NCBI GenBank assembly: GCA_014727915.1
Contig: WJMO01000006.1
Location: 352,001 to 416,000 of the forward strand
Source: Candidatus Altiarchaeales archaeon
GTDB taxonomy: Archaea; Altiarchaeota; Altiarchaeia; IMC4; SCGC-AAA252-I15
Length of the DNA: 64,000 nt
Direction of reading: 5' to 3'
Shown: positions 1 through 64,000 of the stretch, in pieces
How the letters are laid out: each line of letters begins with the position of its first letter
Numbering within the stretch: position 1 is the stretch's first letter
Notes under the pieces: model-generated
The model's database searches: none
The model's input: the letters and a program-made list of their open reading frames with translations, nothing else
What the model was told of the DNA's origin: nothing
Position numbers and translations under genes: made by a program

Positions 1-411
1 GTCGGTGTTAGCCGCGGATATGGCATACCTGTCTCCGCGGTACACTTCGCCTGCTCCGACCTCGTGGGTGTCGACGGTGAGATGATCCAGCCGGAAGGTG
101 CCGACCGTGAGGAGCTTTTCCATCGCGTCCTTCATGCCGGCGGGGCCGTATATGTTGAGGGGCCTCTCCCTTTCAAGGAAGTCCATCGACTGTATCATGC
201 CGCCGAGGCCGAGGAAGTGGTCTGCGTGGAGGTGTGTGATGAATATGTTGTTGAGGTTCATGAAGTTCAATCCTGCGAATCTCATCTGGCGTTGGGTGCC
301 CTCGCCGCAGTCGAAGAGCATGTGCTCCCCGAGGTAGTCCAGGTGTATTGAACTCAAGCCCCGCTTGTCTGTTGGTATGCACCCGCTGGTGCCGAGGAAC
401 GTAACCTCCAT
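1..411 (-). CDS. rnz: Ribonuclease Z (5' part; runs off the window edge)
   Basis: Manual translation MEVTFLGTSGCIPT...LFDCGEGTQRQ...FITHLHADH carries the metallo-beta-lactamase HxHxDH motif. Not in the ORF track because it has no stop in the window. Confidence 0.93.
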   Translation of the reverse strand, partial: MEVTFLGTSGCIPTDKRGLSSIHLDYLGEHMLFDCGEGTQRQMRFAGLNFMNLNNIFITHLHADHFLGLGGMIQSMDFLERERPLNIYGPAGMKDAMEKLLTVGTFRLDHLTVDTHEVGAGEVYRGDRYAISAANTD

Positions 412-419
412 TTTCTCCC

Positions 420-1682
420 TTAAAGCCTTTTTTCCACGCTCTTGCTGTGCTCCATCAGGCCCTCCTCTTCCGCCAGAGTTCTTATCGTCTTGGAAAGTGA
501 CTTCAATCCCTTCCTTGTTATCTTCTGCACGCTAGTGGATTTTAGGTAGTCCCTGACCGAGAGTTGGCTGCTGAATCTGGCAGCTCCCCCGGTGGGAAGA
601 ACGTGGTTACCCCCGGATGCGTAGTCGCCTGCGGCCACCGGACTGTAGGGTCCGATGAATATGGCGCCCGCATTGACTATCTTCTTGGATAGGTCGTCGG
701 GGCTCTTAGCAATTATCTCGACGTGTTCGGCAGCGTAGTCATTGGCGAACCGCAGAGAGTCCGATATGGATTTTGTTTTAATAATTGAGAAATTATCAAT
801 GCTTTTTGATATTATTTCAATTCTTTTCGAAGATGTTTTTTGCGTTTCTACTAGGGACTTGACCGCCCCCACGAGGCTTTTGGAGTCGGTAACGAGAACG
901 CATTTGGCGTCAGGGTCGTGCTCGGCCTGGGCCATCACATCGGAAGCTATGAACTCCGGGTCGGCCGAGTCGTCTGCGACTATCAGGACCTCGCTGGGAC
1001 CTGCGGGCATGTCTATGTCGACCTCTCCGTAGACGAGCATCTTGGCGGCGGTGACGTACTTGTTGCCAGGACCCACTATCTTGTCGACCTTAGACACGGA
1101 CTCTGTCCCATAGGCGAGGGCCGCTATGCCATGAGGTCCGCCCACCATGTAGACCTCGTCCACGCCAACGACCTTGCATGCTGCGAGCACAACATCGGAT
1201 ATGGGCGGCGGCGACGCCACCACCACCCTCTCGACACCTACCACCTCCGCAGGGGTTGCAGTCATAAGGAGGGTGGATGGATAAGCTGCCCTCCCTCCTG
1301 GGACGTAGCATCCCACACTGGACACTGGGGTCATCCTCTCGCCGGCAGTGACGCCGTCTTCTACGACCATGGACCATTCGCTGTCCACCCTCTGATACTG
1401 GGCGGTGTGGAGAGACTCTATGTTGGAGTGGGCGTGTTCCAACGCCTCGATGACCGATATGTCAACCCTCGAATATGCTTCTTGTATCTGTTCCTCACCC
1501 ACCCTCAGGGAATCTAGCTTTACCTTGTCGAATTTCTCCGTGTATTCCAGTAGGGCCCTGTCACCCCTTCTCCGCACGTCCTTGACTATGCCAGCGACAT
1601 AGTCCAATAGGCCTGAGTAGTCAGGTGAGTCCCGCCTTAATACGATTTCAAGGTCGTCTTTGCCGTATTCGAATGTCTTCAT
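420..1682 (-). CDS. hisD: Histidinol dehydrogenase
   Basis: [32 protein letters not shown] and [13 protein letters not shown] motifs. Confidence 0.97.
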
Positions 1683-1705
1683 CAGATAAAAATTAGCCAG
1701 TCAAA

Positions 1706-2482
1706 CTATTTAACCCTGACCAGCAGGTACACTGCTGGGTTGACCACGCTCAGATACGTGTAGACAACCGCCTGAACCATCCTGGCCAGCGCAAAGGCTG
1801 ATAGGGAAATCAGAGTGAGCGAATCGTTTATTTCCGCTGTTAGAACCAGGATCATCGTGGAAAGCGCTAGGAATGCGAAGAGGGAATTCAAGCCTGTGAG
1901 TTCCTTCCAGTTCTCCAGCCCGAGCTTGAAGCTGTTCCGGAAGCTGTCATTCACCCCCTTACCTTCCAAGACCGCCATCGGAACCACGAAGAACACAAAC
2001 ACCGAGAAAGCTATGATTAGCGCGATTCCGGACAGGGCTGCCAGCACCGTGAAGGCGAAAAAGCCCGTCAGCGCATGGAGTATCTGGAAGAAAGCGGCCA
2101 CAGTGGAGACGAACACCAGGCTTGCGAATACCGCACAGCCCAGCGCCAAGACCACCTTCCACGCCTTGAGAGCGTCCTTCAATGCGAGTGAAAGGCCTAC
2201 GTCCCCTGATGACTTCAGGTCGGCGACCATCCGAGGATACATTGCATAGGAGAGTATGTCCACCACATAGAGTAGGGGAAGGGCGGCGAAGAGGATTGCT
2301 GTCTTCCACAGGAACACTGAGACCATCTCCGGGTCTTTCATCAGGACGAAGTCCGCTGTTATCCCTATCGAATATAGCGTGAAGATTGTGTATAGTGCAG
2401 TGGTGAGCATCCGCGGAAGGAACATCTTGGGGTGTGACCTGAGCATCTTGAACGAGTCTCTCAGAACAGCAGCCAATTCCAT
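1706..2482 (-). CDS. Multi-pass membrane protein of unknown function
   Basis: 258-aa ORF with about 6 hydrophobic segments; fills the gap between neighbours. Confidence 0.75.
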   Translation of the reverse strand: MELAAVLRDSFKMLRSHPKMFLPRMLTTALYTIFTLYSIGITADFVLMKDPEMVSVFLWKTAILFAALPLLYVVDILSYAMYPRMVADLKSSGDVGLSLALKDALKAWKVVLALGCAVFASLVFVSTVAAFFQILHALTGFFAFTVLAALSGIALIIAFSVFVFFVVPMAVLEGKGVNDSFRNSFKLGLENWKELTGLNSLFAFLALSTMILVLTAEINDSLTLISLSAFALARMVQAVVYTYLSVVNPAVYLLVRVK

Positions 2483-2551
2483 GTAATGTTATGTGCTGGG
2501 CTGGTTTTATGCTGAAAATCTGATTTTATCACAGGAGGTGAGGGGGAAGGT

Positions 2552-2826
2552 TTGCTGGATTCCGTCCTTAGGACGGGTTTCAAAGCAGGATTCCTGATCA
2601 TGATTTTTGGCCTGGCACTTTACTATGTGAGTGTCTTCGAGCGGACCAGAAGACTGGGCATAGACTTCAGCTTCGTATGTTGGATGTTCAACTTCCTGCC
2701 GCCGTGGCTCAGGTCGGGTGTTTTGGGGGGGCTATTGTGCCGGGTTTTTCCATACTGTTTGGGGCGGTCAGGGATACCATTAGGATATTATGTGACAGCC
2801 TGTCAGGAAGAGGGGGTTATTGCTAG
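2552..2826 (+). pseudogene. Probable frameshifted paralog of the downstream small membrane protein
   Basis: N-terminus LRTGFKAGFLIMIFGLALYY resembles LRIGFKVGFITAVIGLVMMYY of 2857..3174. One extra G in the G7 run (2725-2731) gives a second hydrophobic helix and TAG at 2824-2826. Confidence 0.5.
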
Positions 2827-2856
2827 TTTTTTAATCCTCCAATCCGATTCTTTTCT

Positions 2857-3174
2857 ATGGGCAAATGGAAGGACGCCTTCGACCTGTTACTCCGTATCGG
2901 CTTCAAAGTTGGTTTCATCACCGCAGTTATTGGACTGGTGATGATGTACTATCAGATGCTGGCTGACGCCTTCATGCCGTTTTTGAGGTATATCCGGCTT
3001 TTGGAGGCCTTCGAAGCGAATCCCGGATGGGTTAAGATATCCCTCTTGGGCGTCCTGGTGATGGTTGCCGTCTTGTTCACCATGGTCGTTAGGGGGTGGG
3101 TGGAGGAGATGGCAGACATACTCTTCGATGACGATGATACTAGGGCTGTTGGCGTGCAGAGGCTAGACCCCTAG
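2857..3174 (+). CDS. Small two-TM membrane protein
   Basis: 105-aa ORF with two hydrophobic helices and an acidic tail. Confidence 0.7.
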   Translation: MGKWKDAFDLLLRIGFKVGFITAVIGLVMMYYQMLADAFMPFLRYIRLLEAFEANPGWVKISLLGVLVMVAVLFTMVVRGWVEEMADILFDDDDTRAVGVQRLDP

Positions 3175-3654
3175 TAGTTCGCTGTAGGTCTTGGTTGTCG
3201 CCTTTTCTTCGACCCCCAACTCCTTCAGTACTTCCATTATGCGGTCATGGTCTTCTGGTTCCTTGGATTCGACTTCCACGTATTCTCCCAGTCCTTCAAC
3301 GTCATCGCAGCATATTGTGAGCTCGCCAAGTTTGTAGGTCTTCCTCGTTTTCCTTATCGTGAAGGCTTTCTCGAATCCGAGGCGTTCCAGTAGCGGGTAC
3401 GCGTCCTCTGTTACCGGGAACTCTATCTCCTCCCTTATCTTGAGGTCGGATTTTTTCTTGGGTCCCTTGTAGGTTAGCGCATGACGTTCTGTTTTTCTGA
3501 TGCGGAGGGCTTCGTCAGATTCTCGGAGGTCCCGGCAGGGGTGTTTGAAGTAGGTGTCTTCCTGGAATACGGTATCGACGTATTCTGCCCCCAGGGATTT
3601 GACCTTTTCCTCGGCGCCCTGGCAGGGAGCCTTCGCCTCGACTTCAACCGTCAT
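3163..3654 (-). CDS. cyaB: CYTH-domain protein (class IV adenylate cyclase/triphosphatase family)
   Basis: EVEAK (ExExK) at the N-terminus, QEDTYF, ALRIR, LTYKGP, LGEYVEVE. The start overlaps the fibrillarin stop (ATGA). Confidence 0.92.
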   Translation of the reverse strand: MTVEVEAKAPCQGAEEKVKSLGAEYVDTVFQEDTYFKHPCRDLRESDEALRIRKTERHALTYKGPKKKSDLKIREEIEFPVTEDAYPLLERLGFEKAFTIRKTRKTYKLGELTICCDDVEGLGEYVEVESKEPEDHDRIMEVLKELGVEEKATTKTYSELLGV

Positions 3655-4292
3655 TTCGCCTTCAGGTTCAACAGCATATGGTCTTCCTCGTAGGGTTCCA
3701 GGCTCAGCTGCTCGAGTATCTCGAACTTTTGTGTCAGCTTTTTCTTCTCCGCTTTGAATACTTTTTTGGGGTCTTTGGCGGAGTTTATGCTCCTTGCCTT
3801 TATTGATAGCAGGGCGTGTTTGAACTTGAAGGTGTCGTAGTTGTTCAAGAGTATTCCTGCCTGGTCTGGTTGGGCGACATCCTGGATTAGTACGTCTGCG
3901 TTTGCTATTGTGTTGCTGTACTCCCAGGGGTGGCGGGCGTCGGCGAGTATGGGTATCATGTTCTGCTTCCTGTCGCAGACCGGCAGTAGCTCGCGCATCA
4001 TGCGCTTGCTGAATTCGACGCAGTATACGGTTTCGGCTATGTCGGCTATGTGGGAGGCTGTTGTCCCGGAGGATGCTCCCAGGTAGAGCACGGACGAGCC
4101 GGGGGATATTGGAAATGTCTTCATGCCTTTCGCGAGGGCTGCGGCGACCTTGCTGCGGTGGGGGTCCCACATCCTGTATTCCTTTCCCTTCTTCTTGACT
4201 GTCTTCTCGCCGTAGACCCTGTAGCCGGGCGTTTTGTTATGTGTCGCGAGCTTCCGGTCTATTAGGTAGACGCCGGGGAACTTTTCCTTCAT
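3651..4292 (-). CDS. flpA: Fibrillarin-like rRNA/tRNA 2'-O-methyltransferase
   Basis: VYGEK, WDPHRSKVAAA, VLYLGASSGTTASH, QDVAQPDQA, LEPYEEDH. Confidence 0.97.
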   Translation of the reverse strand: MKEKFPGVYLIDRKLATHNKTPGYRVYGEKTVKKKGKEYRMWDPHRSKVAAALAKGMKTFPISPGSSVLYLGASSGTTASHIADIAETVYCVEFSKRMMRELLPVCDRKQNMIPILADARHPWEYSNTIANADVLIQDVAQPDQAGILLNNYDTFKFKHALLSIKARSINSAKDPKKVFKAEKKKLTQKFEILEQLSLEPYEEDHMLLNLKAK

Positions 4293-4329
4293 GAGGGTAT
4301 ATATTGATGAGATTATTAAATAGGTTCTA

Positions 4330-5241
4330 ATGAAGGGCATTACGATAGCCTTGTTCAGTTGCATGTTCCTGGGTTTGCAGCCCGTTTTCAGCAAGGTCCT
4401 CCTCAGCTACATGCCCCCCATAGTCTTGGCTGCCATAACCTCTTTCTCGGCTGCTCTGCTGCTGATATTCATCCTTGAGATAGAGCACAAGATACGGGAG
4501 ATAGAGGAGTTGAAGAGCCGTGAGGTTTTTGTCTTGGTATTTATCGGGCTTTTGAGCGGTTTCTTCGGTCAGCTTTTTTTCGTGAACGGGCTTGCCAAGA
4601 CGACCGCAACCAACGCTGTTCTGCTGACGAGGACCAACTCGCTGTTGATCGCTATCTTCGGGGTGATGTTCCTCAAGGAGAAGCTGACGTTGAATCACAT
4701 CGTCGGCTCTGTGATAATGTTCACGGGGGTCGCCATAATAGCGACTAAGAACTTCTCGGTTTCGCTCGAGCCCGCCCAGGGCGATGTTCTTTTGATCGGT
4801 GCCGCAGTCTGCTGGGCTTCTGCGAACATCATAATGAAGAGGTACATATGCTATCTGCCCCCGGAGGTCATAGTGATAGGCAGGCATGCCGTGGCAGGGA
4901 TAGTTTTGACTTCTCTGACGTTTCAGCAGATACCTGCCGTCATCAACCTCCACATGCTTCCCTACCTGCTTGGCCTGGTCATACTGGTGATAATCGTCGG
5001 CCAGTACCTGTGGTACTATTCGCTGGAGCATACGACCGCCGAGAACGTCGGGTTGATCTCGCTGACCATACCTTTCTTCGGGGTTTTGTACTCTGTTCTC
5101 CTTTTGGGCGAGCAGCTGACCCCGTATCAGATAGTCGGGGGCTCTCTTATCATCGCGGGTCTGGCTGTGGTTGAGATACACCTGACGACATTGCATGACA
5201 TCGAGTGCAGGATAAGGGGCGTGCATACGCCCCATCACTAG
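4330..5241 (+). CDS. DMT/EamA family transporter
   Basis: About 10 TM helices in two EamA repeats (FLKEKL ... LLGEQL). Confidence 0.9.
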   Translation: MKGITIALFSCMFLGLQPVFSKVLLSYMPPIVLAAITSFSAALLLIFILEIEHKIREIEELKSREVFVLVFIGLLSGFFGQLFFVNGLAKTTATNAVLLTRTNSLLIAIFGVMFLKEKLTLNHIVGSVIMFTGVAIIATKNFSVSLEPAQGDVLLIGAAVCWASANIIMKRYICYLPPEVIVIGRHAVAGIVLTSLTFQQIPAVINLHMLPYLLGLVILVIIVGQYLWYYSLEHTTAENVGLISLTIPFFGVLYSVLLLGEQLTPYQIVGGSLIIAGLAVVEIHLTTLHDIECRIRGVHTPHH

Positions 5242-5246
5242 GTGGT

Positions 5247-5786
5247 TTACTGCACTTTGATGTCCTTACTGCCTTTTTTGGCGTAGGTTATCTCCAGGAC
5301 GCCGTTCCTGTACTGTGCCTTCTCGGGTTCGCTGCCTACTTCGGAGGGTGTTCTTATGTCTGCCCTGTATCTTCTCTCTGGATTCTCTGCTTTTAGGTGG
5401 ATGTTTGTGCCGTTCGATGTGAGTTCTATGTCCTCTTTCTCGAGTCCTGGCAGGTCTACGATGACCTTTACCTTGTCGCCTTCGTCCAGTGTGTCATGGT
5501 ATGGAGTCTCCGGTTCCTCTGAAGGTGAGATGTCCTGTGGTATCTGTGGGTTGCAGGCCGGTCCGTTACATTGGGTTTCGTTCCTGGGTAGGTTCCCGTA
5601 TTCTCTGGTGTGTGTCTTGCCGTCCGGCCCTGTGTATGAGGTGAACCCCCATACGTAGGATTGGCCGGGGTTCCTCCCAGCCCTTTGTATCATCTGGCTC
5701 ATGTACTCGTCAAATCCCTCGAAATGGCGGTCAAACTCCCCGAATAGACGGGGTTTCCGCGGTTCCTTCCTATCAAATGGAAACAT
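5247..5786 (-). CDS. hsp20: Archaeal small heat shock protein Hsp20
   Basis: YVWGFTSYTGPDGK, VDLPGLEKEDI, AQYRNGVLEI, C-terminal IKV; GGAGGTG RBS at 5791-5797. Confidence 0.93.
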   Translation of the reverse strand: MFPFDRKEPRKPRLFGEFDRHFEGFDEYMSQMIQRAGRNPGQSYVWGFTSYTGPDGKTHTREYGNLPRNETQCNGPACNPQIPQDISPSEEPETPYHDTLDEGDKVKVIVDLPGLEKEDIELTSNGTNIHLKAENPERRYRADIRTPSEVGSEPEKAQYRNGVLEITYAKKGSKDIKVQ

Positions 5787-5801
5787 AATACACCTCCTTT
5801 T

Positions 5802-5878
5802 GTTTAAAGAATATTGATTTTGTTGATATATTACAATACAAACTAGTATATAAAGGTTTCGGTTTAAAGAATCTAAAC
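5802..5878. promoter_or_regulatory. Divergent promoter with repeated candidate operator
   Basis: GTTTAAAGAAT at 5802-5812 and 5862-5872; inverted repeat GTTTA-N7-TAAAC at 5862-5878; TATATAAA at 5847-5854. Confidence 0.5.
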
Positions 5879-5884
5879 GAGATT

Positions 5885-6286
5885 ATGGTTGTTAGGATCA
5901 GGATCATGAGACAGAGGAAACCAACAGAAAACACCGTAGAGGATGAACTGGAGTGGCTATGCTCATCGCTTGGATTCTGCGAGGCCATCGACCGGGACAG
6001 GACAGCCCAGAACATTTTCAAACAGCTGATAAGGTCAAGCCACGACGGCAAGGGACTGAAAAGCGACGACCTGGCGGATATCGTCGGGAAGTCACGGGGT
6101 GCGGTCGTCAACCACCTGAACAAGCTCATATCAAGCGGGCTCGTGGTCAGGAGGGGGACAAGGTATGAGATGCGGGAGAATACACTCCACAACACCATAG
6201 CGGAGATGCGCAGGGACATGGACCGAATATTCGAAGACATGGAAAAGGTAGCAGACGAGATAGACCGGCAGATGAGAGGGGAATAG
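5885..6286 (+). CDS. Winged-helix transcriptional regulator
   Basis: HTH segment SDDLADIVGKSRGAVVNHLNKLISSGLV followed by a C-terminal coiled coil. Confidence 0.85.
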   Translation: MVVRIRIMRQRKPTENTVEDELEWLCSSLGFCEAIDRDRTAQNIFKQLIRSSHDGKGLKSDDLADIVGKSRGAVVNHLNKLISSGLVVRRGTRYEMRENTLHNTIAEMRRDMDRIFEDMEKVADEIDRQMRGE

Positions 6287-6287
6287 G

Positions 6288-7943
6288 CTACTTCTTCAAC
6301 ATCATCTCGACCCTGTTCAATGTGTCGGCTTCTTCCACGCCCTTGTCCTCCCGGACCCTCACCAGCCGGGGGAACCTTAGAGCATAGCCCGACGAGTATG
6401 TCGGGCTCTTCTGAATCTCCTCATATGCTACCTCGAACACAACCTTCGGTTTTATGACGACAGACCTCCCTTCCTGCGACGTTATCAAGGGCTTGAACAG
6501 TTCGGTCAGGCCCTTGAGCTGCTCGTCGGTCAAGCCGGTCGCCATCCTGCCTATCTCAAGGAAACCCCCGGATTCGGGGTCATAGACTGAGAGAAGGTAG
6601 CTGCCGATCCAGGACGCCCTCCTACCCTCACCCCATGTGCCTCCCGTCACGACAAGATCCAAGGATTCCATGACAGGCTTCAACTTGTACATGTACCCCA
6701 CCCTACTTCCCGGCTGGTAGGGCGCCTTCAGGTTCTTGACCATCACGCCCTCATGGCCCATGTCCAACGCCTTCTTGTAGAAGTTCTCGGCTGGTTTGAG
6801 GTCGGTCGTCACCAGGTTCTCGGCCAGCCTGAACCTGTCGGTCTCATCCACAGACTCTGACAACAGTTGCCTGCGTTCTCTGAACTCAAGCCCGGATTTG
6901 TCGCCACCGTTGTGGTAGATTATGTCGAATAGGTTAACCTCAACAGGTATCTTGTCCACCATCTCGCGTATGTCATACTTCCGCTTTATGCGCCTGGAGA
7001 GGTTCTGAAAGGGGAGGGGCCTCCTCGTCCCAACATCTACCGCCACCACTTCGCCTTCGATGACCGCCGAAGCCGCCTTCACATGGTTCAGGCTGTCCTT
7101 GACGACTTCCGGGAACTGGCGTGTCACATCCTCCAGCCTACGGGTGAACAGGGATACCCTGTCCTTGTCCTTGTGTATCTGCAATCTTGCGCCGTCGTAT
7201 TTCACCTCCAACTCTACCTCCCCCATGTCTTCAAGCGCAGACTCCAGGGACTCGGCCTTCTGGGCGAGCATCACCTTAACCGGCTGGCCGACTATGATCC
7301 CATAATCCTTCAAACCGGATTCTCCCCTGTTCTTCGCGGTCAGAGCCACCTCACCCCAGTCAGGCCGCATGTTGAACGCCCTATCAACGACGGAAGGATC
7401 GAGTTCGTAGGCTTTGGCTATGGCATCCCGTATTATTCCGTCGCCGACTCCGATGCGGAGCTGGCCGAGGATCAACCGCACGATATACCTTGAATCCTGC
7501 GGCGACGCGTTCGACAGGAGCTCTGTTATGTAGGCGATTTTCTTGTCCTGGGAGCCCTTGCCCGTCAATTTCGCGAGCCTGCCAAGGTTCTCCTGCACCT
7601 TCTCAACGGTCAGGGTCTCACTGTACAATGTGGTCTGGGGCTTGGACACAAGGGCCTCCTCCGCGACCAGCCCTATGTCTCCCTTCTCCCTTACCAGGTC
7701 GTTAAGCTTGGACTCGGCCAACCCGGAAACCGATGATAAAGCCTTGACCATCAGCTTGTCTGCTATGCCCAATTCCAGGCTGCTCCACGACGGGAAGGGA
7801 GTGCCACGTAGGAAAAGCAGGACTGTGGACAGGGATTCGTCGGGAACTTCCTTTATGAACTCGGCCACCACATCCGTCATCTCCAACCTGCCGGAGATGC
7901 CTTCCAATCGGGCGTATACGCCGGTAAGGAGAGAGTAGTCCAT
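6288..7943 (-). CDS. lig: ATP-dependent DNA ligase
   Basis: EVKYDGAR adenylation motif, EGVMVK, ALRFPR. Confidence 0.98.
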   Translation of the reverse strand: MDYSLLTGVYARLEGISGRLEMTDVVAEFIKEVPDESLSTVLLFLRGTPFPSWSSLELGIADKLMVKALSSVSGLAESKLNDLVREKGDIGLVAEEALVSKPQTTLYSETLTVEKVQENLGRLAKLTGKGSQDKKIAYITELLSNASPQDSRYIVRLILGQLRIGVGDGIIRDAIAKAYELDPSVVDRAFNMRPDWGEVALTAKNRGESGLKDYGIIVGQPVKVMLAQKAESLESALEDMGEVELEVKYDGARLQIHKDKDRVSLFTRRLEDVTRQFPEVVKDSLNHVKAASAVIEGEVVAVDVGTRRPLPFQNLSRRIKRKYDIREMVDKIPVEVNLFDIIYHNGGDKSGLEFRERRQLLSESVDETDRFRLAENLVTTDLKPAENFYKKALDMGHEGVMVKNLKAPYQPGSRVGYMYKLKPVMESLDLVVTGGTWGEGRRASWIGSYLLSVYDPESGGFLEIGRMATGLTDEQLKGLTELFKPLITSQEGRSVVIKPKVVFEVAYEEIQKSPTYSSGYALRFPRLVRVREDKGVEEADTLNRVEMMLKK

Positions 7944-7973
7944 CGAAATATATTTACGGTGCTATTAAGTTAT

Positions 7974-8387
7974 ATGCTTGTGGTCGTGGAAACCCCGAGG
8001 GGAAGCCTATCCAAGTTCGCGTTCAAGAACGGGATTTTCGAGGTCGAATACCGGACTCCCTTCCCCAGCTTCTTCAACTACGGGTTCGTCAAGAACACCA
8101 GGGGAGCGGACGGTATGCCGGAGGACGCCATCGTATTGGGGAAGACGCTGAAGCAGGGTTCGGAGGTGGAAGTCCAGGAGGTGGGGACAGTGTACTTCAT
8201 AGACGACGGTCTCGTGGACGACAAGATGATAACCTCCTTGGACGGGCGCGTTACGTTCATGGACAGGGTGATGATAACCGTGTTCTTCACTGCATACATG
8301 GTTTTCAAGACAGTGCACTACTACATCGAGGAGGACCGGGTTGTAAGGTGCAGGTACCACGGTTTCAGCCTAAAAGCAGGAATATGA
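7974..8387 (+). CDS. Short, divergent family I inorganic pyrophosphatase-like protein
   Basis: VVVETPRGS, NYGFV, DGMPED (DGDPLD-like), DDKMI. Confidence 0.75.
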   Translation: MLVVVETPRGSLSKFAFKNGIFEVEYRTPFPSFFNYGFVKNTRGADGMPEDAIVLGKTLKQGSEVEVQEVGTVYFIDDGLVDDKMITSLDGRVTFMDRVMITVFFTAYMVFKTVHYYIEEDRVVRCRYHGFSLKAGI

Positions 8388-8404
8388 AGCCGGTGTGCCC
8401 TGCG

Positions 8405-10042
8405 TCACTCTTCAGGCTCTATGAATACGCCCTTGACCTTTGACAGCAGGCCGCGCCTCTTCTCCTCTGTCTCATCGTCCGGCCTTATGAAAAGCCCTAT
8501 TAATTGGTCTTTGAGGTTTCTCTTCCTTTTGGGGGTTTCATCTCCGTCTCTTTCTTTTTCCCTGCCCCGCCGCTTATCCCTGAGGACCTCCTTTTTCCTC
8601 CGCTCCTTCTCCTCGTCGAGTTTGGGCTGCTCTATCCTTCCGGTCTCGTCGTATTTGGGCTTGGCGCCGTGCTTGGTCTCCCGCACGCGTATGTCCACCG
8701 TTATCGGCTGGCTCAACGCCTCGCTCACAACGAGGGCGTGTCCGACGTTCAGCTGCTGTATCTCCTCCTCCATGCCAGCCGTGAAACCTTCAATACTATG
8801 TCGGATGGCCTTGAGGTCGTTGGGGTTGGTCACCTTGAGTATGATCTGGGTGGTGCACTGGCTAAGCACGTTCTTGTCCACTCTCGCCGGACGCTGGCTG
8901 ACTACACACAGGTGGAAGCCGAACTTCCGGCCCTCCCCCGCTATCGTCCTCATTATGGGAGAGCTCATCACATCGCCGAAACCCCGTTCAGGACAGAAGT
9001 TGTGGGCTTCCTCCACTAGGAAGAACATCTCAGGTATCCTGCCGACAGTGCGCAGGTGGAAGAGCTCCCTTGTCAGCCTGGCCACCACCAATTGCTGTAC
9101 CGACGGCAGCGTACCCTTCAGGTTGATTATCGAACACTTCCCTTCGGCCACTAGCTCGGAATAGGGGGTTGGAATCCCCGTGAACACCCCTGATTTCATG
9201 AGCTCTGAAAGCCCGTCCAACACCTTCCACTTGAACTTGGTAGGCTCCTCTTCGATGCGTTCTATGAGCTCGTCGAGGGAGTAGTCCTCGTCCATGTCCT
9301 GCAAGGCAGTGTATAGGACGCTCTTCTCCTTCTCGGTCATGTTGATGGGTATCAGGTCAAGGAGCTCCTCCATGGTAAAGTTCGCCCGCAGTACGAACTT
9401 CTTCGCGTGGGGGTTTATGGTATGGTCTGTCGTGTACTCGAAGACCTGGTCCTCGTAGCTGTGGACCTGGACGTCATACAATAGCATGTCGTCGTATTCG
9501 TCGTTTTCGACGCAGAGGCTGCTGTACTCCCCATGAGGGTCTATTATGACGATGGGCACCTTGGCCTTCAGAAGCTCTTCCAGTATCACGGCTACCGCGT
9601 AGCTCTTGCCTGCCCCAGTCTTCGCCAATACGCTCATGTGCTTGCCTATGGTCCTCTCCACGTCAAGGTACACTGGTATGTCCATGCTCTCAAGGTAGCC
9701 CATGTATATGCTGCCCTGCCTCCGGGAGCCAATGTTGAGAACATCGCTTATCAGCTTCTTGTCAGCGAGGTAGACCTTCTCCTGGGGGTTGAAGGGTGTC
9801 CTCGGGGAAAGCACTTGATGGCCTTCCCTGTATCCGACGGTGTAGGCGTGGGCCTTGGTCTCGTCCTCGTCGAAGTCGTCCAAGTAGGTCTTCAGCGAGC
9901 TTATACGCGCCAGAACCCACCCGTAAACGGGGTGCTTCACCTTGATGAACGTGCCCTTGCCTATTGTGCGGTCTGTGAGCTTAAGGTCGAATTCGCCGGG
10001 TTTGACGCTGCCTGTAAGAACGCCTATGTCCTCATCTGCCAT
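8405..10042 (-). CDS. herA: HerA/FtsK-family ATPase (HAS barrel + DUF87-type domain) with a charged C-terminal tail
   Basis: Walker A AKTGAGKS, Walker B VEEAHNF, EGRKFG, SQRPARVDKNVLSQC. Confidence 0.92.
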   Translation of the reverse strand: MADEDIGVLTGSVKPGEFDLKLTDRTIGKGTFIKVKHPVYGWVLARISSLKTYLDDFDEDETKAHAYTVGYREGHQVLSPRTPFNPQEKVYLADKKLISDVLNIGSRRQGSIYMGYLESMDIPVYLDVERTIGKHMSVLAKTGAGKSYAVAVILEELLKAKVPIVIIDPHGEYSSLCVENDEYDDMLLYDVQVHSYEDQVFEYTTDHTINPHAKKFVLRANFTMEELLDLIPINMTEKEKSVLYTALQDMDEDYSLDELIERIEEEPTKFKWKVLDGLSELMKSGVFTGIPTPYSELVAEGKCSIINLKGTLPSVQQLVVARLTRELFHLRTVGRIPEMFFLVEEAHNFCPERGFGDVMSSPIMRTIAGEGRKFGFHLCVVSQRPARVDKNVLSQCTTQIILKVTNPNDLKAIRHSIEGFTAGMEEEIQQLNVGHALVVSEALSQPITVDIRVRETKHGAKPKYDETGRIEQPKLDEEKERRKKEVLRDKRRGREKERDGDETPKRKRNLKDQLIGLFIRPDDETEEKRRGLLSKVKGVFIEPEE

Positions 10043-10069
10043 CAGTTAATTATCGTATTTGTATAATTA

Positions 10070-10789
10070 ATGGAGATGAAGGGCACGTTCTCTGTTGTGC
10101 TTGTGGAGCCCAAGTATGACGGCAACATAGGGAGTGTGGCCAGGGCCATGAGGAACTTCGGTTTCAGGGACCTGGCGCTGGTTAAACCGCCGGAGATTGG
10201 TTCTGAGGGCAGGAGGAACAGCATGCACGCCCGGGAGCTCATGGAAGACGCGAGAGTGTATGGCTCGTTCGATGAGATGAAGGAGGACTTTGACTTCCTC
10301 GTGGGCACGACCGCCAAGGTCGCCGGCGACGGCAACACTTTGAGGACGCCAGTGTTCCCCGAGGAGCTGTCAGTCGCATTGGACTCCAAGGGCAGAGTGG
10401 GGCTGCTCTTCGGGAGGGAGGACTACGGACTGTTAAACGAGGAGATAAGGGAATGCGACATGCTCGTGACAATACCAGCGAACCCCGAGTATCCCACCAT
10501 GAACCTGGCCATGTCAGTCGCGGTCATATTGTACGAGCTGAGCAAACAGGCCAACAAGAGGCGTTCCTCACAGAAGAAGTTCAAGGAACTAAGCGGCAAG
10601 GAGAAGGAGATACTGCTCAGGTTCTTCGACGAGCTGGTTGATGAGATATACGACAGAGACTACGAGAACCAGCTTAGCAAGAAGACCTTCAGGCAGCTGG
10701 TAGGCCGGGCCTTCATAAGCGGCAGGGAAAGCAAGACATTGACCGGTTTGTTCCGTAAGTCGGGGGAGAGGATTAGAGGAGAGCGATGA
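10070..10789 (+). CDS. trmJ: TrmJ-family SPOUT tRNA methyltransferase
   Basis: LVEPKYDGNIGSVARAMRNFG, FGREDYGL, IPANPEYPTMNLA. Confidence 0.93.
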   Translation: MEMKGTFSVVLVEPKYDGNIGSVARAMRNFGFRDLALVKPPEIGSEGRRNSMHARELMEDARVYGSFDEMKEDFDFLVGTTAKVAGDGNTLRTPVFPEELSVALDSKGRVGLLFGREDYGLLNEEIRECDMLVTIPANPEYPTMNLAMSVAVILYELSKQANKRRSSQKKFKELSGKEKEILLRFFDELVDEIYDRDYENQLSKKTFRQLVGRAFISGRESKTLTGLFRKSGERIRGER

Positions 10790-11889
10790 AGTTGGGGCAG
10801 GAGGGCAGGAGAATCATCACTGCTTTCCTCATATCAAGGCTGTTCGTTTTCAGCGTAGGGGCAATAGCAGACACCCACCTGCCAAAGTTCGGCCATTACA
10901 GGTCCTACGGGCACCATGTGCTGGTTGACATGTGGATCAAATGGGATGCGGGATGGTATCTTACAATAGCCCGCGAGGGCTATTCGATTCTGGAGGGGCA
11001 GACGTCCAGCGTGGGGTACTTCCCATTGTATCCGCTCCTCGTCCGTTTGGGCGGCTTCTTCGTCGACCCGGCGATCGCCGGGATAATGATATCCAATGCC
11101 TCGCTGCTGGCCGCGGCATTGATATTGCACAGGCTGTTCCGCCTCGACTTCGACGCTGACACAAGCCACGCCGCCATAGTGTACCTTCTGCTGTTCCCTG
11201 CTAGCGTGTTCTACTCCGCAATATTCACGGAGTCTCTTTTCCTGCTGCTATCGGCTGCTTCATTCTACCAGGCCAGGAAGAACAGGTGGATGATGGCGGG
11301 TGTCAGCGGCTTCCTAGCCTCCCTGACAAGGATGCATGGGCTGCTGCTACTTCCTGCCCTGACCGTCGAATACCTGCATCAGAGAGGATATTTCAAGAGC
11401 TGGCAGGGAGTTGACAGGGGGTGGAAGGATATGGCCTGGCTGGCGCTGATACCGTTGGGCACTATAGTGTTCTTCACATATCTTGGAGTCACAGTCGGAG
11501 ACCCGGCGGCGTTCATAAAAAGCCAGACCCACAGCGGGAGACATATTATGATGCCGTTCATGGTATTCTGGACCTCCCTCACGGTCAACCTCTGCGACTC
11601 TGAGCTTTTGGGTGTGGCTTTCACGGTATTCGGGCTGGCGGTTACCGGGCTGATGATCCGCAGGTTGAGGCCGAGCTACACAGCCTACACGATATCGTCC
11701 ATGGCATTCATAGTTTCCTCTTCCTCGCTGGTTGGGAGCCACAGGTACGTGGCGGTGGTCTTCCCCGTATATGCCGTGATGGCCATGGTGACAGAGAACC
11801 GTTGGCTTAAGACCTTGACTGCGGCCGGCCTAGCAGTCACCTTGGCGTTGTTTACCGTGGGTTTCGTGAACGGATGGTCGATCCACTAG
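10786..11889 (+). CDS. GT-C mannosyltransferase-like membrane protein (PIG-V-like)
   Basis: WDAGWYLTIAREGY, YFPLYP, FPASVFYSAIFTESLF; multiple TM helices. Confidence 0.85.
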   Translation: MKLGQEGRRIITAFLISRLFVFSVGAIADTHLPKFGHYRSYGHHVLVDMWIKWDAGWYLTIAREGYSILEGQTSSVGYFPLYPLLVRLGGFFVDPAIAGIMISNASLLAAALILHRLFRLDFDADTSHAAIVYLLLFPASVFYSAIFTESLFLLLSAASFYQARKNRWMMAGVSGFLASLTRMHGLLLLPALTVEYLHQRGYFKSWQGVDRGWKDMAWLALIPLGTIVFFTYLGVTVGDPAAFIKSQTHSGRHIMMPFMVFWTSLTVNLCDSELLGVAFTVFGLAVTGLMIRRLRPSYTAYTISSMAFIVSSSSLVGSHRYVAVVFPVYAVMAMVTENRWLKTLTAAGLAVTLALFTVGFVNGWSIH

Positions 11890-11932
11890 CAGCCAGGACA
11901 AACTTATATTATCAAGCCCATATTATCTTCCG

Positions 11933-13162
11933 ATGGACGACACCATGTTGAAAGATCTAGCGGATGAATACGGCACTCCACTGTACGTCTATGACGGGAG
12001 GATCATCCAGGCCAGGTGCCGGGAGTTCAAGGACTCCTTCAAGGAATTACCAGTGGAGGTGAAATGCTGCTACGCCGTCAAGGCCAACAGCAACCTAGCG
12101 ATTTTGGCCCTGGTCAGGGATGAGGGATTCGGAGCGGATATTGTCTCTGCAGGAGAGCTCGATGCCGTATTGAAGGCAGGCTTCAAGCCCGGTGACATAG
12201 TGTACACCAGCAACAGCAAAAGAGAAGAGGACTTGAAAGCGGCTGTTGAGGCCGGCGTCATCATAACCGTCGGGAACAAAAGTGAGATAGAGACGTTGAA
12301 GGGGGTGGGGGGGGATAAGATCGCGTTCAGGGTCAACCCTGACGTGAACGCGAAAACGCACCCTAAGATATCGACCTCCCTCAGAGGCAGCAAGTTCGGA
12401 CTGCACTTTGAGAACGGCATAGCGTTCGATTCCGCCAGGAAGGCGTTGGAAATGGGCCTGAAGGTCACAGGGATACACTGCCACATCGGCAGCAACGTAA
12501 CGGACATGAGCGGATTCAAGGAGGCCGCCGAGAAGATGCTCGAGTTCGCTGCGACGCTGAAGGATGATTTGGATGTTGAGCTGGAGTTCATAGACCTGGG
12601 AGGGGGCCTAGGGGTGAGATACAACGAAGAGAAGGTCACTACAGCCGGCGAATTCGCAGAAGCATACAGGAACATCATAACAGAGGGTGTGGAGAAGCTG
12701 GGCTACAAGCCCACATTCCTGTTCGAGCCCGGGAGGTATGTGGTCGCCGAGTCAGGGCTTCTGCTGGCGAAGGTCAACAGTGTCAAGGAAACCCCTGAGA
12801 AGACGTTCATAAACGTGGACGCAGGATTCAACGACCTCCTGAGGCCTGCAATGTACGACGCATACCATGGTATCAGGGTTTTGGGCAAGGAAGGAGAGAG
12901 CAGGAGGTATGACGTGGCAGGGAACCTGTGCGAGAGCGGGGACATACTCGGCAGGGATCGGATGCTGCCCGACGTCGAAGCAGGGGATATTATCGTGATA
13001 GAGAATTCTGGAGCCTACGGCTATTCCATGTCCTCAAACTACAATAGCATGCCATTGCCTGCTGAGGTGCTGGTTAGAGACTCCAAGGTAGACCTTATCA
13101 GGGAGCGGCAGGACGTGCAGGAATTGTACGTCAGACAGAAGGTTCCTGAGGACCTGCTCTGA
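11933..13162 (+). CDS. lysA: Diaminopimelate decarboxylase
   Basis: YAVKAN (PLP lysine), HCHIGS, EPGRY, GNLCESGD. Confidence 0.97.
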   Translation: MDDTMLKDLADEYGTPLYVYDGRIIQARCREFKDSFKELPVEVKCCYAVKANSNLAILALVRDEGFGADIVSAGELDAVLKAGFKPGDIVYTSNSKREEDLKAAVEAGVIITVGNKSEIETLKGVGGDKIAFRVNPDVNAKTHPKISTSLRGSKFGLHFENGIAFDSARKALEMGLKVTGIHCHIGSNVTDMSGFKEAAEKMLEFAATLKDDLDVELEFIDLGGGLGVRYNEEKVTTAGEFAEAYRNIITEGVEKLGYKPTFLFEPGRYVVAESGLLLAKVNSVKETPEKTFINVDAGFNDLLRPAMYDAYHGIRVLGKEGESRRYDVAGNLCESGDILGRDRMLPDVEAGDIIVIENSGAYGYSMSSNYNSMPLPAEVLVRDSKVDLIRERQDVQELYVRQKVPEDLL

Positions 13163-13394
13163 TACTCTGCTCCACTTCAGCCCAGAAGCCCTCTTTTGCG
13201 TCGTAGTACAGCACCAATGAGGGTATCAATATCAGGAAAGACATCAACATCGGCACGGGAATCTCAACTAACCATCCCTTGTAAGGAAGGTTTATCTGCA
13301 TCCAAAACCCAAGAACAACAGCAAAAAGAGAGGCTAGAACGCCTAATGCTCCGAGCTTAAACTTAATCGCGTATGTAGAACCACAGCATTTCAT
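13131..13394 (-). CDS. Small two-TM hypothetical protein
   Basis: 87-aa ORF with two hydrophobic helices; fills an otherwise empty gap. Confidence 0.55.
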   Translation of the reverse strand: MKCCGSTYAIKFKLGALGVLASLFAVVLGFWMQINLPYKGWLVEIPVPMLMSFLILIPSLVLYYDAKEGFWAEVEQSIRAGPQEPSV

Positions 13395-13429
13395 AGTGAG
13401 AAAATATTTGTCTTTGGCTTAAAAATACT

Positions 13430-14383
13430 TCATTTTTCCATGGACTTCCTCAAATCCTCGAGTTGACGGGTCATTTTCCTCAGATAGGGGGCTTCTATGT
13501 GGCCGTGAAGCTGCTCTGATATCAACTGCTCGACCTCGCATGGGTTTGTTATGCCGAACAGGCAGTACATGCTCCGTACCCTGGGAGTCTGGACGTACCT
13601 GCCCCCAGTAACGCCTCCAGCCACCATGGGACCTCCTCTCGGCCGCCCGGCAACCCCGACCGAGACCGCGGAGAAATCCCCGCCCATGCCCAACCCGGAG
13701 GCTGTTACTGGGATGATGGTCCCAAAGTCGAGCAAACGCCCGATCAGGTTCTGGCTCAAGACTATGTTATTGATCTTGTCATAGCTGAGCTCGTTGCGTT
13801 TGTGGTCTATGAACTCGACCTCGGTTATTATCCTCTGGTCTGTTATGAAGAAGGTGTGAGCCCTCCGGTAAAGCTCAACGAACCCGGACCCTATGATGGA
13901 GGAGAGTATGCCGAATTTCATGGCGGACTCCGGGAGCATTCCAAGGAAGGAAGTCACGGCGAGGCTGCCCAAGCCAACAGCCAGCATGATGAAGACCCAC
14001 TTGAACTCAATCTTCAGGACGGACACTACCAACGCGCTAAGAACTATTGAAGCAAACCAAAGGCCGGCCTTGGTGTATGAGTTCGCGTATTCGTCAGCAT
14101 CTCCCGCAGCATCGTCCACACCCTGCAGGATATCCGTGAAAACTGGGATCTGACGGGTCAGCTCGTTGTCTATCATGGACGTGAATTGTGCCGCATAGCC
14201 TGTGGACGATGTGAGGGGATCGCCGAGGGAGTATACCAGAGTGTCCCCGTAGAATATGAACGCGAGCGATACTACGGCGATCCATATCCATAGTAGGTAC
14301 ATGTCATAGAAGGCGAGAAAATGTGGTTTGATAACCTTGAGTATCTTCTCGTCCTCGAAGAGGGCTAGACCGTCGCCTGCCAT
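13430..14383 (-). CDS. Membrane protein with a C-terminal bacterial-type PH domain
   Basis: FFITDQRII...ELSYDKINNIVLSQNLIGRLLDFGTI pattern after several TM helices. Confidence 0.8.
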   Translation of the reverse strand: MAGDGLALFEDEKILKVIKPHFLAFYDMYLLWIWIAVVSLAFIFYGDTLVYSLGDPLTSSTGYAAQFTSMIDNELTRQIPVFTDILQGVDDAAGDADEYANSYTKAGLWFASIVLSALVVSVLKIEFKWVFIMLAVGLGSLAVTSFLGMLPESAMKFGILSSIIGSGFVELYRRAHTFFITDQRIITEVEFIDHKRNELSYDKINNIVLSQNLIGRLLDFGTIIPVTASGLGMGGDFSAVSVGVAGRPRGGPMVAGGVTGGRYVQTPRVRSMYCLFGITNPCEVEQLISEQLHGHIEAPYLRKMTRQLEDLRKSMEK

Positions 14384-14422
14384 CGTTTAAGGATATGGTA
14401 GGATAAAAAGAAAAGGGGTTTT

Positions 14423-14486
14423 GCGTCAGAACTCATAAGCTTCGTCACCGGCCGCTTGGGCCTCGGCTCATTTGCTTCATCACGTG
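14423..14486 (-). ncRNA. Box C/D methylation guide sRNA (predicted guide for C34 of a CAU-anticodon tRNA)
   Basis: Minus strand reads C box GTGATGA (14483-14477), guide AGCAAATGAG, D' CCGA, hairpin GGCC-CAAGC-GGCC, C' GTGACGA, guide AGCTTATGAGTT, D box CTGA (14429-14426), then a T-rich run. Confidence 0.88.
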
Positions 14487-14511
14487 GAATAGAATAGGAT
14501 TGGGGGTTTAT

Positions 14512-14940
14512 TTACCTTCGCTTTATCCCGTGTAGGCGGGCCCATGTGTGCATCACCCGCACGGCGTCTTCGATGTGGTCAACGTCTGTTATGTGCCGGC
14601 CCCGGACCATCACAGGGTCTATGAGATTCTCCCTCAGGCATTTCTGGCTGGTTCCCACCAAAACGCTGCTGTTTATCTTGTAGTCGTCAGAGCCGCGATT
14701 TCCCTCCAGTTCAATAAGCTTGGGGGGTGGTGTCGCGTTTATTTCGGCGACTGCCACGGCAAGATTGGACATGTGATCCTTCAAAGAGCCATCGTCTTCG
14801 AAGTGATCGGCTAGTTCCACTTCGCTCGCCTGGTTCGCCGTGCCGGGGAGTGATAGGAATATGGATTCGAATTTGAGAAAGGTATCATGCATTGAGGGAT
14901 GCGCGCTGACCTTGGGGGTTTTCGTTTTTTGCCCAGTCAT
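14512..14940 (-). CDS. Hypothetical protein
   Basis: 142-aa ORF whose ATG overlaps the phosphomannomutase stop (ATGA). Confidence 0.65.
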   Translation of the reverse strand: MTGQKTKTPKVSAHPSMHDTFLKFESIFLSLPGTANQASEVELADHFEDDGSLKDHMSNLAVAVAEINATPPPKLIELEGNRGSDDYKINSSVLVGTSQKCLRENLIDPVMVRGRHITDVDHIEDAVRVMHTWARLHGIKRR

Positions 14941-16289
14941 ATCTTCCCTTTCAGCACCGGATATTTGTCGAAAACCTCCTGGAACATGGCCTTCATCTCA
15001 TCGAGCTTCTCGGGGGTCTTTCCCTCGAACCGGATTATTATCTTGGGCCCGGTGTTGGAGGCGCGCATGAGACCCCACCCGTCTGGAGTCTGAACCCGGA
15101 CTCCGTCTACTGTGATGACGTCAAGTCCCTCACGAGACATGAACTCCTTCTTAACCTCTTCCACGAGCTTGAACTTAACCTCCTCCGGGGCGTCCACCCT
15201 TATCTCCGGGGTCGAATGGTATTTGGGTATGGTGTCGACCAACTCGCTGAGCTTCATCCCTGAGTCGGACAACAACTCCACCATCCTAGCCGACGCGTAT
15301 ATCCCGTCATCGTAGCCGGGGTAGTTGTCCGCGAAGAAGAAGTGCCCGCTCATCTCCCCAGCTATCAAAGCATTCTCCTCCTTTATCTTCTTCTTTATGA
15401 AGCTGTGGCCTGTCCGGTACATTATCGGCTTTCCGCCGTGGGCTTCTATGTCCTCGAAGAGGGCCTGGCTGCATTTCACCTCGAATATGATGGATGCGCC
15501 AGGGTTTTTCTCGAGTATTCCCCTGCTGAACAAGGCCAACGCCATGTCACCCCGTACTATCCCTCCTTCTTCGGTAACGAAACCCGCGCGGTCGCTGTCA
15601 CCATCGTAGGACAACCCTATGTCAGCGCCCTCGGACCTCACCCTATCTATGAGTTCTTTGAGGTTATCATCTACTGTTGGGTCGGCTGGGTGGTTGGGGA
15701 AGCTGCCGTCAGGATCCTCATAGAGGGTTGTGACCTCGCATCCCAGCTGCTCGAATAGCTTGGGGGCTACCGCACCAGCAGTCCCGTTGGCGCAGTCCAA
15801 CACGAGCTTCAGCTTCCTCCCGACGTTGACACGTTCCTTAACAAAATCCAGGTATACCGGTATTACGTCAATTTTCTCATGGGTTCCTTCGCCCGTCCTG
15901 AAGTTGCGCTCCTCGACTGCGTCGCCAAGGGCCTTTATCTCCGGACCGTACAATGTCATCGTCCCGCCACGACAGAGCTTGAAACCGTTGTATTCCGGGG
16001 GGTTATGGCTTCCCGTCACCATTATGCCCCCGTCAAGCGAGAGGTGGTGTATGGTGAAGTAGAGTAGGGGCGTGGGGACCACGCCGACGTCTATTACGTG
16101 AAGGCCTGTTGACTGCAGTCCTTTTATTAGCGCTTCCGAGAGTGCCGGGGAGCTCAACCGCACATCCCGGCCAACGGCAACGGAACCTTCGACTGAGGAA
16201 CCGAATGCCTTTCCTATGTCGACCGCGACCTCGTCTGTAAGGTCCTTCCCGTATATCCCACGGATGTCATAGGCCCGGTAAATGCTCAT
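14937..16289 (-). CDS. Phosphomannomutase/phosphoglucomutase
   Basis: YDIRG, VTGSHNP, DGDSDR, GEMSGH, RASNT. Confidence 0.96.
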   Translation of the reverse strand: MSIYRAYDIRGIYGKDLTDEVAVDIGKAFGSSVEGSVAVGRDVRLSSPALSEALIKGLQSTGLHVIDVGVVPTPLLYFTIHHLSLDGGIMVTGSHNPPEYNGFKLCRGGTMTLYGPEIKALGDAVEERNFRTGEGTHEKIDVIPVYLDFVKERVNVGRKLKLVLDCANGTAGAVAPKLFEQLGCEVTTLYEDPDGSFPNHPADPTVDDNLKELIDRVRSEGADIGLSYDGDSDRAGFVTEEGGIVRGDMALALFSRGILEKNPGASIIFEVKCSQALFEDIEAHGGKPIMYRTGHSFIKKKIKEENALIAGEMSGHFFFADNYPGYDDGIYASARMVELLSDSGMKLSELVDTIPKYHSTPEIRVDAPEEVKFKLVEEVKKEFMSREGLDVITVDGVRVQTPDGWGLMRASNTGPKIIIRFEGKTPEKLDEMKAMFQEVFDKYPVLKGKI

Positions 16290-16291
16290 CT

Positions 16292-17140
16292 TCAGATAAT
16301 CCCCTTCCAGTTTTTGATGGCCTTCTCATAGGCTTCAGGGGTACCCGTGTCGAACCACTGCCCGTGGAAGGGATAGCCGAACAGCTTGCCCTCAGCAGAT
16401 AGCTTGGGGAAGACATCGGTCTCCATCATGGCCTTGCCCTTCGGTATGTAATCGATAACCTCAGGCTCCAACACATAGACGCCCGCGTTTATGAGCTTGC
16501 TTTCCTCGCCCGCCTTTGGCTTCTCTATAAAACCCACGATGGTATGGCCTGTCAGCCTGGCAACCCCGAATGCTGATGTGTCATCGACCTGTGTCAACGC
16601 TATGGTCGCCGTTGCCTTCTGCTCGGTGTGGAAGCTTATCAGCTGTGAAAGATCTATGTCGCTTAGCACGTCCCCGTTGAACATCAGGAAAGGACCGTCA
16701 AGGTGCTTCTCAGCCAGCCTAAGGGGCCCGGCAGTGCCGAGTTCCTCCTTTTCCTCGACGTACTGTATGTCCACACCCAAGTGGCTTCCATCGCCGAAGT
16801 GCTCCCTGATCTTCTCTCCCAGGTAGCCCGTGGACATTATGATCTCCCTTATGTCGTATTTCCTGCATAGTTCGATTATGTGCTGTACGAGCGGCTTGCC
16901 CTTCAGGGGTATCATGGGCTTGGGCATCTCATAGGTCAGCGGGCGCATTCGGGTGCCCTTCCCACCCGCGAGTATGACAGCCTTCCGCACCTTCCGGGAC
17001 TCCAAGACCCTGGATATCAGTATCTCTATCGCGTGGCTGCGGTTCCTGACGTTGATGCCGTCGACCGTGGAGTCCAACTCCTTGAGAAGGTCCTTCCTAA
17101 GGGTTATCGTAAGCCGCTCCCTACTAGCTTCAGAGACCAT
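16292..17140 (-). CDS. Ribbon-helix-helix domain fused to a sugar-1-phosphate nucleotidyltransferase
   Basis: N-terminal RLTITLRKDLLKELD...NRSHAIE; then ILAGGKGTRMRPLT..PKPM, LGTAG, NGD, WFDTGTPE. Confidence 0.9.
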   Translation of the reverse strand: MVSEASRERLTITLRKDLLKELDSTVDGINVRNRSHAIEILISRVLESRKVRKAVILAGGKGTRMRPLTYEMPKPMIPLKGKPLVQHIIELCRKYDIREIIMSTGYLGEKIREHFGDGSHLGVDIQYVEEKEELGTAGPLRLAEKHLDGPFLMFNGDVLSDIDLSQLISFHTEQKATATIALTQVDDTSAFGVARLTGHTIVGFIEKPKAGEESKLINAGVYVLEPEVIDYIPKGKAMMETDVFPKLSAEGKLFGYPFHGQWFDTGTPEAYEKAIKNWKGII

Positions 17141-17151
17141 AAGTTAACACC

Positions 17152-17178
17152 ATCATACAGGATGCTACAATATATGAT
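17152..17178. promoter_or_regulatory. Candidate RHH operator ATCATA-N15-TATGAT
   Basis: 6-bp inverted repeat beginning 12 bp upstream of the RHH-transferase start codon. Confidence 0.4.
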
Positions 17179-17217
17179 AAGCTAAATATAAAAGGGTAAG
17201 GGGAAAAGATAAGGGAT

Positions 17218-18252
17218 ATGAACGTCAGAGAGCGCATGAGGCCCTGGATAGGGGAGATAAGCAACTACGTTCCCGGAGAGTACAGGGAAGGGTATGTCAA
17301 GCTGGCCAGCAACGAGAACAACTACGGGCCAAGCCCCAAGGTCGTTGAAGCGCTCAGGCAATGGAGCGGCAGGACCCAGATCTACCCCTACAGGGGGGAG
17401 GAGCTGAGGGAGAAGCTGGCAGAGTACGTAGGCGTGAAAAAGGAGAATATCGTGTGCGGCAACGGCAGCGACGAGCTCATCGACCTGGTGGTTAAAGCCT
17501 TCAAGGGGCCGAACGCAGGAAGCTATCCCTCATTCGCGGAATATCCAATCGTCTCACGGATAAACGGTGAAAAATACACTCCAGTAAAATTAGAGGATGA
17601 CTTCGCATTCAACGCGGAGAAATTCCTTGCGGGCGCGGGGGACTGCAACCTAATGTTCCTATGCACCCCCAACAACCCGACCGGGCTCTCAATACCGGAA
17701 GGAGAGATTATGAAGGTGGTAGAGTCAGGCAAGATTGTGGTCGTGGACGAAGCCTACTACGAGTTCAGCGGAAAGACCGTGGTAGGGCGGATAAGGGACA
17801 ACCCGAACATGATAGTGTTGCGGACGATGGCAAAATCATTCGCCCTAGCCGGCCTAAGGATAGGATACGCAGTGGCGGACCCGGAGGTCATAGAAGCGTT
17901 GTTGAAGGTGAAGCCGCCATTCAACGTTAACACACTCGCCGAGGCGGCTGCCATAGCCGCGCTGGACGACATAGAGTACATGGAAGAGACAGTCAAGAAG
18001 GTGAAGTTGGGCAAGGAGGCCATATACAAGGCGTTGAAGGGCAAGTTCAAGCCTTTGGAGAGCGACAGCAACTTCGTGTTCGCGGACGTCACCCCCATGA
18101 CCTCGGAGGAGTTCGCGGAAAAGCTTCTCGAAGCCAGGATAACCGTCAGGAGATTCGGGAAACTGGAGGGATACCCTGGAGACTACGTGCGAGTGAACGC
18201 TGGAACGGAAGAGGAGAACATGAAGTTCGCGGAAGCTCTTAGTAAGATGTGA
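17218..18252 (+). CDS. hisC: Histidinol-phosphate aminotransferase
   Basis: KLASNEN, GNGSDE, PNNPTG, DEAYYEF, RTMAKSFALAGLRIGY. Confidence 0.95.
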   Translation: MNVRERMRPWIGEISNYVPGEYREGYVKLASNENNYGPSPKVVEALRQWSGRTQIYPYRGEELREKLAEYVGVKKENIVCGNGSDELIDLVVKAFKGPNAGSYPSFAEYPIVSRINGEKYTPVKLEDDFAFNAEKFLAGAGDCNLMFLCTPNNPTGLSIPEGEIMKVVESGKIVVVDEAYYEFSGKTVVGRIRDNPNMIVLRTMAKSFALAGLRIGYAVADPEVIEALLKVKPPFNVNTLAEAAAIAALDDIEYMEETVKKVKLGKEAIYKALKGKFKPLESDSNFVFADVTPMTSEEFAEKLLEARITVRRFGKLEGYPGDYVRVNAGTEEENMKFAEALSKM

Positions 18253-18261
18253 GGAAAAAAC

Positions 18262-19212
18262 TCACTTCTTCATCTTGACAGCCTCCTCGGCTGCCTTGAC
18301 TATGTCGGCTGACTTAAGGTTGTACATTTGAAGCAGGTCCTCGGCGGAGCCCGACTTTCCGAAACGGTCCCTTATCCCAACACGCCGCATCGGCGTCGGA
18401 CAGTCCTCGGCCAATGCTTCAGCCAACGCACTGCCCAAGCCTCCGTGTATGCTATGCTCCTCAACGGAGACTACAGCCCCGGTTTCCTTAGCTGCTTTGG
18501 CGACAAATTCACGGTCAAGAGGTTTGATCGTGTGCATGTTGAGCAGACTGGCGGATATGCCCTTCTTCTTGAGTTCCGCGGCTGCTTGTATGGCCTCGGA
18601 AACCATGTAGCCGCAGGCGAAGATGGAAACGTCAGAGCCTTCGAGCAGCTTTCTGGGCTTGTCGGTGAACTTCCCATAGTCTTCGAACAAGACAGGGCTC
18701 TTCTCCCGGGTCAGCCTCATGTAGATGGGCCCCTCGTATCTCGCGGCAGCCCTTACCATGGCACGGGTCTCAACAGGGTCCGCGGGAACCTGCACCTTCA
18801 TCCCAGGTATCACCCTCATCAGGGATAGGTCCTCGATTATCTGATGGCTGCTACCGTCCTTGCCAACGGTTATGCCAGCGTGGGTAAGCACGATCTTCAC
18901 GTTCAAGCTGTCATAGGCTATGGTGTTCCTTATCTGCTCCCAACCCCTGCCGGCGCCGAACATGGCGAACGCGCTCGTGAAAACCGTCTTGCCCGCTAGG
19001 GCCAACCCCGCGGACAATCCCATCAGGTTCTGCTCCGCGCAGCCTACGTTGAAGAATCGGTCAGGGTACTCCCTGGCGAACATGATGGTCTGCGTTGAAG
19101 AGCTGAGGTCCGCGTCGACCACTACTATGTTCGGGTCTTCCCCTCCCAACTCTACCAAGGTTTCCCCATATGCCTTCCTCGTGTGCTCCTTGGTATCGCA
19201 TGTTAGTTTCAT
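18262..19212 (-). CDS. Transketolase, C-terminal subunit
   Basis: DADLSSST, NVGCAEQN, GKDGSSHQ, EEHSIHGGLGS. Confidence 0.95.
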   Translation of the reverse strand: MKLTCDTKEHTRKAYGETLVELGGEDPNIVVVDADLSSSTQTIMFAREYPDRFFNVGCAEQNLMGLSAGLALAGKTVFTSAFAMFGAGRGWEQIRNTIAYDSLNVKIVLTHAGITVGKDGSSHQIIEDLSLMRVIPGMKVQVPADPVETRAMVRAAARYEGPIYMRLTREKSPVLFEDYGKFTDKPRKLLEGSDVSIFACGYMVSEAIQAAAELKKKGISASLLNMHTIKPLDREFVAKAAKETGAVVSVEEHSIHGGLGSALAEALAEDCPTPMRRVGIRDRFGKSGSAEDLLQMYNLKSADIVKAAEEAVKMKK

Positions 19213-20030
19213 ACCAGCTCCTTCAACGCCTCGCAAAGTTGTTCCCTGCTCAAAGGCTTACCGTGGAATTCAGCGACGTTCTCCATGAAAGACACTCCCT
19301 TGCCCTTGGTTGTGTTGGCTATTAACACCGTGGGAGAGTCCTTCAGAAGCTCCGCCTCATCCAAGGCGTTTATTATCTCTTCGAAGTTGTGGCCGTCCAC
19401 TGTGAGTACATTCCAGCCGAAACCGCTCCACTTGTCGGCGAGAGGCTCGATGGACATTACCTCCTCGGTGCTCCCGTCGATCTGAAGGCTGTTACGGTCC
19501 ACGACGACACATAGGTTGTCAAGCCTGTAATGGGCAGCCGACATCGCAGCCTCCCAGATCTGACCCTCCTGAGACTCCCCATCGCCCAATATGACATAGA
19601 CACGATAGTCCCTCTTGTCCAATTTGCCAGCCAACGCAATCCCGCACGCTACGCTCAACCCCTGACCCAGCGAACCGGTCGAAACATCCACCCCAGGTAT
19701 GCTCTTCCGGCAGGGATGGCCTTCAAGGAAGCTGTCCGCATGGCGGAACCTCTTCAGCTCCTTGACAGGAATGTAACCGGACTCGGCAAGCACACTGTAC
19801 AGCGCAGGGGCGGCATGCCCCTTGCTAAGCACGAACCGGTCCCTGTCAACCCATTCCGGGTCAGCAGAGCGGTGGCGCATTTTGTAGAAATATAGAGTGA
19901 CAATGACCTCCAAGGCGGACATGGAACCTCCGGGGTGGCCTGACCCCGCCTCTGTTGTCATCTCGAGGATGTGCTTGCGTACAGCCTTAGCCTTCGAATT
20001 CAAAAGTTTTATAGTGTCCTGGTCCACCAT
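19209..20030 (-). CDS. Transketolase, N-terminal subunit
   Basis: SGHPGGS, RDRFVLSKGH, STGSLGQG, TPP motif GDGESQEG. Confidence 0.96.
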   Translation of the reverse strand: MVDQDTIKLLNSKAKAVRKHILEMTTEAGSGHPGGSMSALEVIVTLYFYKMRHRSADPEWVDRDRFVLSKGHAAPALYSVLAESGYIPVKELKRFRHADSFLEGHPCRKSIPGVDVSTGSLGQGLSVACGIALAGKLDKRDYRVYVILGDGESQEGQIWEAAMSAAHYRLDNLCVVVDRNSLQIDGSTEEVMSIEPLADKWSGFGWNVLTVDGHNFEEIINALDEAELLKDSPTVLIANTTKGKGVSFMENVAEFHGKPLSREQLCEALKELV

Positions 20031-20065
20031 GCCAACCACGCGTGGATAGTATTCGACCTTCTCGG

Positions 20066-20722
20066 TTAAAAATGTTTCCTCAGCTCCGACACCGCAGATG
20101 ATATCCCGCGGGGGTGCTTGAATATGTATGATCCCGCCACCAGAACATCAGCCCCAGCCTCTGATATGGACTTGGCCGTGTCGGCATTTACGCCCCCATC
20201 GACTTCCAGTAGGGTTCTGAGCCCTTGGTCGTCTATAACAGACCTGGCAGACCTTATCTTATCCAAGACCTCCACCTTGAACTTCTGCCCTCCGAAACCG
20301 GGCTCAACACCCATGAACAATAACATATCCAGGTCTCCGATCACCTCCAATACCTTCTCGAGAGGTGTTCCAGGGTTTAGTGAGACTCCTACCCTGGCGC
20401 CCGTCTCAGACACCTTCCTGACCGAGTTCTTAAGGTCCATGCATGCCTCCGCATGTATGGTGATGTAATCGGCGCCGGCAGACCTGAAATCCCCAACGTA
20501 CCTCACAGGGTCGAGTATCATAAGATGAACGTCCAATGTCAAGTCGGTGGCCGGCCTCAAAGACTTCAGAACCGGTATTCCAACGCTTATGTTTGGCACG
20601 AAACACCCGTCCATCACGTCAAAGTGTATCCACTCCACCCCCGCCTCGCCGGCTGCCGCTACCTCCTCCCCCAGGCGGGTGAAATCCGCCGACAGGATGG
20701 AGGCTGCAATGATCTTACCCAT
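20066..20722 (-). CDS. rpe: Ribulose-phosphate 3-epimerase
   Basis: SILSADF, HFDVMDG.FVPN, DVHLM, PGFGGQ, VDGG. Confidence 0.96.
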   Translation of the reverse strand: MGKIIAASILSADFTRLGEEVAAAGEAGVEWIHFDVMDGCFVPNISVGIPVLKSLRPATDLTLDVHLMILDPVRYVGDFRSAGADYITIHAEACMDLKNSVRKVSETGARVGVSLNPGTPLEKVLEVIGDLDMLLFMGVEPGFGGQKFKVEVLDKIRSARSVIDDQGLRTLLEVDGGVNADTAKSISEAGADVLVAGSYIFKHPRGISSAVSELRKHF

Positions 20723-21638
20723 TTCGAACCCACTCCACAGTCTTTGACAAACCATCCCTCAAACCCGTCACAGGCTTCCAGCCCAGTTCCCCGTCAGCCA
20801 ACGAGACGTCAAGGTATATGTGCCTGACCTCGCCCGGGACAGTGTCCGAGTGCTCGGGCTCCACGTCAACCCCCATGGCATCGATCAGCTCCGCTGTTAT
20901 GTCGTTCACCGACGTCTCGACACCTGAGCCGATGTTGTAAACCCCTGACTTCCCGCTCTCCCTCAGACCCGCGAGGTTAGCCCCTGCTATGTCGGCAACG
21001 TAGCAGAAGTCCCGCGTCTGGCCGCCGTCGCCGAATATCACGGGAGGCCTGCCCTCATGCAACAGTCCGGCGAATATGGCTATCACGCCCGCTTCCCCCA
21101 AGGGATCCTGCCTTGGCCCATAGACGTTCCCATACCTGAGTATGTTATAGTCCAGGCCATAGTTTTCAGCGTATAGTTCGACGTATTTTTCCCCCGCATA
21201 CTTGGAAACGCCATATGGGCAGAGGGGGGCTATCGGGTGGCCTTCGCCAACGGGATTTTGCTCAGGCTCGCCGTATACTGCGCCTCCAGAAGAAGCATAG
21301 ACTATCCTCTCCACCCCGTTCTTCCTGCAGGACTCCAGCAGGTTGACCGTCCCCATGATGTTTATGCCAGCATCGTATATTGGGTCCTTAAAGCTTTCCC
21401 TTACGTTTATCTGAGCGGCCAAATGCACCACGAAATCCGGCTTCTCCTCCTTGAAGACCTGATCCAGCTTGGACGAGGACACGTCCGCCTTATGGAAATG
21501 AACTGCGGGGTTTAGGTTCTCGCGTTTTCCTGTTGAGAGATCATCCACTACTGCAACATCGTATCCTTCCTCCAAGAGCAGGTCCACAGTGTTGCTGCCT
21601 ATGAACCCAGCACCCCCGGTGACGAGGACCTTACTCAT
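20715..21638 (-). CDS. galE: UDP-glucose 4-epimerase-like extended SDR
   Basis: [37 protein letters not shown]. Confidence 0.88.
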
Positions 21639-22570
21639 GAAACGACCTCTTTGAAGTAGTCGATGGTCTTCGAAAGCCCCTCCCTCAAATGGACCTTAGG
21701 CTTCCAGCCCAGTACCTCCCCCGCAAGGGCGATGTCAGGGCACCTTACCTTGGGGTCGTCCTCGGGCAGGGGCTCGAATCCTATCTTCGACTTTGAGCCG
21801 GTCAATTCTATTATGATCTCAGCCAGCTCCAGCATGTTAAACTCTCCCGGGTTACCGACGTTCACCGGCTCATGGTAGTCGGATTCCATCAGCTTCAATA
21901 TGCCCTCTACCTGGTCCGTTATGTAGCAGAAGCTCCTGGTCTGCTTACCATCGCCGAAAACTGACAGGTCCTCTCCCTTGAGGGCCTGGGATATGAAGGT
22001 GGGTACGACACGCCCATCGTCTATGCGCATCCTGGGACCGTAAGTGTTGAATATGCGGACTATCCTCGTGTCTATGGCATGGGTTCGATGGTATGCCATG
22101 ACAAGGGCCTCGCTGAACCTCTTAGCCTCGTCATACACCGACCTGGGACCTATGGGGTTCACGTTACCCCAGTAGGACTCCGGCTGCGGGTGGACCAGCG
22201 GGTCACCATAAACTTCGGACGTCGAAGCCTGGAGGTACCGGGAGCCCTTCGCCTTGGCCACGCCCAAAGTGTTCAACGTGCCAAGCGAATCAACCTTCAT
22301 CGTCTGTATCGGGAGCTTCTGGTAGTCTATGGGGCTGGCGGGGCACGCAAAATGAAGTATGTAATCTAGGTCGCCTTCGACCTCTATGTATTTGCTAACG
22401 TCATGCTCTATGAACTCGAAGTCCTTCTCCCCGAGAAGATGGTCTATGTTGCGCATGGAACCAGTAAGCAGATTGTCCATGCATATGACATGCCATCCCC
22501 CGCCCAGAAGCCTGTCGCATAGGTGCGAGCCTATGAAACCCGCGCCGCCCGTGACCAACACCCTCTTCAT
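21635..22570 (-). CDS. uxs: UDP-glucuronate decarboxylase (UDP-xylose synthase family)
   Basis: [52 protein letters not shown]. Confidence 0.93.
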
Positions 22571-23445
22571 CTGTACTTTGCCTCCACTTCATCCGCGTTG
22601 AAGTTTGAAAAGTATTCCCTCAGTCGGGGACCGACTTCCTCGTGCAGGAGACCGTATTCGAGGGAAGCCTTCAAGTATTCGAACTTGTTGCCAAGGTCAT
22701 GGCGGACACCCTCGAACTCCCAACCATACATCTCCTCCTTCTTGCTCAATCTCATGAGGCCGTCCGTCAGCTGTATCTCACCGCCACGTCCCTTCTTGGT
22801 CTTCTTAAGCTCTTCGAATATCCCGGGGGTCAGGAGGTACCTCCCTATTATCCCCAGGTTGGAAGGAGAATCCTCCGGCTTAGGCTTCTCCACCAGATGG
22901 GTTATCCTATGAAGGCCAGGACCAACCTCGGTGCCGTCGATTATTCCATAGCTGGATATCATGTGTTCCGGGACCTTCTCCACCGCGATTATCGACGCCT
23001 TATGCTTGTAGTATAGCTCGAAAAGCTGCTTGGTGCAGGGCTTCTTGGAGAAGACTATGTCATCGCCCAACAGCACCGCGAATGGCTCGTCCCCCACGTG
23101 CTTCTCGGCTCTCAGTATCGCATGCCCCAGGCCCAACGCCTCCTTCTGCCTTATGAAGTGTATGTCCACCATGCTGGCTATGTCAGCGACCATCTCCTTC
23201 AGGTCTTCCTTCCCCTTCTTGTCCAACACCGCCTCCAACTCCACGCTGTGGTCGAAGTGGTCCTCGATCACACGCTTGCCCCTTCCGGTTATTATGATTA
23301 TGTCGTCTATCCCCGAGTCCACGCACTCCTCAACAACGAACTGTATGCTGGGCTTGTCCACGAGGGGCAGCATCTCCTTGGGCTGGCTCTTAGTCGCAGG
23401 GAGGAAGCGGGTGCCCAAGCCAGCGGCGGGTATCACAGCCTTCAT
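22567..23445 (-). CDS. galU: UTP--glucose-1-phosphate uridylyltransferase
   Basis: [35 protein letters not shown]. Confidence 0.96.
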
Positions 23446-23571
23446 AGTGGATAACACATATGGGACCTTCCTTTTAAATAATATCCAAGGGCCGAGCCTG
23501 GTTGGGATAATCCAAATAGTATCCCCAAGGTAAGTGAAATGTTTTTTAGCCTTCCAGGACAGATATTATTA

Positions 23572-24135
23572 ATGCACAGGGTTTATGCGGTTGACTTTGA
23601 CGGAACGCTCTGCGATACGTCTTCTCTCAAACAGGAATATCTGCTCAACAACCACGGGGTGATCGTCTGCCCATGCAACACCAACAGAACATACCTTACC
23701 AGGGAGAAAGGCCATATCTCTGAGGAGGATTATGATGCCATGGTCGAGTTCGTTGGGAGCAGGGAGGCCACATTATCAGCCAAACCGGTGCCAGGAGCGG
23801 TCGAAGCCGTGAAGAGAATGTCCGAATCAGGGAGGGTTTTCATCCTGACAGCCAGGAGGGGAAGCCAGTTGGACTCTGCGAGGGAGTGGAGTAGAAAAAA
23901 CGGGCTGGAAGATTTCATAGAGGGATACATCTCATCCCGCCATTTCACGGAAGACAAGATGCGCATATGCAGCAGCCTCAACATCAGATACCTGATAGAC
24001 GACGACCCAGGGAATCTGGACCAACGCAGCCAGGAGGTGGAGGGCATAATCTTCAGGAACGGGTGCGCGCTTGAGGATAGCATGAGCGCGGCCTGCGCTG
24101 TCGACTGGCAGCAGGCACTGGCCTACATGCAGTAG
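23572..24135 (+). CDS. HAD-superfamily hydrolase (5'-nucleotidase-like)
   Basis: DFDGT motif I, ILTAR motif II, LIDD motif IV. Confidence 0.8.
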   Translation: MHRVYAVDFDGTLCDTSSLKQEYLLNNHGVIVCPCNTNRTYLTREKGHISEEDYDAMVEFVGSREATLSAKPVPGAVEAVKRMSESGRVFILTARRGSQLDSAREWSRKNGLEDFIEGYISSRHFTEDKMRICSSLNIRYLIDDDPGNLDQRSQEVEGIIFRNGCALEDSMSAACAVDWQQALAYMQ

Positions 24136-24136
24136 C

Positions 24137-25426
24137 CTACCAGCAGAGACCCTCGTACTCCACGTCATCAGCCAGGAGGTCAACGTTCAATATGTGCCTC
24201 GAGTCGACCACCCGCTTCTTCTTCATGGGCGAGAAGTCGACTGTCTTGAATTCAGGCCACTCGGTAACTATGACGGCGAGCTCGCTGTCCTTCAACGCGT
24301 CCTTGACCGTAGACGCATATTTGATGCTGTCCTTGAAATGGTCCTTAGCGTTATCGATGGCCTCGGGGTCGTATGCGGTAATCTCGGCACCTTCCTCAAT
24401 CAGTCCCCTGACTATGGGTACGGACGGGCTCTCCCGCATGTCGTCCGTGCCGGCCTTGAACGCCAAGCCCAAGACGGTCACCTTGGCGCCCTTCAGTTCA
24501 TACTTGGACCTGACTAGGTCCAACAGTACCTGCGGCTGCCTGGCGTTGACCTCCAGCACCGCATTCAACAGTATAGGATCAACATCCACTTCCTGGGCCT
24601 TATGAACCATTGCCTTGACGTCCTTCGGGAAGCAGCTACCCCCGAATCCAGGGCCGGCGTTCAGGAAAGAGGGGGATATTCGATGGTCCAATCCTACGCC
24701 CTTAGCGACATCGTAGACGTTGACATTAAGCCTCTTGCACACGTTTCCGATCTCATTGATGAAGCTTATCTTGGTTGCGAGCAGGCTGTTGCTCGTGTAC
24801 TTAATCATCTCCGCGGTCTTCAGGTTAACGCGGAGCACCGGGGCTGTGAAGTCGTAGTAGAGCTTCTCTATGAGGTCGCCGCCCCTCTCGTCCAGGCTGC
24901 CTATGACGATGCGATCGGGGTTCAGGAAGTCGTCCACTGCAACGCCCTCTCGTAGGAACTCCGGGTTCATGACGACGCCGAAGTCCCTTCCAGCCTTCTT
25001 CCCAGACTCCTTCTCCAAGGCGGGTATCACATGCTCTTCTGTGGAGCCGGGTATGATGGTGCTCTTCACCACCACGACATGGTATCCCTTCTTCTTTTTG
25101 AGTATCTTACCCACTTCCCTGCTGACCTCTTTCACATACTTCAGGTTGATGCTGCCATCGTCGTCGGATGGGGTGCCCACGCATATGAAGGTTACGTCGG
25201 TCTTCAGCACGCTGGCCTCCAGGTTCAACGAAGCCTTCAGATTTTCAGGGACTACATGGTCGAGTATCTCCTGAAGGCCCTTCTCGAATATGGGCGGCTT
25301 ACGGGCGTTTATCATGTCCACCTTGCGCTTGTCGATGTCTACGCATATAACGTCATGGTCCTTCTCGGCGAAGCCCGCCGCCGTTATCAAACCAACATAG
25401 CCCGATCCAACCACTGAAATCTTCAT
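24137..25426 (-). CDS. ugd: UDP-glucose 6-dehydrogenase
   Basis: GSGYVG, NPEFLREG, GFGGSCFPKD, TDDMRES. Confidence 0.96.
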   Translation of the reverse strand: MKISVVGSGYVGLITAAGFAEKDHDVICVDIDKRKVDMINARKPPIFEKGLQEILDHVVPENLKASLNLEASVLKTDVTFICVGTPSDDDGSINLKYVKEVSREVGKILKKKKGYHVVVVKSTIIPGSTEEHVIPALEKESGKKAGRDFGVVMNPEFLREGVAVDDFLNPDRIVIGSLDERGGDLIEKLYYDFTAPVLRVNLKTAEMIKYTSNSLLATKISFINEIGNVCKRLNVNVYDVAKGVGLDHRISPSFLNAGPGFGGSCFPKDVKAMVHKAQEVDVDPILLNAVLEVNARQPQVLLDLVRSKYELKGAKVTVLGLAFKAGTDDMRESPSVPIVRGLIEEGAEITAYDPEAIDNAKDHFKDSIKYASTVKDALKDSELAVIVTEWPEFKTVDFSPMKKKRVVDSRHILNVDLLADDVEYEGLCW

Positions 25427-25449
25427 GGGTAAACTATGGCAGAAAACCT

Positions 25450-26247
25450 TTAAAAAAACCCGAGCAGCCAGTCGAAGAGCGATCTCATGAAAGAGGGCCT
25501 AACATCATCCGCGGGGGTTTTCCGGTCTTTTGAGGGGACCGTGCGGGGAGGCCCTGCCAGAGTCGCCCTGCTAGACTCCCCCACGACTATGTTGTCAGAG
25601 CAGATCCTGTGCACTTCCCTTGCAGCCTCCTTACCCCCAGCATCGTTGACGCGGATGAACATCTTCCTTGCTGAATCGGCACTCTCCACGCACTCGGGAT
25701 ACAATGCGTTTCCCTGGTACCTGCGCGCCATTTTTAGGTGGTAGGTTGCGTTTTCGTATGTGCGACTACGCTCGTCGATGAGGTCCAAGAGAGCCTTGGC
25801 CTGGCCCATGCTGATAGGGTCTTCCTCTTGGGAGGATAGGTTATAGCAAGCCATCGCATATTCACGGGCAGACTCGTAGTCGCCAGCCAGGATCATGTCC
25901 TGGGAGGTCAGATAGTATGATTCAGCCATACCATCGGGAGGTAAGTCCTCGCATTGCTCGCTTATCCTGTCGGATAGTATCTTCGCGCTGTGAAGGTATG
26001 ACCTGAAGATTTGGGACTTCACCCTCTTGTCCGGGTCTGGTATGATAGCCTCCTCTTCAACTGCCTCCTCATAGTATCCCTGGTATACGTTGACCGCCAT
26101 CAAAGCGTGGAACGTGGCATTCTGGCAGTCCCCAAGCGCCGAGTATCTCTCAGCCTCCTCAACGTGACGCTTCGCCTTGCTCACGTCATAGGCTGAAACA
26201 GGGAGGTAGAAGAGCAGCAGCAGGACAAAAACGTTCAAGTATTTCAA
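25450..26247 (-). CDS. Exported helical-repeat (TPR-like) protein
   Basis: TTG start overlaps the nadE stop; signal peptide; helical repeats with paired Cys; amphipathic C-terminus SFMRSLFDWLLGFF. Confidence 0.7.
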   Translation of the reverse strand: MKYLNVFVLLLLFYLPVSAYDVSKAKRHVEEAERYSALGDCQNATFHALMAVNVYQGYYEEAVEEEAIIPDPDKRVKSQIFRSYLHSAKILSDRISEQCEDLPPDGMAESYYLTSQDMILAGDYESAREYAMACYNLSSQEEDPISMGQAKALLDLIDERSRTYENATYHLKMARRYQGNALYPECVESADSARKMFIRVNDAGGKEAAREVHRICSDNIVVGESSRATLAGPPRTVPSKDRKTPADDVRPSFMRSLFDWLLGFF

Positions 26248-27029
26248 TTTAACCTTACCATCTCCGGCCTGTTGACCTTGTGCCTGTTGTCCTCCACACG
26301 CCTGCGCACCTTCACAACCTCTTCCTGTCCTATCTTGAGCTTCTCTGCGACCTCGTCTACCATCATCCACTCGTCGAATGAGAGGTGGAGGATCCTGTCA
26401 AGGGTCTTGTAGCCGATGCCAAGCTCGTCCTCGTCGCACTGGCCCTCCCACAAGCCGGCGGTGGGCGCCTTTTTGATTATGGAAGATGGCAGCTTAAGGT
26501 GTTGGGCAAGCTGCCTTACCTGGGTCTTGTACAATGATGCGATGGGAAGGCAGTCGGAGGCGCCGTCACCGTGTTTCGTGAAGTATCCGGTTAACAGCTC
26601 CGTCTTGTTGGATGTGCCGAGCACCAATCTGTTCTCCGTGTTTGCAGTCAGGTATATCAGAAGCATTCGAGCCCGCGCCTTCACGTTCCCAAGATGGCGG
26701 AATCCGATGTCACGGCCGAAAGACGACCTCACAGCATCCACGACACCGTTGATCTCCATGACAGAGTGCCGGACCTTCAGCTTCCCAGCCAGACCGATAG
26801 CATCGTCCAAGTCCGATTTGGGGGTCAATCCCATCTCGGGCAATATGAGGGCGTGAACGTCGACCTTGGCCTTCGCAGCGAGGGAGCATGTGACAGCGGA
26901 ATCAAGTCCTCCGCTCAAGCCCAGCACAACACCTTCCGACTTCGAGCCATCAACCCAGGATGATATTGAGGACGTGACGGTCTTAACCGCCGATTTTAGC
27001 TGTTCGGGGGATAGGCGAAGGGATTCCAT
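26244..27029 (-). CDS. nadE: NH3-dependent NAD+ synthetase
   Basis: GLSGGLDS, GNVKARAR, TKHGDG, KAPTAGLW. Confidence 0.96.
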   Translation of the reverse strand: MESLRLSPEQLKSAVKTVTSSISSWVDGSKSEGVVLGLSGGLDSAVTCSLAAKAKVDVHALILPEMGLTPKSDLDDAIGLAGKLKVRHSVMEINGVVDAVRSSFGRDIGFRHLGNVKARARMLLIYLTANTENRLVLGTSNKTELLTGYFTKHGDGASDCLPIASLYKTQVRQLAQHLKLPSSIIKKAPTAGLWEGQCDEDELGIGYKTLDRILHLSFDEWMMVDEVAEKLKIGQEEVVKVRRRVEDNRHKVNRPEMVRLN

Positions 27030-27085
27030 AACAGTAACATATTGTTTTGAGTTTTTTTTAATTAAAACATGATATAAGTAACGAT

Positions 27086-27535
27086 ATGACCAAGATAGAC
27101 GATGTTGACCTGAAGATCATCAGGGAGCTGAGGGGGGACGGTAGGAGGAGCTTCAGGGAGATAGCGGAGAAGCTGAAGGTCGCGGAAGGCACGGTATACA
27201 ACCGTGTGAACAAGCTGAAGGACATGGGCGTCATAAAGAGCTTCATAGCAGACATAGACTACAGCAAGCTCGGATACGACCTCACAGCAGTGATAGGAGT
27301 GATCGTGAAGGGCGGGCACCTTCCGGAGATAGAGAAGAAGATAGCCGCTGAGAAGAACGTCACCGCAGTCTACGACGTAACGGGACAGTATGACGCGATA
27401 GTCGTCGCCAAGTTCCCTGACAGGACCGAACTTAACAAGCTGGTCAAGAAGCTCACCGCCATGGAGCACGTGGACAGGTCCTATACGATGGTCGTGCTGA
27501 ACGTGGTGAAAGAAATGCACGGCATAGAAGTATAG
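27086..27535 (+). CDS. Lrp/AsnC family transcriptional regulator
   Basis: N-terminal HTH plus RAM domain (VYDVTGQYD). Confidence 0.95.
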   Translation: MTKIDDVDLKIIRELRGDGRRSFREIAEKLKVAEGTVYNRVNKLKDMGVIKSFIADIDYSKLGYDLTAVIGVIVKGGHLPEIEKKIAAEKNVTAVYDVTGQYDAIVVAKFPDRTELNKLVKKLTAMEHVDRSYTMVVLNVVKEMHGIEV

Positions 27536-27570
27536 ACATTTTATGGATAATTTTGAATATTTTGGAAAAA

Positions 27571-28230
27571 CTATAAATATTTTAAGAATACCTGCAGGTC
27601 GTCTGGGTTCAAAACTGGGCGGTGGTAATCGTCGCCGACTATCCGGGGGCATGCGGTGTTGACCAGGCAGTCAACGTTGAATGGGAGCATGTTGTTGGGG
27701 GTTATCTCATCGCCTGCGAATATGAACGCCTCCTTCCCCTTAGACCTGAGCTTGCCCGAGAGCTCCAGTGCCCTGTCAAGGCTGTACTGGCCGCCTTTGG
27801 TGGAGACCATCACACCGAACGATTTTGATTCCATCGCCCGTTTGACCGCAGCCTTCCTCTTTCCAAGCCACCTGCCCTTTTCCTCGTCGGTTATAGCATC
27901 CAACACCCCCGAAAGGGGGTTCAACATGTACACCTGCTTTTCCGTCTTCAAAGCCACGCCCAGGGGGTGGAAGCGGCCGGAGCCCATGTAGAGTATGCAG
28001 TCGACGTCCAACTTCAAAGCGGCGTCCTGCCTGCAGCCGAGTATCTGGCCCCCCACCTCGACCCTCTTCCCCTTAGACTCCAGGTAATCCTTCACCTCCC
28101 CCAATTGGTGGAGGTGCTGGGCTGTGGTGACCAGTCCAATCGACGGATAGGCTTCCAATATCCCATAGCATTCTTCAAGAACAGGGATCGGATTTGAGAG
28201 GGAACGACAGGGTATGTGGAGTACCTTCAT
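27571..28230 (-). CDS. dph2: Dph2 (diphthamide biosynthesis), short form lacking the N-terminal domain
   Basis: TTAQH, GQILGC, GSGRFHP, STKGGQ, NTACPRI. Confidence 0.88.
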   Translation of the reverse strand: MKVLHIPCRSLSNPIPVLEECYGILEAYPSIGLVTTAQHLHQLGEVKDYLESKGKRVEVGGQILGCRQDAALKLDVDCILYMGSGRFHPLGVALKTEKQVYMLNPLSGVLDAITDEEKGRWLGKRKAAVKRAMESKSFGVMVSTKGGQYSLDRALELSGKLRSKGKEAFIFAGDEITPNNMLPFNVDCLVNTACPRIVGDDYHRPVLNPDDLQVFLKYL

Positions 28231-28280
28231 GTTAAACAAATGGGCATAGCATAAAAATAGCTGGGATCGGATAAGACGTT

Positions 28281-29036
28281 CTAATCAGATTTCTTCCCGG
28301 ACTTCTTGGGGGTTTTCTCCTCTGATTTATCATCCGACTTCTCATCCCCCGAATCCGACTTCTCTTTCTTCTTTTTCTCCGGGTTCTCCCATGTCTCCTC
28401 GAAGACAACATCATCCACCTTCAACAGCTTGAAGGCCTCGGCTGTGAAGCTCATCTTCCGCATGAGCAGGTTCTGATCGTAGTTCGCGGACTTTGGGAGC
28501 TTGACCGTCAGCTTGTTGGCTGTCAGCTTTGACTCGAACTCGTCGGATGATTCGAACGCCCGCTCGAGTATGTAGTTGACCTTGTCAGTGTCTGTTTTCG
28601 CCTTTTCAACGACTTCAACGTCGAATTCGATGGTCTTGCCAGCCAGCTCGTGGTTGAAGTCCACCCGAACCCTGCCGCCCGCAACCGTCTGCACGCGACC
28701 GCGCATGTTGTCGATCTCAACAGGCATGCCGGGTATTGGGTTTATCCGCTGCTGCTTGAACTGCTTTATAGGTATCAGCTTGACCATTGAGGGGTTCCTG
28801 GGGCCGTAGGCCTTCTCAGGCTCGATTGTTACGGTCTTCTTCTCCCCGACCTTCATCTTGGCGAGGGCCTCGTCCAACCCTTCAACCACCTGCCCCTCGC
28901 CCACTGCAACGCTGAAGGGCTTGTAAACCCTCCGCTCGTCGAATATGCCCTCTTTCTCAGCGTCCTCCCGGCGGGTGGTGTCGAACACCGCACCGTCCTT
29001 GATGCGTCCAGTGTAGTTTATTTTGATGAAATCCAT
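28281..29036 (-). CDS. slyD: Long-type archaeal FKBP/SlyD peptidyl-prolyl isomerase
   Basis: INYTG, VFDTT, GLDEAL, AYG, VDFNHELAGK. Confidence 0.94.
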   Translation of the reverse strand: MDFIKINYTGRIKDGAVFDTTRREDAEKEGIFDERRVYKPFSVAVGEGQVVEGLDEALAKMKVGEKKTVTIEPEKAYGPRNPSMVKLIPIKQFKQQRINPIPGMPVEIDNMRGRVQTVAGGRVRVDFNHELAGKTIEFDVEVVEKAKTDTDKVNYILERAFESSDEFESKLTANKLTVKLPKSANYDQNLLMRKMSFTAEAFKLLKVDDVVFEETWENPEKKKKEKSDSGDEKSDDKSEEKTPKKSGKKSD

Positions 29037-29091
29037 CTTCTAAAAGGTCTTAACATTTAACACATCCTATTATAAATACCCGGATATTAAG

Positions 29092-30129
29092 ATGGCTAGG
29101 AAAAAGCGCGGTAAGGGCGGTAAGCCTAGGTCGGGTAAGAGGCAGAAGCAAAAGTACATGATATACTTTGTAGGCGCCATCATGGTGTTGTCGGGCATGT
29201 TCTTCGGGTTGAACCGGGCGCAGAACGGACCGCCAGAAGAGAATCCATCAGGCGACTGGAATGTGGTGGAGTATGAGTCCGCCAGCCTGGGGAAAACCAG
29301 CTACGCCGCAAAGGTGGTTGGAATAACCAGCGGATACAAGCTCGTGCCCAACCAGATGAGATTCTCCGAGGGGGACATACAGCACGTGTTCGAAACCGAC
29401 ATAGCAGGGGTCACCAACGTGATACTGGAGGCTGCCCCAGGATATTACATGTTCCACTTCGTCGCAGACGGCGACGTGGAAGAGGGCATAAGGGAGAGGA
29501 TAAGGCTGCCTGGAGACTACAACCTCTACAGGGCCTACAGGGCGTCAACTGAAGGGGGGGAGTTCAACGTCGTCGGCAACAATCTGGAAGTCGGCGATTA
29601 CGTGATGGTGGTGGTGTTGGAGCGGGTCCGCGACGGCAGGCTGGAGCAGCTTGGTTTCGTGGAGGACAGGCTCGAGGAAGGCCCGGTCATCAACGGAACC
29701 GCTTACGGTTTCGAATCGTATTCGATAACCGGAGTCAGCGCATCAGAGGTCCCGGAAGAGGATTTGAAGGAGTCGATGGGATATGAGGACGTGATGGTCG
29801 AGGAGGACAACAGCTCGGGGGATACTTTATACCGGGTTTCGATGACCTTGCCCTTCGACGCGGATGTGGGCGAGGCCAGGGAGAAGCTCGAAGGCTTTGA
29901 CGTCTTCAACGTAACTGCATTGATACTGGGCTATTCCGAGACCGCGGAGCACATGGTGGTGAACGGCAGCCTCGTCAGGATACCCAACTACAGGGGCGTG
30001 CAGTCGACCTTCGACGAGGACACCATGGAGAATGACACAGTCGCCATCCGCGTTTACATGCTGAGCATGGGAGGTCAGACGTTCGCCTTCGCTACCGAGG
30101 CGACAACGCCTGGCATAGGAGTTCCGTAG
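29092..30129 (+). CDS. Membrane-anchored hypothetical protein
   Basis: Basic N-terminus, one TM helix, then an acidic beta-rich domain. Confidence 0.75.
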   Translation: MARKKRGKGGKPRSGKRQKQKYMIYFVGAIMVLSGMFFGLNRAQNGPPEENPSGDWNVVEYESASLGKTSYAAKVVGITSGYKLVPNQMRFSEGDIQHVFETDIAGVTNVILEAAPGYYMFHFVADGDVEEGIRERIRLPGDYNLYRAYRASTEGGEFNVVGNNLEVGDYVMVVVLERVRDGRLEQLGFVEDRLEEGPVINGTAYGFESYSITGVSASEVPEEDLKESMGYEDVMVEEDNSSGDTLYRVSMTLPFDADVGEAREKLEGFDVFNVTALILGYSETAEHMVVNGSLVRIPNYRGVQSTFDEDTMENDTVAIRVYMLSMGGQTFAFATEATTPGIGVP

Positions 30130-30640
30130 CCTTCCGCCTGTGAGATGCCCGGTTCTTGTGGGCTGGGTCTTCCGCGAAGGTTTTTTCACTGTCTAAAGGC
30201 TTGAATATGGGGTCGTAGCCGAATCCCTTGGAGCCGCGCATCTCGCAGGGGATGGATCCCTCAACAACACCCTCGTAGACTTTAACGCCTTTTTTGTCGC
30301 AGTATCCGATGGCGGACTTGAACCTGGCCCGCCTGTCTTCTACCCCGTCCAGCAGCTTCAATATGCCCTCGCAGCCTATTCTCTTGAACACGTAGGCACT
30401 GTACGTGCCTGGAAAATCGTTGAGTGCGTCTATGAACAGGCCGGAGTCCTCTACTATCACAGGCCTCTTCAGCTTCTCATATACGTATCTAACCCCCTCC
30501 CCGGCCACCTTGGACACGGACTCGGCTCTCACCTCAGGGTATATGATGTTGACCTGCTGGAAGCTCATGCCATATTCGGCCGCTATCTTGTTGGCCTCCT
30601 CGACCTTGTTGGTGTTGGATGTTGCGAACAGGACTTCCAT
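30092..30640 (-). CDS. rdgB: Non-canonical purine NTP pyrophosphatase (Ham1/RdgB)
   Basis: ATSNTNK, EDSGL, GFGYDPIF, SHR. Confidence 0.96.
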   Translation of the reverse strand: MEVLFATSNTNKVEEANKIAAEYGMSFQQVNIIYPEVRAESVSKVAGEGVRYVYEKLKRPVIVEDSGLFIDALNDFPGTYSAYVFKRIGCEGILKLLDGVEDRRARFKSAIGYCDKKGVKVYEGVVEGSIPCEMRGSKGFGYDPIFKPLDSEKTFAEDPAHKNRASHRRKATELLCQALSPR

Positions 30641-30650
30641 GTTAAAGGGA

Positions 30651-31547
30651 TTATAATCCGCGCTTATAATTGCCCCGGGTTATCTGCTGGAGTAGTATTA
30701 TCAGTGAGGGTTCTGCGATGGCTGCGAAGGCCATGGGCAAAGCGGACTTGGGGGTGAGCAACGCCAACGCTATCACCGCCGCGGCTCCGTTGTTCTTGTA
30801 GGATGAGAAGAGGGCATAGGTTATAGAACGTTCGCCGGAGCCGAGACGACGAGCAATATAATATACTATGGTGGCGGGGACAAATGTGCGGACGAACACC
30901 ACAGCAACTACGGGGGAAAGGGACAGGGGGTCCGATATGATGGCCGCGTGGTTCAAGCCTATCAGTACATAGGTTATGAGCGCGAATAGCAGGTTAACTG
31001 CGCTCTTGCCATAGTCCCATGCGGGCGATTCGATACTCGCCAGTATCCTGGACAATGCCATTGGCAGTATTATGAGAACCGACAGCAGGCCGAGTAGGTA
31101 TGAGACGTCCATGACATCTCCGATCAGTAGGAGTATCAGCGAGGGCGTTAAGGCAAGGGCGAGGAGGTAGGCTATGACCTCCGTCAGCGTTGAAGTGTAT
31201 GAGTCTCCGCGTAGGAGGTAGGTGAAGGGGACTACGGACACTGCCGGCGGCACTGCTGCCATGATGATGAAGCCGCGAATGTAGTCCGAGTCGTCGAGGA
31301 GGATGTGGGCGGCAGCCAATATTATACCAGTGAGCAGTATGTACTGCAGTGCCAGCGCCTTAATCGCCGGGGCTGCCAGTTCCCTCTTCCATAATCCCCT
31401 GAAGCTGAGGCTCCTGAGGGATATTGTCATGGACAAGACAAGGGCAGGCATTATCGTCCATTCAAGCATCTGAGCGAGGCCGGGATACGCCAGGGCAGCC
31501 AGTATGGCGGAGAGGAAGACCTTCCTCGTGTCCTCCAGGAAGCTCAT
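30651..31547 (-). CDS. Bile acid:sodium symporter (BASS/SBF) family transporter
   Basis: About 9-10 TM helices, AAVPPA motif, YKNNG motif. Confidence 0.8.
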   Translation of the reverse strand: MSFLEDTRKVFLSAILAALAYPGLAQMLEWTIMPALVLSMTISLRSLSFRGLWKRELAAPAIKALALQYILLTGIILAAAHILLDDSDYIRGFIIMAAVPPAVSVVPFTYLLRGDSYTSTLTEVIAYLLALALTPSLILLLIGDVMDVSYLLGLLSVLIILPMALSRILASIESPAWDYGKSAVNLLFALITYVLIGLNHAAIISDPLSLSPVVAVVFVRTFVPATIVYYIARRLGSGERSITYALFSSYKNNGAAAVIALALLTPKSALPMAFAAIAEPSLIILLQQITRGNYKRGL

Positions 31548-31581
31548 GCATACATATTAACAAAAGGCTAATATCAACGTG

Positions 31582-32868
31582 ATGGTAATCGTGAACAGGG
31601 ATGAGTTAGCCGCCGGTGACCGGTTCAGGGAGGATGCATTGGACATTGTGGAGGCTGGTTTGAAGGCCTGCAAGGTCGAGAACATAATGGGCTCCGTAGT
31701 GGAGGAGGACCGCATATGCGTGGAGGGTGTTGAGTACAGGGTCCAAGACTATGAGAGGGTTCATGTGGTGGGCTTCGGCAAGGCTTCAGGTTCCATGGCC
31801 TGCGAGCTTGAGAGTAGGTGGAGGGATAGGATAGCGGATGGCGTGGTCATATCCTATCCGAACCCGGGTTGCAGGGCCATAAGGGTTTTGGAGGGAACCC
31901 ACCCCATGCAGTCTGAGGGGAACATCCGAGCCTCCGAGGAGCTGTTGGATATCGTCTCGAACGCGGGTGAGAGGGATCTCATAGTATGCCTAATATCGGG
32001 TGGGGGTTCCGCGATGTTCACCAAGCCGGTGGCGGATATCGCATTGGAGGATCTTGTGAGGACGAACAGGCTGCTGCTGGATTCGGGCGGAGACATAAAC
32101 GAGATAAACGCGGTTCGAAAGCGCATTGACTATGTGAAGGGAGGGGGGCTGGCGAGGGCGTGCAATTGCAAGGTGGTCTCGCTCATCATCTCTGACGTGG
32201 TGGGTGACAGGTTGGATGTTATCGCGTCGGGGCCGACCGTGCGGGACAGCACGACATTCGAGGAAGCCATTGGGGTTTTGGAAAAATACGGGCTGGAGGA
32301 CAGGGTTCCCAGGAGAGTATTGGAATGGCTTAGGGAGGGGGTGGAATCGGAGAGGGAAGACGGAGAAGGCTTTGAGCATGTGTCAAACCATGTGATAGGA
32401 GGTAACGGCACCGCCAGGAAGGCAGCAGCCGACTGTGCAGCCGAGCTGGGCTATGACGTTATCGACAGGGGAGAGTCGGAGGGGGAGGCCAGGGAGTTGG
32501 GTGGCGAGCATGCCCGGCGACTTGAAGGCTGCGGGAAGCGCACGATGCTTTTGTCCGGTGGCGAGACCACCGTCACAGTAACTGGAACAGGCAAGGGGGG
32601 GAGGAACCAGGATTACGTGCTAGGATTCCTCGCCCAAGCCAAGACCCCTTTTGTCGTGTGCGCGGTGGACACCGACGGCATAGACGGGTACACGGACGCA
32701 GCCGGCGCCCTAGCAGACCATAGAACGTTAGAGAACGGGTTGGACCCCAGGGAATACCTGAAGGACAATGACCCATATAATTTCTTCAAACAGTCTAATT
32801 CTCTCGTTTTCACGGGAAAAACCGGCACTAACGTGAACGACCTGAGGGTTGCGATAAAACCGGGATGA
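31582..32868 (+). CDS. MOFRL-family glycerate 2-kinase
   Basis: GFGKAS, LISGGGSA, KGGGLA, SDVVGD..IASGPT, GGETTV, GGRNQ, TDGIDG, TGTNVND. Confidence 0.94.
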   Translation: MVIVNRDELAAGDRFREDALDIVEAGLKACKVENIMGSVVEEDRICVEGVEYRVQDYERVHVVGFGKASGSMACELESRWRDRIADGVVISYPNPGCRAIRVLEGTHPMQSEGNIRASEELLDIVSNAGERDLIVCLISGGGSAMFTKPVADIALEDLVRTNRLLLDSGGDINEINAVRKRIDYVKGGGLARACNCKVVSLIISDVVGDRLDVIASGPTVRDSTTFEEAIGVLEKYGLEDRVPRRVLEWLREGVESEREDGEGFEHVSNHVIGGNGTARKAAADCAAELGYDVIDRGESEGEARELGGEHARRLEGCGKRTMLLSGGETTVTVTGTGKGGRNQDYVLGFLAQAKTPFVVCAVDTDGIDGYTDAAGALADHRTLENGLDPREYLKDNDPYNFFKQSNSLVFTGKTGTNVNDLRVAIKPG

Positions 32869-32876
32869 CTTATATA

Positions 32877-32890
32877 TTATGAACTCATAA
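32877..32890. promoter_or_regulatory. Palindrome TTATGA-AC-TCATAA directly after a TATA-like box upstream of gpgS
   Basis: Perfect 6-bp arms following CTTATATA at 32869-32876. Confidence 0.4.
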
Positions 32891-32926
32891 CATCCATATA
32901 GACCTGATATAGTAACGTGGGTGGTT

Positions 32927-34369
32927 ATGTTGTTGACTCTTGACTACAAGTCGCGGCCCAGACTGCAGGCCAGGCACATAGAGACTCTGAAGCTGACGAA
33001 GACCATAGAGGACGAGTCAGGGGATCGTCCGATCATGATCTCCGTCGTCATACCCACGTTCAACAAGAAAGACCCCAAATACAACCGGGCACTCTACAGG
33101 GTGCTATCAGAGTGCTGCCAGCTTGTGGACAAGGGAGTCATCGACGAGATAGTCATCGCCGAAGGCTCAAGATTGGAAGATGGGAAACCGGACTACGAGT
33201 TCATGGAGTACATACTGGCCGTGGCCATGAAACACTGCCAGACGTTCAAGAACGAGGTCATGTTCGTGCAGAACATGCCGGAGGGCAGGCAGAAGGCCAT
33301 GCAGGGCAGGTACGACTTCTGCGTCCGTCTGCTGAGCCAGGTCGACCCCAAAATGCACAAGGTCTTCCTCGACCATAGCATACTCACGAAGGACGAGCTC
33401 GAATTCCTCAAAGGCGGTAAAGGCGCTAACCTGTGGTTCAGCATACCCGTGACCTACGGGGACATAATATGCTTCGTGGACTCGGACATCGTGTCGTTCA
33501 ACGACAACTACGTCAAAGGCTTGATAATGCCCATAATGGAGAGGTGGGGTGAGAAGAATGACAGGGGATTCAGCTCTGGGGTCGTGTTCAACAAGGCGAC
33601 GTACAAGAGGCGGCATAAGATAAGGAGAGGTTTCAAATTGGGTGGAAGGCTGTCAAGGCTCGCCGCCAAGCCGCTGTTCATGGTGTTGGCGGAGAGGGGG
33701 ATATTCAAGGGGCTTGACGGGCTGACATACCATTTCAGCGGGGAGTGCGCGTTCACACGCGACCTGGTGAACATGATACAGTTCAGCAACGGATACGACA
33801 TAGAGACGAGTGTCCTATGCCAGCTGTGGAAGAACGCCGGGGTGGACATGATGTCCCAGACCGACCTCGGATATTTCAGGCACCTCCCCGGACCTGAGGA
33901 GCACGCCACCAACATGCTGGGGGAGATAATGAAGGCACTCCACTATTGGATCCGAAGGTACGGGTTCGAGGATTCCATAGGGGACATCGACCAGCTGGTC
34001 AGGGACTATGAGGAAACTGCCGAGGGACTGCTGCCGGAGTATAAGAAGATGGCTGCGAAGAGCTCGGGCAAGATCAAGTACCGGGAGGAGGAGATAATGG
34101 AGGACCGGGCTAGGATACAGAAGTACAAGAACATAATCAGGGAGGGTTTCCAGGCGCCGGAATCCTACGAGCCTAAGCTGCTTAAGCCCTGGGAGAGCAT
34201 AAAGGACCAGATGAACCAGAAGAGGGGCTACAGTTATGTCAGCCTTAAGTCTACGCTGCAGCAGAGGGTTAACATGTTCACCTCCGAGACAATACTGACG
34301 AAGATAAGGGTGCAGATCGACAGGACATCGGAGATAATCGAGGGCTACTGCGATTACATATTCTATTAA
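32927..34369 (+). CDS. gpgS: Glucosyl-3-phosphoglycerate synthase-like glycosyltransferase with C-terminal extension
   Basis: SVVIPT, GKGANLW, GDIICFVDSD (DxD), GGRLSRL, SGEC, GYDIE. Donor sugar is not determined from sequence. Confidence 0.82.
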   Translation: MLLTLDYKSRPRLQARHIETLKLTKTIEDESGDRPIMISVVIPTFNKKDPKYNRALYRVLSECCQLVDKGVIDEIVIAEGSRLEDGKPDYEFMEYILAVAMKHCQTFKNEVMFVQNMPEGRQKAMQGRYDFCVRLLSQVDPKMHKVFLDHSILTKDELEFLKGGKGANLWFSIPVTYGDIICFVDSDIVSFNDNYVKGLIMPIMERWGEKNDRGFSSGVVFNKATYKRRHKIRRGFKLGGRLSRLAAKPLFMVLAERGIFKGLDGLTYHFSGECAFTRDLVNMIQFSNGYDIETSVLCQLWKNAGVDMMSQTDLGYFRHLPGPEEHATNMLGEIMKALHYWIRRYGFEDSIGDIDQLVRDYEETAEGLLPEYKKMAAKSSGKIKYREEEIMEDRARIQKYKNIIREGFQAPESYEPKLLKPWESIKDQMNQKRGYSYVSLKSTLQQRVNMFTSETILTKIRVQIDRTSEIIEGYCDYIFY

Positions 34370-35146
34370 ATGGACCATATAGTCTACTCCGACCTTGATG
34401 GAACGCTCTTGGACGGGAGCTACTCATTCGAGGAGGCGAGATCCGCCCTGAACATGCTTAGGGAACGTTGTATACCCTTGGTGCTTTGCTCCAGCAAGAC
34501 CAGGTCGGAGATCGAAGAATACAGGGGTAGGATGGGGTTGAACGATCCTTTCATCTCGGAGAACGGGTCTGCAATATACGTGCCAGACGGGACGTTCAGC
34601 TTCGACTTCGACTATGATGAGATTATAGGGGGACATAGGGTAATAGGCTTCGGACGCCGGAGCGGAGAGGTCAGGAGGAGGATCGAGGAGATCAGGGAGG
34701 TTGAGGGTTTGGACTTCAAGACCTTCAACGACCTGACAGCCGAGGAACTTTCCGTCGAATCCGGGCTGCAAGTTGGCGAGGCCGTGCTCGCGAAGCAGCG
34801 GGAGTACAGCGAAGTCATACTTGGACTGGACGACAGGGAACGTGATATCCTGGAGGAAAATGGTTTGAATGTTGTGGGGGGTGGCAGGTACTTTTGCGTC
34901 TGCGAGAGCGACAAGGGAACCGCGGTTAAAACGCTTACCGGACTGTACAGGAGAGCACACCCTAACGTGAAGACCATCGGCTTGGGAGATTCCCGGAACG
35001 ACGTTGGAATGCTGGAGGCCGTGGACATCCCGGTTCTCGTGCAGAAGCCCGACGGCTCATACGAGAACATGGGATTGGACGGCATAGTCAGGGCGGATGG
35101 TGTGGGGCCAGTAGGATGGGCTTCCGCATTGGATGAGATATTATAA
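34370..35146 (+). CDS. gpgP: Glucosyl/mannosyl-3-phosphoglycerate phosphatase (HAD IIB)
   Basis: SDLDGTLL, CSSKTRSE, PFISENG, REYSE, GGRY, LGDSRND, GPVGW. Confidence 0.92.
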   Translation: MDHIVYSDLDGTLLDGSYSFEEARSALNMLRERCIPLVLCSSKTRSEIEEYRGRMGLNDPFISENGSAIYVPDGTFSFDFDYDEIIGGHRVIGFGRRSGEVRRRIEEIREVEGLDFKTFNDLTAEELSVESGLQVGEAVLAKQREYSEVILGLDDRERDILEENGLNVVGGGRYFCVCESDKGTAVKTLTGLYRRAHPNVKTIGLGDSRNDVGMLEAVDIPVLVQKPDGSYENMGLDGIVRADGVGPVGWASALDEIL

Positions 35147-35173
35147 AACGCCATATTCCAAATCCATAAACGT

Positions 35174-36532
35174 ATGGAGATAGAGCAGGTGGAGGTCTAC
35201 TCCACGAGCGAGGAGTACCGGCGTCCCATCCCAACAGCTGTGGGAACCCACTACAGAAGGGACAACATACTGGTTAAGGTAACAGCCACCGAAGACGGTG
35301 AAGAATACGGGGGGTGGGGTGAGGGGTCGCCTCTAATACCGGGATACTCTGGGGCTACTAGGAACCACATGGCAGACGACATCGTGAAGAGGATCGCCCC
35401 CGACATACTGGGAGCGGAGGTGAACTCTGTCCAGGACATACTAGACCTAATAGGGAGGGTCAAGAGGAACAGGTACTACATGATGTGCTCGTTGGCTCCC
35501 ATCGACATCGCATTGTTCGACCTGCTCGGACAGGTAAACGCCACACCCACTTTCAACATAGTACGAGAGCACCTGGGACTCGAAAAATATGACGTCGAAG
35601 ACCTTCCTCTGATGCCCGCTAACTTCACCGTCAGCAGGAACGCCACAGAGACGGACAACAGGATAGGCGAGATTCTGGAGGAGGCGGAAGAGTACGTGTC
35701 AAGGGGCTGCACTGTCATAAAGGTGAAGATAGGCATCTTCAAGGACAGCGACGTCGAGTCGCTTAGGAGGATACACGATCACTTCCAGGGCAGGGACGTG
35801 ACCTTGTTCGCGGACGGGAACCAGGCCTACGATTCGGTGAACGAGGTCTTCGACGTCCTGACCGAGATAGGCGACCTGATAGCCTGCCTGGAGCAGCCAT
35901 TCCACAGGGACAAGACCCACATGTCCGCGGAGCTGAACCGGAGGACAAAGCATGTCCAGGGAATGCCATTGATCATAACCGACGAGGGAACGTCATCCGT
36001 TGAGGAGTTGGAGAACGTGCTGTTGAGCGACGCTGCGGGCGGGTGCCTTCTGAAGATGGTCAGGAGCGGCGGCTTCCACTACGGGATAAAAGCCGTTGGT
36101 CTGCTGGAGGGGAGGGATGACTTCAAGTTCGCGCCCTGCTCGATGACCGAGACGGGAATAGGCACGATAGCCAACATACACTCGGCCCTCGCAATCTACG
36201 AGCACTGCCATCCCAGCCTGGGCTTCGGATTCGACGGACCCCTGCAGGTAATAGGGGACGAGTACAAGAACGGGAGGGACACAATATTATACGAGAACCA
36301 GGAGAACGGGCTCTACACCAAGGACGCTAACGGCGTCTGGATATACGATCCAAGCCAGATAGTCGGTCTGGGAAGCGGACTAGGATTCGAAGCCAACTAC
36401 CAGTACATCGAAGAGATAACCGAACATAAGGTAACACTATACCTCGACGAGGGAGACATGATAATGGAGGAGGACGGGGAAGTTAAGGTGATGGGGAAAC
36501 AGAGGGACATATTGAAGTACCCGAGGTACTAG
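35174..36532 (+). CDS. Enolase-superfamily enzyme, MLE subgroup, substrate unknown
   Basis: GWGE capping domain, IDIALFDL, KVK, DGN, EQP, DE, second Lys in LKMVRSGG, GFDGP. Confidence 0.88.
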   Translation: MEIEQVEVYSTSEEYRRPIPTAVGTHYRRDNILVKVTATEDGEEYGGWGEGSPLIPGYSGATRNHMADDIVKRIAPDILGAEVNSVQDILDLIGRVKRNRYYMMCSLAPIDIALFDLLGQVNATPTFNIVREHLGLEKYDVEDLPLMPANFTVSRNATETDNRIGEILEEAEEYVSRGCTVIKVKIGIFKDSDVESLRRIHDHFQGRDVTLFADGNQAYDSVNEVFDVLTEIGDLIACLEQPFHRDKTHMSAELNRRTKHVQGMPLIITDEGTSSVEELENVLLSDAAGGCLLKMVRSGGFHYGIKAVGLLEGRDDFKFAPCSMTETGIGTIANIHSALAIYEHCHPSLGFGFDGPLQVIGDEYKNGRDTILYENQENGLYTKDANGVWIYDPSQIVGLGSGLGFEANYQYIEEITEHKVTLYLDEGDMIMEEDGEVKVMGKQRDILKYPRY

Positions 36533-36632
36533 CCACCAGTTAATAGACCGGTTTCGTGAATGAGAAGACATAGACGTAGAACAGACAAAGGCACATACAC
36601 TTTTATAAGCACAGTGTTCATACTCTACTGTT

Positions 36633-37874
36633 ATGGCCAAGGGTAAAAACGACATTGAGGACGTGGATATCGCGGTTATAATATCAAGCAGGAACAACGC
36701 CCACACCATTGGATATGTGATGTACCAGGTAGCCACTGGGTTGGACAGGTACTTCCCAGACAGGAAGTCCGTGATAATCAATGTGGACGGGAACAGCAAC
36801 GACGGCACCCAGAAGGTGGTGAAAGCCATCAAACTACCCGTGCCCACTCTGACTGTGAAGGACCATCCCTGCCTCGGAGTCTGCGGGAAGGGAGCAGGGA
36901 TCAAGACCGCCCTTGAGGTGGCCGACAGGATGGACGCGGATTGCGTGGCTCTGATCGACTCGGACCTGAGGAGCATAAACGAGGAATGGGTGAAGCTGCT
37001 GATAGAGCCGACCCTGTCAGGGAACTATGACTTCGTAGCACCCTACTACCTCCGCTACAAGTATGACGGCACAATAACCAACTTCATCTCATACCCCATC
37101 GTCAGGTCCCTGTTCGGGAAGAGGGTGAGGCAGCCCATCGGCGGAGAGTTCGGGATGGGCAGGGAATGCTATAAGAAGATACTCGCCCACAAACTCTGGG
37201 ATAAGCTGGAGACCGCCCAGTTCGGCATAGACTCGTTCCTGACCTTCACCGCATTGGGGGAGAAGATGAAGATGTGCGAGGCCGTGTTGGGGGTGAAAGT
37301 GCACGACGTCAAAGACCCGTCCCTCCACCTCGCGCCCATGTTCCGCCAGGTGATAGGCAGCATACTCAACCTTGTGGAGGTGTATGGCAAGGATTGGATG
37401 GACCTCAGCGGCAGCGAACCGCTGCCGCGGATCAGGGGAAACATACGATTCGGACATCCTGAACCCTTCGACGTGGACACGAGGAACATGATGAACATCT
37501 TCCTCGGGGGTAGGGCACAGTACGCCAGCCTGTTGAAAGATATTCTGCCACAGGAACTTTACAGGCAGGTGGCGTCCATACCGGACCTGTTCGAAGAGTT
37601 CATATTCGACGCTGAGCTCTGGGTCGAGATACTATCACACGTCATAATAGCATACTATTTCGTGCCGGAGGAGAAGAGAGAGGACGTTCTGAACGTCCTG
37701 CGGCACCTGTGGATGGGGAGGGTTGCCTACTACACCATAGAAACGAGGGACATGAGTAACCGTGAGGCGGAACACCTCACCGAAGAGCAGGCTCTCATAT
37801 TCGAGGAGAGGAAGCCCCTGCTGATCGAGCTTTACAGCAAGATGAAGTCCGGGGCCAGCCAGGCCCGGCTATGA
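36633..37874 (+). CDS. ggs: Single-step glucosylglycerate (or mannosylglycerate) synthase-like glycosyltransferase
   Basis: GKGAG, DSDLRSI, PYYLRYKYDGTITN, RQPIGGEFG, FGID, KVHDVKDP, MFRQV. Confidence 0.85.
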   Translation: MAKGKNDIEDVDIAVIISSRNNAHTIGYVMYQVATGLDRYFPDRKSVIINVDGNSNDGTQKVVKAIKLPVPTLTVKDHPCLGVCGKGAGIKTALEVADRMDADCVALIDSDLRSINEEWVKLLIEPTLSGNYDFVAPYYLRYKYDGTITNFISYPIVRSLFGKRVRQPIGGEFGMGRECYKKILAHKLWDKLETAQFGIDSFLTFTALGEKMKMCEAVLGVKVHDVKDPSLHLAPMFRQVIGSILNLVEVYGKDWMDLSGSEPLPRIRGNIRFGHPEPFDVDTRNMMNIFLGGRAQYASLLKDILPQELYRQVASIPDLFEEFIFDAELWVEILSHVIIAYYFVPEEKREDVLNVLRHLWMGRVAYYTIETRDMSNREAEHLTEEQALIFEERKPLLIELYSKMKSGASQARL

Positions 37875-37880
37875 ACTGGG

Positions 37881-38294
37881 TCAGATGTCCTCTCCACCGT
37901 CTAAGCCTTCCACTATACTGGAAAGCTCCGACACCCAGACCTTTATCAGGTCCCGGAGGGATACTATGCCCACCAGATTCCCGCGGTCATCGACCACGGG
38001 CAGATGGCGGAAGTTGTTCTCCATCATGGTCTTCTTGACCGCGTTGATGTTATCGTCTTGGCCTATGGTTATGGGGTCCCGGGTCATGGCATCCGAGACC
38101 GTGGCCTTGGAGGGGTCCGTCTCGCCCGCTAAAGCACTTACAAGGTCTCGTTCGGTTATTATGCCGGTTGGCCTGCCGTCTTCGACTATCATCAGGGAGC
38201 TTATGCCATGGTCGTGCATCATCTTGGCAGCTTCCTGTAGGGACTCGCCGCCAGCGACCGTCAGGACGTTATCGGTCCAGTATTTGCCTTCCAT
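37881..38294 (-). CDS. CBS-domain pair protein
   Basis: GIITERDL ... RHLPVVD ... LVGIVSLRDL. Confidence 0.93.
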   Translation of the reverse strand: MEGKYWTDNVLTVAGGESLQEAAKMMHDHGISSLMIVEDGRPTGIITERDLVSALAGETDPSKATVSDAMTRDPITIGQDDNINAVKKTMMENNFRHLPVVDDRGNLVGIVSLRDLIKVWVSELSSIVEGLDGGEDI

Positions 38295-38383
38295 CTTGTA
38301 TTACACCAATATATGACTGCTATTCACAAAATAAAAGCCGGGGCAGGAGCCCATTATTAAAATGTGCGGCCGTATATTATTCG

Positions 38384-41233
38384 ATGACCTTCGACTTCCG
38401 CGCCTTAAAGGCTGAGAAGAAGCCGGAATTCCACAGGAACTACCGGGACTACTATCCTGCAGAGAGCTTGGAGAGCGTTGGCTTCACAAGGAAGGTCTGC
38501 TCAAAGTGCGGCAGGGGCTTCTGGAGCGAGGTGGAGAGAGACTACTGTGACGAGCCCACATGCAGCGGAGGATACCGGTTCATAGGCGAAAAGCTCACAC
38601 GGAAGAGGTTCAGCTACAGGGAGGCATGGGACGAGTACGTGAAAACCTTCAAAAAATGGGATTACACGCCGATAAAAAGGTATCCCGTCGTTTGCCGTTG
38701 GTATGAGGACCTGTACTTCGTCAATGCCGGCATAAACGACTTCCAACCCTACGTGGTCGCGGGGGAGGTGGAGCCGCCCGCGCCCGCCGTCTTGGAGCCT
38801 CAGTTCTGCCTCCGATTCCAGGACATGGACTCCGTCGGCGTCACCGGAAGGCACTATACCGGTTTCATAATGGTCGGCCAGCACACCTTCAACACACCCG
38901 ACAGGCACGTGTACTTCAAAGACGAGGGCATACTGCAGATGCACGAATTCCTCACAGAAGGTTTGGGCATAAAATCCTCGGAGATATTCTACCACGAGGA
39001 CGTCTGGGCTGGGGGAGGGAACTACGGACCCTCGATGGAGTTCTTCAGCCGAGGGCTGGAACTCGGCAACCAGGTGTACATGCAATACGAGGTGCTGCCG
39101 GACGGCAGCAGCCGGGAGCTCAGGACGAAGGTCATAGACATGGGAGCGGGCCTTGAGCGTTGGAGCTGGTTCAGCCAGGGCAACCCAATGAGCTACGACA
39201 GCACCTTCCCAGAGGTCATGGACTACATATACAAGTCCGCGTCTTTCAAGTTCGACGAGAGTTTCATGGCCAGGTTCGGCTACTACAGCGGGATGCTCGA
39301 CATAGACGAGGTCGACGACATCGAATCCGTGTGGGGGGACATCGCCGCAGATCTCGGGTTGGAGTTGAGCGAGTTGAAGTCTAAGGTCTACGAGGCGCGA
39401 GCCCTGTACACGATAGCGGACCACACCCGAACCTTGCTCGTTGCCATACACGACGGTGCCCTGCCGTCGAACGTCGGGGGAGGGTACAACCTCAGGAACA
39501 TACTACGGAGGTGCTGGTCCCTGAACGACGAATACAACCTTCAGATAGAATTGGAGGAGGTCTTCGAGAAGCACGTGGGAGAGTTCGGACGATGGTATAC
39601 TGAGTTGAAGGATGTGGGAAGCCTCTATGACATAATAGCAGTCGAAAGGGAAAGATACAGGGAGACCGCGGAGAAAGGACGGAAGATCGTCGGGAAGGAG
39701 AGGGACATGACCGTCGAACGGATGGTCGAGCTCTACGACAGCCAGGGCATAACACCCGACCTCATACATGAGATGACCGGTGTTGATATCCCGGACAACT
39801 TCTACCGCCTGGTCGATGAAAGGCATGAGAAGATGAGGAAAGAGGAGGATAGGGCGGTTTTGGAGGTCCCGGAGGGAATCTCGCACACTGTCTTAGGATA
39901 CTACGAGGACCAGGAGATAGTGGATTTCAAGGCCAGGGTGTTGTCCGTCTTCGACGACCATGTTATACTTGACAGGACATTCTTCTACCCTGAGGGAGGA
40001 GGGCAGGAGGCGGACAACGGAACCATCGCCGGCAGGAAAGTCAAGCACGTTCAGAAAGTTGGCAGGGTGGTAGTGCACGACCTGGAGGACGTCAGAGGAT
40101 TGAATCCGGGGGAGGAGGTCGAGTGCAGAGTAGACGACAAGCGAAGGATTCAGTTGATGCAGCACCACACCGCAACCCATATAGTGAACGCGGCAGCGCG
40201 GAGGGTGTTGGGGCCTCACATATTCCAGGCGGGCGCCCACAAGAGCGAGAAGGTCTCAAGGCTGGACATCACACACTACAAGGCAGTAGAAGGTGCGGAA
40301 CTGAAGGCTATCGAGGAGGAGGCCAACAGGATTGTAGGGGAATCGCGCCCCGTTACCGTATCATGTATGAGACGAAACGACGCAGAGGAAAGATACGGGA
40401 TGGGCATATACCAGGGCGGAGCCGTGCCCGGCACGGAGCTGAGGATAGTGAACGTAGAGGGCGTGGACGTGGAAGCCTGCGGCGGAACCCACCTAAAGAA
40501 CACAGAGGATGTCGGCCACATCAAGATGCTGTCTGCGAAGAGGATACAGGACGGCGTGGTGCGGCTGGAATTCACGGCAGGGGGAGCTTCAGAGAAGGCA
40601 GCCGGGAAAGAGGAGGAATGGTACCGAGATTCGATATCCAATTTCACATTCAAAATCGAAGACCGCGGCTTCGATGTTGAGATGCTAAAGGCGGCGGCCG
40701 CCGTGTTCAGCATAGAGCCGAGGAAACTGCCCCAGGCCATCGACCGCTTCACGAAGGAATGCGAGAGGGACCTGGAGGCGGTTGAGAAGATGGGGGGAGA
40801 GGGCATTAGAATCGAGGGAGCATCGGACATCCTCGATGCCAGCAGACAGCTATTCAACGCTTGGAAGACAAACCGGAAAGCGCTGGAGAAACTCCAGGGC
40901 GAAGCCGGCCGCGAAGTGGCAGAAGACATAGAGGCTAAGTTCAAAGACGCGGACATTGTGAGGCATATTACTTCCGGGTTGGGCGTTAAGGCATTGACTG
41001 AACTGGCGAACAAGGCCGTTGAGAAACAAGGCAGGCTTCTGATAGTATTGAACAATGCGGATGAGAAGGTGAACGTCGTCGTGGCCTCGAGCAGCGGACA
41101 TAACGCGGCGGAGATATGCGAGAAGCTCAGCAGACAGCTGGGAGGCGGGGGACGGGGCAGAGCAACGCTGGCAATAGGCGGTGGAAAATCGGATAACGCG
41201 GAAAAAACCCTGGAAGAATTTGAGATAGGTTAG
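38384..41233 (+). CDS. alaS: Alanine--tRNA ligase, archaeal type
   Basis: N-terminal CxxC, IDMGAGLER, IADHTRT, editing motifs HHTATH and EACGGTH, C-terminal GGGGRG. Confidence 0.97.
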   Translation: MTFDFRALKAEKKPEFHRNYRDYYPAESLESVGFTRKVCSKCGRGFWSEVERDYCDEPTCSGGYRFIGEKLTRKRFSYREAWDEYVKTFKKWDYTPIKRYPVVCRWYEDLYFVNAGINDFQPYVVAGEVEPPAPAVLEPQFCLRFQDMDSVGVTGRHYTGFIMVGQHTFNTPDRHVYFKDEGILQMHEFLTEGLGIKSSEIFYHEDVWAGGGNYGPSMEFFSRGLELGNQVYMQYEVLPDGSSRELRTKVIDMGAGLERWSWFSQGNPMSYDSTFPEVMDYIYKSASFKFDESFMARFGYYSGMLDIDEVDDIESVWGDIAADLGLELSELKSKVYEARALYTIADHTRTLLVAIHDGALPSNVGGGYNLRNILRRCWSLNDEYNLQIELEEVFEKHVGEFGRWYTELKDVGSLYDIIAVERERYRETAEKGRKIVGKERDMTVERMVELYDSQGITPDLIHEMTGVDIPDNFYRLVDERHEKMRKEEDRAVLEVPEGISHTVLGYYEDQEIVDFKARVLSVFDDHVILDRTFFYPEGGGQEADNGTIAGRKVKHVQKVGRVVVHDLEDVRGLNPGEEVECRVDDKRRIQLMQHHTATHIVNAAARRVLGPHIFQAGAHKSEKVSRLDITHYKAVEGAELKAIEEEANRIVGESRPVTVSCMRRNDAEERYGMGIYQGGAVPGTELRIVNVEGVDVEACGGTHLKNTEDVGHIKMLSAKRIQDGVVRLEFTAGGASEKAAGKEEEWYRDSISNFTFKIEDRGFDVEMLKAAAAVFSIEPRKLPQAIDRFTKECERDLEAVEKMGGEGIRIEGASDILDASRQLFNAWKTNRKALEKLQGEAGREVAEDIEAKFKDADIVRHITSGLGVKALTELANKAVEKQGRLLIVLNNADEKVNVVVASSSGHNAAEICEKLSRQLGGGGRGRATLAIGGGKSDNAEKTLEEFEIG

Positions 41234-41330
41234 GTGAGGGGGTCTTTTTGTAATGCGCCAGCACACATGTGAAAGCCCATTCTTATATGGAAAATGGTTA
41301 TATTAAGTATTCCGGGCGGGCGGGCTTAAT

Positions 41331-42050
41331 ATGATATTATCCAGGCACATAACCACGAAGATTATCTTCTTGTTTGACCAGTTGGTCCCGCCGATAGTGA
41401 GGGACTCCAAGATCTTCATGTACATACCGTTCCGATTGCTGTTCGGGAAGAGATACGTGAACATGTTCTTCGAATTCAAGGATAAAGCCCCGTTCATGAC
41501 CGAGGAAGAGTACAACAGGACATACGCCGACATAAACCGGGACCTGATAAAGCGCAAGACAGACCTGAACGACGAGTGCGTGGAAGAGATACTGGACAAC
41601 CTAACGGGTATTTCGGTCCTGGAAGTCGGATGCGGAAAGGCCTACCTGAGCAACAAGATGGGGAAAAAAGGCTATGACGTGACGGGCGTGGACATATACA
41701 TCGCAGAAGCCACAATAGAGGAGCACAAGAAGATAAAATTCATGAAGGAGAACATAGAGAGCCTCTCTTTCGAAGACAGGTCATTCGACACCGTCGTCTG
41801 CGCCCACACGCTAGAGCACGTACAAGACCTGCAGAAGTCCATAAGCGAGCTGAGAAGGGTCGCGAGAAAGAGGCTGATAATAGTCGTGCCAAAGCAGAGA
41901 CCCTACAGATACACCTTCGACCCGCATCTGCACTTCTTCCCCTACCTGCATTCCTTCCTGCAGGTCATGAGGCCCAGGAACAGGCACGTATGCAAGGTCG
42001 TTGACATGGACATCTTCTACATGGAAGACACCGAAACAACAGGCGAGTGA
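41331..42050 (+). CDS. Class I SAM-dependent methyltransferase
   Basis: VLEVGCGKA, GVDI, FDTVVCAHTLEHV. Confidence 0.9.
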   Translation: MILSRHITTKIIFLFDQLVPPIVRDSKIFMYIPFRLLFGKRYVNMFFEFKDKAPFMTEEEYNRTYADINRDLIKRKTDLNDECVEEILDNLTGISVLEVGCGKAYLSNKMGKKGYDVTGVDIYIAEATIEEHKKIKFMKENIESLSFEDRSFDTVVCAHTLEHVQDLQKSISELRRVARKRLIIVVPKQRPYRYTFDPHLHFFPYLHSFLQVMRPRNRHVCKVVDMDIFYMEDTETTGE

Positions 42051-42059
42051 AAAGGAGGG

Positions 42060-42746
42060 TTATTTATCGGCGGCAGGTGTTGGCTGGTCCAGCCTGCACT
42101 CGTTCAACGCCTTGACCCCAGACCGTGTGATCTTGAACTCCACCGTCAGCCCCTCGGGCTTGGTCATGTGCCTGCGCACCACAGCATACCTCGAATTGTC
42201 ATCCCGCCTGCAAAGTTCCACCACGTTCTTGGTGAAGTACTCGCTTATCTGACCGCCGATAGGCCGTATCCTGTTAGTGTCGTATTCGCTATAAACCTGG
42301 TTTGTCAACAACACGGGAAGGTTGTATTTGCGGGCGGCCCTGAGTAGCTGGGCGAGAATCCTGCCGAGCATTCGAACGTCCTTGTCCTCCTCCATCCTGT
42401 AGAGCATGGCTATGCTGTCCACGACAACAAGAGATATCTTCATGGAGGTTATCACCTCATCCAACCTGGCAATGGACAATTTCTGCTCGTCGAATGTGGT
42501 GGGCTCGACCAGCAGTGTGTTGTTCAACACGTCCTCGAATTTCTCGCCGGATATCTGCTTCAACCGGGCGGCGCTGAAACCGCCCTCTGGGTCGATGTAA
42601 ACAACCTTCCCCTGCCCCAACGCGTTCGCAGTCGCTATGAGCGCCAGGTTGGTCTTGCCGGACGCGGGCGGCCCGTATATGTGGGTGACAACACCCTCGC
42701 AAAGGCCGTCTGTCAAGTCGTCGAAGCAGTTGTTGAAGAGTATCAT
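42060..42746 (-). CDS. radB: DNA repair protein RadB
   Basis: GPPASGKT, YIDPEGGFS, VVDSI, TNQVY, PIGG; no RadA N-terminal domain. Confidence 0.92.
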   Translation of the reverse strand: MILFNNCFDDLTDGLCEGVVTHIYGPPASGKTNLALIATANALGQGKVVYIDPEGGFSAARLKQISGEKFEDVLNNTLLVEPTTFDEQKLSIARLDEVITSMKISLVVVDSIAMLYRMEEDKDVRMLGRILAQLLRAARKYNLPVLLTNQVYSEYDTNRIRPIGGQISEYFTKNVVELCRRDDNSRYAVVRRHMTKPEGLTVEFKITRSGVKALNECRLDQPTPAADK

Positions 42747-43819
42747 GCCGCATACCTCTGGAACAGGTCGACACAAAGTTCCTCCAGTTCCTTGTTGCCG
42801 TTCCCAGACTTTTCAAAATACTCGCGTATAAGGTCCTCGCTCAGCTCAACACGCTCGAACTCCAACTCGAATTCGCGGGAGCGGGGTACCACGTTGACGT
42901 CCAGTATTGTGCGACCATGCTCGAATGTGGTCCAGTCCCTGCGGACATCCAACAGGTCTCCCTGCAGGTCCGCGTCCACGTCAACCCTCAGCAGAGGTAC
43001 ATTGTGTGAGTTGATGACTCCCTCCAGCCTGTTGTTCAGTTCCTCCGGAGAGCCCTTGAACTCGAACCTCACCGACGACATCGGAGCGGATTCGACCTTG
43101 ATGAACCGGGGGCTGTGAAGGTCATCTTCGAAGCATAGGAAGCCGTTCCTGTTATCTGCCTCGTTGAAGCTTATCCTCTCTGTGGAGCCGCAGTAGTATG
43201 CTGGCTTAACCTCCATAAGCTCCTTGATCGGCTGGTGCTTGTGAACATGCCCTGAGACTATAAGGTCGTAGTTGGGCGCCACCTCCCTCAACGCGGCCAG
43301 GGAGATCTCATATGGGCTAAGGTATCTCTCGATGGCCTGGTGCAGGCAGAGTATGTTAACGTCCCCCTCAAGGTTGGATGACAGGCCTCGCAGCTTCTCC
43401 TCCGCCCGCTCGCGGTTCCTCGTGTACTCGAAACCGTGGAAGCCATAGGTCTTCCTGCCCACATTCAACAGCACATGCGGGTTCTCCGAGGACAGCACGT
43501 GGATGCGGTCGTGGACTTCACTGTAGATGGGAGAATATGTAGTGCCAAGGTGGCCTTCGATCTCATGGTTGCCGATGCACACTATCACCTGGCACTGACT
43601 AGCAGCCTCCAACAGCTTCTTCAACACCGTCCGCATGCTCACCGGGTCCGGTTTGGGATGGTGGAGTAGGTCGCCTGTGAAGACCATGAAGGTGGGCTTC
43701 AGGTTCAACGCCTTACGCACCGCCTCCTCGAACGCCTTACTGTAGTCTCTCAGCCTCTGTGACTTGAACCTGTGCCTGTACCCCAGGTGCGAGTCGCCGA
43801 TGAAGACTATGGAGGCCAT
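42743..43819 (-). CDS. mre11: Mre11/SbcD-type DNA repair nuclease
   Basis: DSHLG, TGDLLH, GNHE, LHQ, GHVH, YCGSTERISFNE. Confidence 0.92.
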   Translation of the reverse strand: MASIVFIGDSHLGYRHRFKSQRLRDYSKAFEEAVRKALNLKPTFMVFTGDLLHHPKPDPVSMRTVLKKLLEAASQCQVIVCIGNHEIEGHLGTTYSPIYSEVHDRIHVLSSENPHVLLNVGRKTYGFHGFEYTRNRERAEEKLRGLSSNLEGDVNILCLHQAIERYLSPYEISLAALREVAPNYDLIVSGHVHKHQPIKELMEVKPAYYCGSTERISFNEADNRNGFLCFEDDLHSPRFIKVESAPMSSVRFEFKGSPEELNNRLEGVINSHNVPLLRVDVDADLQGDLLDVRRDWTTFEHGRTILDVNVVPRSREFELEFERVELSEDLIREYFEKSGNGNKELEELCVDLFQRYAA

Positions 43820-44175
43820 TATCTGCCTTCTATCTCAGCGTCCACCGCCAGGCCACCGGATAGCTTGACGACGACGTTGAAGACGAACGCGACTATGACA
43901 CCCATAAAGAACCCTATTATCGTCGAGGATACCACACCCACCACCGCGGATATGAGGAACCCCACTAAGCCTACCCCTCCGACCATCAGCGTGGCTGCGA
44001 GCACGTCGAAGCTTCCGCTGCCAAGGCCCAAAAGCACGGACAGGAGGAAATACACTACCCCCATAACAACGCCGATAGCTATCAAAACCAGGCTGTATAT
44101 TAGGGAGAAAACAGCCGCGAACTTGCCCGTAGACATCAAACCCAGATGCTTTATTTTAATGGTTGACTTTGCCAT
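43819..44175 (-). CDS. Two-TM membrane protein (DUF3566-like)
   Basis: IKHLGLMSTGK...FVFNVVVKLSGGL pattern; AGGTGA RBS upstream. Confidence 0.75.
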   Translation of the reverse strand: MAKSTIKIKHLGLMSTGKFAAVFSLIYSLVLIAIGVVMGVVYFLLSVLLGLGSGSFDVLAATLMVGGVGLVGFLISAVVGVVSSTIIGFFMGVIVAFVFNVVVKLSGGLAVDAEIEGR

Positions 44176-44218
44176 GATCAATCACCTAACATAATACTGG
44201 TCAGTCTATTATATAACT

Positions 44219-45142
44219 ATGTTCAACCTACCCTACGTGCCCACAGCGGACGACCTCATAGACAAGGCCTTCCGGGCCGGAGCCAAGAAGAGCAAGACCG
44301 TCAGGGGCATGAGCAGGAGGAAGCCTGAGAAGGCCCTCACAGCCGAGATAAAGAGGGTGGAGCAGATCTCGGCCATCGTGGAAGGCGACCTGAACGCGGT
44401 AGTGAAGCATTTCCCAAGCTATGAGGAGCTGAGCGAATTCCACCAGGCCCTGCTGGACCTGAGGGTGAAGAAGGACAGGTACAAGAAGAGCCTGGGGGCT
44501 GTGAAATGGTGTAGTGACAGGGTCAGCTCATTGAAGAACAAGACCCTCCGGAAGCTGAAGACCCAGAAGGACCTGGGGGAGAGCAGGGTGTTCCTGGGGA
44601 GGGTGAGCTCGTTCATAAAGAGGGTACGGAAGGACCTGGACTACCTGGTGGAAGTCAAGGGTGTGCTGCTCTCCTTCCCGTTTCTGAAGGACGAGCCCAC
44701 ACTGGTGGTGGCGGGAGTGCCAAATGCGGGGAAGAGCACATTCGTGAGGACGTTGACAGGGTCTAAGGTGAAGATAGCATCCTACCCGTTCACCACAACC
44801 GAGATAATGATCGGCTACCGGAAGGTCAGGTACATGGAATACCAGGTCATCGACTCCCCGGGGATACTGGACAGGCCCATGGAAGACCGGAACAGGACTG
44901 AATTGCAGGCGGTATTGGCCATAGAGCACCTGGCGGACGTGGTGTTGTTCATCATAGACCCTGAATCAGAACTGGAAAACCAGCTGCGATTGTTGGATGA
45001 GATAGAGCAGAACTTCAACCTCAAAGTCCACACGGCAGTCAACGACAAAGGAGGAGAAAACCCCAAAGGCTATGAGACATTCAACGCGACAAAAGAGGAA
45101 GACTGCCTAAGACTATTCAAGGAGTGCATTGGGTTGAAATAA
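44219..45142 (+). CDS. NOG1-family GTP-binding protein
   Basis: VPTADDLIDKAF, GVPNAGKS, YPFTT, DSPGILDRP. Confidence 0.93.
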   Translation: MFNLPYVPTADDLIDKAFRAGAKKSKTVRGMSRRKPEKALTAEIKRVEQISAIVEGDLNAVVKHFPSYEELSEFHQALLDLRVKKDRYKKSLGAVKWCSDRVSSLKNKTLRKLKTQKDLGESRVFLGRVSSFIKRVRKDLDYLVEVKGVLLSFPFLKDEPTLVVAGVPNAGKSTFVRTLTGSKVKIASYPFTTTEIMIGYRKVRYMEYQVIDSPGILDRPMEDRNRTELQAVLAIEHLADVVLFIIDPESELENQLRLLDEIEQNFNLKVHTAVNDKGGENPKGYETFNATKEEDCLRLFKECIGLK

Positions 45143-45158
45143 CAAACTCGGAGGTCAG

Positions 45159-45401
45159 TTATTTCTTAGGGTATTTCCTCCTGAATGCAGCCGGCCTTTC
45201 CGTCTTTTCCTTCAACGCCTGAGCTGAGGGAACGTTAAGTGGTTCTCCATCGCTGTTACCATCACCTGAGTGGGAGAGCTCTATCTTCGCCCGCTCATTC
45301 AATCCCACGGCGTCAAGCGCTTCCAACTCGCCACCAGATGTGGGGCGGACAATGCCGTCACCGGCTGAAGAACCCCTCTTCCTCGTTTTTACAGTGGTCA
45401 T
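45159..45401 (-). CDS. Small basic hypothetical protein
   Basis: 80-aa ORF preceded by the duplicated promoter-like segment. Confidence 0.55.
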   Translation of the reverse strand: MTTVKTRKRGSSAGDGIVRPTSGGELEALDAVGLNERAKIELSHSGDGNSDGEPLNVPSAQALKEKTERPAAFRRKYPKK

Positions 45402-45439
45402 GTAATAAATTGGGAAAAATTAGTATAAAACAGAAACTA
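45399..45439 (-). repeat. Duplicated promoter-like segment, copy 1
   Basis: 34/42 identity to 45869-45910 by manual alignment; TTTTATA box on the minus strand. Confidence 0.7.
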
Positions 45440-45469
45440 AAAAGGATGATGTGTCGGTTTCATTCTGTT

Positions 45470-45871
45470 TCAGGGTGTTTTTTTACGGCTCCACTTTTTC
45501 CTGAACCGCCTCACAGCCTCTGATTCGTTCACGGACTGGCGCCCTTCCACCTGAGGCGGGATCCTATCAAGGTCCTCGTCCGAGGGGATTTCATATTCGA
45601 AATCACGGGTTTTAGGCTCGTCTATACTGGGTTCTCCCTTCTCCCGCTTTTTCTTCCTCTCCCGGGCCAGCTTTATCAGCTGAAGCTGGACTGTCGTGAA
45701 ATGGGGCTCGTAGCCGTCGGCCGCTCCCCGCTCAGCCTCTATGAGGAGCTTATCGCCCAACGCATCCGTATCCACGTCCTGGATTCCAACGTCAGGGGTC
45801 TGGTGTACTTCATAGCCTGGCTCACGGCTATGGTGCTTCCTACCACGCTCCTTGACGACCGCCTTGACCAT
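45470..45871 (-). CDS. Small charged hypothetical protein
   Basis: 133-aa ORF preceded by the duplicated promoter-like segment. Confidence 0.6.
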   Translation of the reverse strand: MVKAVVKERGRKHHSREPGYEVHQTPDVGIQDVDTDALGDKLLIEAERGAADGYEPHFTTVQLQLIKLARERKKKREKGEPSIDEPKTRDFEYEIPSDEDLDRIPPQVEGRQSVNESEAVRRFRKKWSRKKTP

Positions 45872-45910
45872 GATAATATACTGGGAAATAGTGATATAAA
45901 ATAGAAACTA
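45869..45910 (-). repeat. Duplicated promoter-like segment, copy 2
   Basis: See copy 1. Confidence 0.7.
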
Positions 45911-45920
45911 TTGCTTTTTT

Positions 45921-46187
45921 CTATTCCTTTGGGCGGATCACAGTGTACCTGTCCCTCAACTGCCTCAACCTTGGCCTGGCCTCAAAGTCGTTAGAGAGAA
46001 TTTCGAACTGTTCACGTGTTATGGGAAGCGGATCATCGGGTTCAGCGTGCTCCATCTCCCTCAACAGAACGTCTATCATCTCGGCAGACGACCCTATCCT
46101 CCCAGTCTGCCTTGGAAAATGGATTTGCCTGCCCCTTTCACCCTCAAGTCCCTGCCTCTTCTTGGGTGATTTATCCTCCAATGCCAT
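45921..46187 (-). CDS. Small hypothetical protein
   Basis: ATG lies 2 nt after the aroC stop (MALEDKSPKK...). Confidence 0.55.
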   Translation of the reverse strand: MALEDKSPKKRQGLEGERGRQIHFPRQTGRIGSSAEMIDVLLREMEHAEPDDPLPITREQFEILSNDFEARPRLRQLRDRYTVIRPKE

Positions 46188-46189
46188 CT

Positions 46190-47281
46190 TCACAGCTTCC
46201 GTGGTATATTTCCTGAAATTATCATGTGGTCTGCGAGCACGAGGTTGACCATCGCCTCCACAACCGGAACCGCCCGCGGCACTATGCACGGGTCGTGGCG
46301 GCCCTCCACCTGTATGTAACTATTCTTCTTAAGGTTCAAGTCCACCGTATGCTGGCGTTTCTTGATCGATGATGTTGGCTTGAAGGCAGCTCGCAAAACC
46401 ACGGGCATCCCATTTGTTATGCCGCCCTGGATGCCTCCGCTGTTGTTGGACGTAGTCCTGACAACCCCGCCCGCGTATGTGAACTCGTCGTTTACCTCGC
46501 TGCCAGGCTTGGAAGCAGAATCAAACCCCAAACCGAATTCAACACCCTTTACCCCAGGTATCGAAGCGACCCCAGCAGCCAAATCCGCCGTCAATTTTCC
46601 GAACACCGGCTCCCCCAAGCCGGGAGGGACGTTCAAGGCGACGCACTCGACAACCCCGCCGACGGAATCGCCCTTCTTACGCGCAACCTTGACCTCATCG
46701 ACCATCGACCGCGCAACATCAACGTCCAAAGCGCGAACGGGATTTGACTCGATCAGATCGGCCACTCCCTTCATGGAAGAGTCTAGGACCTCCCCAGACT
46801 TCACTCTGCCTATCTGCTTCGTGTAAGCAACCACTTGGACCCTGTGCTTCTGCAATATTTTCTTGGCGACCGCACCCCCGGCAACCCTGCCGACGGTCTC
46901 GCGGGCGCTTGACCTGCCGCCACCCCGCCAGTCCACGTGGCCGTACTTCATCCGCCAAGCAAGGTCAGCGTGGCCGGGCCGGGGCTTGTAGATGAAATCC
47001 CGATACTTGCTGCTGTCCGCATCCCGGTTATGGACTAGCATGCTGACAGGAGTGCCGAGGGTCCGGTCCTCGAAGACACCCGAGAGGAATTCGACACTGT
47101 CCGGCTCGCCCCTTGCGGTAGTAACATCGGACTGGCCGGGCTTCCTGCGGTCTAACTCACACTGGACATCGGCTTCCGTCAATTCCAAACCGCTGGGGCA
47201 TCCGTCCAGCACGCAACCCACCGCAGGGCCGTGACTCTCACCCCAAGTGGACAAGCGGAACAAACGACCAAATGTGTTCAT
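46190..47281 (-). CDS. aroC: Chorismate synthase
   Basis: [33 protein letters not shown]. Confidence 0.97.
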
Positions 47282-47398
47282 TGATTGAATGATGGTATTA
47301 TAAAACTAAAAGCTTTGAAAAAAACGGGAAGACGCGCCCTGTTGAAGGAATAGACATGCGTTTATAACGGGGTATTCTCAGTGTATTCTTGGATTAAA

Positions 47399-48670
47399 AT
47401 GGACGACGTTGTCAAGTACACGATAGAGGAAGCGTTGGAGTATCACACGGTCAAACGGGGCAAGCTGCAGGTGCTGAGCAAGACGCCATTGGACAACAAG
47501 AAGGATCTTAGCCTCGCTTATTCGCCCGGTGTCGCTGAACCGTGCCGGGACATAGCCAAGGACACTAAAAAAGTCTACCAGTACACCAACAAGGGGAACG
47601 CCGTCGCGGTCGTGACGGACGGCACAGCTGTGCTGGGACTGGGAGACATAGGCCCGGAAGCCGGTTTCCCGGTGATGGAAGGTAAGGCAGTGCTGTTCAA
47701 GATGCTCGCTGGAGTCGACGCATACCCCATATGCCTCCAGACGAAAGACGCGGACGAGATAGTCGAAACCGTCAAGTTCCTCGAGCCCAGCTTCGGAGGC
47801 ATAAACCTGGAGGACATAAGCGCGCCCAGATGTTTCGACATAGAAAAAAAACTGAAGGAGGACATGGACATACCTGTGTTCCACGACGACCAGCACGGAA
47901 CCGCCATAGTCACGTTGGCCGGGCTCATAAACGCGCTGAAAATCGTCGGGAAGAAGATGGGGGAGGTTAAGATAGTCTTCAACGGCGCGGGAGCGTCTGG
48001 GATAGCCTGCGCGAAGTTCTACATGTCAGCAGGCGTAAAAGACGTGATAATATGCGACAGCAAGGGCGTCATATACGATGGGCGTGAGGTCGGCATGAAC
48101 CCCTACAAGGAGGAGATAGCTAAGGTAACGAACGGTGAGAACATGGCCGGGTCCCTCGAGGACGCCATAAAAGGCGCCGACATATTCGTCGGCATGTCCG
48201 TGGGGAACGTCGTCACCGAGGCGATGGTGAAATCCATGGCAGACGACGCCATCGTCTTCGCATGCGCCAACCCCGACCCTGAGATTAAGCCCGAGAAGGC
48301 GGAGAAGGCCGGGGCGAGGGTGGTAGCCACCGGAAGGTCGGACTATCCCAACCAGATAAACAACGTCCTCGGGTTTCCGGGCATATTCAGGGGAGCGCTT
48401 GACGTTCAAGCCTCCGACGTCAACGAGGAGATGAAGCTGGCAGCCGCCCACGCCATAGCCAGCATAATAGAGGAAGACAGACTCGACGAGAGGCACATAA
48501 TCACCAACCCATTGAACCCGGAGGTGATGCCTGTCGAAGCCGCTGCAGTGGCCAGGGCAGCAATGGAAAGCGGCGTGGCAAGGAAGAAGACAAGACCTGA
48601 GGAGGTCGAAACCAACACCAGAATGCTGATCGAGGAGGCTAGGAAGGTATTTAATGCCTCCCGGGGTTAA
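47399..48670 (+). CDS. NAD(P)-dependent malic enzyme
   Basis: LAYSPGVA, DGTAVLGLGDIG, MEGK, FHDDQHGT, GRSDYPNQINN. Confidence 0.96.
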   Translation: MDDVVKYTIEEALEYHTVKRGKLQVLSKTPLDNKKDLSLAYSPGVAEPCRDIAKDTKKVYQYTNKGNAVAVVTDGTAVLGLGDIGPEAGFPVMEGKAVLFKMLAGVDAYPICLQTKDADEIVETVKFLEPSFGGINLEDISAPRCFDIEKKLKEDMDIPVFHDDQHGTAIVTLAGLINALKIVGKKMGEVKIVFNGAGASGIACAKFYMSAGVKDVIICDSKGVIYDGREVGMNPYKEEIAKVTNGENMAGSLEDAIKGADIFVGMSVGNVVTEAMVKSMADDAIVFACANPDPEIKPEKAEKAGARVVATGRSDYPNQINNVLGFPGIFRGALDVQASDVNEEMKLAAAHAIASIIEEDRLDERHIITNPLNPEVMPVEAAAVARAAMESGVARKKTRPEEVETNTRMLIEEARKVFNASRG

Positions 48671-48679
48671 TATTCTGCA

Positions 48680-49513
48680 GTGGAAGAGTTGAACGAGCTT
48701 ATAAGGGCGTGCGCCACCGAACTGCCCGAAGACGTCGGGAAGGCGTTGGAAAAGGCATTAGATGATGAGGAAGGCAGCTCAGCCGACGTTCTGGCGACCA
48801 TAATAGACAACATAAAGGTCGCGGGGGAGAAGTCAAAGCCCATGTGCCAGGACACGGGAACTCCAATATTCTACATAACAACACCGCCTGAAGCCAACCG
48901 AGGCCACATAAAGGGGCTTTTGCTCAGCGCGTTGAGGCAGGCCACAGAGTCAGTGCCCTTGAGGCCCAACGCAGTAGACCCCATCACGCAGTTGAACAGC
49001 GGAGACAACACGGGAATAGGATTCCCAGTGTTCAACTTCAGCGAATGGGGGGAGAACACCAGCAAAGTAGAACTCATGCTGAAAGGAGGAGGCAGCGAGA
49101 ACATAACCAGGATATACAGCCTACCAGACGAGGCCCTGGAGGCTGGAAGGGACATTGAAGGCATAACAAAGTGCGTGCTCGACGCGGTCCACAAGGCCCA
49201 GGGCAACGGCTGCCCCCCATACATCATCGGGGTGGGAATAGGAGGGCTGGCTGACGAGACGTTGAAGCTCAGCAAGAAGCAGCTGATGAGGCGGCTGGAC
49301 GACGAGAACGACAACACAGAGCTCTCAAAGCTGGAGCACCACCTGTTAAAGGAGATAAACGAGTTGGGCATAGGACCCATGGGCATGGGGGGTAAGACCA
49401 CCGCACTATCCGTCAAAGCAGGGAAGCAGCACAGGCACCCGGCCTCATTCTTCGTGGGGGTGAGCTTCATGTGCTGGGCATGCCGTAGAAAAAGCGTCGA
49501 GGTGAACCTTTGA
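48680..49513 (+). CDS. Class I fumarate hydratase, alpha subunit
   Basis: CQDTG, KGGGSEN, CPP, GPMGMGG, CWACRR. Confidence 0.93.
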   Translation: MEELNELIRACATELPEDVGKALEKALDDEEGSSADVLATIIDNIKVAGEKSKPMCQDTGTPIFYITTPPEANRGHIKGLLLSALRQATESVPLRPNAVDPITQLNSGDNTGIGFPVFNFSEWGENTSKVELMLKGGGSENITRIYSLPDEALEAGRDIEGITKCVLDAVHKAQGNGCPPYIIGVGIGGLADETLKLSKKQLMRRLDDENDNTELSKLEHHLLKEINELGIGPMGMGGKTTALSVKAGKQHRHPASFFVGVSFMCWACRRKSVEVNL

Positions 49514-50067
49514 AGCTGAAAACCCCTTTGGACGAGGAGACGGTCAGAGGCCTGAAGGTAGGGGACCGGGTAGATCTCAGCGGCTTAGTCGTGACCGCGA
49601 GAGATCGTGCTCACAAATATCTCTACGACGGAGGGGAGGTCCCATTCGAACTAAACGTCATATACCACTGCGGCCCCATAGTCAAAGACAACAAGATCGT
49701 GTCAGCGGGCCCGACCACCTCCATGAGAGAGGAGCCCTACCTCGCCAAGATAATAAACAAGTACAAGATAAGGGCGGTCATAGGGAAGGGAGGCATGGGA
49801 GAGAAGACGCTGAATTCGCTGAAGAGCAACGGATGCGTCTACCTGGCCGCGGTCGGGGGGGTTGGAGTGCTGTTGGCAGAGCACGTTAAGAAGGTAAAGG
49901 AATCATATAGGCTAGACGAGTTCGGAGCTCCAGAGGCGTTCTGGGTGCTTGAAGTCTACAACATGCCGTTGACAGTCACGATGGACTCCCACGGAAACAG
50001 CCTATACGAGGACGTGAAGGAGAAGAGCAGGAAAAACCTTGAGAAGATTGTGGGAGGGAAAAGATGA
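49510..50067 (+). CDS. Class I fumarate hydratase, beta subunit
   Basis: TARDRAH, HCGP, GPTTSMR, IGKGG, DSHGN. Confidence 0.93.
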   Translation: MKLKTPLDEETVRGLKVGDRVDLSGLVVTARDRAHKYLYDGGEVPFELNVIYHCGPIVKDNKIVSAGPTTSMREEPYLAKIINKYKIRAVIGKGGMGEKTLNSLKSNGCVYLAAVGGVGVLLAEHVKKVKESYRLDEFGAPEAFWVLEVYNMPLTVTMDSHGNSLYEDVKEKSRKNLEKIVGGKR

Positions 50068-50411
50068 GGTTGAACCTGTTGAAGTCGAAGATACACAAGG
50101 CAAGGGTGACTGGAGCCAGTGAAGACTACGTGGGAAGCATAACTTTAGACAGGAGGCTAATGGACGCAGCCGGCATAAGAGCCCATGAGAAGGTGCTCGT
50201 CGCGGACATCACCAACGGGAACAGGTTCGAAACATACGCCATAGAAGGGGGAGAAGGAGTGATCGAAGTCAATGGCGCAGCCGCGAAACTAGCTGACACG
50301 GGGGACAGTGTGATAGTCATGGCCTTCGGACAATACAGCGAAGAAGAAGCCAAAGCCCACAAGCCCATGATAGTCCAAGTGGACGAAGAGAACAGGGTCA
50401 CATCCCAATGA
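50064..50411 (+). CDS. panD: Pyruvoyl-dependent aspartate 1-decarboxylase
   Basis: LKSKIH, YVG/SIT autocleavage site, NGNRFETYAI, NGAAA. Confidence 0.95.
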   Translation: MRLNLLKSKIHKARVTGASEDYVGSITLDRRLMDAAGIRAHEKVLVADITNGNRFETYAIEGGEGVIEVNGAAAKLADTGDSVIVMAFGQYSEEEAKAHKPMIVQVDEENRVTSQ

Positions 50412-51807
50412 CCCGCAAACCTGCCCTTAACTTCCTAGCCATCTCCCCAGCCGACCGTACCCTGCGAACCCTCTCAAGAATGTAATAGGGCCTCAGGTAG
50501 AAGCGCTTATACGCGCTCTTCATCAGATCAACCAGCTGGTCCCTGCCGAGGTCCTCCTCCCACACCGGCGGTCTGAAACCGGGAGAAGGACTCTCCGCGA
50601 ACTTCCGCCAGTAGTCCTCCCCTATGACACCCCGCTCCAATCCGAGCCTGTAAAGGTCCGTGGCCGGGAAGGGAGTCATCAGAGAGAAATGGGCGAAGTC
50701 TGGGTCGAGTTTAAGTGCGAAATCCAAGGTTTCATCGAAGGTCTTCAGAGTCTCGCCGGGCGAGCCGATTATGAAATAGGCCAGGGTCTCTATGCCAGCC
50801 TCAGAAGCCCATCTGAACGCGTCCTCGGCCTGTCGCAACGTTATCCCCTTGCAGAGTGTGTCCAGTACGCCCTGGTTCCCTGACTCGACCCCATAGTGTA
50901 TCCGCTCGCAACCCGATCTTGAAAGGGTGGAGAGCATCTCACGGTCCACGCTGTCGGCCCGCGCCCGAATATCCCATCCTATGTCCAGCCCACGATCCCG
51001 TATCTCGAAGCAGATGTCCAACACCCTCTGGCGGTCCACGGTGAAAGTGTCATCATATACGAGGAACTCCCGGATGCCCATTCCGACGCACTCCTCCATC
51101 TCATCCACTACATTGGAGGCGGACCTGGCCCGAAAACGCTTCCCCATCTGCGGCCGGTCGCAGAAGAGGCACCTGTAAGGGCAGCCCCTGCTGGAGAAGA
51201 GCGTCGTTATCGGAGACCGCTTGGCAAGCAGTGAAGTGTACTTCCTGTAGGGTGTGAGCTCCCTCGCAGGGAAGGGCAGGCTGTCCAAGTCCTCGATGAA
51301 GGGGGACATTCCATTTTCCACAACCCTGCCGCATTCAACGTATGAGATTCCCCGCACGTCCTTCAACGGCTTGCACCTCTCAAAACGGTCGACAACCTCC
51401 ACCATCGTATGCTCCCCCTCACCCGAAACCGCGACGTCCACATGCTCCAGAGACGCAGTCTCGACAGGGTATATGGTGGGGTGTGGCCCGCCCATGACTA
51501 CCCTAACCTCCGGGTCGGCTTCCTTGGCCATCTCCGCAGTCAAGAGCGAATCTATCAATGTGAAGGACATGGCAGACAAACCCAGGACATCCGGGCTGGA
51601 CCTGACTATCCGCTTCCTTATATCGCCGTATCCAAGGCCTTCCACCTGGGCATCGACAACTTCCACCTCATGGCCGGCCCACACCAGCGAAGAGGCGAGA
51701 TAGAGCATGCCAAGCTGGGGGTTGCAGCCCCTGGAACGCGACAGTATCTCCGGAACTTCCGTGTCTATCATGTTCTCGTCTGGAGGATTGATGAAAAGTA
51801 CCCTCAT
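50398..51807 (-). CDS. Cobalamin-binding radical SAM protein
   Basis: N-terminal B12 domain (MGGPHPT, GEGE); SRGCPYRCLFC (CxxxCxxC); DDTF; GVESG. Confidence 0.93.
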   Translation of the reverse strand: MRVLFINPPDENMIDTEVPEILSRSRGCNPQLGMLYLASSLVWAGHEVEVVDAQVEGLGYGDIRKRIVRSSPDVLGLSAMSFTLIDSLLTAEMAKEADPEVRVVMGGPHPTIYPVETASLEHVDVAVSGEGEHTMVEVVDRFERCKPLKDVRGISYVECGRVVENGMSPFIEDLDSLPFPARELTPYRKYTSLLAKRSPITTLFSSRGCPYRCLFCDRPQMGKRFRARSASNVVDEMEECVGMGIREFLVYDDTFTVDRQRVLDICFEIRDRGLDIGWDIRARADSVDREMLSTLSRSGCERIHYGVESGNQGVLDTLCKGITLRQAEDAFRWASEAGIETLAYFIIGSPGETLKTFDETLDFALKLDPDFAHFSLMTPFPATDLYRLGLERGVIGEDYWRKFAESPSPGFRPPVWEEDLGRDQLVDLMKSAYKRFYLRPYYILERVRRVRSAGEMARKLRAGLRVIGM

Positions 51808-52643
51808 CTTGCTCTCTTAACCACCAGGTCCGCGAGCAAACCGAACAACGCGACCTCGACTGCTGTTACAGTGATAGAAGTGACGGTTATGTCCATGACC
51901 TGCCCCAGGACCATGGTCGAATACATGAACACCAGACCAGCAAGGGATAACATGAGAGCGCTCAAGGGCATGAAGACCTTCAGGGGGTTGAAGTATAGTA
52001 TGGTGCGCAGGATCAGGAGTAGGAATCCGAAGCCGTCAGACAACGGGCTTATCTTGGACTTAGAATCGCCTGAGCGGGAGTGGTAGTCTATTGGAACGTA
52101 CTTTACCGTGTAGTCGTTGCATAGGAAGGCGAGGGTTATGGTGGTCGTGAAGGAGAAGCCGCGAGGGTACAGGTGTAGGAACTCCAACGCCAGCTCCCTT
52201 CTGAACACCCTCAATCCGGAGTTCAGGTCAGGGATGTCGAACCCGCTCAAATACTTCGCCAGGGAGGTGAGGAGCCACTTGGCAGGCCTGCGGACCAATG
52301 GTATGCTAACTTCGTCGCCGGTCCTCGACCCCACCACCATGTCATAGTCGCCCTCCAAAAGCGAGGGAATGCGCTCTGCAGGGTATGTGCCGTCAGCGTC
52401 GATAATCAAGACCCGGTCGCCATTCGACCTCAACAGCCCTGTCTTGACGGCTGCGCCATAGCCCATGTTGTAAGGGTGGCGTATCAGGGCCTCATCATCC
52501 ACCTCCACAGGTTCATGGCTGCCATCGTCCACGACGATGACCTCGTAGTCTATGAAACCCTCTAAGGCCCTATGAATGCCTGATAGCACGTCATCCAAGC
52601 CCTCTTCATCGTATGCTGGCACCACGCAGGTAAGTGAAACCAT
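51804..52643 (-). CDS. GT2 glycosyltransferase (polyprenol-phosphate sugar synthase-like) with two C-terminal TM helices
   Basis: VVPAYDE, VDDGS, NMGYGAA, DADG, DLNSGLR. Confidence 0.92.
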   Translation of the reverse strand: MVSLTCVVPAYDEEGLDDVLSGIHRALEGFIDYEVIVVDDGSHEPVEVDDEALIRHPYNMGYGAAVKTGLLRSNGDRVLIIDADGTYPAERIPSLLEGDYDMVVGSRTGDEVSIPLVRRPAKWLLTSLAKYLSGFDIPDLNSGLRVFRRELALEFLHLYPRGFSFTTTITLAFLCNDYTVKYVPIDYHSRSGDSKSKISPLSDGFGFLLLILRTILYFNPLKVFMPLSALMLSLAGLVFMYSTMVLGQVMDITVTSITVTAVEVALFGLLADLVVKRAR

Positions 52644-52676
52644 CCTATCAAATTATACAGAGCGGTTAAATATAGG

Positions 52677-52781
52677 TTAATCGCGTTTTGAATCCTTTAT
52701 CATCGATAGGCCCAGGCGTATCTCGTTCAACCCCAGGTGTACCAGGCTCTTCCACACTTCGAACGCGTCCTTCAGCTTCAA
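52677..52781 (-). CDS. Putative 34-aa amphipathic microprotein
   Basis: TTG start overlaps the aroA TGA; MKLKDAFEVWKSLVHLGLNEIRLGLSMIKDSKRD; fills the aroA-GT2 gap. Confidence 0.45.
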   Translation of the reverse strand: MKLKDAFEVWKSLVHLGLNEIRLGLSMIKDSKRD

Positions 52782-54046
52782 ACCAACACACCCCCCAAAC
52801 TCCCGAGGACCTCCTTGAAGTCGGGGAAGGTGACGTCAAGGTGCTCAGCACCGGATATCACCGTCTCACCCTCCGCCTTCAAGCCTGCCACAGCCAATGA
52901 CATGATTATCCTGTGGTCCATCCAACCATCGACTTCGGATCCCTTCAGGACGCCTCCTTGTATCAGAAGCCCATCATCCCTCTCCTCTACTTCACATCCC
53001 ATCTTGGAAAGCTCGGACGCCATGGCCTCTATGCGGTCGCATTCCTTTAGACGGGCGTGGGCTGCGTTGAAGATCTCCGTCTCCCCTTCGGAGAGGGCTC
53101 CCAGAACGGATACTATGGGAACGAGGTCGGGCGAGTCGGAGAGGTCCGCCCTGATGCCATGAAGGCGGCCATCAGAGACCACAGAAACAGAATCATCATT
53201 TATTCCTACTTTAGCGCCCATTTTTGATATTATCTCGGCTATTTTCCTGTCGGCCTGTAGCGAATCCCTGAACAGGTTGTTGACTGTGACTTCAGAGTCC
53301 GTCAGCGCCGCAGCCGCGAGTATGAAGGCTCCGCTGCTGTAGTCCCCTTCGACGGTGTAGTCGACCGGACTATATGACTGGCCCGCAGGCACATGAAAAC
53401 TTTTGTAGCCGTCATTGTACACTTCCACCTTGAACCTGGCGAGCATGTCCAATGTTAGGTCGACGTAGGGCCTGCTCTTCAAACCGGTGGTCAGCTCGAC
53501 CGTGACATCCTCCCCTGCATAGGGTGATGCCATCAGCAGCGCGGTTATGTACTGGCTGCTCACATCACCTGGTATCGAGCATAGACCGCCCTCCAACGGA
53601 CCTTCAACGGTGACCGGCGGAAAGCCAGATTCTGACCGTGAATTCACCCCTAGCTGGGAGAGAGCATCCAACAATGGCTGGATGGGACGCCGACATATGG
53701 ATTCGTCCCCTGTCAACGTAACAGGACCGCCGCAGAGGGATGCTATGGCCGTGGCGATCCTTATGGTCGTGCCCGAGTTGAGCGCATCTATCTTGGAACC
53801 TGGGACCGCAGGTTTTCCACCGACCCCATCTACTTCAACCAGGCCCTCAGCTTCGAGCATCCTGCCGCCTAAAAGCCTGCAGGCGTTGAAGGCCGCCATG
53901 GTGTCGCGTGACACCAGCGGGGAGCGGATCGTCGAGCTGCCGTCGGCGAGCAGCGACGACAGTACCGCGCGTATCGTGTAGGACTTGCTCGGCGGCGCGG
54001 AAACAACACCACCCAACGACTCTGACGGTTTGACCTTCAATTCCAT
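52778..54046 (-). CDS. aroA: 3-phosphoshikimate 1-carboxyvinyltransferase
   Basis: PPSKS, NSGTT, SSQY, EGDYSS, RLKECDRI, DHRI. Confidence 0.97.
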   Translation of the reverse strand: MELKVKPSESLGGVVSAPPSKSYTIRAVLSSLLADGSSTIRSPLVSRDTMAAFNACRLLGGRMLEAEGLVEVDGVGGKPAVPGSKIDALNSGTTIRIATAIASLCGGPVTLTGDESICRRPIQPLLDALSQLGVNSRSESGFPPVTVEGPLEGGLCSIPGDVSSQYITALLMASPYAGEDVTVELTTGLKSRPYVDLTLDMLARFKVEVYNDGYKSFHVPAGQSYSPVDYTVEGDYSSGAFILAAAALTDSEVTVNNLFRDSLQADRKIAEIISKMGAKVGINDDSVSVVSDGRLHGIRADLSDSPDLVPIVSVLGALSEGETEIFNAAHARLKECDRIEAMASELSKMGCEVEERDDGLLIQGGVLKGSEVDGWMDHRIIMSLAVAGLKAEGETVISGAEHLDVTFPDFKEVLGSLGGVLV

Positions 54047-54099
54047 CCTGGTAATGAAGAAATGAACAAATAAATTAAAATAGAGGGTAAATCATATCA

Positions 54100-57000
54100 A
54101 TGAGTTTCCAAAGGCAGTTACTAGTTCTAGTAGCCACATTGGCACTGTTGTCAGCTTGGGCCTACACCCAATCAAACAGCGTGGACGGGATAAGATGGTA
54201 TTACAGCGAAGACAGCGAATGCGGGCCGGGGTCGGATGTAAGTGACGGAACATTCCATGATATAAGCGTCCCCTTCTCCCTGCCCAAGTCCAAGAGGAGC
54301 GTATGCTTCGCAGGAATCATGGAGGGAGTGCCCGCGGACAGCCTAGTGGTCAGAGTAGACGACAAGGTCGTCAGAGCATACCTTAACGGCGAGGAGGTGG
54401 ATACTAGAGAGGCTAGGAGAGGATGGAGGAAAATCAGCCTTGACGGGGGTGACAGGAAAGCAGCCAACACCCTGGTAGTCAAAGGCCAGAACATAGCTCG
54501 CAACATCGACTTTGAAGTCGGAAGGGAGCAGCCCCACAATATAAGGTGGTTGGTCCTCGGCCTGACATTGGCTTTCATCGCCACATCCAAGGAACTGAGG
54601 AAGCCATGGGCTATGGCAGCCGTCATCGCAGTCGTGGTTGCAGCCTACATGCTCCCGGTCATAGGGAGGCTTGGATACTGGGGCATAAGCGACTGGGACC
54701 AGTTCTACACTTTCTACCAGAACGCGCGTGACACGATACTCGGCTATGGGCAGATACCATTCTGGAACCCTTACATCTGCGGCGGCAACGTGCACCTGGC
54801 CTACCCTAACACTACATTCCTGTCCGTCTTCTTCCTTCCCGTTCTCCTACTGGGAGTTCCATCGGGTGTCATGGTCAGCCTCTTCTTCTACATCCTCGCG
54901 GCATGCTTGGGTTGCGTGCTACTATCCAGGGAGATGAGGCTTCCACCCTATTCGACGCTGTTCTTCTCGATCACATTCGCACTGTCGGGTTATTTCGCCC
55001 ACCGGATGAACCAGGGACACATGCCGGCAATGGCGCTTGCATACATTCCGTTCATCCTCTGGGCCTATTGGAAGAGTCAGAATGAGTTCAGATACGCTGC
55101 GGCGGCTGGCCTGTTCACTGCACTATACGTCTTGGAAGCCCATCCTTTCCTGATAACGCTGATGATAATGTTCCTGGTAGCGTATCCGACCGCATATTCT
55201 GGAATTGAGCTGGCATGGTTTGAGATAAATCACCGGAAAAGATCCAGGAGGCGGGATATTGAGAGGGTATTCAAGCCGTTAACAACCGGGATTGCTGTCG
55301 CTGTAATAGCCTTCCTGCTGGTGGGGTTTAAGGCCCTGCCGACACTGCATTATGCGGGAGACCGTCCGAGGGAGGTGGACGACTACGGGGGTGCTGACTT
55401 GATGCTGCTGGTGGAGGCGCTTGCCAGCAGACCATCGGAGCCCAAACACCCGCACAGGTGGGGTTGGCACGAGTACAACGTCTACATAGGGGGGGTGGCG
55501 GTGCTGTTGTCGGTGTATGGGATGTTGAAATCGTTGAGGCAACGCAGGTACGCTGCACTTCTTGCCGTGATGTTGATTATGACGCTGTATTCGTTCAATC
55601 AGAGCTCTCCAATAAACCTATGGAGCCTATTTCACAATCTGCCCTTGTTCGGCAGCCAGCACGTTCCGTCACGGGCCCTTGGTTTTGTCATGTTCATATT
55701 TTCGGTTTTCGCAGGTTTGGGCATGTCGAGGTTGGAGAGGATGAGCAAGCACGCCGCGCTTTTGGTTCTGGCCTTCACCGTCTTCAACCTGGTGTCCGTT
55801 AACACCTGCCTTTTGGAGGGCGCGTTCAACCAGATTCCGAGGATAGACTACCAAGAAAGCGGAGTAGGCTTCCACCATGTGAAGGACGTCTACAACGTAT
55901 ACAACCTCAAGTCCAGGAGCATGTACGGTTACGCCCTGGCTGGGGTAGGGGTAACCAACTGCTATGCCCATGGGGGTTTGAACAACAGGGCAACGCCCAT
56001 CAACGCTCACGATTACAGGGGGGAGGCTTATATGGAGGGGGGAGGAACCGCAGAGGTGGTGGGTTTCTCACCCAACCGGGTGGATGTTAGGATAGAGTCA
56101 GAAGCGGATGACATCTTGTATCTTAACATGAACCACTACCCTGGGTGGACCGCGAACGGAAGGCCCGCAGTGGAGAGGAACGGCCTGGTCTCCGCGGGCG
56201 TGAAGGCGGGAGTGGGGGTGGTCGAGTTCTCCTACACTCCGCCGTTGTTTTGGGAGGGTGTTGCAGCCACTTTGGCTGGGGTGGCGCTGGCGTTAATTGT
56301 GTGGAAGGGGTTATTTAGGAGGGTCTACGAATCCATTAAGAAGATGAGGTACCGGCTGCTGCCCGACAGGATGCATTCTTGGATTAAGGCGGTGATCATC
56401 GTGCTTGTACTGACCTTCACGCTTTCAATCATTCAGATGATCCACAAGGAGAGGGCGGAAGAGCATGCATTCGTCGTTGAAGCTGTGAAACACACCAGTG
56501 ACAGCTTCGACTACTGGTACAAGGAGGGGAAGGCCGTGAAAGGATGGGAGGACATTGAGCTTCCCTACAATGAGGGTGACGGGTACTTCAGGACATACTT
56601 CACAACCAACAGGAAGCACGTAACTCTGAAGCTTTACGCAGACGACTGCGTAGAGGAGGTATACTACAACGGCAGGGAGCAGTTCTACACTAGACAATGC
56701 AGCAGGTGCGAACACTGCAATTCGCCGCTTAGGGTCTCATTCGACGTTGACGGGGGCATGGACTCCCACGTCCTGGCCGTTAAGACGAGGGACCGTGGGG
56801 GTATCCAGACGTACTTCTACCTCGAATACGAGCCTGAAGGCTCATACTGGTCTAGTCTGGCGCTTTTATCGGCTGCTGGAGCGGCCGCAATATTCTATTT
56901 GAGCAGGAGGATCGAGGATTTCAGGAAGTCGAAGCCAGGATACCGTAAGCTACTGTTTCTCCTTATGTTCTGCCTGCTGGTGTTCTCCGCATACATGAAA

Positions 57001-57948
57001 TACCCCCTAGTCTCACAGCCGGAAGTCTACGACCTAAGGATGATATACTATTTCAGCAGGGACCTGAGCAACGGGGAGAACCCCTATAGGATGATGGAGA
57101 ACACTTCATTGAGCCATGTGGGGGGGCATCCCAGCTACATGCCGCTAGTGTACATTACCGGCGCGGGAATATCAAAACTAGGCAGTAGCCTGGAGGAGTG
57201 GTCCTACCTCATGAGGTTGCTCTCCCTGGTCTGCGACTTGGGCGTGGCCTTTTTGATATTCAAGGCGGCAATGGGCAGGGGTAACCCGCTGCTGGGGTTG
57301 TTCGGAGCCGCATTCTGGTCGTTCAACAGGTTCTCTCTGATAGTCCTGAAAGACGGTCACTGGGACATAATAACCCTCTTCTTCCTTGTCTGGTCCATAC
57401 ATCTTATGGAGCGGCGTCCGAAGATCGCATGTCTGCTGCTGGGCGCGGCGATTTCCATAAAGCAGTTCCCGGTCGTGCTGGCTCCAGTCTACGTGCTCAT
57501 GCTAAGGGAGAGGTTGGGTTTTGTCAAGTCTTCAGCGCTTGTTCTTGCAGTGCCGTTGCTGGTCTCCACACCATTCCTAATGTGGAACTCAACAGCCTTC
57601 ACAAAGGCAATAGGTCAGACTGCAGTGCGGCCTAACAGCGGGGTTAGCATGAGGTTCAGCGACAGCCCGCTGTTGGATTTCACCGGCGATAGCGGTATGC
57701 TGTCAAGAGCGCCTCTGATCATATTGTATGCGATACTGTATGCCCTAGTTCACATGGGGTGGGTCCGCCCCTACTCTGCGGCTCTGATATCATTCACCCT
57801 CTTCCTCAGCTATAACCCGTACATATACGGAAGGTACTTCACATGGATTATGCCCTTCCTGCCCCTCACTTTGCTAGAGGTGTTCGAGCGAAAGACCTTA
57901 GCCTCGATAGAAGAGTGCGGGGGGAGACCGCCAGGAAAAAGGCCATGA
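54100..57948 (+). CDS. 1282-aa membrane protein with two GT-C-like modules, each preceded by a beta-sandwich domain
   Basis: YfhO-like module (DWDQF, PFWNPY..GG, SPNRV, NHYPGW) and GT87/PIG-M-like module (YMPL, GHWD, IKQFP, PFLMW, YFTW). Confidence 0.8.
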   Translation: MSFQRQLLVLVATLALLSAWAYTQSNSVDGIRWYYSEDSECGPGSDVSDGTFHDISVPFSLPKSKRSVCFAGIMEGVPADSLVVRVDDKVVRAYLNGEEVDTREARRGWRKISLDGGDRKAANTLVVKGQNIARNIDFEVGREQPHNIRWLVLGLTLAFIATSKELRKPWAMAAVIAVVVAAYMLPVIGRLGYWGISDWDQFYTFYQNARDTILGYGQIPFWNPYICGGNVHLAYPNTTFLSVFFLPVLLLGVPSGVMVSLFFYILAACLGCVLLSREMRLPPYSTLFFSITFALSGYFAHRMNQGHMPAMALAYIPFILWAYWKSQNEFRYAAAAGLFTALYVLEAHPFLITLMIMFLVAYPTAYSGIELAWFEINHRKRSRRRDIERVFKPLTTGIAVAVIAFLLVGFKALPTLHYAGDRPREVDDYGGADLMLLVEALASRPSEPKHPHRWGWHEYNVYIGGVAVLLSVYGMLKSLRQRRYAALLAVMLIMTLYSFNQSSPINLWSLFHNLPLFGSQHVPSRALGFVMFIFSVFAGLGMSRLERMSKHAALLVLAFTVFNLVSVNTCLLEGAFNQIPRIDYQESGVGFHHVKDVYNVYNLKSRSMYGYALAGVGVTNCYAHGGLNNRATPINAHDYRGEAYMEGGGTAEVVGFSPNRVDVRIESEADDILYLNMNHYPGWTANGRPAVERNGLVSAGVKAGVGVVEFSYTPPLFWEGVAATLAGVALALIVWKGLFRRVYESIKKMRYRLLPDRMHSWIKAVIIVLVLTFTLSIIQMIHKERAEEHAFVVEAVKHTSDSFDYWYKEGKAVKGWEDIELPYNEGDGYFRTYFTTNRKHVTLKLYADDCVEEVYYNGREQFYTRQCSRCEHCNSPLRVSFDVDGGMDSHVLAVKTRDRGGIQTYFYLEYEPEGSYWSSLALLSAAGAAAIFYLSRRIEDFRKSKPGYRKLLFLLMFCLLVFSAYMKYPLVSQPEVYDLRMIYYFSRDLSNGENPYRMMENTSLSHVGGHPSYMPLVYITGAGISKLGSSLEEWSYLMRLLSLVCDLGVAFLIFKAAMGRGNPLLGLFGAAFWSFNRFSLIVLKDGHWDIITLFFLVWSIHLMERRPKIACLLLGAAISIKQFPVVLAPVYVLMLRERLGFVKSSALVLAVPLLVSTPFLMWNSTAFTKAIGQTAVRPNSGVSMRFSDSPLLDFTGDSGMLSRAPLIILYAILYALVHMGWVRPYSAALISFTLFLSYNPYIYGRYFTWIMPFLPLTLLEVFERKTLASIEECGGRPPGKRP

Positions 57949-60154
57949 ATGAGATTGCATTTAGGAGATGCTGTGATAGTGGTTTAACGTAATTGAACTC
58001 CACGAGATGAGTTCCCGGCTCTATGAAAACCCCTGGGTACTCTGGAGTGACCCTGAGGGTGTCCTTTCTCACGCCGTCCACTTCCACCCGCCAGTAAGGG
58101 TGGTATCTCATCTTGTATATTAGCAGGCCTGGCTCGTCGGCCTCCACCTTTATGAGCGCAGCGTGGATGGACCTCTTAACAACCGTGGTTCTGCTGTTCC
58201 GATCTTGGGGGCTTCTCTCCTTTATGGCTCTTCTAACGGTGTTGTGGGGCTGTTCCGTGCCGTTGAAGACCTTGCCCTCGAAGGCAGCGACCAGTATTGG
58301 GTGGGGTTCCCTGTCGTATCGCATCAGATAGGAGTATCTGCTGGGGTCGACGGCCTGTCCGGTATATTCCACTATGAGGGGAATGTGGTCTCGGCGGCTG
58401 TTGTTCTTGTAGTAGTGCAACCACACTTCAGCTATCCTCCGCCATCCCTCCTCCGTGGATGACAGGAGTGCTGGCTGCTTGTGCGAGAGGAAAGCGTAGC
58501 TGAAATCCCCGTCATACCTGAATAGACTGTACTGTCGGTCTGAGTAGACTTTCGTTAGGTCGCCTTCCAGGTTGGGGGGAACATCGTATATGGAGCTTGT
58601 CACAAGGTATCGTATGTTGAATATGTGGAATATGCTCTCATAGTTTGTTAGGTCTCCCCAGAACCGGGTGGAGTATATGCGCCTGAAGTAGGGCCGGTCG
58701 TACAGCCAGGGCTGGGAGAGGACGACGGGAGCCGACTTGACTCCAGTGTCCGTGTCTCCGTAGACCCTCCCGTCAAAGCCGTCCCGGTCCATCGCCTCCC
58801 CTATGTTCTTTAGGGAGTTAATCCAGTAGTCGATGGTCTCTACCTCCTTCTCGGAGGTGATGAGCCTCTCATTGTAGGGCGTGTACAGGACAGCCAGCAA
58901 TATTAGGTAGGACATGGCATACCCGACTTTGCGGGATCCGAGGACTCTCTTTGAAACGTTGGGTATAGATGATAGTATCCAGTATAGCACGTTGGCTGAT
59001 AGGGTTATGGAGAAGAACTCCAGAAGGTATATGGTGCGCTTAGGGTTCAGGAAGTCTGAGAAGGGCAGCAGTCTGAGCAGTGTTATGTCGTCTTTGCCCA
59101 CGAAGAACAAGAAGGCTATGACCGCCCCGGTTGCGCAGAAGAGGCCGAAGCGCCGTCTGCTCGCTAGGGCGTATGCAAGCCCGAGGGAGGTCAGTGCTGT
59201 AAGCACTGGGAGCCTGCCCCGGCCCATGTTCTTGGGCCATCTGAGGTGTTTGTCCGCATCGAATCCGAAGTTGTCTGACACGTCGAGAAGTTCTCCAGAG
59301 TAGAACGCTGAAAGCGCGGAATCGACGGAGAAGGAGGATTTGACCGCCTGCATCCTCAGGTTCCTAGGAGCGTATTGGATGTGCTCGGTGAGGGGGAGTA
59401 TCCAGAACATGGACATGAGGAAGGTTAATGCCCCGGCTGTCAGGGCGTGTTTGACAGGCTTCATCAGATCCTTCCGCTTGAGCCCAGGGTATGCGAACAG
59501 CAGGTCCAGGAAGCCCACTATTATGAGGAAGTAGGCGTAGTATGGGTGCGCGAAGAATGTTACCGTGAACAGGAGCGAGGTCCTTCGGATTCCCTTTCCC
59601 TCCCTAACCGTCTCATGGAAGCTTCCCAATGCGAGGGGGAAGATGAACGCGCCCAGCACCTGTGAGGTCAGTCCAAGTACGAAATACGCTGTTGTGGTGT
59701 GGCCCCATCCAGATATGGGAAGTGCAGAGAGCAAGGCCGCTATGCCGCACATTATGGGTGGCATCTTAAACTTGTCCAGGGCATAGTAGACGCTCAGCGG
59801 ATAGAGCGAGTATATGAGCACCACCATGAGGTTGTGTGCTGACAGCAGCGATATGGCGTCTAAAGACAGTATGTTCAATGCTGCGACTATGAGGTACATG
59901 AGGAACTGGTGGGCGTTGAACCAGGGATAGCCGGTCCCGTATGAGTGGACGAACCCGAATATCATATGCTCTTCCAGTATTAGCTTCCGCAGATAGTATG
60001 TGTGGGAGAAATGGTACTGGTCGTCGCCAGAATCGTTGACACCGTCTGCCAGCAGGGGAGATGTTATGTGCAGGTTGAACATGACAGCTGAAGCCAGCAA
60101 AACCAGCGAAGCCAACCTCGCGTGCTTCTCCTTTTTAGGCAGTCTAAACCTCAT
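57866..60154 (-). CDS. GT-C-like membrane protein (PTPS-related/YfhO type)
   Basis: SGDDQYH, GYPWF, FWILP, FNIRY, YHPYW, PGTHLVEFNY; many TM helices. Confidence 0.8.
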   Translation of the reverse strand: MRFRLPKKEKHARLASLVLLASAVMFNLHITSPLLADGVNDSGDDQYHFSHTYYLRKLILEEHMIFGFVHSYGTGYPWFNAHQFLMYLIVAALNILSLDAISLLSAHNLMVVLIYSLYPLSVYYALDKFKMPPIMCGIAALLSALPISGWGHTTTAYFVLGLTSQVLGAFIFPLALGSFHETVREGKGIRRTSLLFTVTFFAHPYYAYFLIIVGFLDLLFAYPGLKRKDLMKPVKHALTAGALTFLMSMFWILPLTEHIQYAPRNLRMQAVKSSFSVDSALSAFYSGELLDVSDNFGFDADKHLRWPKNMGRGRLPVLTALTSLGLAYALASRRRFGLFCATGAVIAFLFFVGKDDITLLRLLPFSDFLNPKRTIYLLEFFSITLSANVLYWILSSIPNVSKRVLGSRKVGYAMSYLILLAVLYTPYNERLITSEKEVETIDYWINSLKNIGEAMDRDGFDGRVYGDTDTGVKSAPVVLSQPWLYDRPYFRRIYSTRFWGDLTNYESIFHIFNIRYLVTSSIYDVPPNLEGDLTKVYSDRQYSLFRYDGDFSYAFLSHKQPALLSSTEEGWRRIAEVWLHYYKNNSRRDHIPLIVEYTGQAVDPSRYSYLMRYDREPHPILVAAFEGKVFNGTEQPHNTVRRAIKERSPQDRNSRTTVVKRSIHAALIKVEADEPGLLIYKMRYHPYWRVEVDGVRKDTLRVTPEYPGVFIEPGTHLVEFNYVKPLSQHLLNAISFMAFFLAVSPRTLLSRLRSFARTPLAK

Positions 60155-60954
60155 TTCCTAAGTTTGAAATATGAATAGGCACCTATGACAGAAAGCGACA
60201 GGGCGACCGCGAGAATTATATGGGAGTTGCTTGACTCGTTCTTTTTCACAACGACCCTGCCCTTGGTCAGGGTCGACTTGTAGACCCCGTCCTCAACGTA
60301 GTCGATAACCGCCAACACGCCAAAGTCCCCCGGCAAGGCCATGAAGTTGGAGACCGTGTACTCCACCTCCTTCTCGCTTCGGGGCTCTACCTCAACCTCC
60401 CTCAGATCATCGTCCAATGACAGGCTGTGGGGGACCACAACCCTGACGTCAACGTTGTGGGGTATGTCATCAGCGTTCTTCAGCTTTAGAGTAAGCTTGG
60501 CTGATCCGTCGGTGGGCAATTCAGCGGATGACATCTCGGCGAAGACCATCGACACTGACCTCTCTTCCACCATCATGGCAGACTCGAATATCATGTAGAT
60601 GGGATAGTTGTTATTGTCGTGGAATTGCAGCATGAATATGAGGGGGTAGACTCCAGGCTCGGCCTGAGGGTCCAATGATACGTTGAGGACCTTGCTGATT
60701 GGCTTGTCTGGTTTTATCACGTCGAAGTATAAGGGCTCAGAGTCCAGCTCGTCCGGGAACACCAGAGACGCCTGGCCGTTGTATGCTATCTCATCCCCTG
60801 TGTTAGTTAGCTCGACGGACATTTTAGCCTCGGTTGTGCCGTGGAACTGCAGGGGCTGAATCCGCATGGTCATGGTGAAGCCGGCGGAAACGCACTGTAT
60901 GGAAGCTAGAACTAGAAAAGCGGCCAAAGCCAGGACAGTGCGCCTTGAGCTCAT
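60151..60954 (-). CDS. Exported Ig-like/S-layer-domain protein with a C-terminal membrane anchor
   Basis: Signal peptide, two Ig-like segments (LTNTGD...PGVYP; LKNADD), C-terminal TM plus basic tail. Confidence 0.75.
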   Translation of the reverse strand: MSSRRTVLALAAFLVLASIQCVSAGFTMTMRIQPLQFHGTTEAKMSVELTNTGDEIAYNGQASLVFPDELDSEPLYFDVIKPDKPISKVLNVSLDPQAEPGVYPLIFMLQFHDNNNYPIYMIFESAMMVEERSVSMVFAEMSSAELPTDGSAKLTLKLKNADDIPHNVDVRVVVPHSLSLDDDLREVEVEPRSEKEVEYTVSNFMALPGDFGVLAVIDYVEDGVYKSTLTKGRVVVKKNESSNSHIILAVALSLSVIGAYSYFKLRK

Positions 60955-60988
60955 GTTCAAATATATAGAGGGCCTGCAATAAAAGGGT

Positions 60989-62089
60989 TTAGAGGAGTTT
61001 CTCGGCCTTTTTCCTGGCGGAGGGCAGTTTTTTCTGGTGTTTGAGCAGGAACCGTTCAAGTAGTTCAGCGCATATGCCCTTGCACTCCCCGCATAGCAGC
61101 TTACCCTCCCTGCACTCATGGTATACCCTGCTAAGCTCAAGGTCGTCGTCCATGAGATGATATAGGAGCAGCTCGTATACCATGCATTTCTCCGGCTCTC
61201 CTCCGCGTTCTTTCTGGTCTTCCACGGTGGTACGCCCGCCGGTCATGGCGGACATTATCTTCTTCCTTGCGGACTTGGGTTCCTCGCTCAAGGCGACATA
61301 ACTCTTCGGGTCGGAGGAGCTCATCTTACCTCCTTGTAGTCCGCTCATGAACTTATGGTAGGTTGCGGACGGGGGGATGCACTTCATGTCCCTTCCGCTG
61401 TCGCGTTTCGCGTTCAACCGGGAGGCGATGTCCCTTGTTAGCCTGATGTGGGGGTCCTGGTCGGCGCCCACGGGGACCACGACAGGCTTCGGACCGCCGA
61501 AGAGTTCAAGTTGGGGGTGCAGTATGTCCGCGACCTGGGAGAGGACGGACACCAGCTTGCCCGTGGTCATATCCCCATATATCGACTGGAGCTCGTTCAA
61601 CGTCACCCTCTTGGATGAGATGTCCCGGAGCTTGTAGTATTCTGGCACGTAGTCGCTCTGGAACCAGAAGCGCATGCCCCTCTTCTTCAAGCCCAGAGCG
61701 AAATAGTTGGACAGGTACTCTGTCAAAGCGGTCTTCCTGGCGTCCTCGAAGGAAACGTCGCGCATTAGATAGCTCTCCATGTCGGCGGCGCATATGTAGG
61801 TCTCAGCTCCCATCTGCTGGAACCAGATTATCTCGTCAGCGACCATCTTATGCCCCATGTGGAACCTTCCTGACGGCATCAGCCCGGTCATCATGGCAAA
61901 GGGCTTGCCCTTGTCCAACGCCTCGACTATCTTCCCGAAGTCGCGGTGGCCGAATATTATCCCCCTACGGATGTACCTGAAGCTGTCGAACCTCTGCCTG
62001 AAGGCCTCGAAGGATTCCATCCCGAAATCCTCGATGAGCTTGCCGTAGTCTTTTATCTCGCCGACGCTCCAGGGGTCAAAGTCCTTCAT
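60989..62089 (-). CDS. trpS: Tryptophan--tRNA ligase
   Basis: FGHRDF, PSGRFHMGH, QVADILHPQ, DQDPH, KMSSS. Confidence 0.97.
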   Translation of the reverse strand: MKDFDPWSVGEIKDYGKLIEDFGMESFEAFRQRFDSFRYIRRGIIFGHRDFGKIVEALDKGKPFAMMTGLMPSGRFHMGHKMVADEIIWFQQMGAETYICAADMESYLMRDVSFEDARKTALTEYLSNYFALGLKKRGMRFWFQSDYVPEYYKLRDISSKRVTLNELQSIYGDMTTGKLVSVLSQVADILHPQLELFGGPKPVVVPVGADQDPHIRLTRDIASRLNAKRDSGRDMKCIPPSATYHKFMSGLQGGKMSSSDPKSYVALSEEPKSARKKIMSAMTGGRTTVEDQKERGGEPEKCMVYELLLYHLMDDDLELSRVYHECREGKLLCGECKGICAELLERFLLKHQKKLPSARKKAEKLL

Positions 62090-62370
62090 TTTTTCTCATA
62101 TCTCTCTTCAAGCCTATTCCAGCCCTCGTCCAGGTCCAAACCCAGCAGGTTGCCTAGCTTGAAGGTAAGGTAGATGAGGTCCGATATCTCGTCGTTTACC
62201 TCCTCCCCGTCGAATGTTTCTTTCCTATATCCTGTCTTCCTAAGTATGTTCCGTGATATCTCTCCCAGCTCCTCCTGCATGTGGAGGAGCGTATGCTCTG
62301 GAACGTCCCCCGCCCATCCGAAGCGCCTGTCAAATTCCCTCACCTGCTCTTGCAGTTCATATAAGCCCAT
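62086..62370 (-). CDS. MazG-like NTP pyrophosphohydrolase
   Basis: QEELGE ... DEISDL motif; stop overlaps the trpS start. Confidence 0.88.
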   Translation of the reverse strand: MGLYELQEQVREFDRRFGWAGDVPEHTLLHMQEELGEISRNILRKTGYRKETFDGEEVNDEISDLIYLTFKLGNLLGLDLDEGWNRLEERYEKK

Positions 62371-62385
62371 GCAAAATATAATGTG

Positions 62386-63546
62386 ATGTCCACAATAAAA
62401 CCTCCGCCGGAGGAGGTATACGTCGGTTTGGAGGAGTACAAAAGTAGTTGCGAGGGAATCGGCGGGACCTTGAAACGGGAACCGGGGGATTTCATCGTCC
62501 GTGAGATAACAGAGGAGGATAAGGTCCTGGAGCTGGACTCGGACGTGAGCGGGGACATGCTCCCAGGCGACTACACCCACTTCACACTGGTAAAGGAGAA
62601 CTGGGACACAATGAGGGCCGTGAAGGAGATCTCAAAGGCGCTTGGTGTGAGCAGGAAACGGCTGGCCTTCGCAGGAACGAAGGACAGGAGGGCGGTTACC
62701 GCCCAGAGGATAAGCGCCTACAAGGTGCCGGTTGAAAAGCTCCGAGGGATAAGGATAAAGGACCTGACCCTGAAGGATTTCGGCTACAGCGACGAGAGCC
62801 TCGGGCTGGGCTCGTTGAGGGGAAACAGGTTCACGGTAAAGGTCAGGGGAGTATGCAGTGGAGCGGATGAGAGGATAGGGAAGATTGCAGGGGAGATATC
62901 CTCCGGGTTCCCCAACTACTATGGGAGGCAGAGGTTCGGAGAGGCGAGGCCCATAACACACGAGGTCGGATCTTTCATACTGAAGGGGGACCTGGAGTCA
63001 GCGGTAATGACATACCTTGCCAAATCATTCCCGGGGGAGGATGAAGGCGTGAGAGCCCTCAGAGAGGAACTATGGCGTAGCCGGGACTTCCAGGCCGCGT
63101 TGAACAGTTTCCCAGCTAGTATGGGATACGAGAAGGCGATTCTGAACCACCTGATACAATATGAAGAAGACTACGAGGGGGCCTTGAAGGCCCTGCCCAA
63201 GAGCCTGCAGAGGATGTTCGTCCACGCCTACCAGAGCTACCTGTTCAACCGGGCCCTAAGCCGGTGCATCCGGGAGAGCTATACAGTGGAGAAGCTGCCG
63301 TTGGTGGGGTTTGAAGTAGGGGCGGACGATATCTCTGCGGGCATAATGGAGGCGGACGGGATAGAACAGGCCGACTTCGAGGTTGATGGCATGCGGGACC
63401 TGAAGAGCAGGGGGGAGTATAGGCTGTGCTTCGAAGCTGCCAAGGGTATCGAATGGAGGGTGGACGGGGACGATGCTGTATTCAGCTTCAGCCTCTCCAA
63501 GGGATCCTATGCCACCGTGGTAATCCGGGAGTTCACAAAGAACTGA
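62386..63546 (+). CDS. truD: tRNA pseudouridine(13) synthase TruD/Pus7
   Basis: DFIVRE, AGTKDRRAVTAQ, GNRF, PNYYGRQRFG, HAYQSYLFN, GSYAT. Confidence 0.96.
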   Translation: MSTIKPPPEEVYVGLEEYKSSCEGIGGTLKREPGDFIVREITEEDKVLELDSDVSGDMLPGDYTHFTLVKENWDTMRAVKEISKALGVSRKRLAFAGTKDRRAVTAQRISAYKVPVEKLRGIRIKDLTLKDFGYSDESLGLGSLRGNRFTVKVRGVCSGADERIGKIAGEISSGFPNYYGRQRFGEARPITHEVGSFILKGDLESAVMTYLAKSFPGEDEGVRALREELWRSRDFQAALNSFPASMGYEKAILNHLIQYEEDYEGALKALPKSLQRMFVHAYQSYLFNRALSRCIRESYTVEKLPLVGFEVGADDISAGIMEADGIEQADFEVDGMRDLKSRGEYRLCFEAAKGIEWRVDGDDAVFSFSLSKGSYATVVIREFTKN

Positions 63547-63946
63547 AAAACAGCATATAAACCTGTGAGTCCATACCCGAGAAAAACATATTCACCAAAG
63601 GTTGATACTGGTCAAACATGCGAAAACGAGCATGTAACCCCATCGTTAGTACGATATTCAAATGATTTAGACAGTATAGGAGTGGGTGCTGCCAAACGTC
63701 GGGTTTGTATTTCGGGAGCACAGCAACACCCTGATATTACCGCATAATAACTGGTGAAATCTATCGGGATTAAATACGCACACTGGGATTATTTAATTGA
63801 GGTTGGGGTAAAAGGTTGAGGATGAGTTTCTTTCTCACCCCCCTAGATGAGAAGGACACCGTTTAACAAAAGGACACCTCCCAAAAAAACCCCAACCCCC
63901 CCCATTCTAATGCTGTTATTTATCCAATGTTTCGTATTCCTATGGT

Positions 63947-64000
63947 ATGGGTAAGGACCTGACCGAAGGCAACATCTCAAGGACCATAATAGAGACTTCC
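63947..64000 (+). CDS. Probable MATE efflux transporter, first 18 codons only
   Basis: MGKDLTEGNISRTIIETS resembles the typical MATE N-terminus DLTEG. Confidence 0.5.
   Translation, partial: MGKDLTEGNISRTIIETS

Follow-up and report, generated by a model that had tools for sequence, protein, structure and literature searches.

A spacer between two protein-coding genes of an uncultivated archaeon carries a set of box-like motifs arranged as in a box C/D sRNA, which raises the question of whether a gene is present there and, if so, which nucleotide its RNA would modify. The spacer lies in the window, that is, the whole stretch of 64,000 nucleotides analyzed here, which forms part of contig C3 in a Candidatus Altiarchaeales genome (G000; 13 contigs, 1.81 Mb, 90.6% complete). 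Loci elsewhere in this genome are given by contig and position. A first-pass annotation, made from the window sequence alone, had proposed a box C/D sRNA on the minus strand at 14423-14486, aimed at the wobble base of a CAU tRNA.

Box architecture of the sRNA gene

The features of the sRNA and its neighborhood are collected in Table 1. All four boxes were found on the minus strand, the coordinates of the first-pass annotation being right within 2 nt, and the GGCC/GGCC hairpin that it had described between D' and C' was also seen. Box C, box D and a 2-bp CG/CG terminal stem, by which an archaeal box C/D sRNA is recognized, are all present, together with the internal D' and C' boxes also expected of such RNAs, here in the forms CCGA and GUGACGA. 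The four-box composite pattern gives a single match in the 64-kb window and is absent from all shuffled versions that preserve dinucleotides (0/100), while a similar strict C/D pattern matches three times in the 1.81-Mb genome and never in its reversed sequence. These counts, together with the orthologues described below, agree well with the identification as a box C/D sRNA. The spacing from C' to D is 12 nt, as is usual for archaeal C/D RNAs, and the same 12 nt across orthologues is imposed by the parsing pattern.

Table 1. Features of the sRNA locus and of the fibrillarin gene (window coordinates; all on the minus strand)
Feature	Position	Strand	Evidence or remark
Entire box C/D sRNA, about 61 nt with its 2-bp terminal stem	14424..14484	-	Sequence; pattern scan of window and shuffles; orthologues
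Box C, GUGAUGA (DNA GTGATGA)	14477..14483	-	Sequence; invariant in the alignment of four homologue sequences
D' spacer, AGCAAAUGAG (DNA AGCAAATGAG), 10 nt	14467..14476	-	Read as orphan, non-guiding
Box D', CCGA variant	14463..14466	-	Sequence; covaries with box C' UGACGA
Hairpin GGCC-CAAGC-GGCC closing the C'/D' motif	14450..14462	-	Sequence and fold
Hairpin arms, GGCC with GGCC, loop CAAGC	14462-14459 with 14453-14450	-	
Unpaired G, one nt, between hairpin and box C'		-	Sequence
Box C', GUGACGA variant (DNA GTGACGA)	14442..14448	-	Sequence
D guide, AGCUUAUGAGUU (DNA AGCTTATGAGTT), 12 nt	14430..14441	-	10/10 Watson-Crick with pre-tRNA; guide-target covariation
Box D, CUGA (DNA CTGA)	14426..14429	-	Sequence; invariant in the alignment
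Terminal stem, 2 bp	C14484-G14424, G14483-C14425	-	Sequence
TATA-like block, TAAATAAA	14507..14514	-	24-31 nt upstream of box C; predicted promoter
T-rich tract, UUUUCUUUUU	14405..14414	-	12 nt after box D; predicted terminator
Phosphoglucomutase/phosphomannomutase gene	16289-14937	-	Pfam
142-aa ORF	14940-14512	-	No Pfam match; overlaps mutase stop by 4 nt
317-aa protein, bPH_2 domain	14383-13430	-	Pfam
Fibrillarin gene (box C/D methyltransferase)	3666..4289 (C3:355666-356289)	-	PF01269, 266 bits

It should be noted that the minimum-energy fold of the sRNA is no better than that of shuffled sequences (z = 0.03), as is usual for C/D RNAs. At gathering thresholds Rfam gave no match in the window, and none of 20 orthologue loci attained a gathering-level score. 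Under permissive settings, the whole element aligns end to end with the C/D families sR41, sR2, sR-tMet and sR3, with scores of 19.4 bits for sR41 (E = 0.02; gathering 54) and 16.5 bits for sR-tMet (gathering 50).

Only two other strict C/D candidates occur in the genome, C3:440776-440824 (+) and C6:132050-132099 (-), both located outside the window. As a control of the method, both were found to match 23S rRNA with 10/10 pairs through their D' guides, at gene positions of about 2525 and 2471, respectively, and the D guide of the former matches 23S at about 2531. In two relatives (G014 and G015), the tRNA-Met guide RNA has a 12-nt D' spacer nearly identical to the D' guide of C3:440776-440824. 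As far as the sequences indicate, the two guides appear combined in one RNA there, which would be a case of guide reshuffling.

Proposed recognition of the tRNA precursor

The Rfam tRNA model returned 27 tRNA genes, many of them interrupted by introns of 70-190 nt. Whole-genome ARAGORN missed most intron-containing tRNAs. Of the 36 calls made by windowed ARAGORN some were false, and with this run the usable set rose to 33 tRNA genes; ARAGORN found no tRNA in the 64-kb window. Two genes carry a CAU anticodon. One, G000:C4:2-195, is a tRNA-Met (cat) according to ARAGORN, which places an intron of 119 nt directly after A37; the gene begins GCCGAAG.. and has the anticodon stem CCAGA. The other, C3:227118-227278, begins GGGCCTG.., has the anticodon stem CTCGA and resembles tRNA-Ile(GAU) in the anticodon arm. 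From general tRNA features, we take the former to be the elongator tRNA-Met and the latter to be the AUA-reading tRNA-Ile2, and we infer that the target is the elongator Met rather than the AUA-reading Ile tRNA. Neither carries the three G-C pairs that mark an initiator tRNA according to the criterion given in PMC7668247, and no initiator was found by the Rfam model or windowed ARAGORN among the tRNA genes of this 90.6%-complete genome.

Positions 2-11 of the D guide form 10/10 Watson-Crick pairs with the intron-containing gene at C4:2-195, the target being read as GACUCAUA/AGCG (exon/intron), i.e., ACUCAUA/AGCG. When the 33 tRNA genes were searched together with 16S and 23S rRNA (8071 nt), the next best match of the D guide scored 8, and 0/200 shuffled D guides reached 10, their maximum being 9.5. 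The 10-bp duplex spans A31 to A37 and then the intron bases A, G and C, the first three of the intron, which pair with guide positions 9-11. C34 is paired with G14434, which lies five nucleotides upstream of box D (D+5). The placement of C34 of a CAU tRNA at D+5 by the first-pass annotation is thus borne out by ten pairs. Its reading of a trailing AGCU as the start of an intron at 37/38 stood as regards pairing across the junction and three of the four bases, the real intron starting with AGCG. The check that it had suggested, a look for the complement in pre-tRNA-Met, led to C4:2-195, outside the window, and its alternative outcome, that no tRNA or rRNA would be complementary, does not apply to the D guide. 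The sRNA and this tRNA have separate genes, on contigs C3 and C4, respectively. As judged from this complementarity, the D guide most likely directs methylation onto the first anticodon base of the unspliced tRNA-Met.

An exact search with the 11-mer target returned only the complement in the sRNA itself and a coding-like site at C5:38255. The latter was treated as a chance match; the reversed control also gave one match.

The fold of the precursor was also considered. The computed minimum-energy fold contains neither a canonical splice motif nor a CUCA-UGAG helix. By eye, CUCA (32-35) can be paired with UGAG from the intron's 3' end to give a canonical bulge-helix-bulge. Since C34 lies in the central helix of this drawable structure, the guide would compete with the intron for the anticodon.

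The long tRNA introns (70-190 nt) have a repeated module in common, which consists of a C/T-rich hairpin and then ..TTCACCCCCAAAGAAAA. The introns of tRNA-Met, tRNA-Arg(TCT) and tRNA-Glu(TTC) contain nearly identical copies, and a partial copy is found beside tRNA-Lys; the module loci, all outside the window, are G000:C4:2-195, C3:488088-488240, C3:113963-114135 and C3:227118-227278. Its first half, ACCCCTTTTCTTTTT, is also present after box D of the sRNA (window 14399-14420) and has many matches in relatives. In sequence, the shared module looks like the result of intron spread between tRNA genes, a process described for Thermoproteales in PMC4090602.

Conservation and covariation of guide and target

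BLAST identified clear homologues in four relatives, from which a sequence model was built. This model matched 35/49 genomes of the order and 18/20 other genomes of the family. The string ..UAUGAG, two further nucleotides and CUGA was present in all 30 loci inspected, seven weaker model matches lying outside these 30. On the side of the target, the GCCGAAG-type tRNA with a long intron is conserved across the family, and the intron starts with AGC in 13/13 family genomes read. Sixteen genomes provided both genes; three further genomes, in which the tRNA is present and the sRNA was not parsed, fall outside these 16 pairs. The duplex at positions 2-11 retains 10/10 pairs in 14 of the 16 and 9/10 in the other two, and C34 keeps the exact D+5 register in 16/16.

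In genus g23, the two ends of the duplex have both undergone matching changes. Here, the tRNA has G31 instead of A31 and guide position 2 is C instead of U. Moreover, the intron starts with AGU, its third base being U instead of C, and guide position 11 is A instead of G. Guide positions 1 and 12 vary freely among orthologues, which fits the limitation of C/D guide duplexes to 10 bp. Covariation over the 16 genomes represents a natural experiment that supports a maximal 10-bp duplex at positions 2-11, as well as the use of intron bases for recognition. A 9-mer search in five relatives was too noisy for use. The best matches of the neighboring mutase gene were all titled Candidatus Altiarchaeota or Altiarchaeales.

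The D' spacer and the C'/D' module

For the D'/C' comparison, 26/27 orthologues could be parsed. The D' spacer, which at 10 nt departs from the usual 12-nt spacing, has this length in 18 of them; four others have 11 nt and four have 12 nt. In sequence it is not conserved and differs in every relative, the same genus included. In 25/26 orthologues, the D'-C' linker folds into a hairpin, the stems being quite different in sequence, and the box pairs are CCGA with UGACGA in 10, CUGA with UGAUGA in 15 and mixed in 1. Because the hairpin is kept and the D' and C' box variants covary, the C'/D' module can be regarded as a conserved structure.

In the search of the 33 tRNA genes, 16S and 23S, the best target of the D' spacer reached 7/9, and 200/200 shuffled spacers were equal or better. 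The only exact genomic complement besides its own gene is at C7:18045, antisense to what by eye is a probable gene start; no convincing D' target was found in the genome, the tRNA genes, 16S or 23S. The match at C7 extends over 13 bases (C7:18044-18056), being exact to the complement of the D' spacer and adjoining box bases, and was treated as chance. The D' spacer is best read as an orphan. According to section 6 of PMC7994747, tRNA-targeting archaeal C/D RNAs usually have one orphan guide.

The resemblance of the D' spacer to the D guide that was recorded in the first-pass annotation is real in this genome only, where 8/10 positions are identical; in 25 relatives the figure is 1-5 of 10-12. 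It is conceivable, if rather unlikely, that the spacer is a recent internal copy of the D guide in this genome alone. If true, this would capture a new guide arising through duplication inside one C/D RNA, and the copy, with its UU to AA differences, might be drifting toward another target or might bind a second CAU anticodon loop weakly.

Gene neighborhood, putative expression signals and protein machinery

The sRNA sits between the 142-aa ORF and the bPH_2 gene, and all neighbors are on the minus strand. It adjoins the 3' end of the mutase gene in 19/29 other loci, 16 of them co-oriented and 3 convergent. This synteny with the mutase supports orthology and argues for a promoter belonging to the sRNA itself. 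The 142-aa ORF has a homologue in the same place in one relative only (G013), and mostly the sRNA directly follows the mutase. The TATA-like block overlaps the stop codon of the 142-aa ORF. Across 26 orthologues, positions -32 to -27 relative to box C retain an A/T-rich block (A+T fraction 0.8-1.0), and the TATA-like block would act as the sRNA's own promoter. Similar T-tracts follow several orthologues, and the T-rich tract after box D is a putative terminator.

The genome encodes L7Ae, Nop5 and fibrillarin. The last was recovered in the window, where the first-pass annotation had placed it, and Nop5 and L7Ae are on contigs other than that of the sRNA. In archaea, fibrillarin and Nop5 usually form an adjacent gene pair. 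Here they do not, since Nop5 (G000:C6:128310-128978) and fibrillarin are on different contigs, both far from the contig ends. Some 3 kb away from the Nop5 gene there is a 23S-directed C/D candidate.

Proposed mechanism and alternatives

Taken together, the boxes, the complementarity, the conservation, the covariation and the presence of the protein genes make it very probable that the locus encodes an independently transcribed C/D sRNA guiding Cm34 on the unspliced elongator pre-tRNA-Met. In the mechanism proposed, an sRNA of about 61 nt would be transcribed from its own gene and would assemble with L7Ae, Nop5 and fibrillarin. Subsequently, the D guide would pair with the unspliced precursor over 10 bp (A31-A37 and AGC), bringing C34 opposite the fifth guide base, where fibrillarin would 2'-O-methylate the wobble cytidine. 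This action is expected before splicing because the pairing spans the exon-intron junction. The C'/D' half would be a structural kink-turn closed by the hairpin, with the 10-nt spacer guiding nothing. It is predicted that methylation of C34 depends on the AGC start of the intron and on G14434, is indifferent to changes in the D' spacer, and does not occur with a CUCAUUUGCU substrate.

Other explanations place the action of the RNA elsewhere. The guide might act on the second CAU tRNA, probably the AUA-reading tRNA-Ile2, or on both, since the shared A31 and C32-A37 give 7 Watson-Crick pairs and 1 G-U with C3:227118-227278 and up to 9 pairs could be drawn by eye for the equivalent precursor of relative G010. 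However, the covariation at positions 2 and 11 tracks the GCCGAAG-type tRNA only, the two extra intron pairs are specific to it, and in genus g23 guides with C at position 2 occur together with a GGGCCC-type tRNA that retains A31, so that such a target appears improbable. It had also been suggested in the first-pass annotation that the D' guide binds a second CAU tRNA or the intron, and the RNA would then be a dual guide that also directs methylation there. The 8/10 identity with the D guide speaks for this, as do the complementarity of the spacer to CUCAU and the fact that the tRNA set recovered from the incomplete genome lacks the initiator and roughly a dozen other genes. The suggestion was not supported by the analysis of the spacer, whose best match is at the level of shuffled spacers, whose sole non-self exact complement is antisense to a probable gene start, and whose sequence is not kept even within a genus. 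On a CUCAU site, moreover, the D'+5 base of the 10-nt spacer would face U36, not C34, and full complementarity would call for U at position 37, where tRNAs carry a purine. With one orphan guide being usual in such RNAs, as described above, we consider a dual guide very improbable.

The remaining explanations question the activity or the gene itself. The guide core UGAG is the same as the intron 3' strand that, by eye, is able to pair with CUCA, and the sRNA might be mainly a folding or splicing chaperone that keeps the anticodon off the intron, methylation being secondary or absent. The chance of this is slim, given the exact D+5 position of C34 in every genome pair, a methyltransferase encoded in the genome, and the activity of the Haloferax counterpart, for which methylation is the demonstrated one as related in PMC4033218 and PMC6601510. 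Box-like motifs that arose by chance in intergenic sequence, without any gene, would be in keeping with the undistinguished fold energy, but the absence of the pattern from 100 shuffles and the order-wide conservation with covariation and synteny leave this a negligible probability.

Relation to known guides and significance

Grosjean et al. 2008 (PMC2584109, section 13) describe Cm34 of the intron-containing tRNA-Met as guided by a non-intronic C/D sRNA whose pairing takes in intron bases, so that methylation has to precede splicing; Pyrococcus sR49 is cited there as a predicted Cm34 guide (Clouet d'Orval 2001), and 18 candidates were found. Haloferax sR-tMet is reported as a separately encoded C/D RNA guiding Cm34 (Joardar et al. 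2011, via PMC4033218). The analogy with sR-tMet drawn in the first-pass annotation is apt. The Haloferax volcanii RNA (RF02163) is likewise reported to have a separate gene, the D-guide core ..UAUGAG.., C34 at D+5 and pairing across the junction, and in the RF02163 consensus, too, D' and C' are joined by a stem and are of the CCGA and UGACGA types, respectively. The differences are that the present RNA stays well below the RF02163 gathering threshold, belongs to a different phylum and has canonical terminal C and D boxes, and that the 5' part of the guide is GCCCU in sR-tMet and AGCUU here, in step with a different intron start.

The best Rfam match, sR41 (RF01126), is alike in size and in its consensus D guide, GCCCUAUGAGcg followed by CUGA in the same register, and differs in a short D'-C' linker without a hairpin; its gathering threshold is not reached either. 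The consensus D guides of sR41 and sR-tMet share a ..CUAUGAG.. core in the same register as the present guide. Rfam sR41 and Pyrococcus sR49 are presumably the same RNA. The functional features of the sR-tMet and sR49 type, i.e., C34 at D+5, junction pairing and a separate gene, are all found here.

The C/D RNA in the tRNA-Trp intron of Euryarchaeota (Cm34 and Um39) is also a C34 guide acting on an unspliced precursor. It differs in being located inside the intron of its own target, whereas the present sRNA is encoded elsewhere, beside a sugar-phosphate mutase gene. The tRNA gene at C11:99288-99551, called Arg(cct) by ARAGORN, is by eye a tRNA-Trp (CCA) with a 190-nt intron. By eye, this intron contains a CCGA-hairpin-UGACGA module like that of the sRNA, and the guide before CCGA would put C34 of this same tRNA at D'+5, with no clear box C or D. 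In human cells, SNORD97 and SCARNA97 are C/D guides for Cm34 of elongator tRNA-Met(CAU), as outlined in Vitali and Kiss 2019 (PMC6601510). As described there, these eukaryotic RNAs are encoded in introns, and the two act together on a tRNA that lacks an intron.

In the literature searched, no paper linking Altiarchaeota with box C/D RNAs or tRNA introns was found, and the 18 candidates of PMC2584109 may include further taxa. The sRNA is a well-supported further example of the kind known from Haloferax sR-tMet and Pyrococcus sR49. For annotation, the analysis names a gene and its target that are missed by standard tools. It extends the separately encoded Cm34 guide for unspliced tRNA-Met from Haloferax and Pyrococcus to uncultivated Candidatus Altiarchaeota and, together with human SNORD97, adds to the case for an ancient RNA-guided Cm34 of tRNA-Met.

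What the first reader, a model, noticed from the sequence alone, without database searches (positions are those of the whole stretch)
35174..36532. Orphan Lys-Lys enolase-superfamily enzyme inside the glycosyl-glycerate operon: candidate new solute-modifying step
Seen: 27 nt after gpgP and directly before ggs. It has the MLE-subgroup catalytic set (KVK; metal ligands in DGN, EQP and DE; second Lys in LKMVRSGG), but GFD where dipeptide epimerases have DxD, plus insertions and a C-terminal extension (452 aa). Established: these enzymes abstract the proton alpha to a carboxylate, which is C2 in glycerate. I know of no described glucosyl- or mannosylglycerate pathway that includes one. Inference: (a) a D/L-glycerate racemase or glycosyl-glycerate C2 epimerase giving an L-glycerate solute; (b) beta-elimination to an enolpyruvyl glycoside; or (c) a non-canonical enolase downstream of glycerate 2-kinase. 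This is the best candidate for an undescribed pathway in the window.
Basis: partly seen in the sequence, partly recalled or inferred. Interest (0 to 1): 0.8.

Follow-up and report, generated by a model that had tools for sequence, protein, structure and literature searches.

The report
Orphan enolase-superfamily enzyme in glucosylglycerate operons
This is an intact but very rare enzyme of the proton-abstracting enolase superfamily that sits inside the gene clusters for the stress-protectant sugar-glycerate solutes in three unrelated groups of uncultured archaea, which suggests an undescribed extra step in that pathway.

Summary
The ORF at 35174-36532 (+) is real. It encodes a 452-aa enolase-superfamily protein of the muconate-lactonizing (MLE) subgroup, with every catalytic residue intact.

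**Rarity.** Only 16 full-length relatives (51-59% identity) turned up among 5.8 billion proteins. They collapse to one 50%-identity cluster among 1.84 billion representatives.

**Known families.** It fails every curated family cut-off (OSBS, dipeptide epimerase, hydroxyproline dehydratase, muconate cycloisomerase). It lacks the first Asp of the dipeptide-epimerase DxD.

**Genome context.** Four relatives in the same family carry the same cluster (glycerate kinase, GpgS-like GT, phosphatase, GT2) with 33-42 nt between the phosphatase and GT2 genes. In this genome the enzyme gene fills that gap. In a Hydrothermarchaeales MAG it lies in an operon with the same gene set. In two MAGs of one small-genome archaeal family it sits between gpgS and gpgP, next to a sucrose-phosphorylase-type GH13. 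One bacterial contig shows no such linkage.

**Tested rivals.** Canonical enolase is present in all four genomes that carry the gene. MenD is not found in any of them.

**Verdict.** Coupling to the glucosylglycerate pathway is well supported. The substrate and reaction are only inferred: C2 epimerization or beta-elimination on glycerate or a glycosyl-glycerate. I found no publication linking the two.

The parts
30651..31547 (-). SBF-family (bile acid:Na+ symporter-like) transporter, divergent from the glycerate kinase gene. The same position is kept in relatives G033 and G034.
   Evidence: Pfam SBF 27.7 bits. Orthologues at 52-57% identity sit beside the cluster in L037 and L038.
31579..32868 (+). 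Glycerate 2-kinase-type protein (DUF4147 + MOFRL), 429 aa
   Evidence: Pfam 247 and 117 bits. The NCBIfam glycerate 2-kinase models score 219 and 212 bits, below their cut-offs. Homologues lie in the L001 and L002 clusters.
32921..34369 (+). GpgS/MpgS-like retaining glycosyltransferase, 482 aa, with an N-terminal extension of about 160 aa
   Evidence: NF010496 GpgS 110 bits (cut-off 262). PDB GpgS and MpgS chains match at E about 1e-15 over residues 163-365. Found in 26 of 61 genomes of the phylum.
34370..35146 (+). Mannosyl/glucosyl-3-phosphoglycerate phosphatase-family HAD-IIB hydrolase, 258 aa
   Evidence: TIGR01486 220 bits, above its cut-off of 164.75. TIGR02461 222 bits, below its cut-off of 244.
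35147..35173 (.). 27-nt spacer between the phosphatase gene and the enolase-superfamily gene. No TATA-like box is evident, so co-transcription is likely (inference).
   Evidence: Sequence printed.
35174..36532 (+). The finding itself: an orphan MLE-subgroup enolase-superfamily enzyme, 452 aa (P0001)
35720..35728 (+). K183-V-K185, the KxK motif at the end of barrel strand 2 (catalytic base/acid)
   Evidence: Invariant in 17 of 17.
35813..35815 (+). D214, first metal ligand (DGNQ)
35891..35893 (+). E240, second metal ligand (EQP)
35981..35986 (+). D270-E271, third metal ligand and the following Glu (TDEG)
36053..36064 (+). K294, the second catalytic Lys at the end of strand 6, and R297 three residues on. 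R297 corresponds to 'position 266' of the NSAR/OSBS numbering.
   Evidence: Paper 10.1101/2022.03.03.481873, sections 14-15.
36227..36235 (+). G352-F353-D354, where dipeptide epimerases have DxD
   Evidence: Alignment to 1jpm. Invariant in 17 of 17.
36386..36529 (+). Family-specific C-terminal extension (about residues 405-452), ending in the conserved ...LK(H/Y)PRY
   Evidence: AF2 model: strands 416-425, 428-433 and 436-442, helix 443-448. P450 and Y452 are invariant. Solved relatives cover only a TM fraction of 0.63-0.73 of the query.
36601..36608 (+). TTTTATAA, a TATA-box-like element about 25 nt upstream of the GT2 start. It is a possible separate promoter for GT2 (inference only).
36633..37874 (+). 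GT2 glycosyltransferase with a mannosylglycerate-synthase-type GT domain, 413 aa.
   Evidence: Pfam MGS_GT 39.8 bits. PDB mannosylglycerate synthase matches at E 4e-5. More than 7,600 homologues carry only generic names. An orthologue (33% identity) lies in the L001 operon.

Best explanation
P0001 is a catalytically competent, Mg2+-dependent MLE-subgroup enolase-superfamily enzyme. It belongs to a very small family that has been recruited repeatedly, probably by horizontal transfer, into glucosylglycerate-type gene clusters as an optional extra step.

**Proposed mechanism (inferred).**
- The carboxylate of a glycerate moiety binds the metal held by D214, E240 and D270. The substrate could be free D-glycerate or, more likely, a 2-O-glycosyl-glycerate.
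- One of the two opposed lysines (K185 or K294) removes the C2 proton to give a metal-stabilised enediolate.
- The other lysine reprotonates the opposite face. This is a 1,1-proton transfer that inverts C2, giving an L-glycerate form of the solute or of its precursor.

**Shown.** The fold, the intact catalytic set, the rarity of the family, and the repeated embedding in gpgS/gpgP clusters.

**Inferred.** The substrate and the outcome of enolisation.

**My odds.**
- The gene works in glycosyl-glycerate metabolism: about 0.7.
- The proton removed is the C2-H of a glycerate moiety: about 0.55.
- The outcome is epimerisation rather than elimination: about 0.35. This last figure is the confidence given below.
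For: **The enzyme itself.**
1. The catalytic set is intact and invariant in 17 of 17 members.
2. The AF2 model has pLDDT 83.8 and pTM 0.88. The best Foldseek matches have E 1e-22 to 1e-17 and target TM 0.78-0.89 to MLE-subgroup structures.

**Nearest characterised relatives are two-base racemases and epimerases.**
3. By sequence the top hits are N-succinyl-Arg/Lys racemase 2p88 (profile E 5.6e-30) and dipeptide epimerases 1jpm, 3jva and 3q45.
4. By fold the top two are N-acylamino acid racemase 2zc8 and 2p88. Muconate cycloisomerases and OSBS structures score nearly as well.

**The basic residue three positions after the strand-6 Lys.**
5. R297 is invariant.
6. Truong et al. (bioRxiv 10.1101/2022.03.03.481873; sections 14 and 15 read) report that every characterised racemase/epimerase family of the subgroup has a basic residue there, while non-promiscuous OSBS families do not.

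**Insertion in this genome.**
7. Four relatives in the same family (G033, G034, G044, G046) have the syntenic glycerate kinase, GpgS-like, HAD and GT2 genes, with only 33-42 nt between HAD and GT2.
8. Here the corresponding 1,486 nt (35147-36632) hold this gene.

**Recurrence elsewhere.**
9. L001 (Hydrothermarchaeales MAG) has a same-strand run: methyltransferase, ENO, HAD, GT2 (orthologue of the window's), glycerate kinase, GpgS of the M. burtonii type. Gaps are 16-200 nt.
10. L002 and L003 belong to one GTDB family. Their GpgS scores 358 bits on NF010496 (cut-off 262).
11. A relative without ENO, G300, has gpgS directly followed by gpgP between the same flanking genes. In G062 a block of glycerate kinase, orf224, GH13 (sucrose-phosphorylase type), ENO and a GT lies between them.

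**Distribution.**
12. ENO is in 1 of 61 genomes of its own phylum.
13. It is in 1 of 35 genomes of the order of G061, and in 2 of 70 genomes of the family of G062/G063.
14. In the two groups where GpgS was also counted, ENO occurs only in GpgS-bearing genomes: 1 of 26 in the phylum and 2 of 7 in that family.
Against: - No experiment or docking was done, and the substrate is inferred from gene neighbourhood only.
- One of the five distinct loci (L006, a bacterial contig with RF1 and PrmC genes, GC 0.45) has the gene beside a DDE transposase. No glycerate-pathway gene lies within 8 kb on either side.
- The nearest normal-length outgroup (P0022, P0024, P0028; about 32-35% identity) shares the SPLIPSYSGE lid loop. 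P0022 and P0024 also keep most of the GFGFDGP stretch (GFGFD and GFGFE). The outgroup loci examined (L005, L009) are not linked to glycerate genes. These loops therefore cannot be read as specific for glycosyl-glycerate.
- A basic residue at the K+3 position also occurs in muconate cycloisomerases, which are not racemases. R297 therefore permits epimerase chemistry but does not prove it.
- No natural L-glycerate glycoside is known to me (recalled, not searched as such).
- Close relatives run the cluster without this gene.
- Every genome that carries it already has a candidate enzyme for breaking down the solute: MGH1-like hydrolases in G000 and G061, or the GH13 in G061, G062 and G063.
- Contexts of 12 of the 16 homologues could not be examined.
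Confidence: 0.35

Rival explanations
1. Same enzyme and same pathway, but enolisation ends in beta-elimination instead of reprotonation. Three versions are possible. (i) D-glycerate is dehydrated to enolpyruvate and then pyruvate, a kinase-independent way to dispose of glycerate released from the solute. (ii) Glucosylglycerate is dehydrated to a 2-(glycosyloxy)acrylate, an enolase-like reaction in which a glycosyl group takes the place of the phosphate of 2-phosphoglycerate. (iii) Phosphate is eliminated from glucosyl-3-phosphoglycerate.
For: - MLE-subgroup enzymes with the same Lys pair do catalyse eliminations. OSBS structures are among the Foldseek hits (1sjb and others), and the cis-3-hydroxy-L-proline dehydratase model is the third-best NCBIfam hit (54 bits).
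- In L002 and L003 the gene is the divergent neighbour of a sucrose-phosphorylase-type GH13, best PDB E 2e-44. That subfamily includes glucosylglycerate phosphorylase (search listing and abstracts), an enzyme that releases free glycerate.
- L003 has no glycerate kinase within the 14.8 kb held. A dehydratase could fill that role there.
- Two invariant arginines are absent from 1jpm and 2p88 and from the outgroup member P0022 at the aligned positions: R29 in the lid loop and R155 just after barrel strand 1. They would suit an extra anionic group such as a 3-phosphate. That they face the active site is inference; I had no model coordinates.
Against: - Three of the four linked clusters also carry a glycerate kinase, so a glycerate dehydratase would be redundant there.
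- Eliminating phosphate from glucosyl-3-phosphoglycerate would waste the activated sugar, unless the enol ether is used further. No reductase or other follow-up gene recurs in the clusters.
- The closest characterised relatives by sequence are racemases and epimerases.
Confidence: 0.28
2. The enzyme acts on some other carboxylate, and the clustering reflects co-regulation or co-transfer rather than shared substrates. Candidates are a different intermediate of the same stress response, or an N-acyl amino acid or other 2-substituted acid unrelated to glycerate.
For: - The L006 member is unlinked and lies next to a transposase.
- The outgroup shares the lid-loop and GFGFD motifs and is unlinked.
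- The neighbours that recur are a varied set (different GTs and two HAD types), so the common denominator is loose.
Against: - The gene has been inserted inside a gpgS/gpgP-type cluster in separate lineages: in G000 between the phosphatase and GT2 genes, and in G062/G063 between gpgS and gpgP. A third lineage (G061) has a same-strand operon with the same gene set.
- The accompanying GpgS genes are of three non-orthologous types.
- With roughly 1,000-1,800 genes per genome, landing inside or beside the single such cluster three times by chance has odds of roughly 1e-7 or less. This is my rough estimate, not a computed statistic.
Confidence: 0.25
3. It is an ordinary member of a known MLE-subgroup family (L-Ala-D/L-Glu or other dipeptide epimerase, OSBS/MenC, N-succinylamino acid racemase, muconate cycloisomerase) that merely looks divergent.
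For: Weak hits to those models: TIGR01928 68 bits, TIGR02534 57.5 bits, NF041118 40 bits. The fold and the catalytic residues are shared.
Against: - All eight NCBIfam hits are far below their cut-offs, for example 68 against 200.65, 57.5 against 334.95 and 40 against 500.
- Identity to the listed Foldseek matches among solved structures is 16-22%.
- The first Asp of the DxD ammonium-binding motif is Gly in 17 of 17 members.
- MenD scores above its cut-off in 0 of 4 genomes that carry the gene.
- The hosts of the linked members are archaea, which lack murein peptides (established knowledge).
- The family stands apart in a search of every representative: 866 bits for its own cluster, then 355 and 293 bits, then 210 bits or less.
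Confidence: 0.05
4. It is a non-canonical enolase that converts the 2-phosphoglycerate made by the upstream glycerate 2-kinase into phosphoenolpyruvate.
For: It is adjacent to a glycerate 2-kinase-type gene in three of the four linked clusters. The chemistry lies within the reach of the superfamily.
Against: - A canonical enolase scores above the TIGR01060 cut-off (563-581 bits against 300) in G000, G061, G062 and G063, and also in G033.
- P0001 has the MLE-type Lys/Lys set, not the enolase-subgroup residues. It gave no hit to the enolase model in the NCBIfam scan.
- L003 has the gene without a kinase nearby.
Confidence: 0.02

Closest known systems
N-succinyl-Arg/Lys racemase of Bacillus cereus (PDB 2p88) and related N-acyl/N-succinyl amino acid racemases (2zc8; 1sjb/7s8w NSAR/OSBS)
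   Same: - Best sequence match: phmmer E 1.7e-15, profile E 5.6e-30.
- Among the two best fold matches: target TM 0.85-0.89.
- Same KxK, D, E, D, K set and a basic residue three positions after the strand-6 Lys.
- The substrates are 2-substituted carboxylic acids with a hetero-atom-linked group on C2. Formally this is what a 2-O-glycosyl-glycerate is (inference).
   Different: - Only about 19-21% identity.
- 452 aa against about 368 aa, because of insertions and a C-terminal sheet-helix extension.
- Archaeal hosts and a glycoside-solute gene context, not an amino-acid pathway.
L-Ala-D/L-Glu epimerase YkfB (PDB 1jpm/1tkk) and other dipeptide epimerases (3jva, 3q45)
   Same: The alignment runs over residues 1-364 and includes the SM(x)ET stretch after strand 7 and the second Asp (D354) of the DxD motif. 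The two-Lys 1,1-proton-transfer machinery is shared.
   Different: - The first Asp of DxD is Gly in all 17 members. Its role in binding the peptide ammonium group is recalled, not tested here.
- NF041118 scores 40 bits against a cut-off of 500.
- There is no peptidoglycan-recycling context.
Glucosylglycerate/mannosylglucosylglycerate gene clusters (gpgS-gpgP, with ggs/mggS and a sucrose-phosphorylase homologue) described for Persephonella marina, Methanococcoides burtonii, Petrotoga mobilis and Rhodopirellula baltica
   Same: The window and the related loci carry GpgS-type GTs, an MPGP-family or other HAD phosphatase, a second GT and (in L002 and L003) a sucrose-phosphorylase-type GH13. Operon-like groupings of mggS, a phosphatase and a sucrose phosphorylase are described in PMC3736172 (passages read).
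   Different: The passages I read of that paper mention no enolase-superfamily gene. Five full-text searches that pair, or name, the relevant terms found no paper making the link: one search returned one unrelated paper, read, and searches returned nothing relevant.
Enolase (2-phospho-D-glycerate hydro-lyase)
   Same: Same superfamily and the same first chemical step, on the same carbon skeleton: abstraction of the C2 proton of a 2-O-substituted D-glycerate bound to Mg2+ (established knowledge).
   Different: A different subgroup (the MLE-type Lys/Lys set) and no hit to the enolase model. A canonical enolase is present elsewhere in each genome.

Membership tests
Enolase superfamily, MLE subgroup | Two-domain fold: an N-terminal alpha+beta capping domain plus a modified TIM barrel | tested here: met
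   Pfam MR_MLE_N and MR_MLE_C both above their gathering scores. AF2 model pTM 0.88. Foldseek target TM 0.78-0.89 to more than 40 MLE/MR-type structures.
Enolase superfamily, MLE subgroup | Three carboxylate metal ligands at the ends of barrel strands 3, 4 and 5 | tested here: met
   D214, E240 and D270 align with the DxNQ, EQP and DE motifs of 1jpm and 2p88. Invariant in 17 of 17. Metal binding itself was not tested.
Enolase superfamily, MLE subgroup | KxK at the end of strand 2 and a Lys at the end of strand 6 | tested here: met
   K183/K185 and K294 align with those of 1jpm and 2p88. Invariant in 17 of 17.
Dipeptide (L-Ala-D/L-Glu) epimerase | DxD motif after strand 8 | tested here: not met
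   GFD replaces 'DFD' of 1jpm in the alignment. G352 is invariant in 17 of 17.
Dipeptide (L-Ala-D/L-Glu) epimerase | Score above the curated family model cut-off | tested here: not met
   NF041118 scores 40 bits against a cut-off of 500.
o-Succinylbenzoate synthase (MenC) | Score above the curated model cut-off | tested here: not met
   TIGR01928 68 bits against 200.65. NF002739 31 bits against 259. NF002782 22 bits against 288.
o-Succinylbenzoate synthase (MenC) | A menaquinone pathway in the same genome that supplies the SHCHC substrate (MenD) | tested here: not met
   MenD TIGR00173 is above its cut-off in 0 of 4 genomes that carry the gene; the best score is 53.7 bits against 244. G000 is 90.6% complete.
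N-succinylamino acid racemase (NSAR/OSBS subfamily) | Basic second-shell residue three positions after the strand-6 Lys ('R266') | tested here: met
   R297 is invariant. The feature is described in 10.1101/2022.03.03.481873. It is necessary for this family but not specific to it.
N-succinylamino acid racemase (NSAR/OSBS subfamily) | Close sequence kinship, or a context of N-succinyl amino acid metabolism | tested here: inconclusive
   Identity to the solved racemases of this kind is 19-22%. No curated NSAR model was among the NCBIfam hits. The neighbours are glycosyltransferase, phosphatase and kinase genes, not acylases or succinyltransferases.
cis-3-Hydroxy-L-proline dehydratase / muconate cycloisomerase | Score above the curated model cut-off | tested here: not met
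   NF043002 54.4 bits against 500. TIGR02534 57.5 bits against 334.95.
Canonical enolase | Match to the enolase family model | tested here: not met
   TIGR01060 is not among the 8 NCBIfam hits of P0001 at E 0.001 or better. A separate canonical enolase lies at G000:C11:93339-94598, scoring 571 bits.
Glucosylglycerate-type solute gene cluster (membership by context, not homology) | Recurrent co-location with gpgS and a glycosyl-3-phosphoglycerate phosphatase gene in independent lineages | tested here: met
   The window, L001, L002 (identical or nearly so to L007 and L008) and L003 are linked; L006 is not. That is four of five distinct loci and three of four lineages.
Glucosylglycerate-type solute gene cluster (membership by context, not homology) | Biochemical action on a pathway intermediate | not testable with these tools
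   This needs enzyme assays.

The most novel reading that the evidence does not exclude
The family is a new enolase-superfamily activity that works on the glycerate C2 of a glycoside solute. It could be a glycosyl-glycerate C2-epimerase that makes an L-glycerate stereoisomer of glucosylglycerate or mannosylglycerate, which would be a compatible solute not yet described. Or it could be an 'enolase for glycosides' that dehydrates glucosylglycerate to a glycosyl enolpyruvate, an enol ether analogous to phosphoenolpyruvate. Either would add a step to a pathway that has been considered complete with a synthase and a phosphatase. It would also explain why the gene travels into these operons in uncultured archaea.
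Probability: 0.3. Interest if true: 0.8.

Novelty: new variant of a known kind. Interest (0 to 1): 0.62.

Why it matters
**What would be new.** Glucosylglycerate and mannosylglycerate pathways are textbook two-enzyme routes (synthase plus phosphatase, or a single-step synthase). An accessory enolase-superfamily step has not been described, as far as five full-text searches could show.

**For enzymologists.** If the enzyme acts on the glycerate C2, it would be a new reaction specificity for the MLE subgroup. The substrate class would be a 2-O-glycosylated hydroxy acid, outside the amino-acid and aromatic substrates known so far.

**For microbial physiology.** It would point to an unrecognised solute, or to an unrecognised way of recycling a solute. 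The hosts are uncultured archaea: relatives of the window's genome are labelled Altiarchaeota in public records, and the others are a Hydrothermarchaeales MAG and a small-genome family whose members are labelled Nanoarchaeota or Methanosarcinales.

**Testability.** The case is clean. The family is tiny and highly conserved, the protein is soluble, and the assays are simple (H/D exchange by NMR, pyruvate or phosphate release).

Tried and rejected
**Explanations tested and rejected.**
- Non-canonical enolase: canonical enolase is above its cut-off in 5 of 5 genomes tested, including all four that carry the gene.
- OSBS: MenD is above its cut-off in 0 of 4, and the MenC models score far below their cut-offs.
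- Sole route for breaking down the solute: G000 has two MGH1-like hydrolase genes and G061 has two matches to that model, both over its cut-off. G061, G062 and G063 have the GH13.
- Recent transfer visible in composition: GC 0.553 and GC3 0.746 match the neighbouring genes.
- Insertion scars: only short repeats of 12-22 nt lie around the gene, of a kind expected by chance. Aligning the junctions with the G033 junction showed nothing.

**Searches that were uninformative.**
- Fused (Rosetta-stone) forms: none among proteins of 792-2260 aa. The tool itself calls this weak evidence.
- Family tree of 21 rows: star-like, with 10 of 18 inner branches unresolved, so no donor can be named.
- ESM Atlas: only generic MR_MLE clusters.
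- Public sequencing runs: none was listed for window:32900-37900 and no RNA holder was listed.
- Literature:
  - 'enolase superfamily' + glucosylglycerate gave 1 paper, unrelated on reading its passages.
  - mannosylglycerate + 'muconate lactonizing' gave 0.
  - mannosylglycerate + 'enolase superfamily' gave 0.
  - glucosylglycerate + 'mandelate racemase' gave 0.
  - glycerate racemase/epimerase/2-epimerase/dehydratase gave 4 papers, all on engineered D-glycerate dehydratase activity or unrelated, judged from the listing and abstracts only.

**Not done.**
- Docking and residue-level inspection of the model, because no coordinates are available to scripts.
- Complex prediction, because I make no claim about binding.
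- Supplementary files, which are closed. The supplementary tables of PMC3736172 on gene organisation could bear on whether such a gene was ever noted.


Full report
**1. The observation.**

The ORF 35174-36532 (+) exists as described. It has an ATG start and a TAG stop and encodes 452 aa. It starts 27 nt after the stop of a HAD-IIB phosphatase gene and ends 100 nt before a GT2 gene.

Pfam finds both enolase-superfamily domains above their gathering scores: MR_MLE_N at 36.2 bits and MR_MLE_C at 76.9 bits.

HMMER alignments to solved relatives place them as follows:
- K183/K185 on the KxK motif
- D214, E240 and D270 on the three metal-ligand motifs
- K294 on the second catalytic Lys
- G352/D354 on the two Asp of 'FDFDAP' in the L-Ala-D/L-Glu epimerase 1jpm

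So 'GFD where dipeptide epimerases have DxD' is correct.

**2. A tiny, tightly conserved family.**

- A word-indexed search of 5.8 billion proteins found 16 full-length relatives at 51-59% identity. The next hits were two OSBS-annotated proteins at E 5e-5 and 7e-4.
- A profile search that reads every one of 1.84 billion 50%-identity representatives found one cluster for the family (866 bits). Next came one divergent 463-aa relative (P0020, 355 bits), then fragments, then a tier of 380-410-aa proteins at 210 bits or less. Only 11 proteins reached E 1e-30.
- Within the family, 127 of 452 positions are invariant. These include every catalytic residue, R297 and the C-terminal P450 and Y452.
- No fused form was found among longer proteins. 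This is weak evidence.

**3. Placement among known enzymes.**

- All eight NCBIfam hits are far below their cut-offs: MenC 68 against 200.65, muconate cycloisomerase 57.5 against 334.95, cis-3-hydroxy-L-proline dehydratase 54 against 500, Ala-Glu epimerase 40 against 500.
- The best solved relatives by sequence are the N-succinyl-Arg/Lys racemase 2p88 (profile E 5.6e-30) and the dipeptide epimerases 1jpm, 3jva and 3q45.
- An AlphaFold2 model built on the family alignment has mean pLDDT 83.8 and pTM 0.88. It is weak only in the two lid loops, residues 18-24 and 55-59.
- The model matches N-acylamino acid racemase 2zc8, 2p88, muconate cycloisomerases and dipeptide epimerases at 19-22% identity, with target TM 0.84-0.89 for the best ones.
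- The query TM of 0.63-0.73 reflects insertions and a C-terminal three-stranded sheet plus helix that the relatives lack.
- The ESM Atlas gave only generic MR_MLE clusters.

**4. Context in the window, and evidence for insertion.**

The gene order is:
1. glycerate 2-kinase-type gene (31579-32868)
2. 482-aa GpgS/MpgS-like GT (32921-34369)
3. MPGP-family phosphatase (34370-35146)
4. this gene (35174-36532)
5. 413-aa GT2 with a mannosylglycerate-synthase-type domain (36633-37874)
6. alanyl-tRNA synthetase

In the genome's own phylum the enzyme is found in 1 of 61 genomes, the window's own. The GpgS-like GT is in 26 of 61 and the GT2 in 6 of 61.

Four relatives in the same family (G033, G034, G044, G046) have the syntenic cluster beside the same alanyl-tRNA synthetase, Ham1 and (in G033 and G034) SBF genes. 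In them only 33-42 nt separate the phosphatase and GT2 genes. In the window that interval is 1,486 nt and holds this gene.

The gene is therefore an addition to a pathway that runs without it. Its GC and GC3 match its neighbours. No flanking repeats mark the insertion.

**5. Context elsewhere.**

Ten loci were recovered:
- L002, L007 and L008 carry one and the same ENO protein (100% or 99.6% identical to P0012) with the same neighbouring proteins.
- L004 and L009 are another such duplicate.
- L004/L009, L005 and L010 hold the 32-36% outgroup.

That leaves five distinct loci with a true family member: the window, L001, L002, L003 and L006.

*L001 (Hydrothermarchaeales MAG).* It has a same-strand run of a methyltransferase, the enzyme, a SerB-like HAD, a GT2 orthologous to the window's (33% identity), a glycerate kinase and a Methanococcoides-type GpgS. 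The GpgS scores 462 bits on NF040724 and is cut by the contig end.

*L002 and L003.*
- Their genomes belong to one GTDB family.
- They carry a GpgS that passes its model: NF010496, 358 bits against a cut-off of 262.
- The enzyme sits back-to-back with a sucrose-phosphorylase-type GH13 (best PDB E 2e-44) and is followed by a further GT and an MPGP-type HAD.
- L002 also has a glycerate kinase.

*That family as a whole.* The enzyme is in 2 of 70 genomes and GpgS in 7 of 70. A GpgS-bearing relative without the enzyme (G300) has gpgS immediately followed by gpgP, with PanB and CoaBC upstream and the deoxyhypusine-synthase gene, orf261 and orf269 downstream. In G062 a block of kinase, orf224, GH13, enzyme and GT lies between gpgS and gpgP.

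*Order of G061.* The enzyme is in 1 of 35 genomes. In a sample of 201 genomes of the order of G062 it is in 1.

*The exception, L006.* This is a bacterial contig (RF1 and PrmC genes, GC 0.45) where the gene lies beside a DDE transposase. No glycerate-pathway gene lies within 8 kb.

*The outgroup loci.* They are not linked to such genes.

*Summary.* Four of five loci, and three of four lineages, are linked, with three non-orthologous GpgS types. This argues for a functional tie to the pathway rather than inherited synteny.

**6. Rivals tested.**

- A canonical enolase is above its cut-off in all four genomes that carry the gene and in G033. An enolase replacement is not needed.
- MenD is above its cut-off in none of the four, so an OSBS role has no pathway to serve.
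- The genomes also have ordinary candidates for splitting the solute. MGH1-like hydrolase matches occur in G000 (two) and G061 (two, both over the cut-off), and the GH13 occurs in G061, G062 and G063. The enzyme is therefore not the only possible catabolic route.

**7. Mechanism.**

Established knowledge of the superfamily says that such an enzyme removes the proton alpha to a metal-bound carboxylate. In this pathway the candidate carbons are C2 of glycerate, of the phosphoglycerates, of glucosyl-3-phosphoglycerate and of the finished glycosyl-glycerate.

- The nearest characterised relatives by sequence are racemases and epimerases.
- The basic residue three positions after the strand-6 Lys (R297) is invariant. 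Truong et al. found such a residue in every racemase/epimerase family of the subgroup and not in non-promiscuous OSBS families. They also found it in muconate cycloisomerases (bioRxiv 10.1101/2022.03.03.481873; abstract and sections 14 and 15 read). The residue is therefore permissive, not decisive.

Several points keep beta-elimination a serious rival:
- The gene is back-to-back with a phosphorylase-type GH13 that would release glycerate.
- L003 has no kinase nearby.
- Two family-specific arginines (R29 and R155) may point to an anionic substituent. Their position in the active site is inferred from the alignment and the secondary structure only.

A formal analogy also holds. A 2-O-glycosyl-glycerate has the same layout as an N-acyl amino acid: a carboxylate, an alpha-H, and a hetero-atom-linked substituent on C2.

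**8. Literature.**

Five full-text searches that pair the solute names with the superfamily names, or that name a glycerate racemase, epimerase or dehydratase, found nothing that links them.

Passages of PMC3736172 describe operon-like groupings of mggS, a phosphatase and a sucrose phosphorylase, and note that such phosphorylases accompany glucosylglycerate genes. The listing for 'glucosylglycerate phosphorylase' shows that this specificity exists in GH13 subfamily 18 (listing and abstracts only).

PMC1913396 is not held.

**9. Verdict.**

The actual reaction is unknown. I put about 0.35 on C2 epimerisation or racemisation of a glycerate moiety, 0.28 on beta-elimination, 0.25 on another substrate, and less than 0.1 on any known family function.

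It is a new functional variant within a known superfamily, and a good target for a simple biochemical test.

Noticed in passing
Proteins P0020, P0023, P0025; no locus held: The family's nearest relatives by score include full-length or shortened proteins that have lost the KxK motif and the second metal ligand. E240 is replaced by I or V. P0023 and P0025 also have Arg in place of the strand-6 Lys. They keep the QPFHRD (P0020 and P0023) and (R/L)SGGF stretches, and have a different conserved C-terminal tail (RFPYRKG). They look like catalytically dead paralogues of unknown role.
   Followed up: partly
G000:C10:27827-29023 (locus L041 7801-9024): The genome holds a second copy of the MGS-type GT2 (47% identical to the window's 36633-37874) on another contig, outside the cluster. 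G034 has a second copy too.
   Followed up: partly
G000:C5:16291-17430 and G000:C12:33987-35084: There are two MGH1-like (mannosylglycerate/glucosylglycerate hydrolase-type) genes, at 304 and 298 bits against a cut-off of 27. The relative G033 (89% complete) shows none. So the window's organism seems equipped both to make and to hydrolyse a glycosyl-glycerate.
   Followed up: no
window 32921-33400 (first ~160 aa of the 482-aa GT): The GpgS-like GT carries an N-terminal extension of about 160 aa that hits no Pfam or NCBIfam model. Matches in 26 of 61 genomes of the phylum mostly cover it as well (query from residues 2-16 in most rows).
   Followed up: no
L006 6279-7625 and 7983-9350: In a bacterial metagenome contig the family member (P0010, 100% identical) lies about 360 nt downstream of a DDE transposase (DDE_Tnp_1_4, 428 bits). 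This fits the patchy, transfer-like distribution of the family.
   Followed up: partly
L003 10658-11077 and 11123-12061: A GH1 beta-glucosidase gene inside the L003 cluster is split into two ORFs (139 and 312 aa, covering profile positions 2-132 and 149-452). This is a frameshift, a broken gene or an assembly error.
   Followed up: no
L002 12160-13101 (-) and L003 12914-13639 (-): A GalT/HIT-type hexose-1-phosphate nucleotidyltransferase-like gene closes the expanded cluster in G062 and G063. It was not matched in the ENO-less relatives examined. Together with the GH13 phosphorylase it could recycle glucose 1-phosphate into a nucleotide sugar (inference).
   Followed up: no
window 38168-41233: The alanyl-tRNA synthetase ORF as listed starts at a TTG and is 1021 aa, but the archaeal AlaRS model matches only from residue 96. 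The true start is probably further downstream.
   Followed up: no
L002 1897-2667, L003 4040-4810, L054, L056: In the family of G062/G063, gpgS lies next to pantothenate/CoA genes (PanB, CoaBC) whether or not the enolase-superfamily gene is present. In the window's lineage a PanS-like/SBF transporter flanks the cluster. This is probably plain synteny.
   Followed up: no
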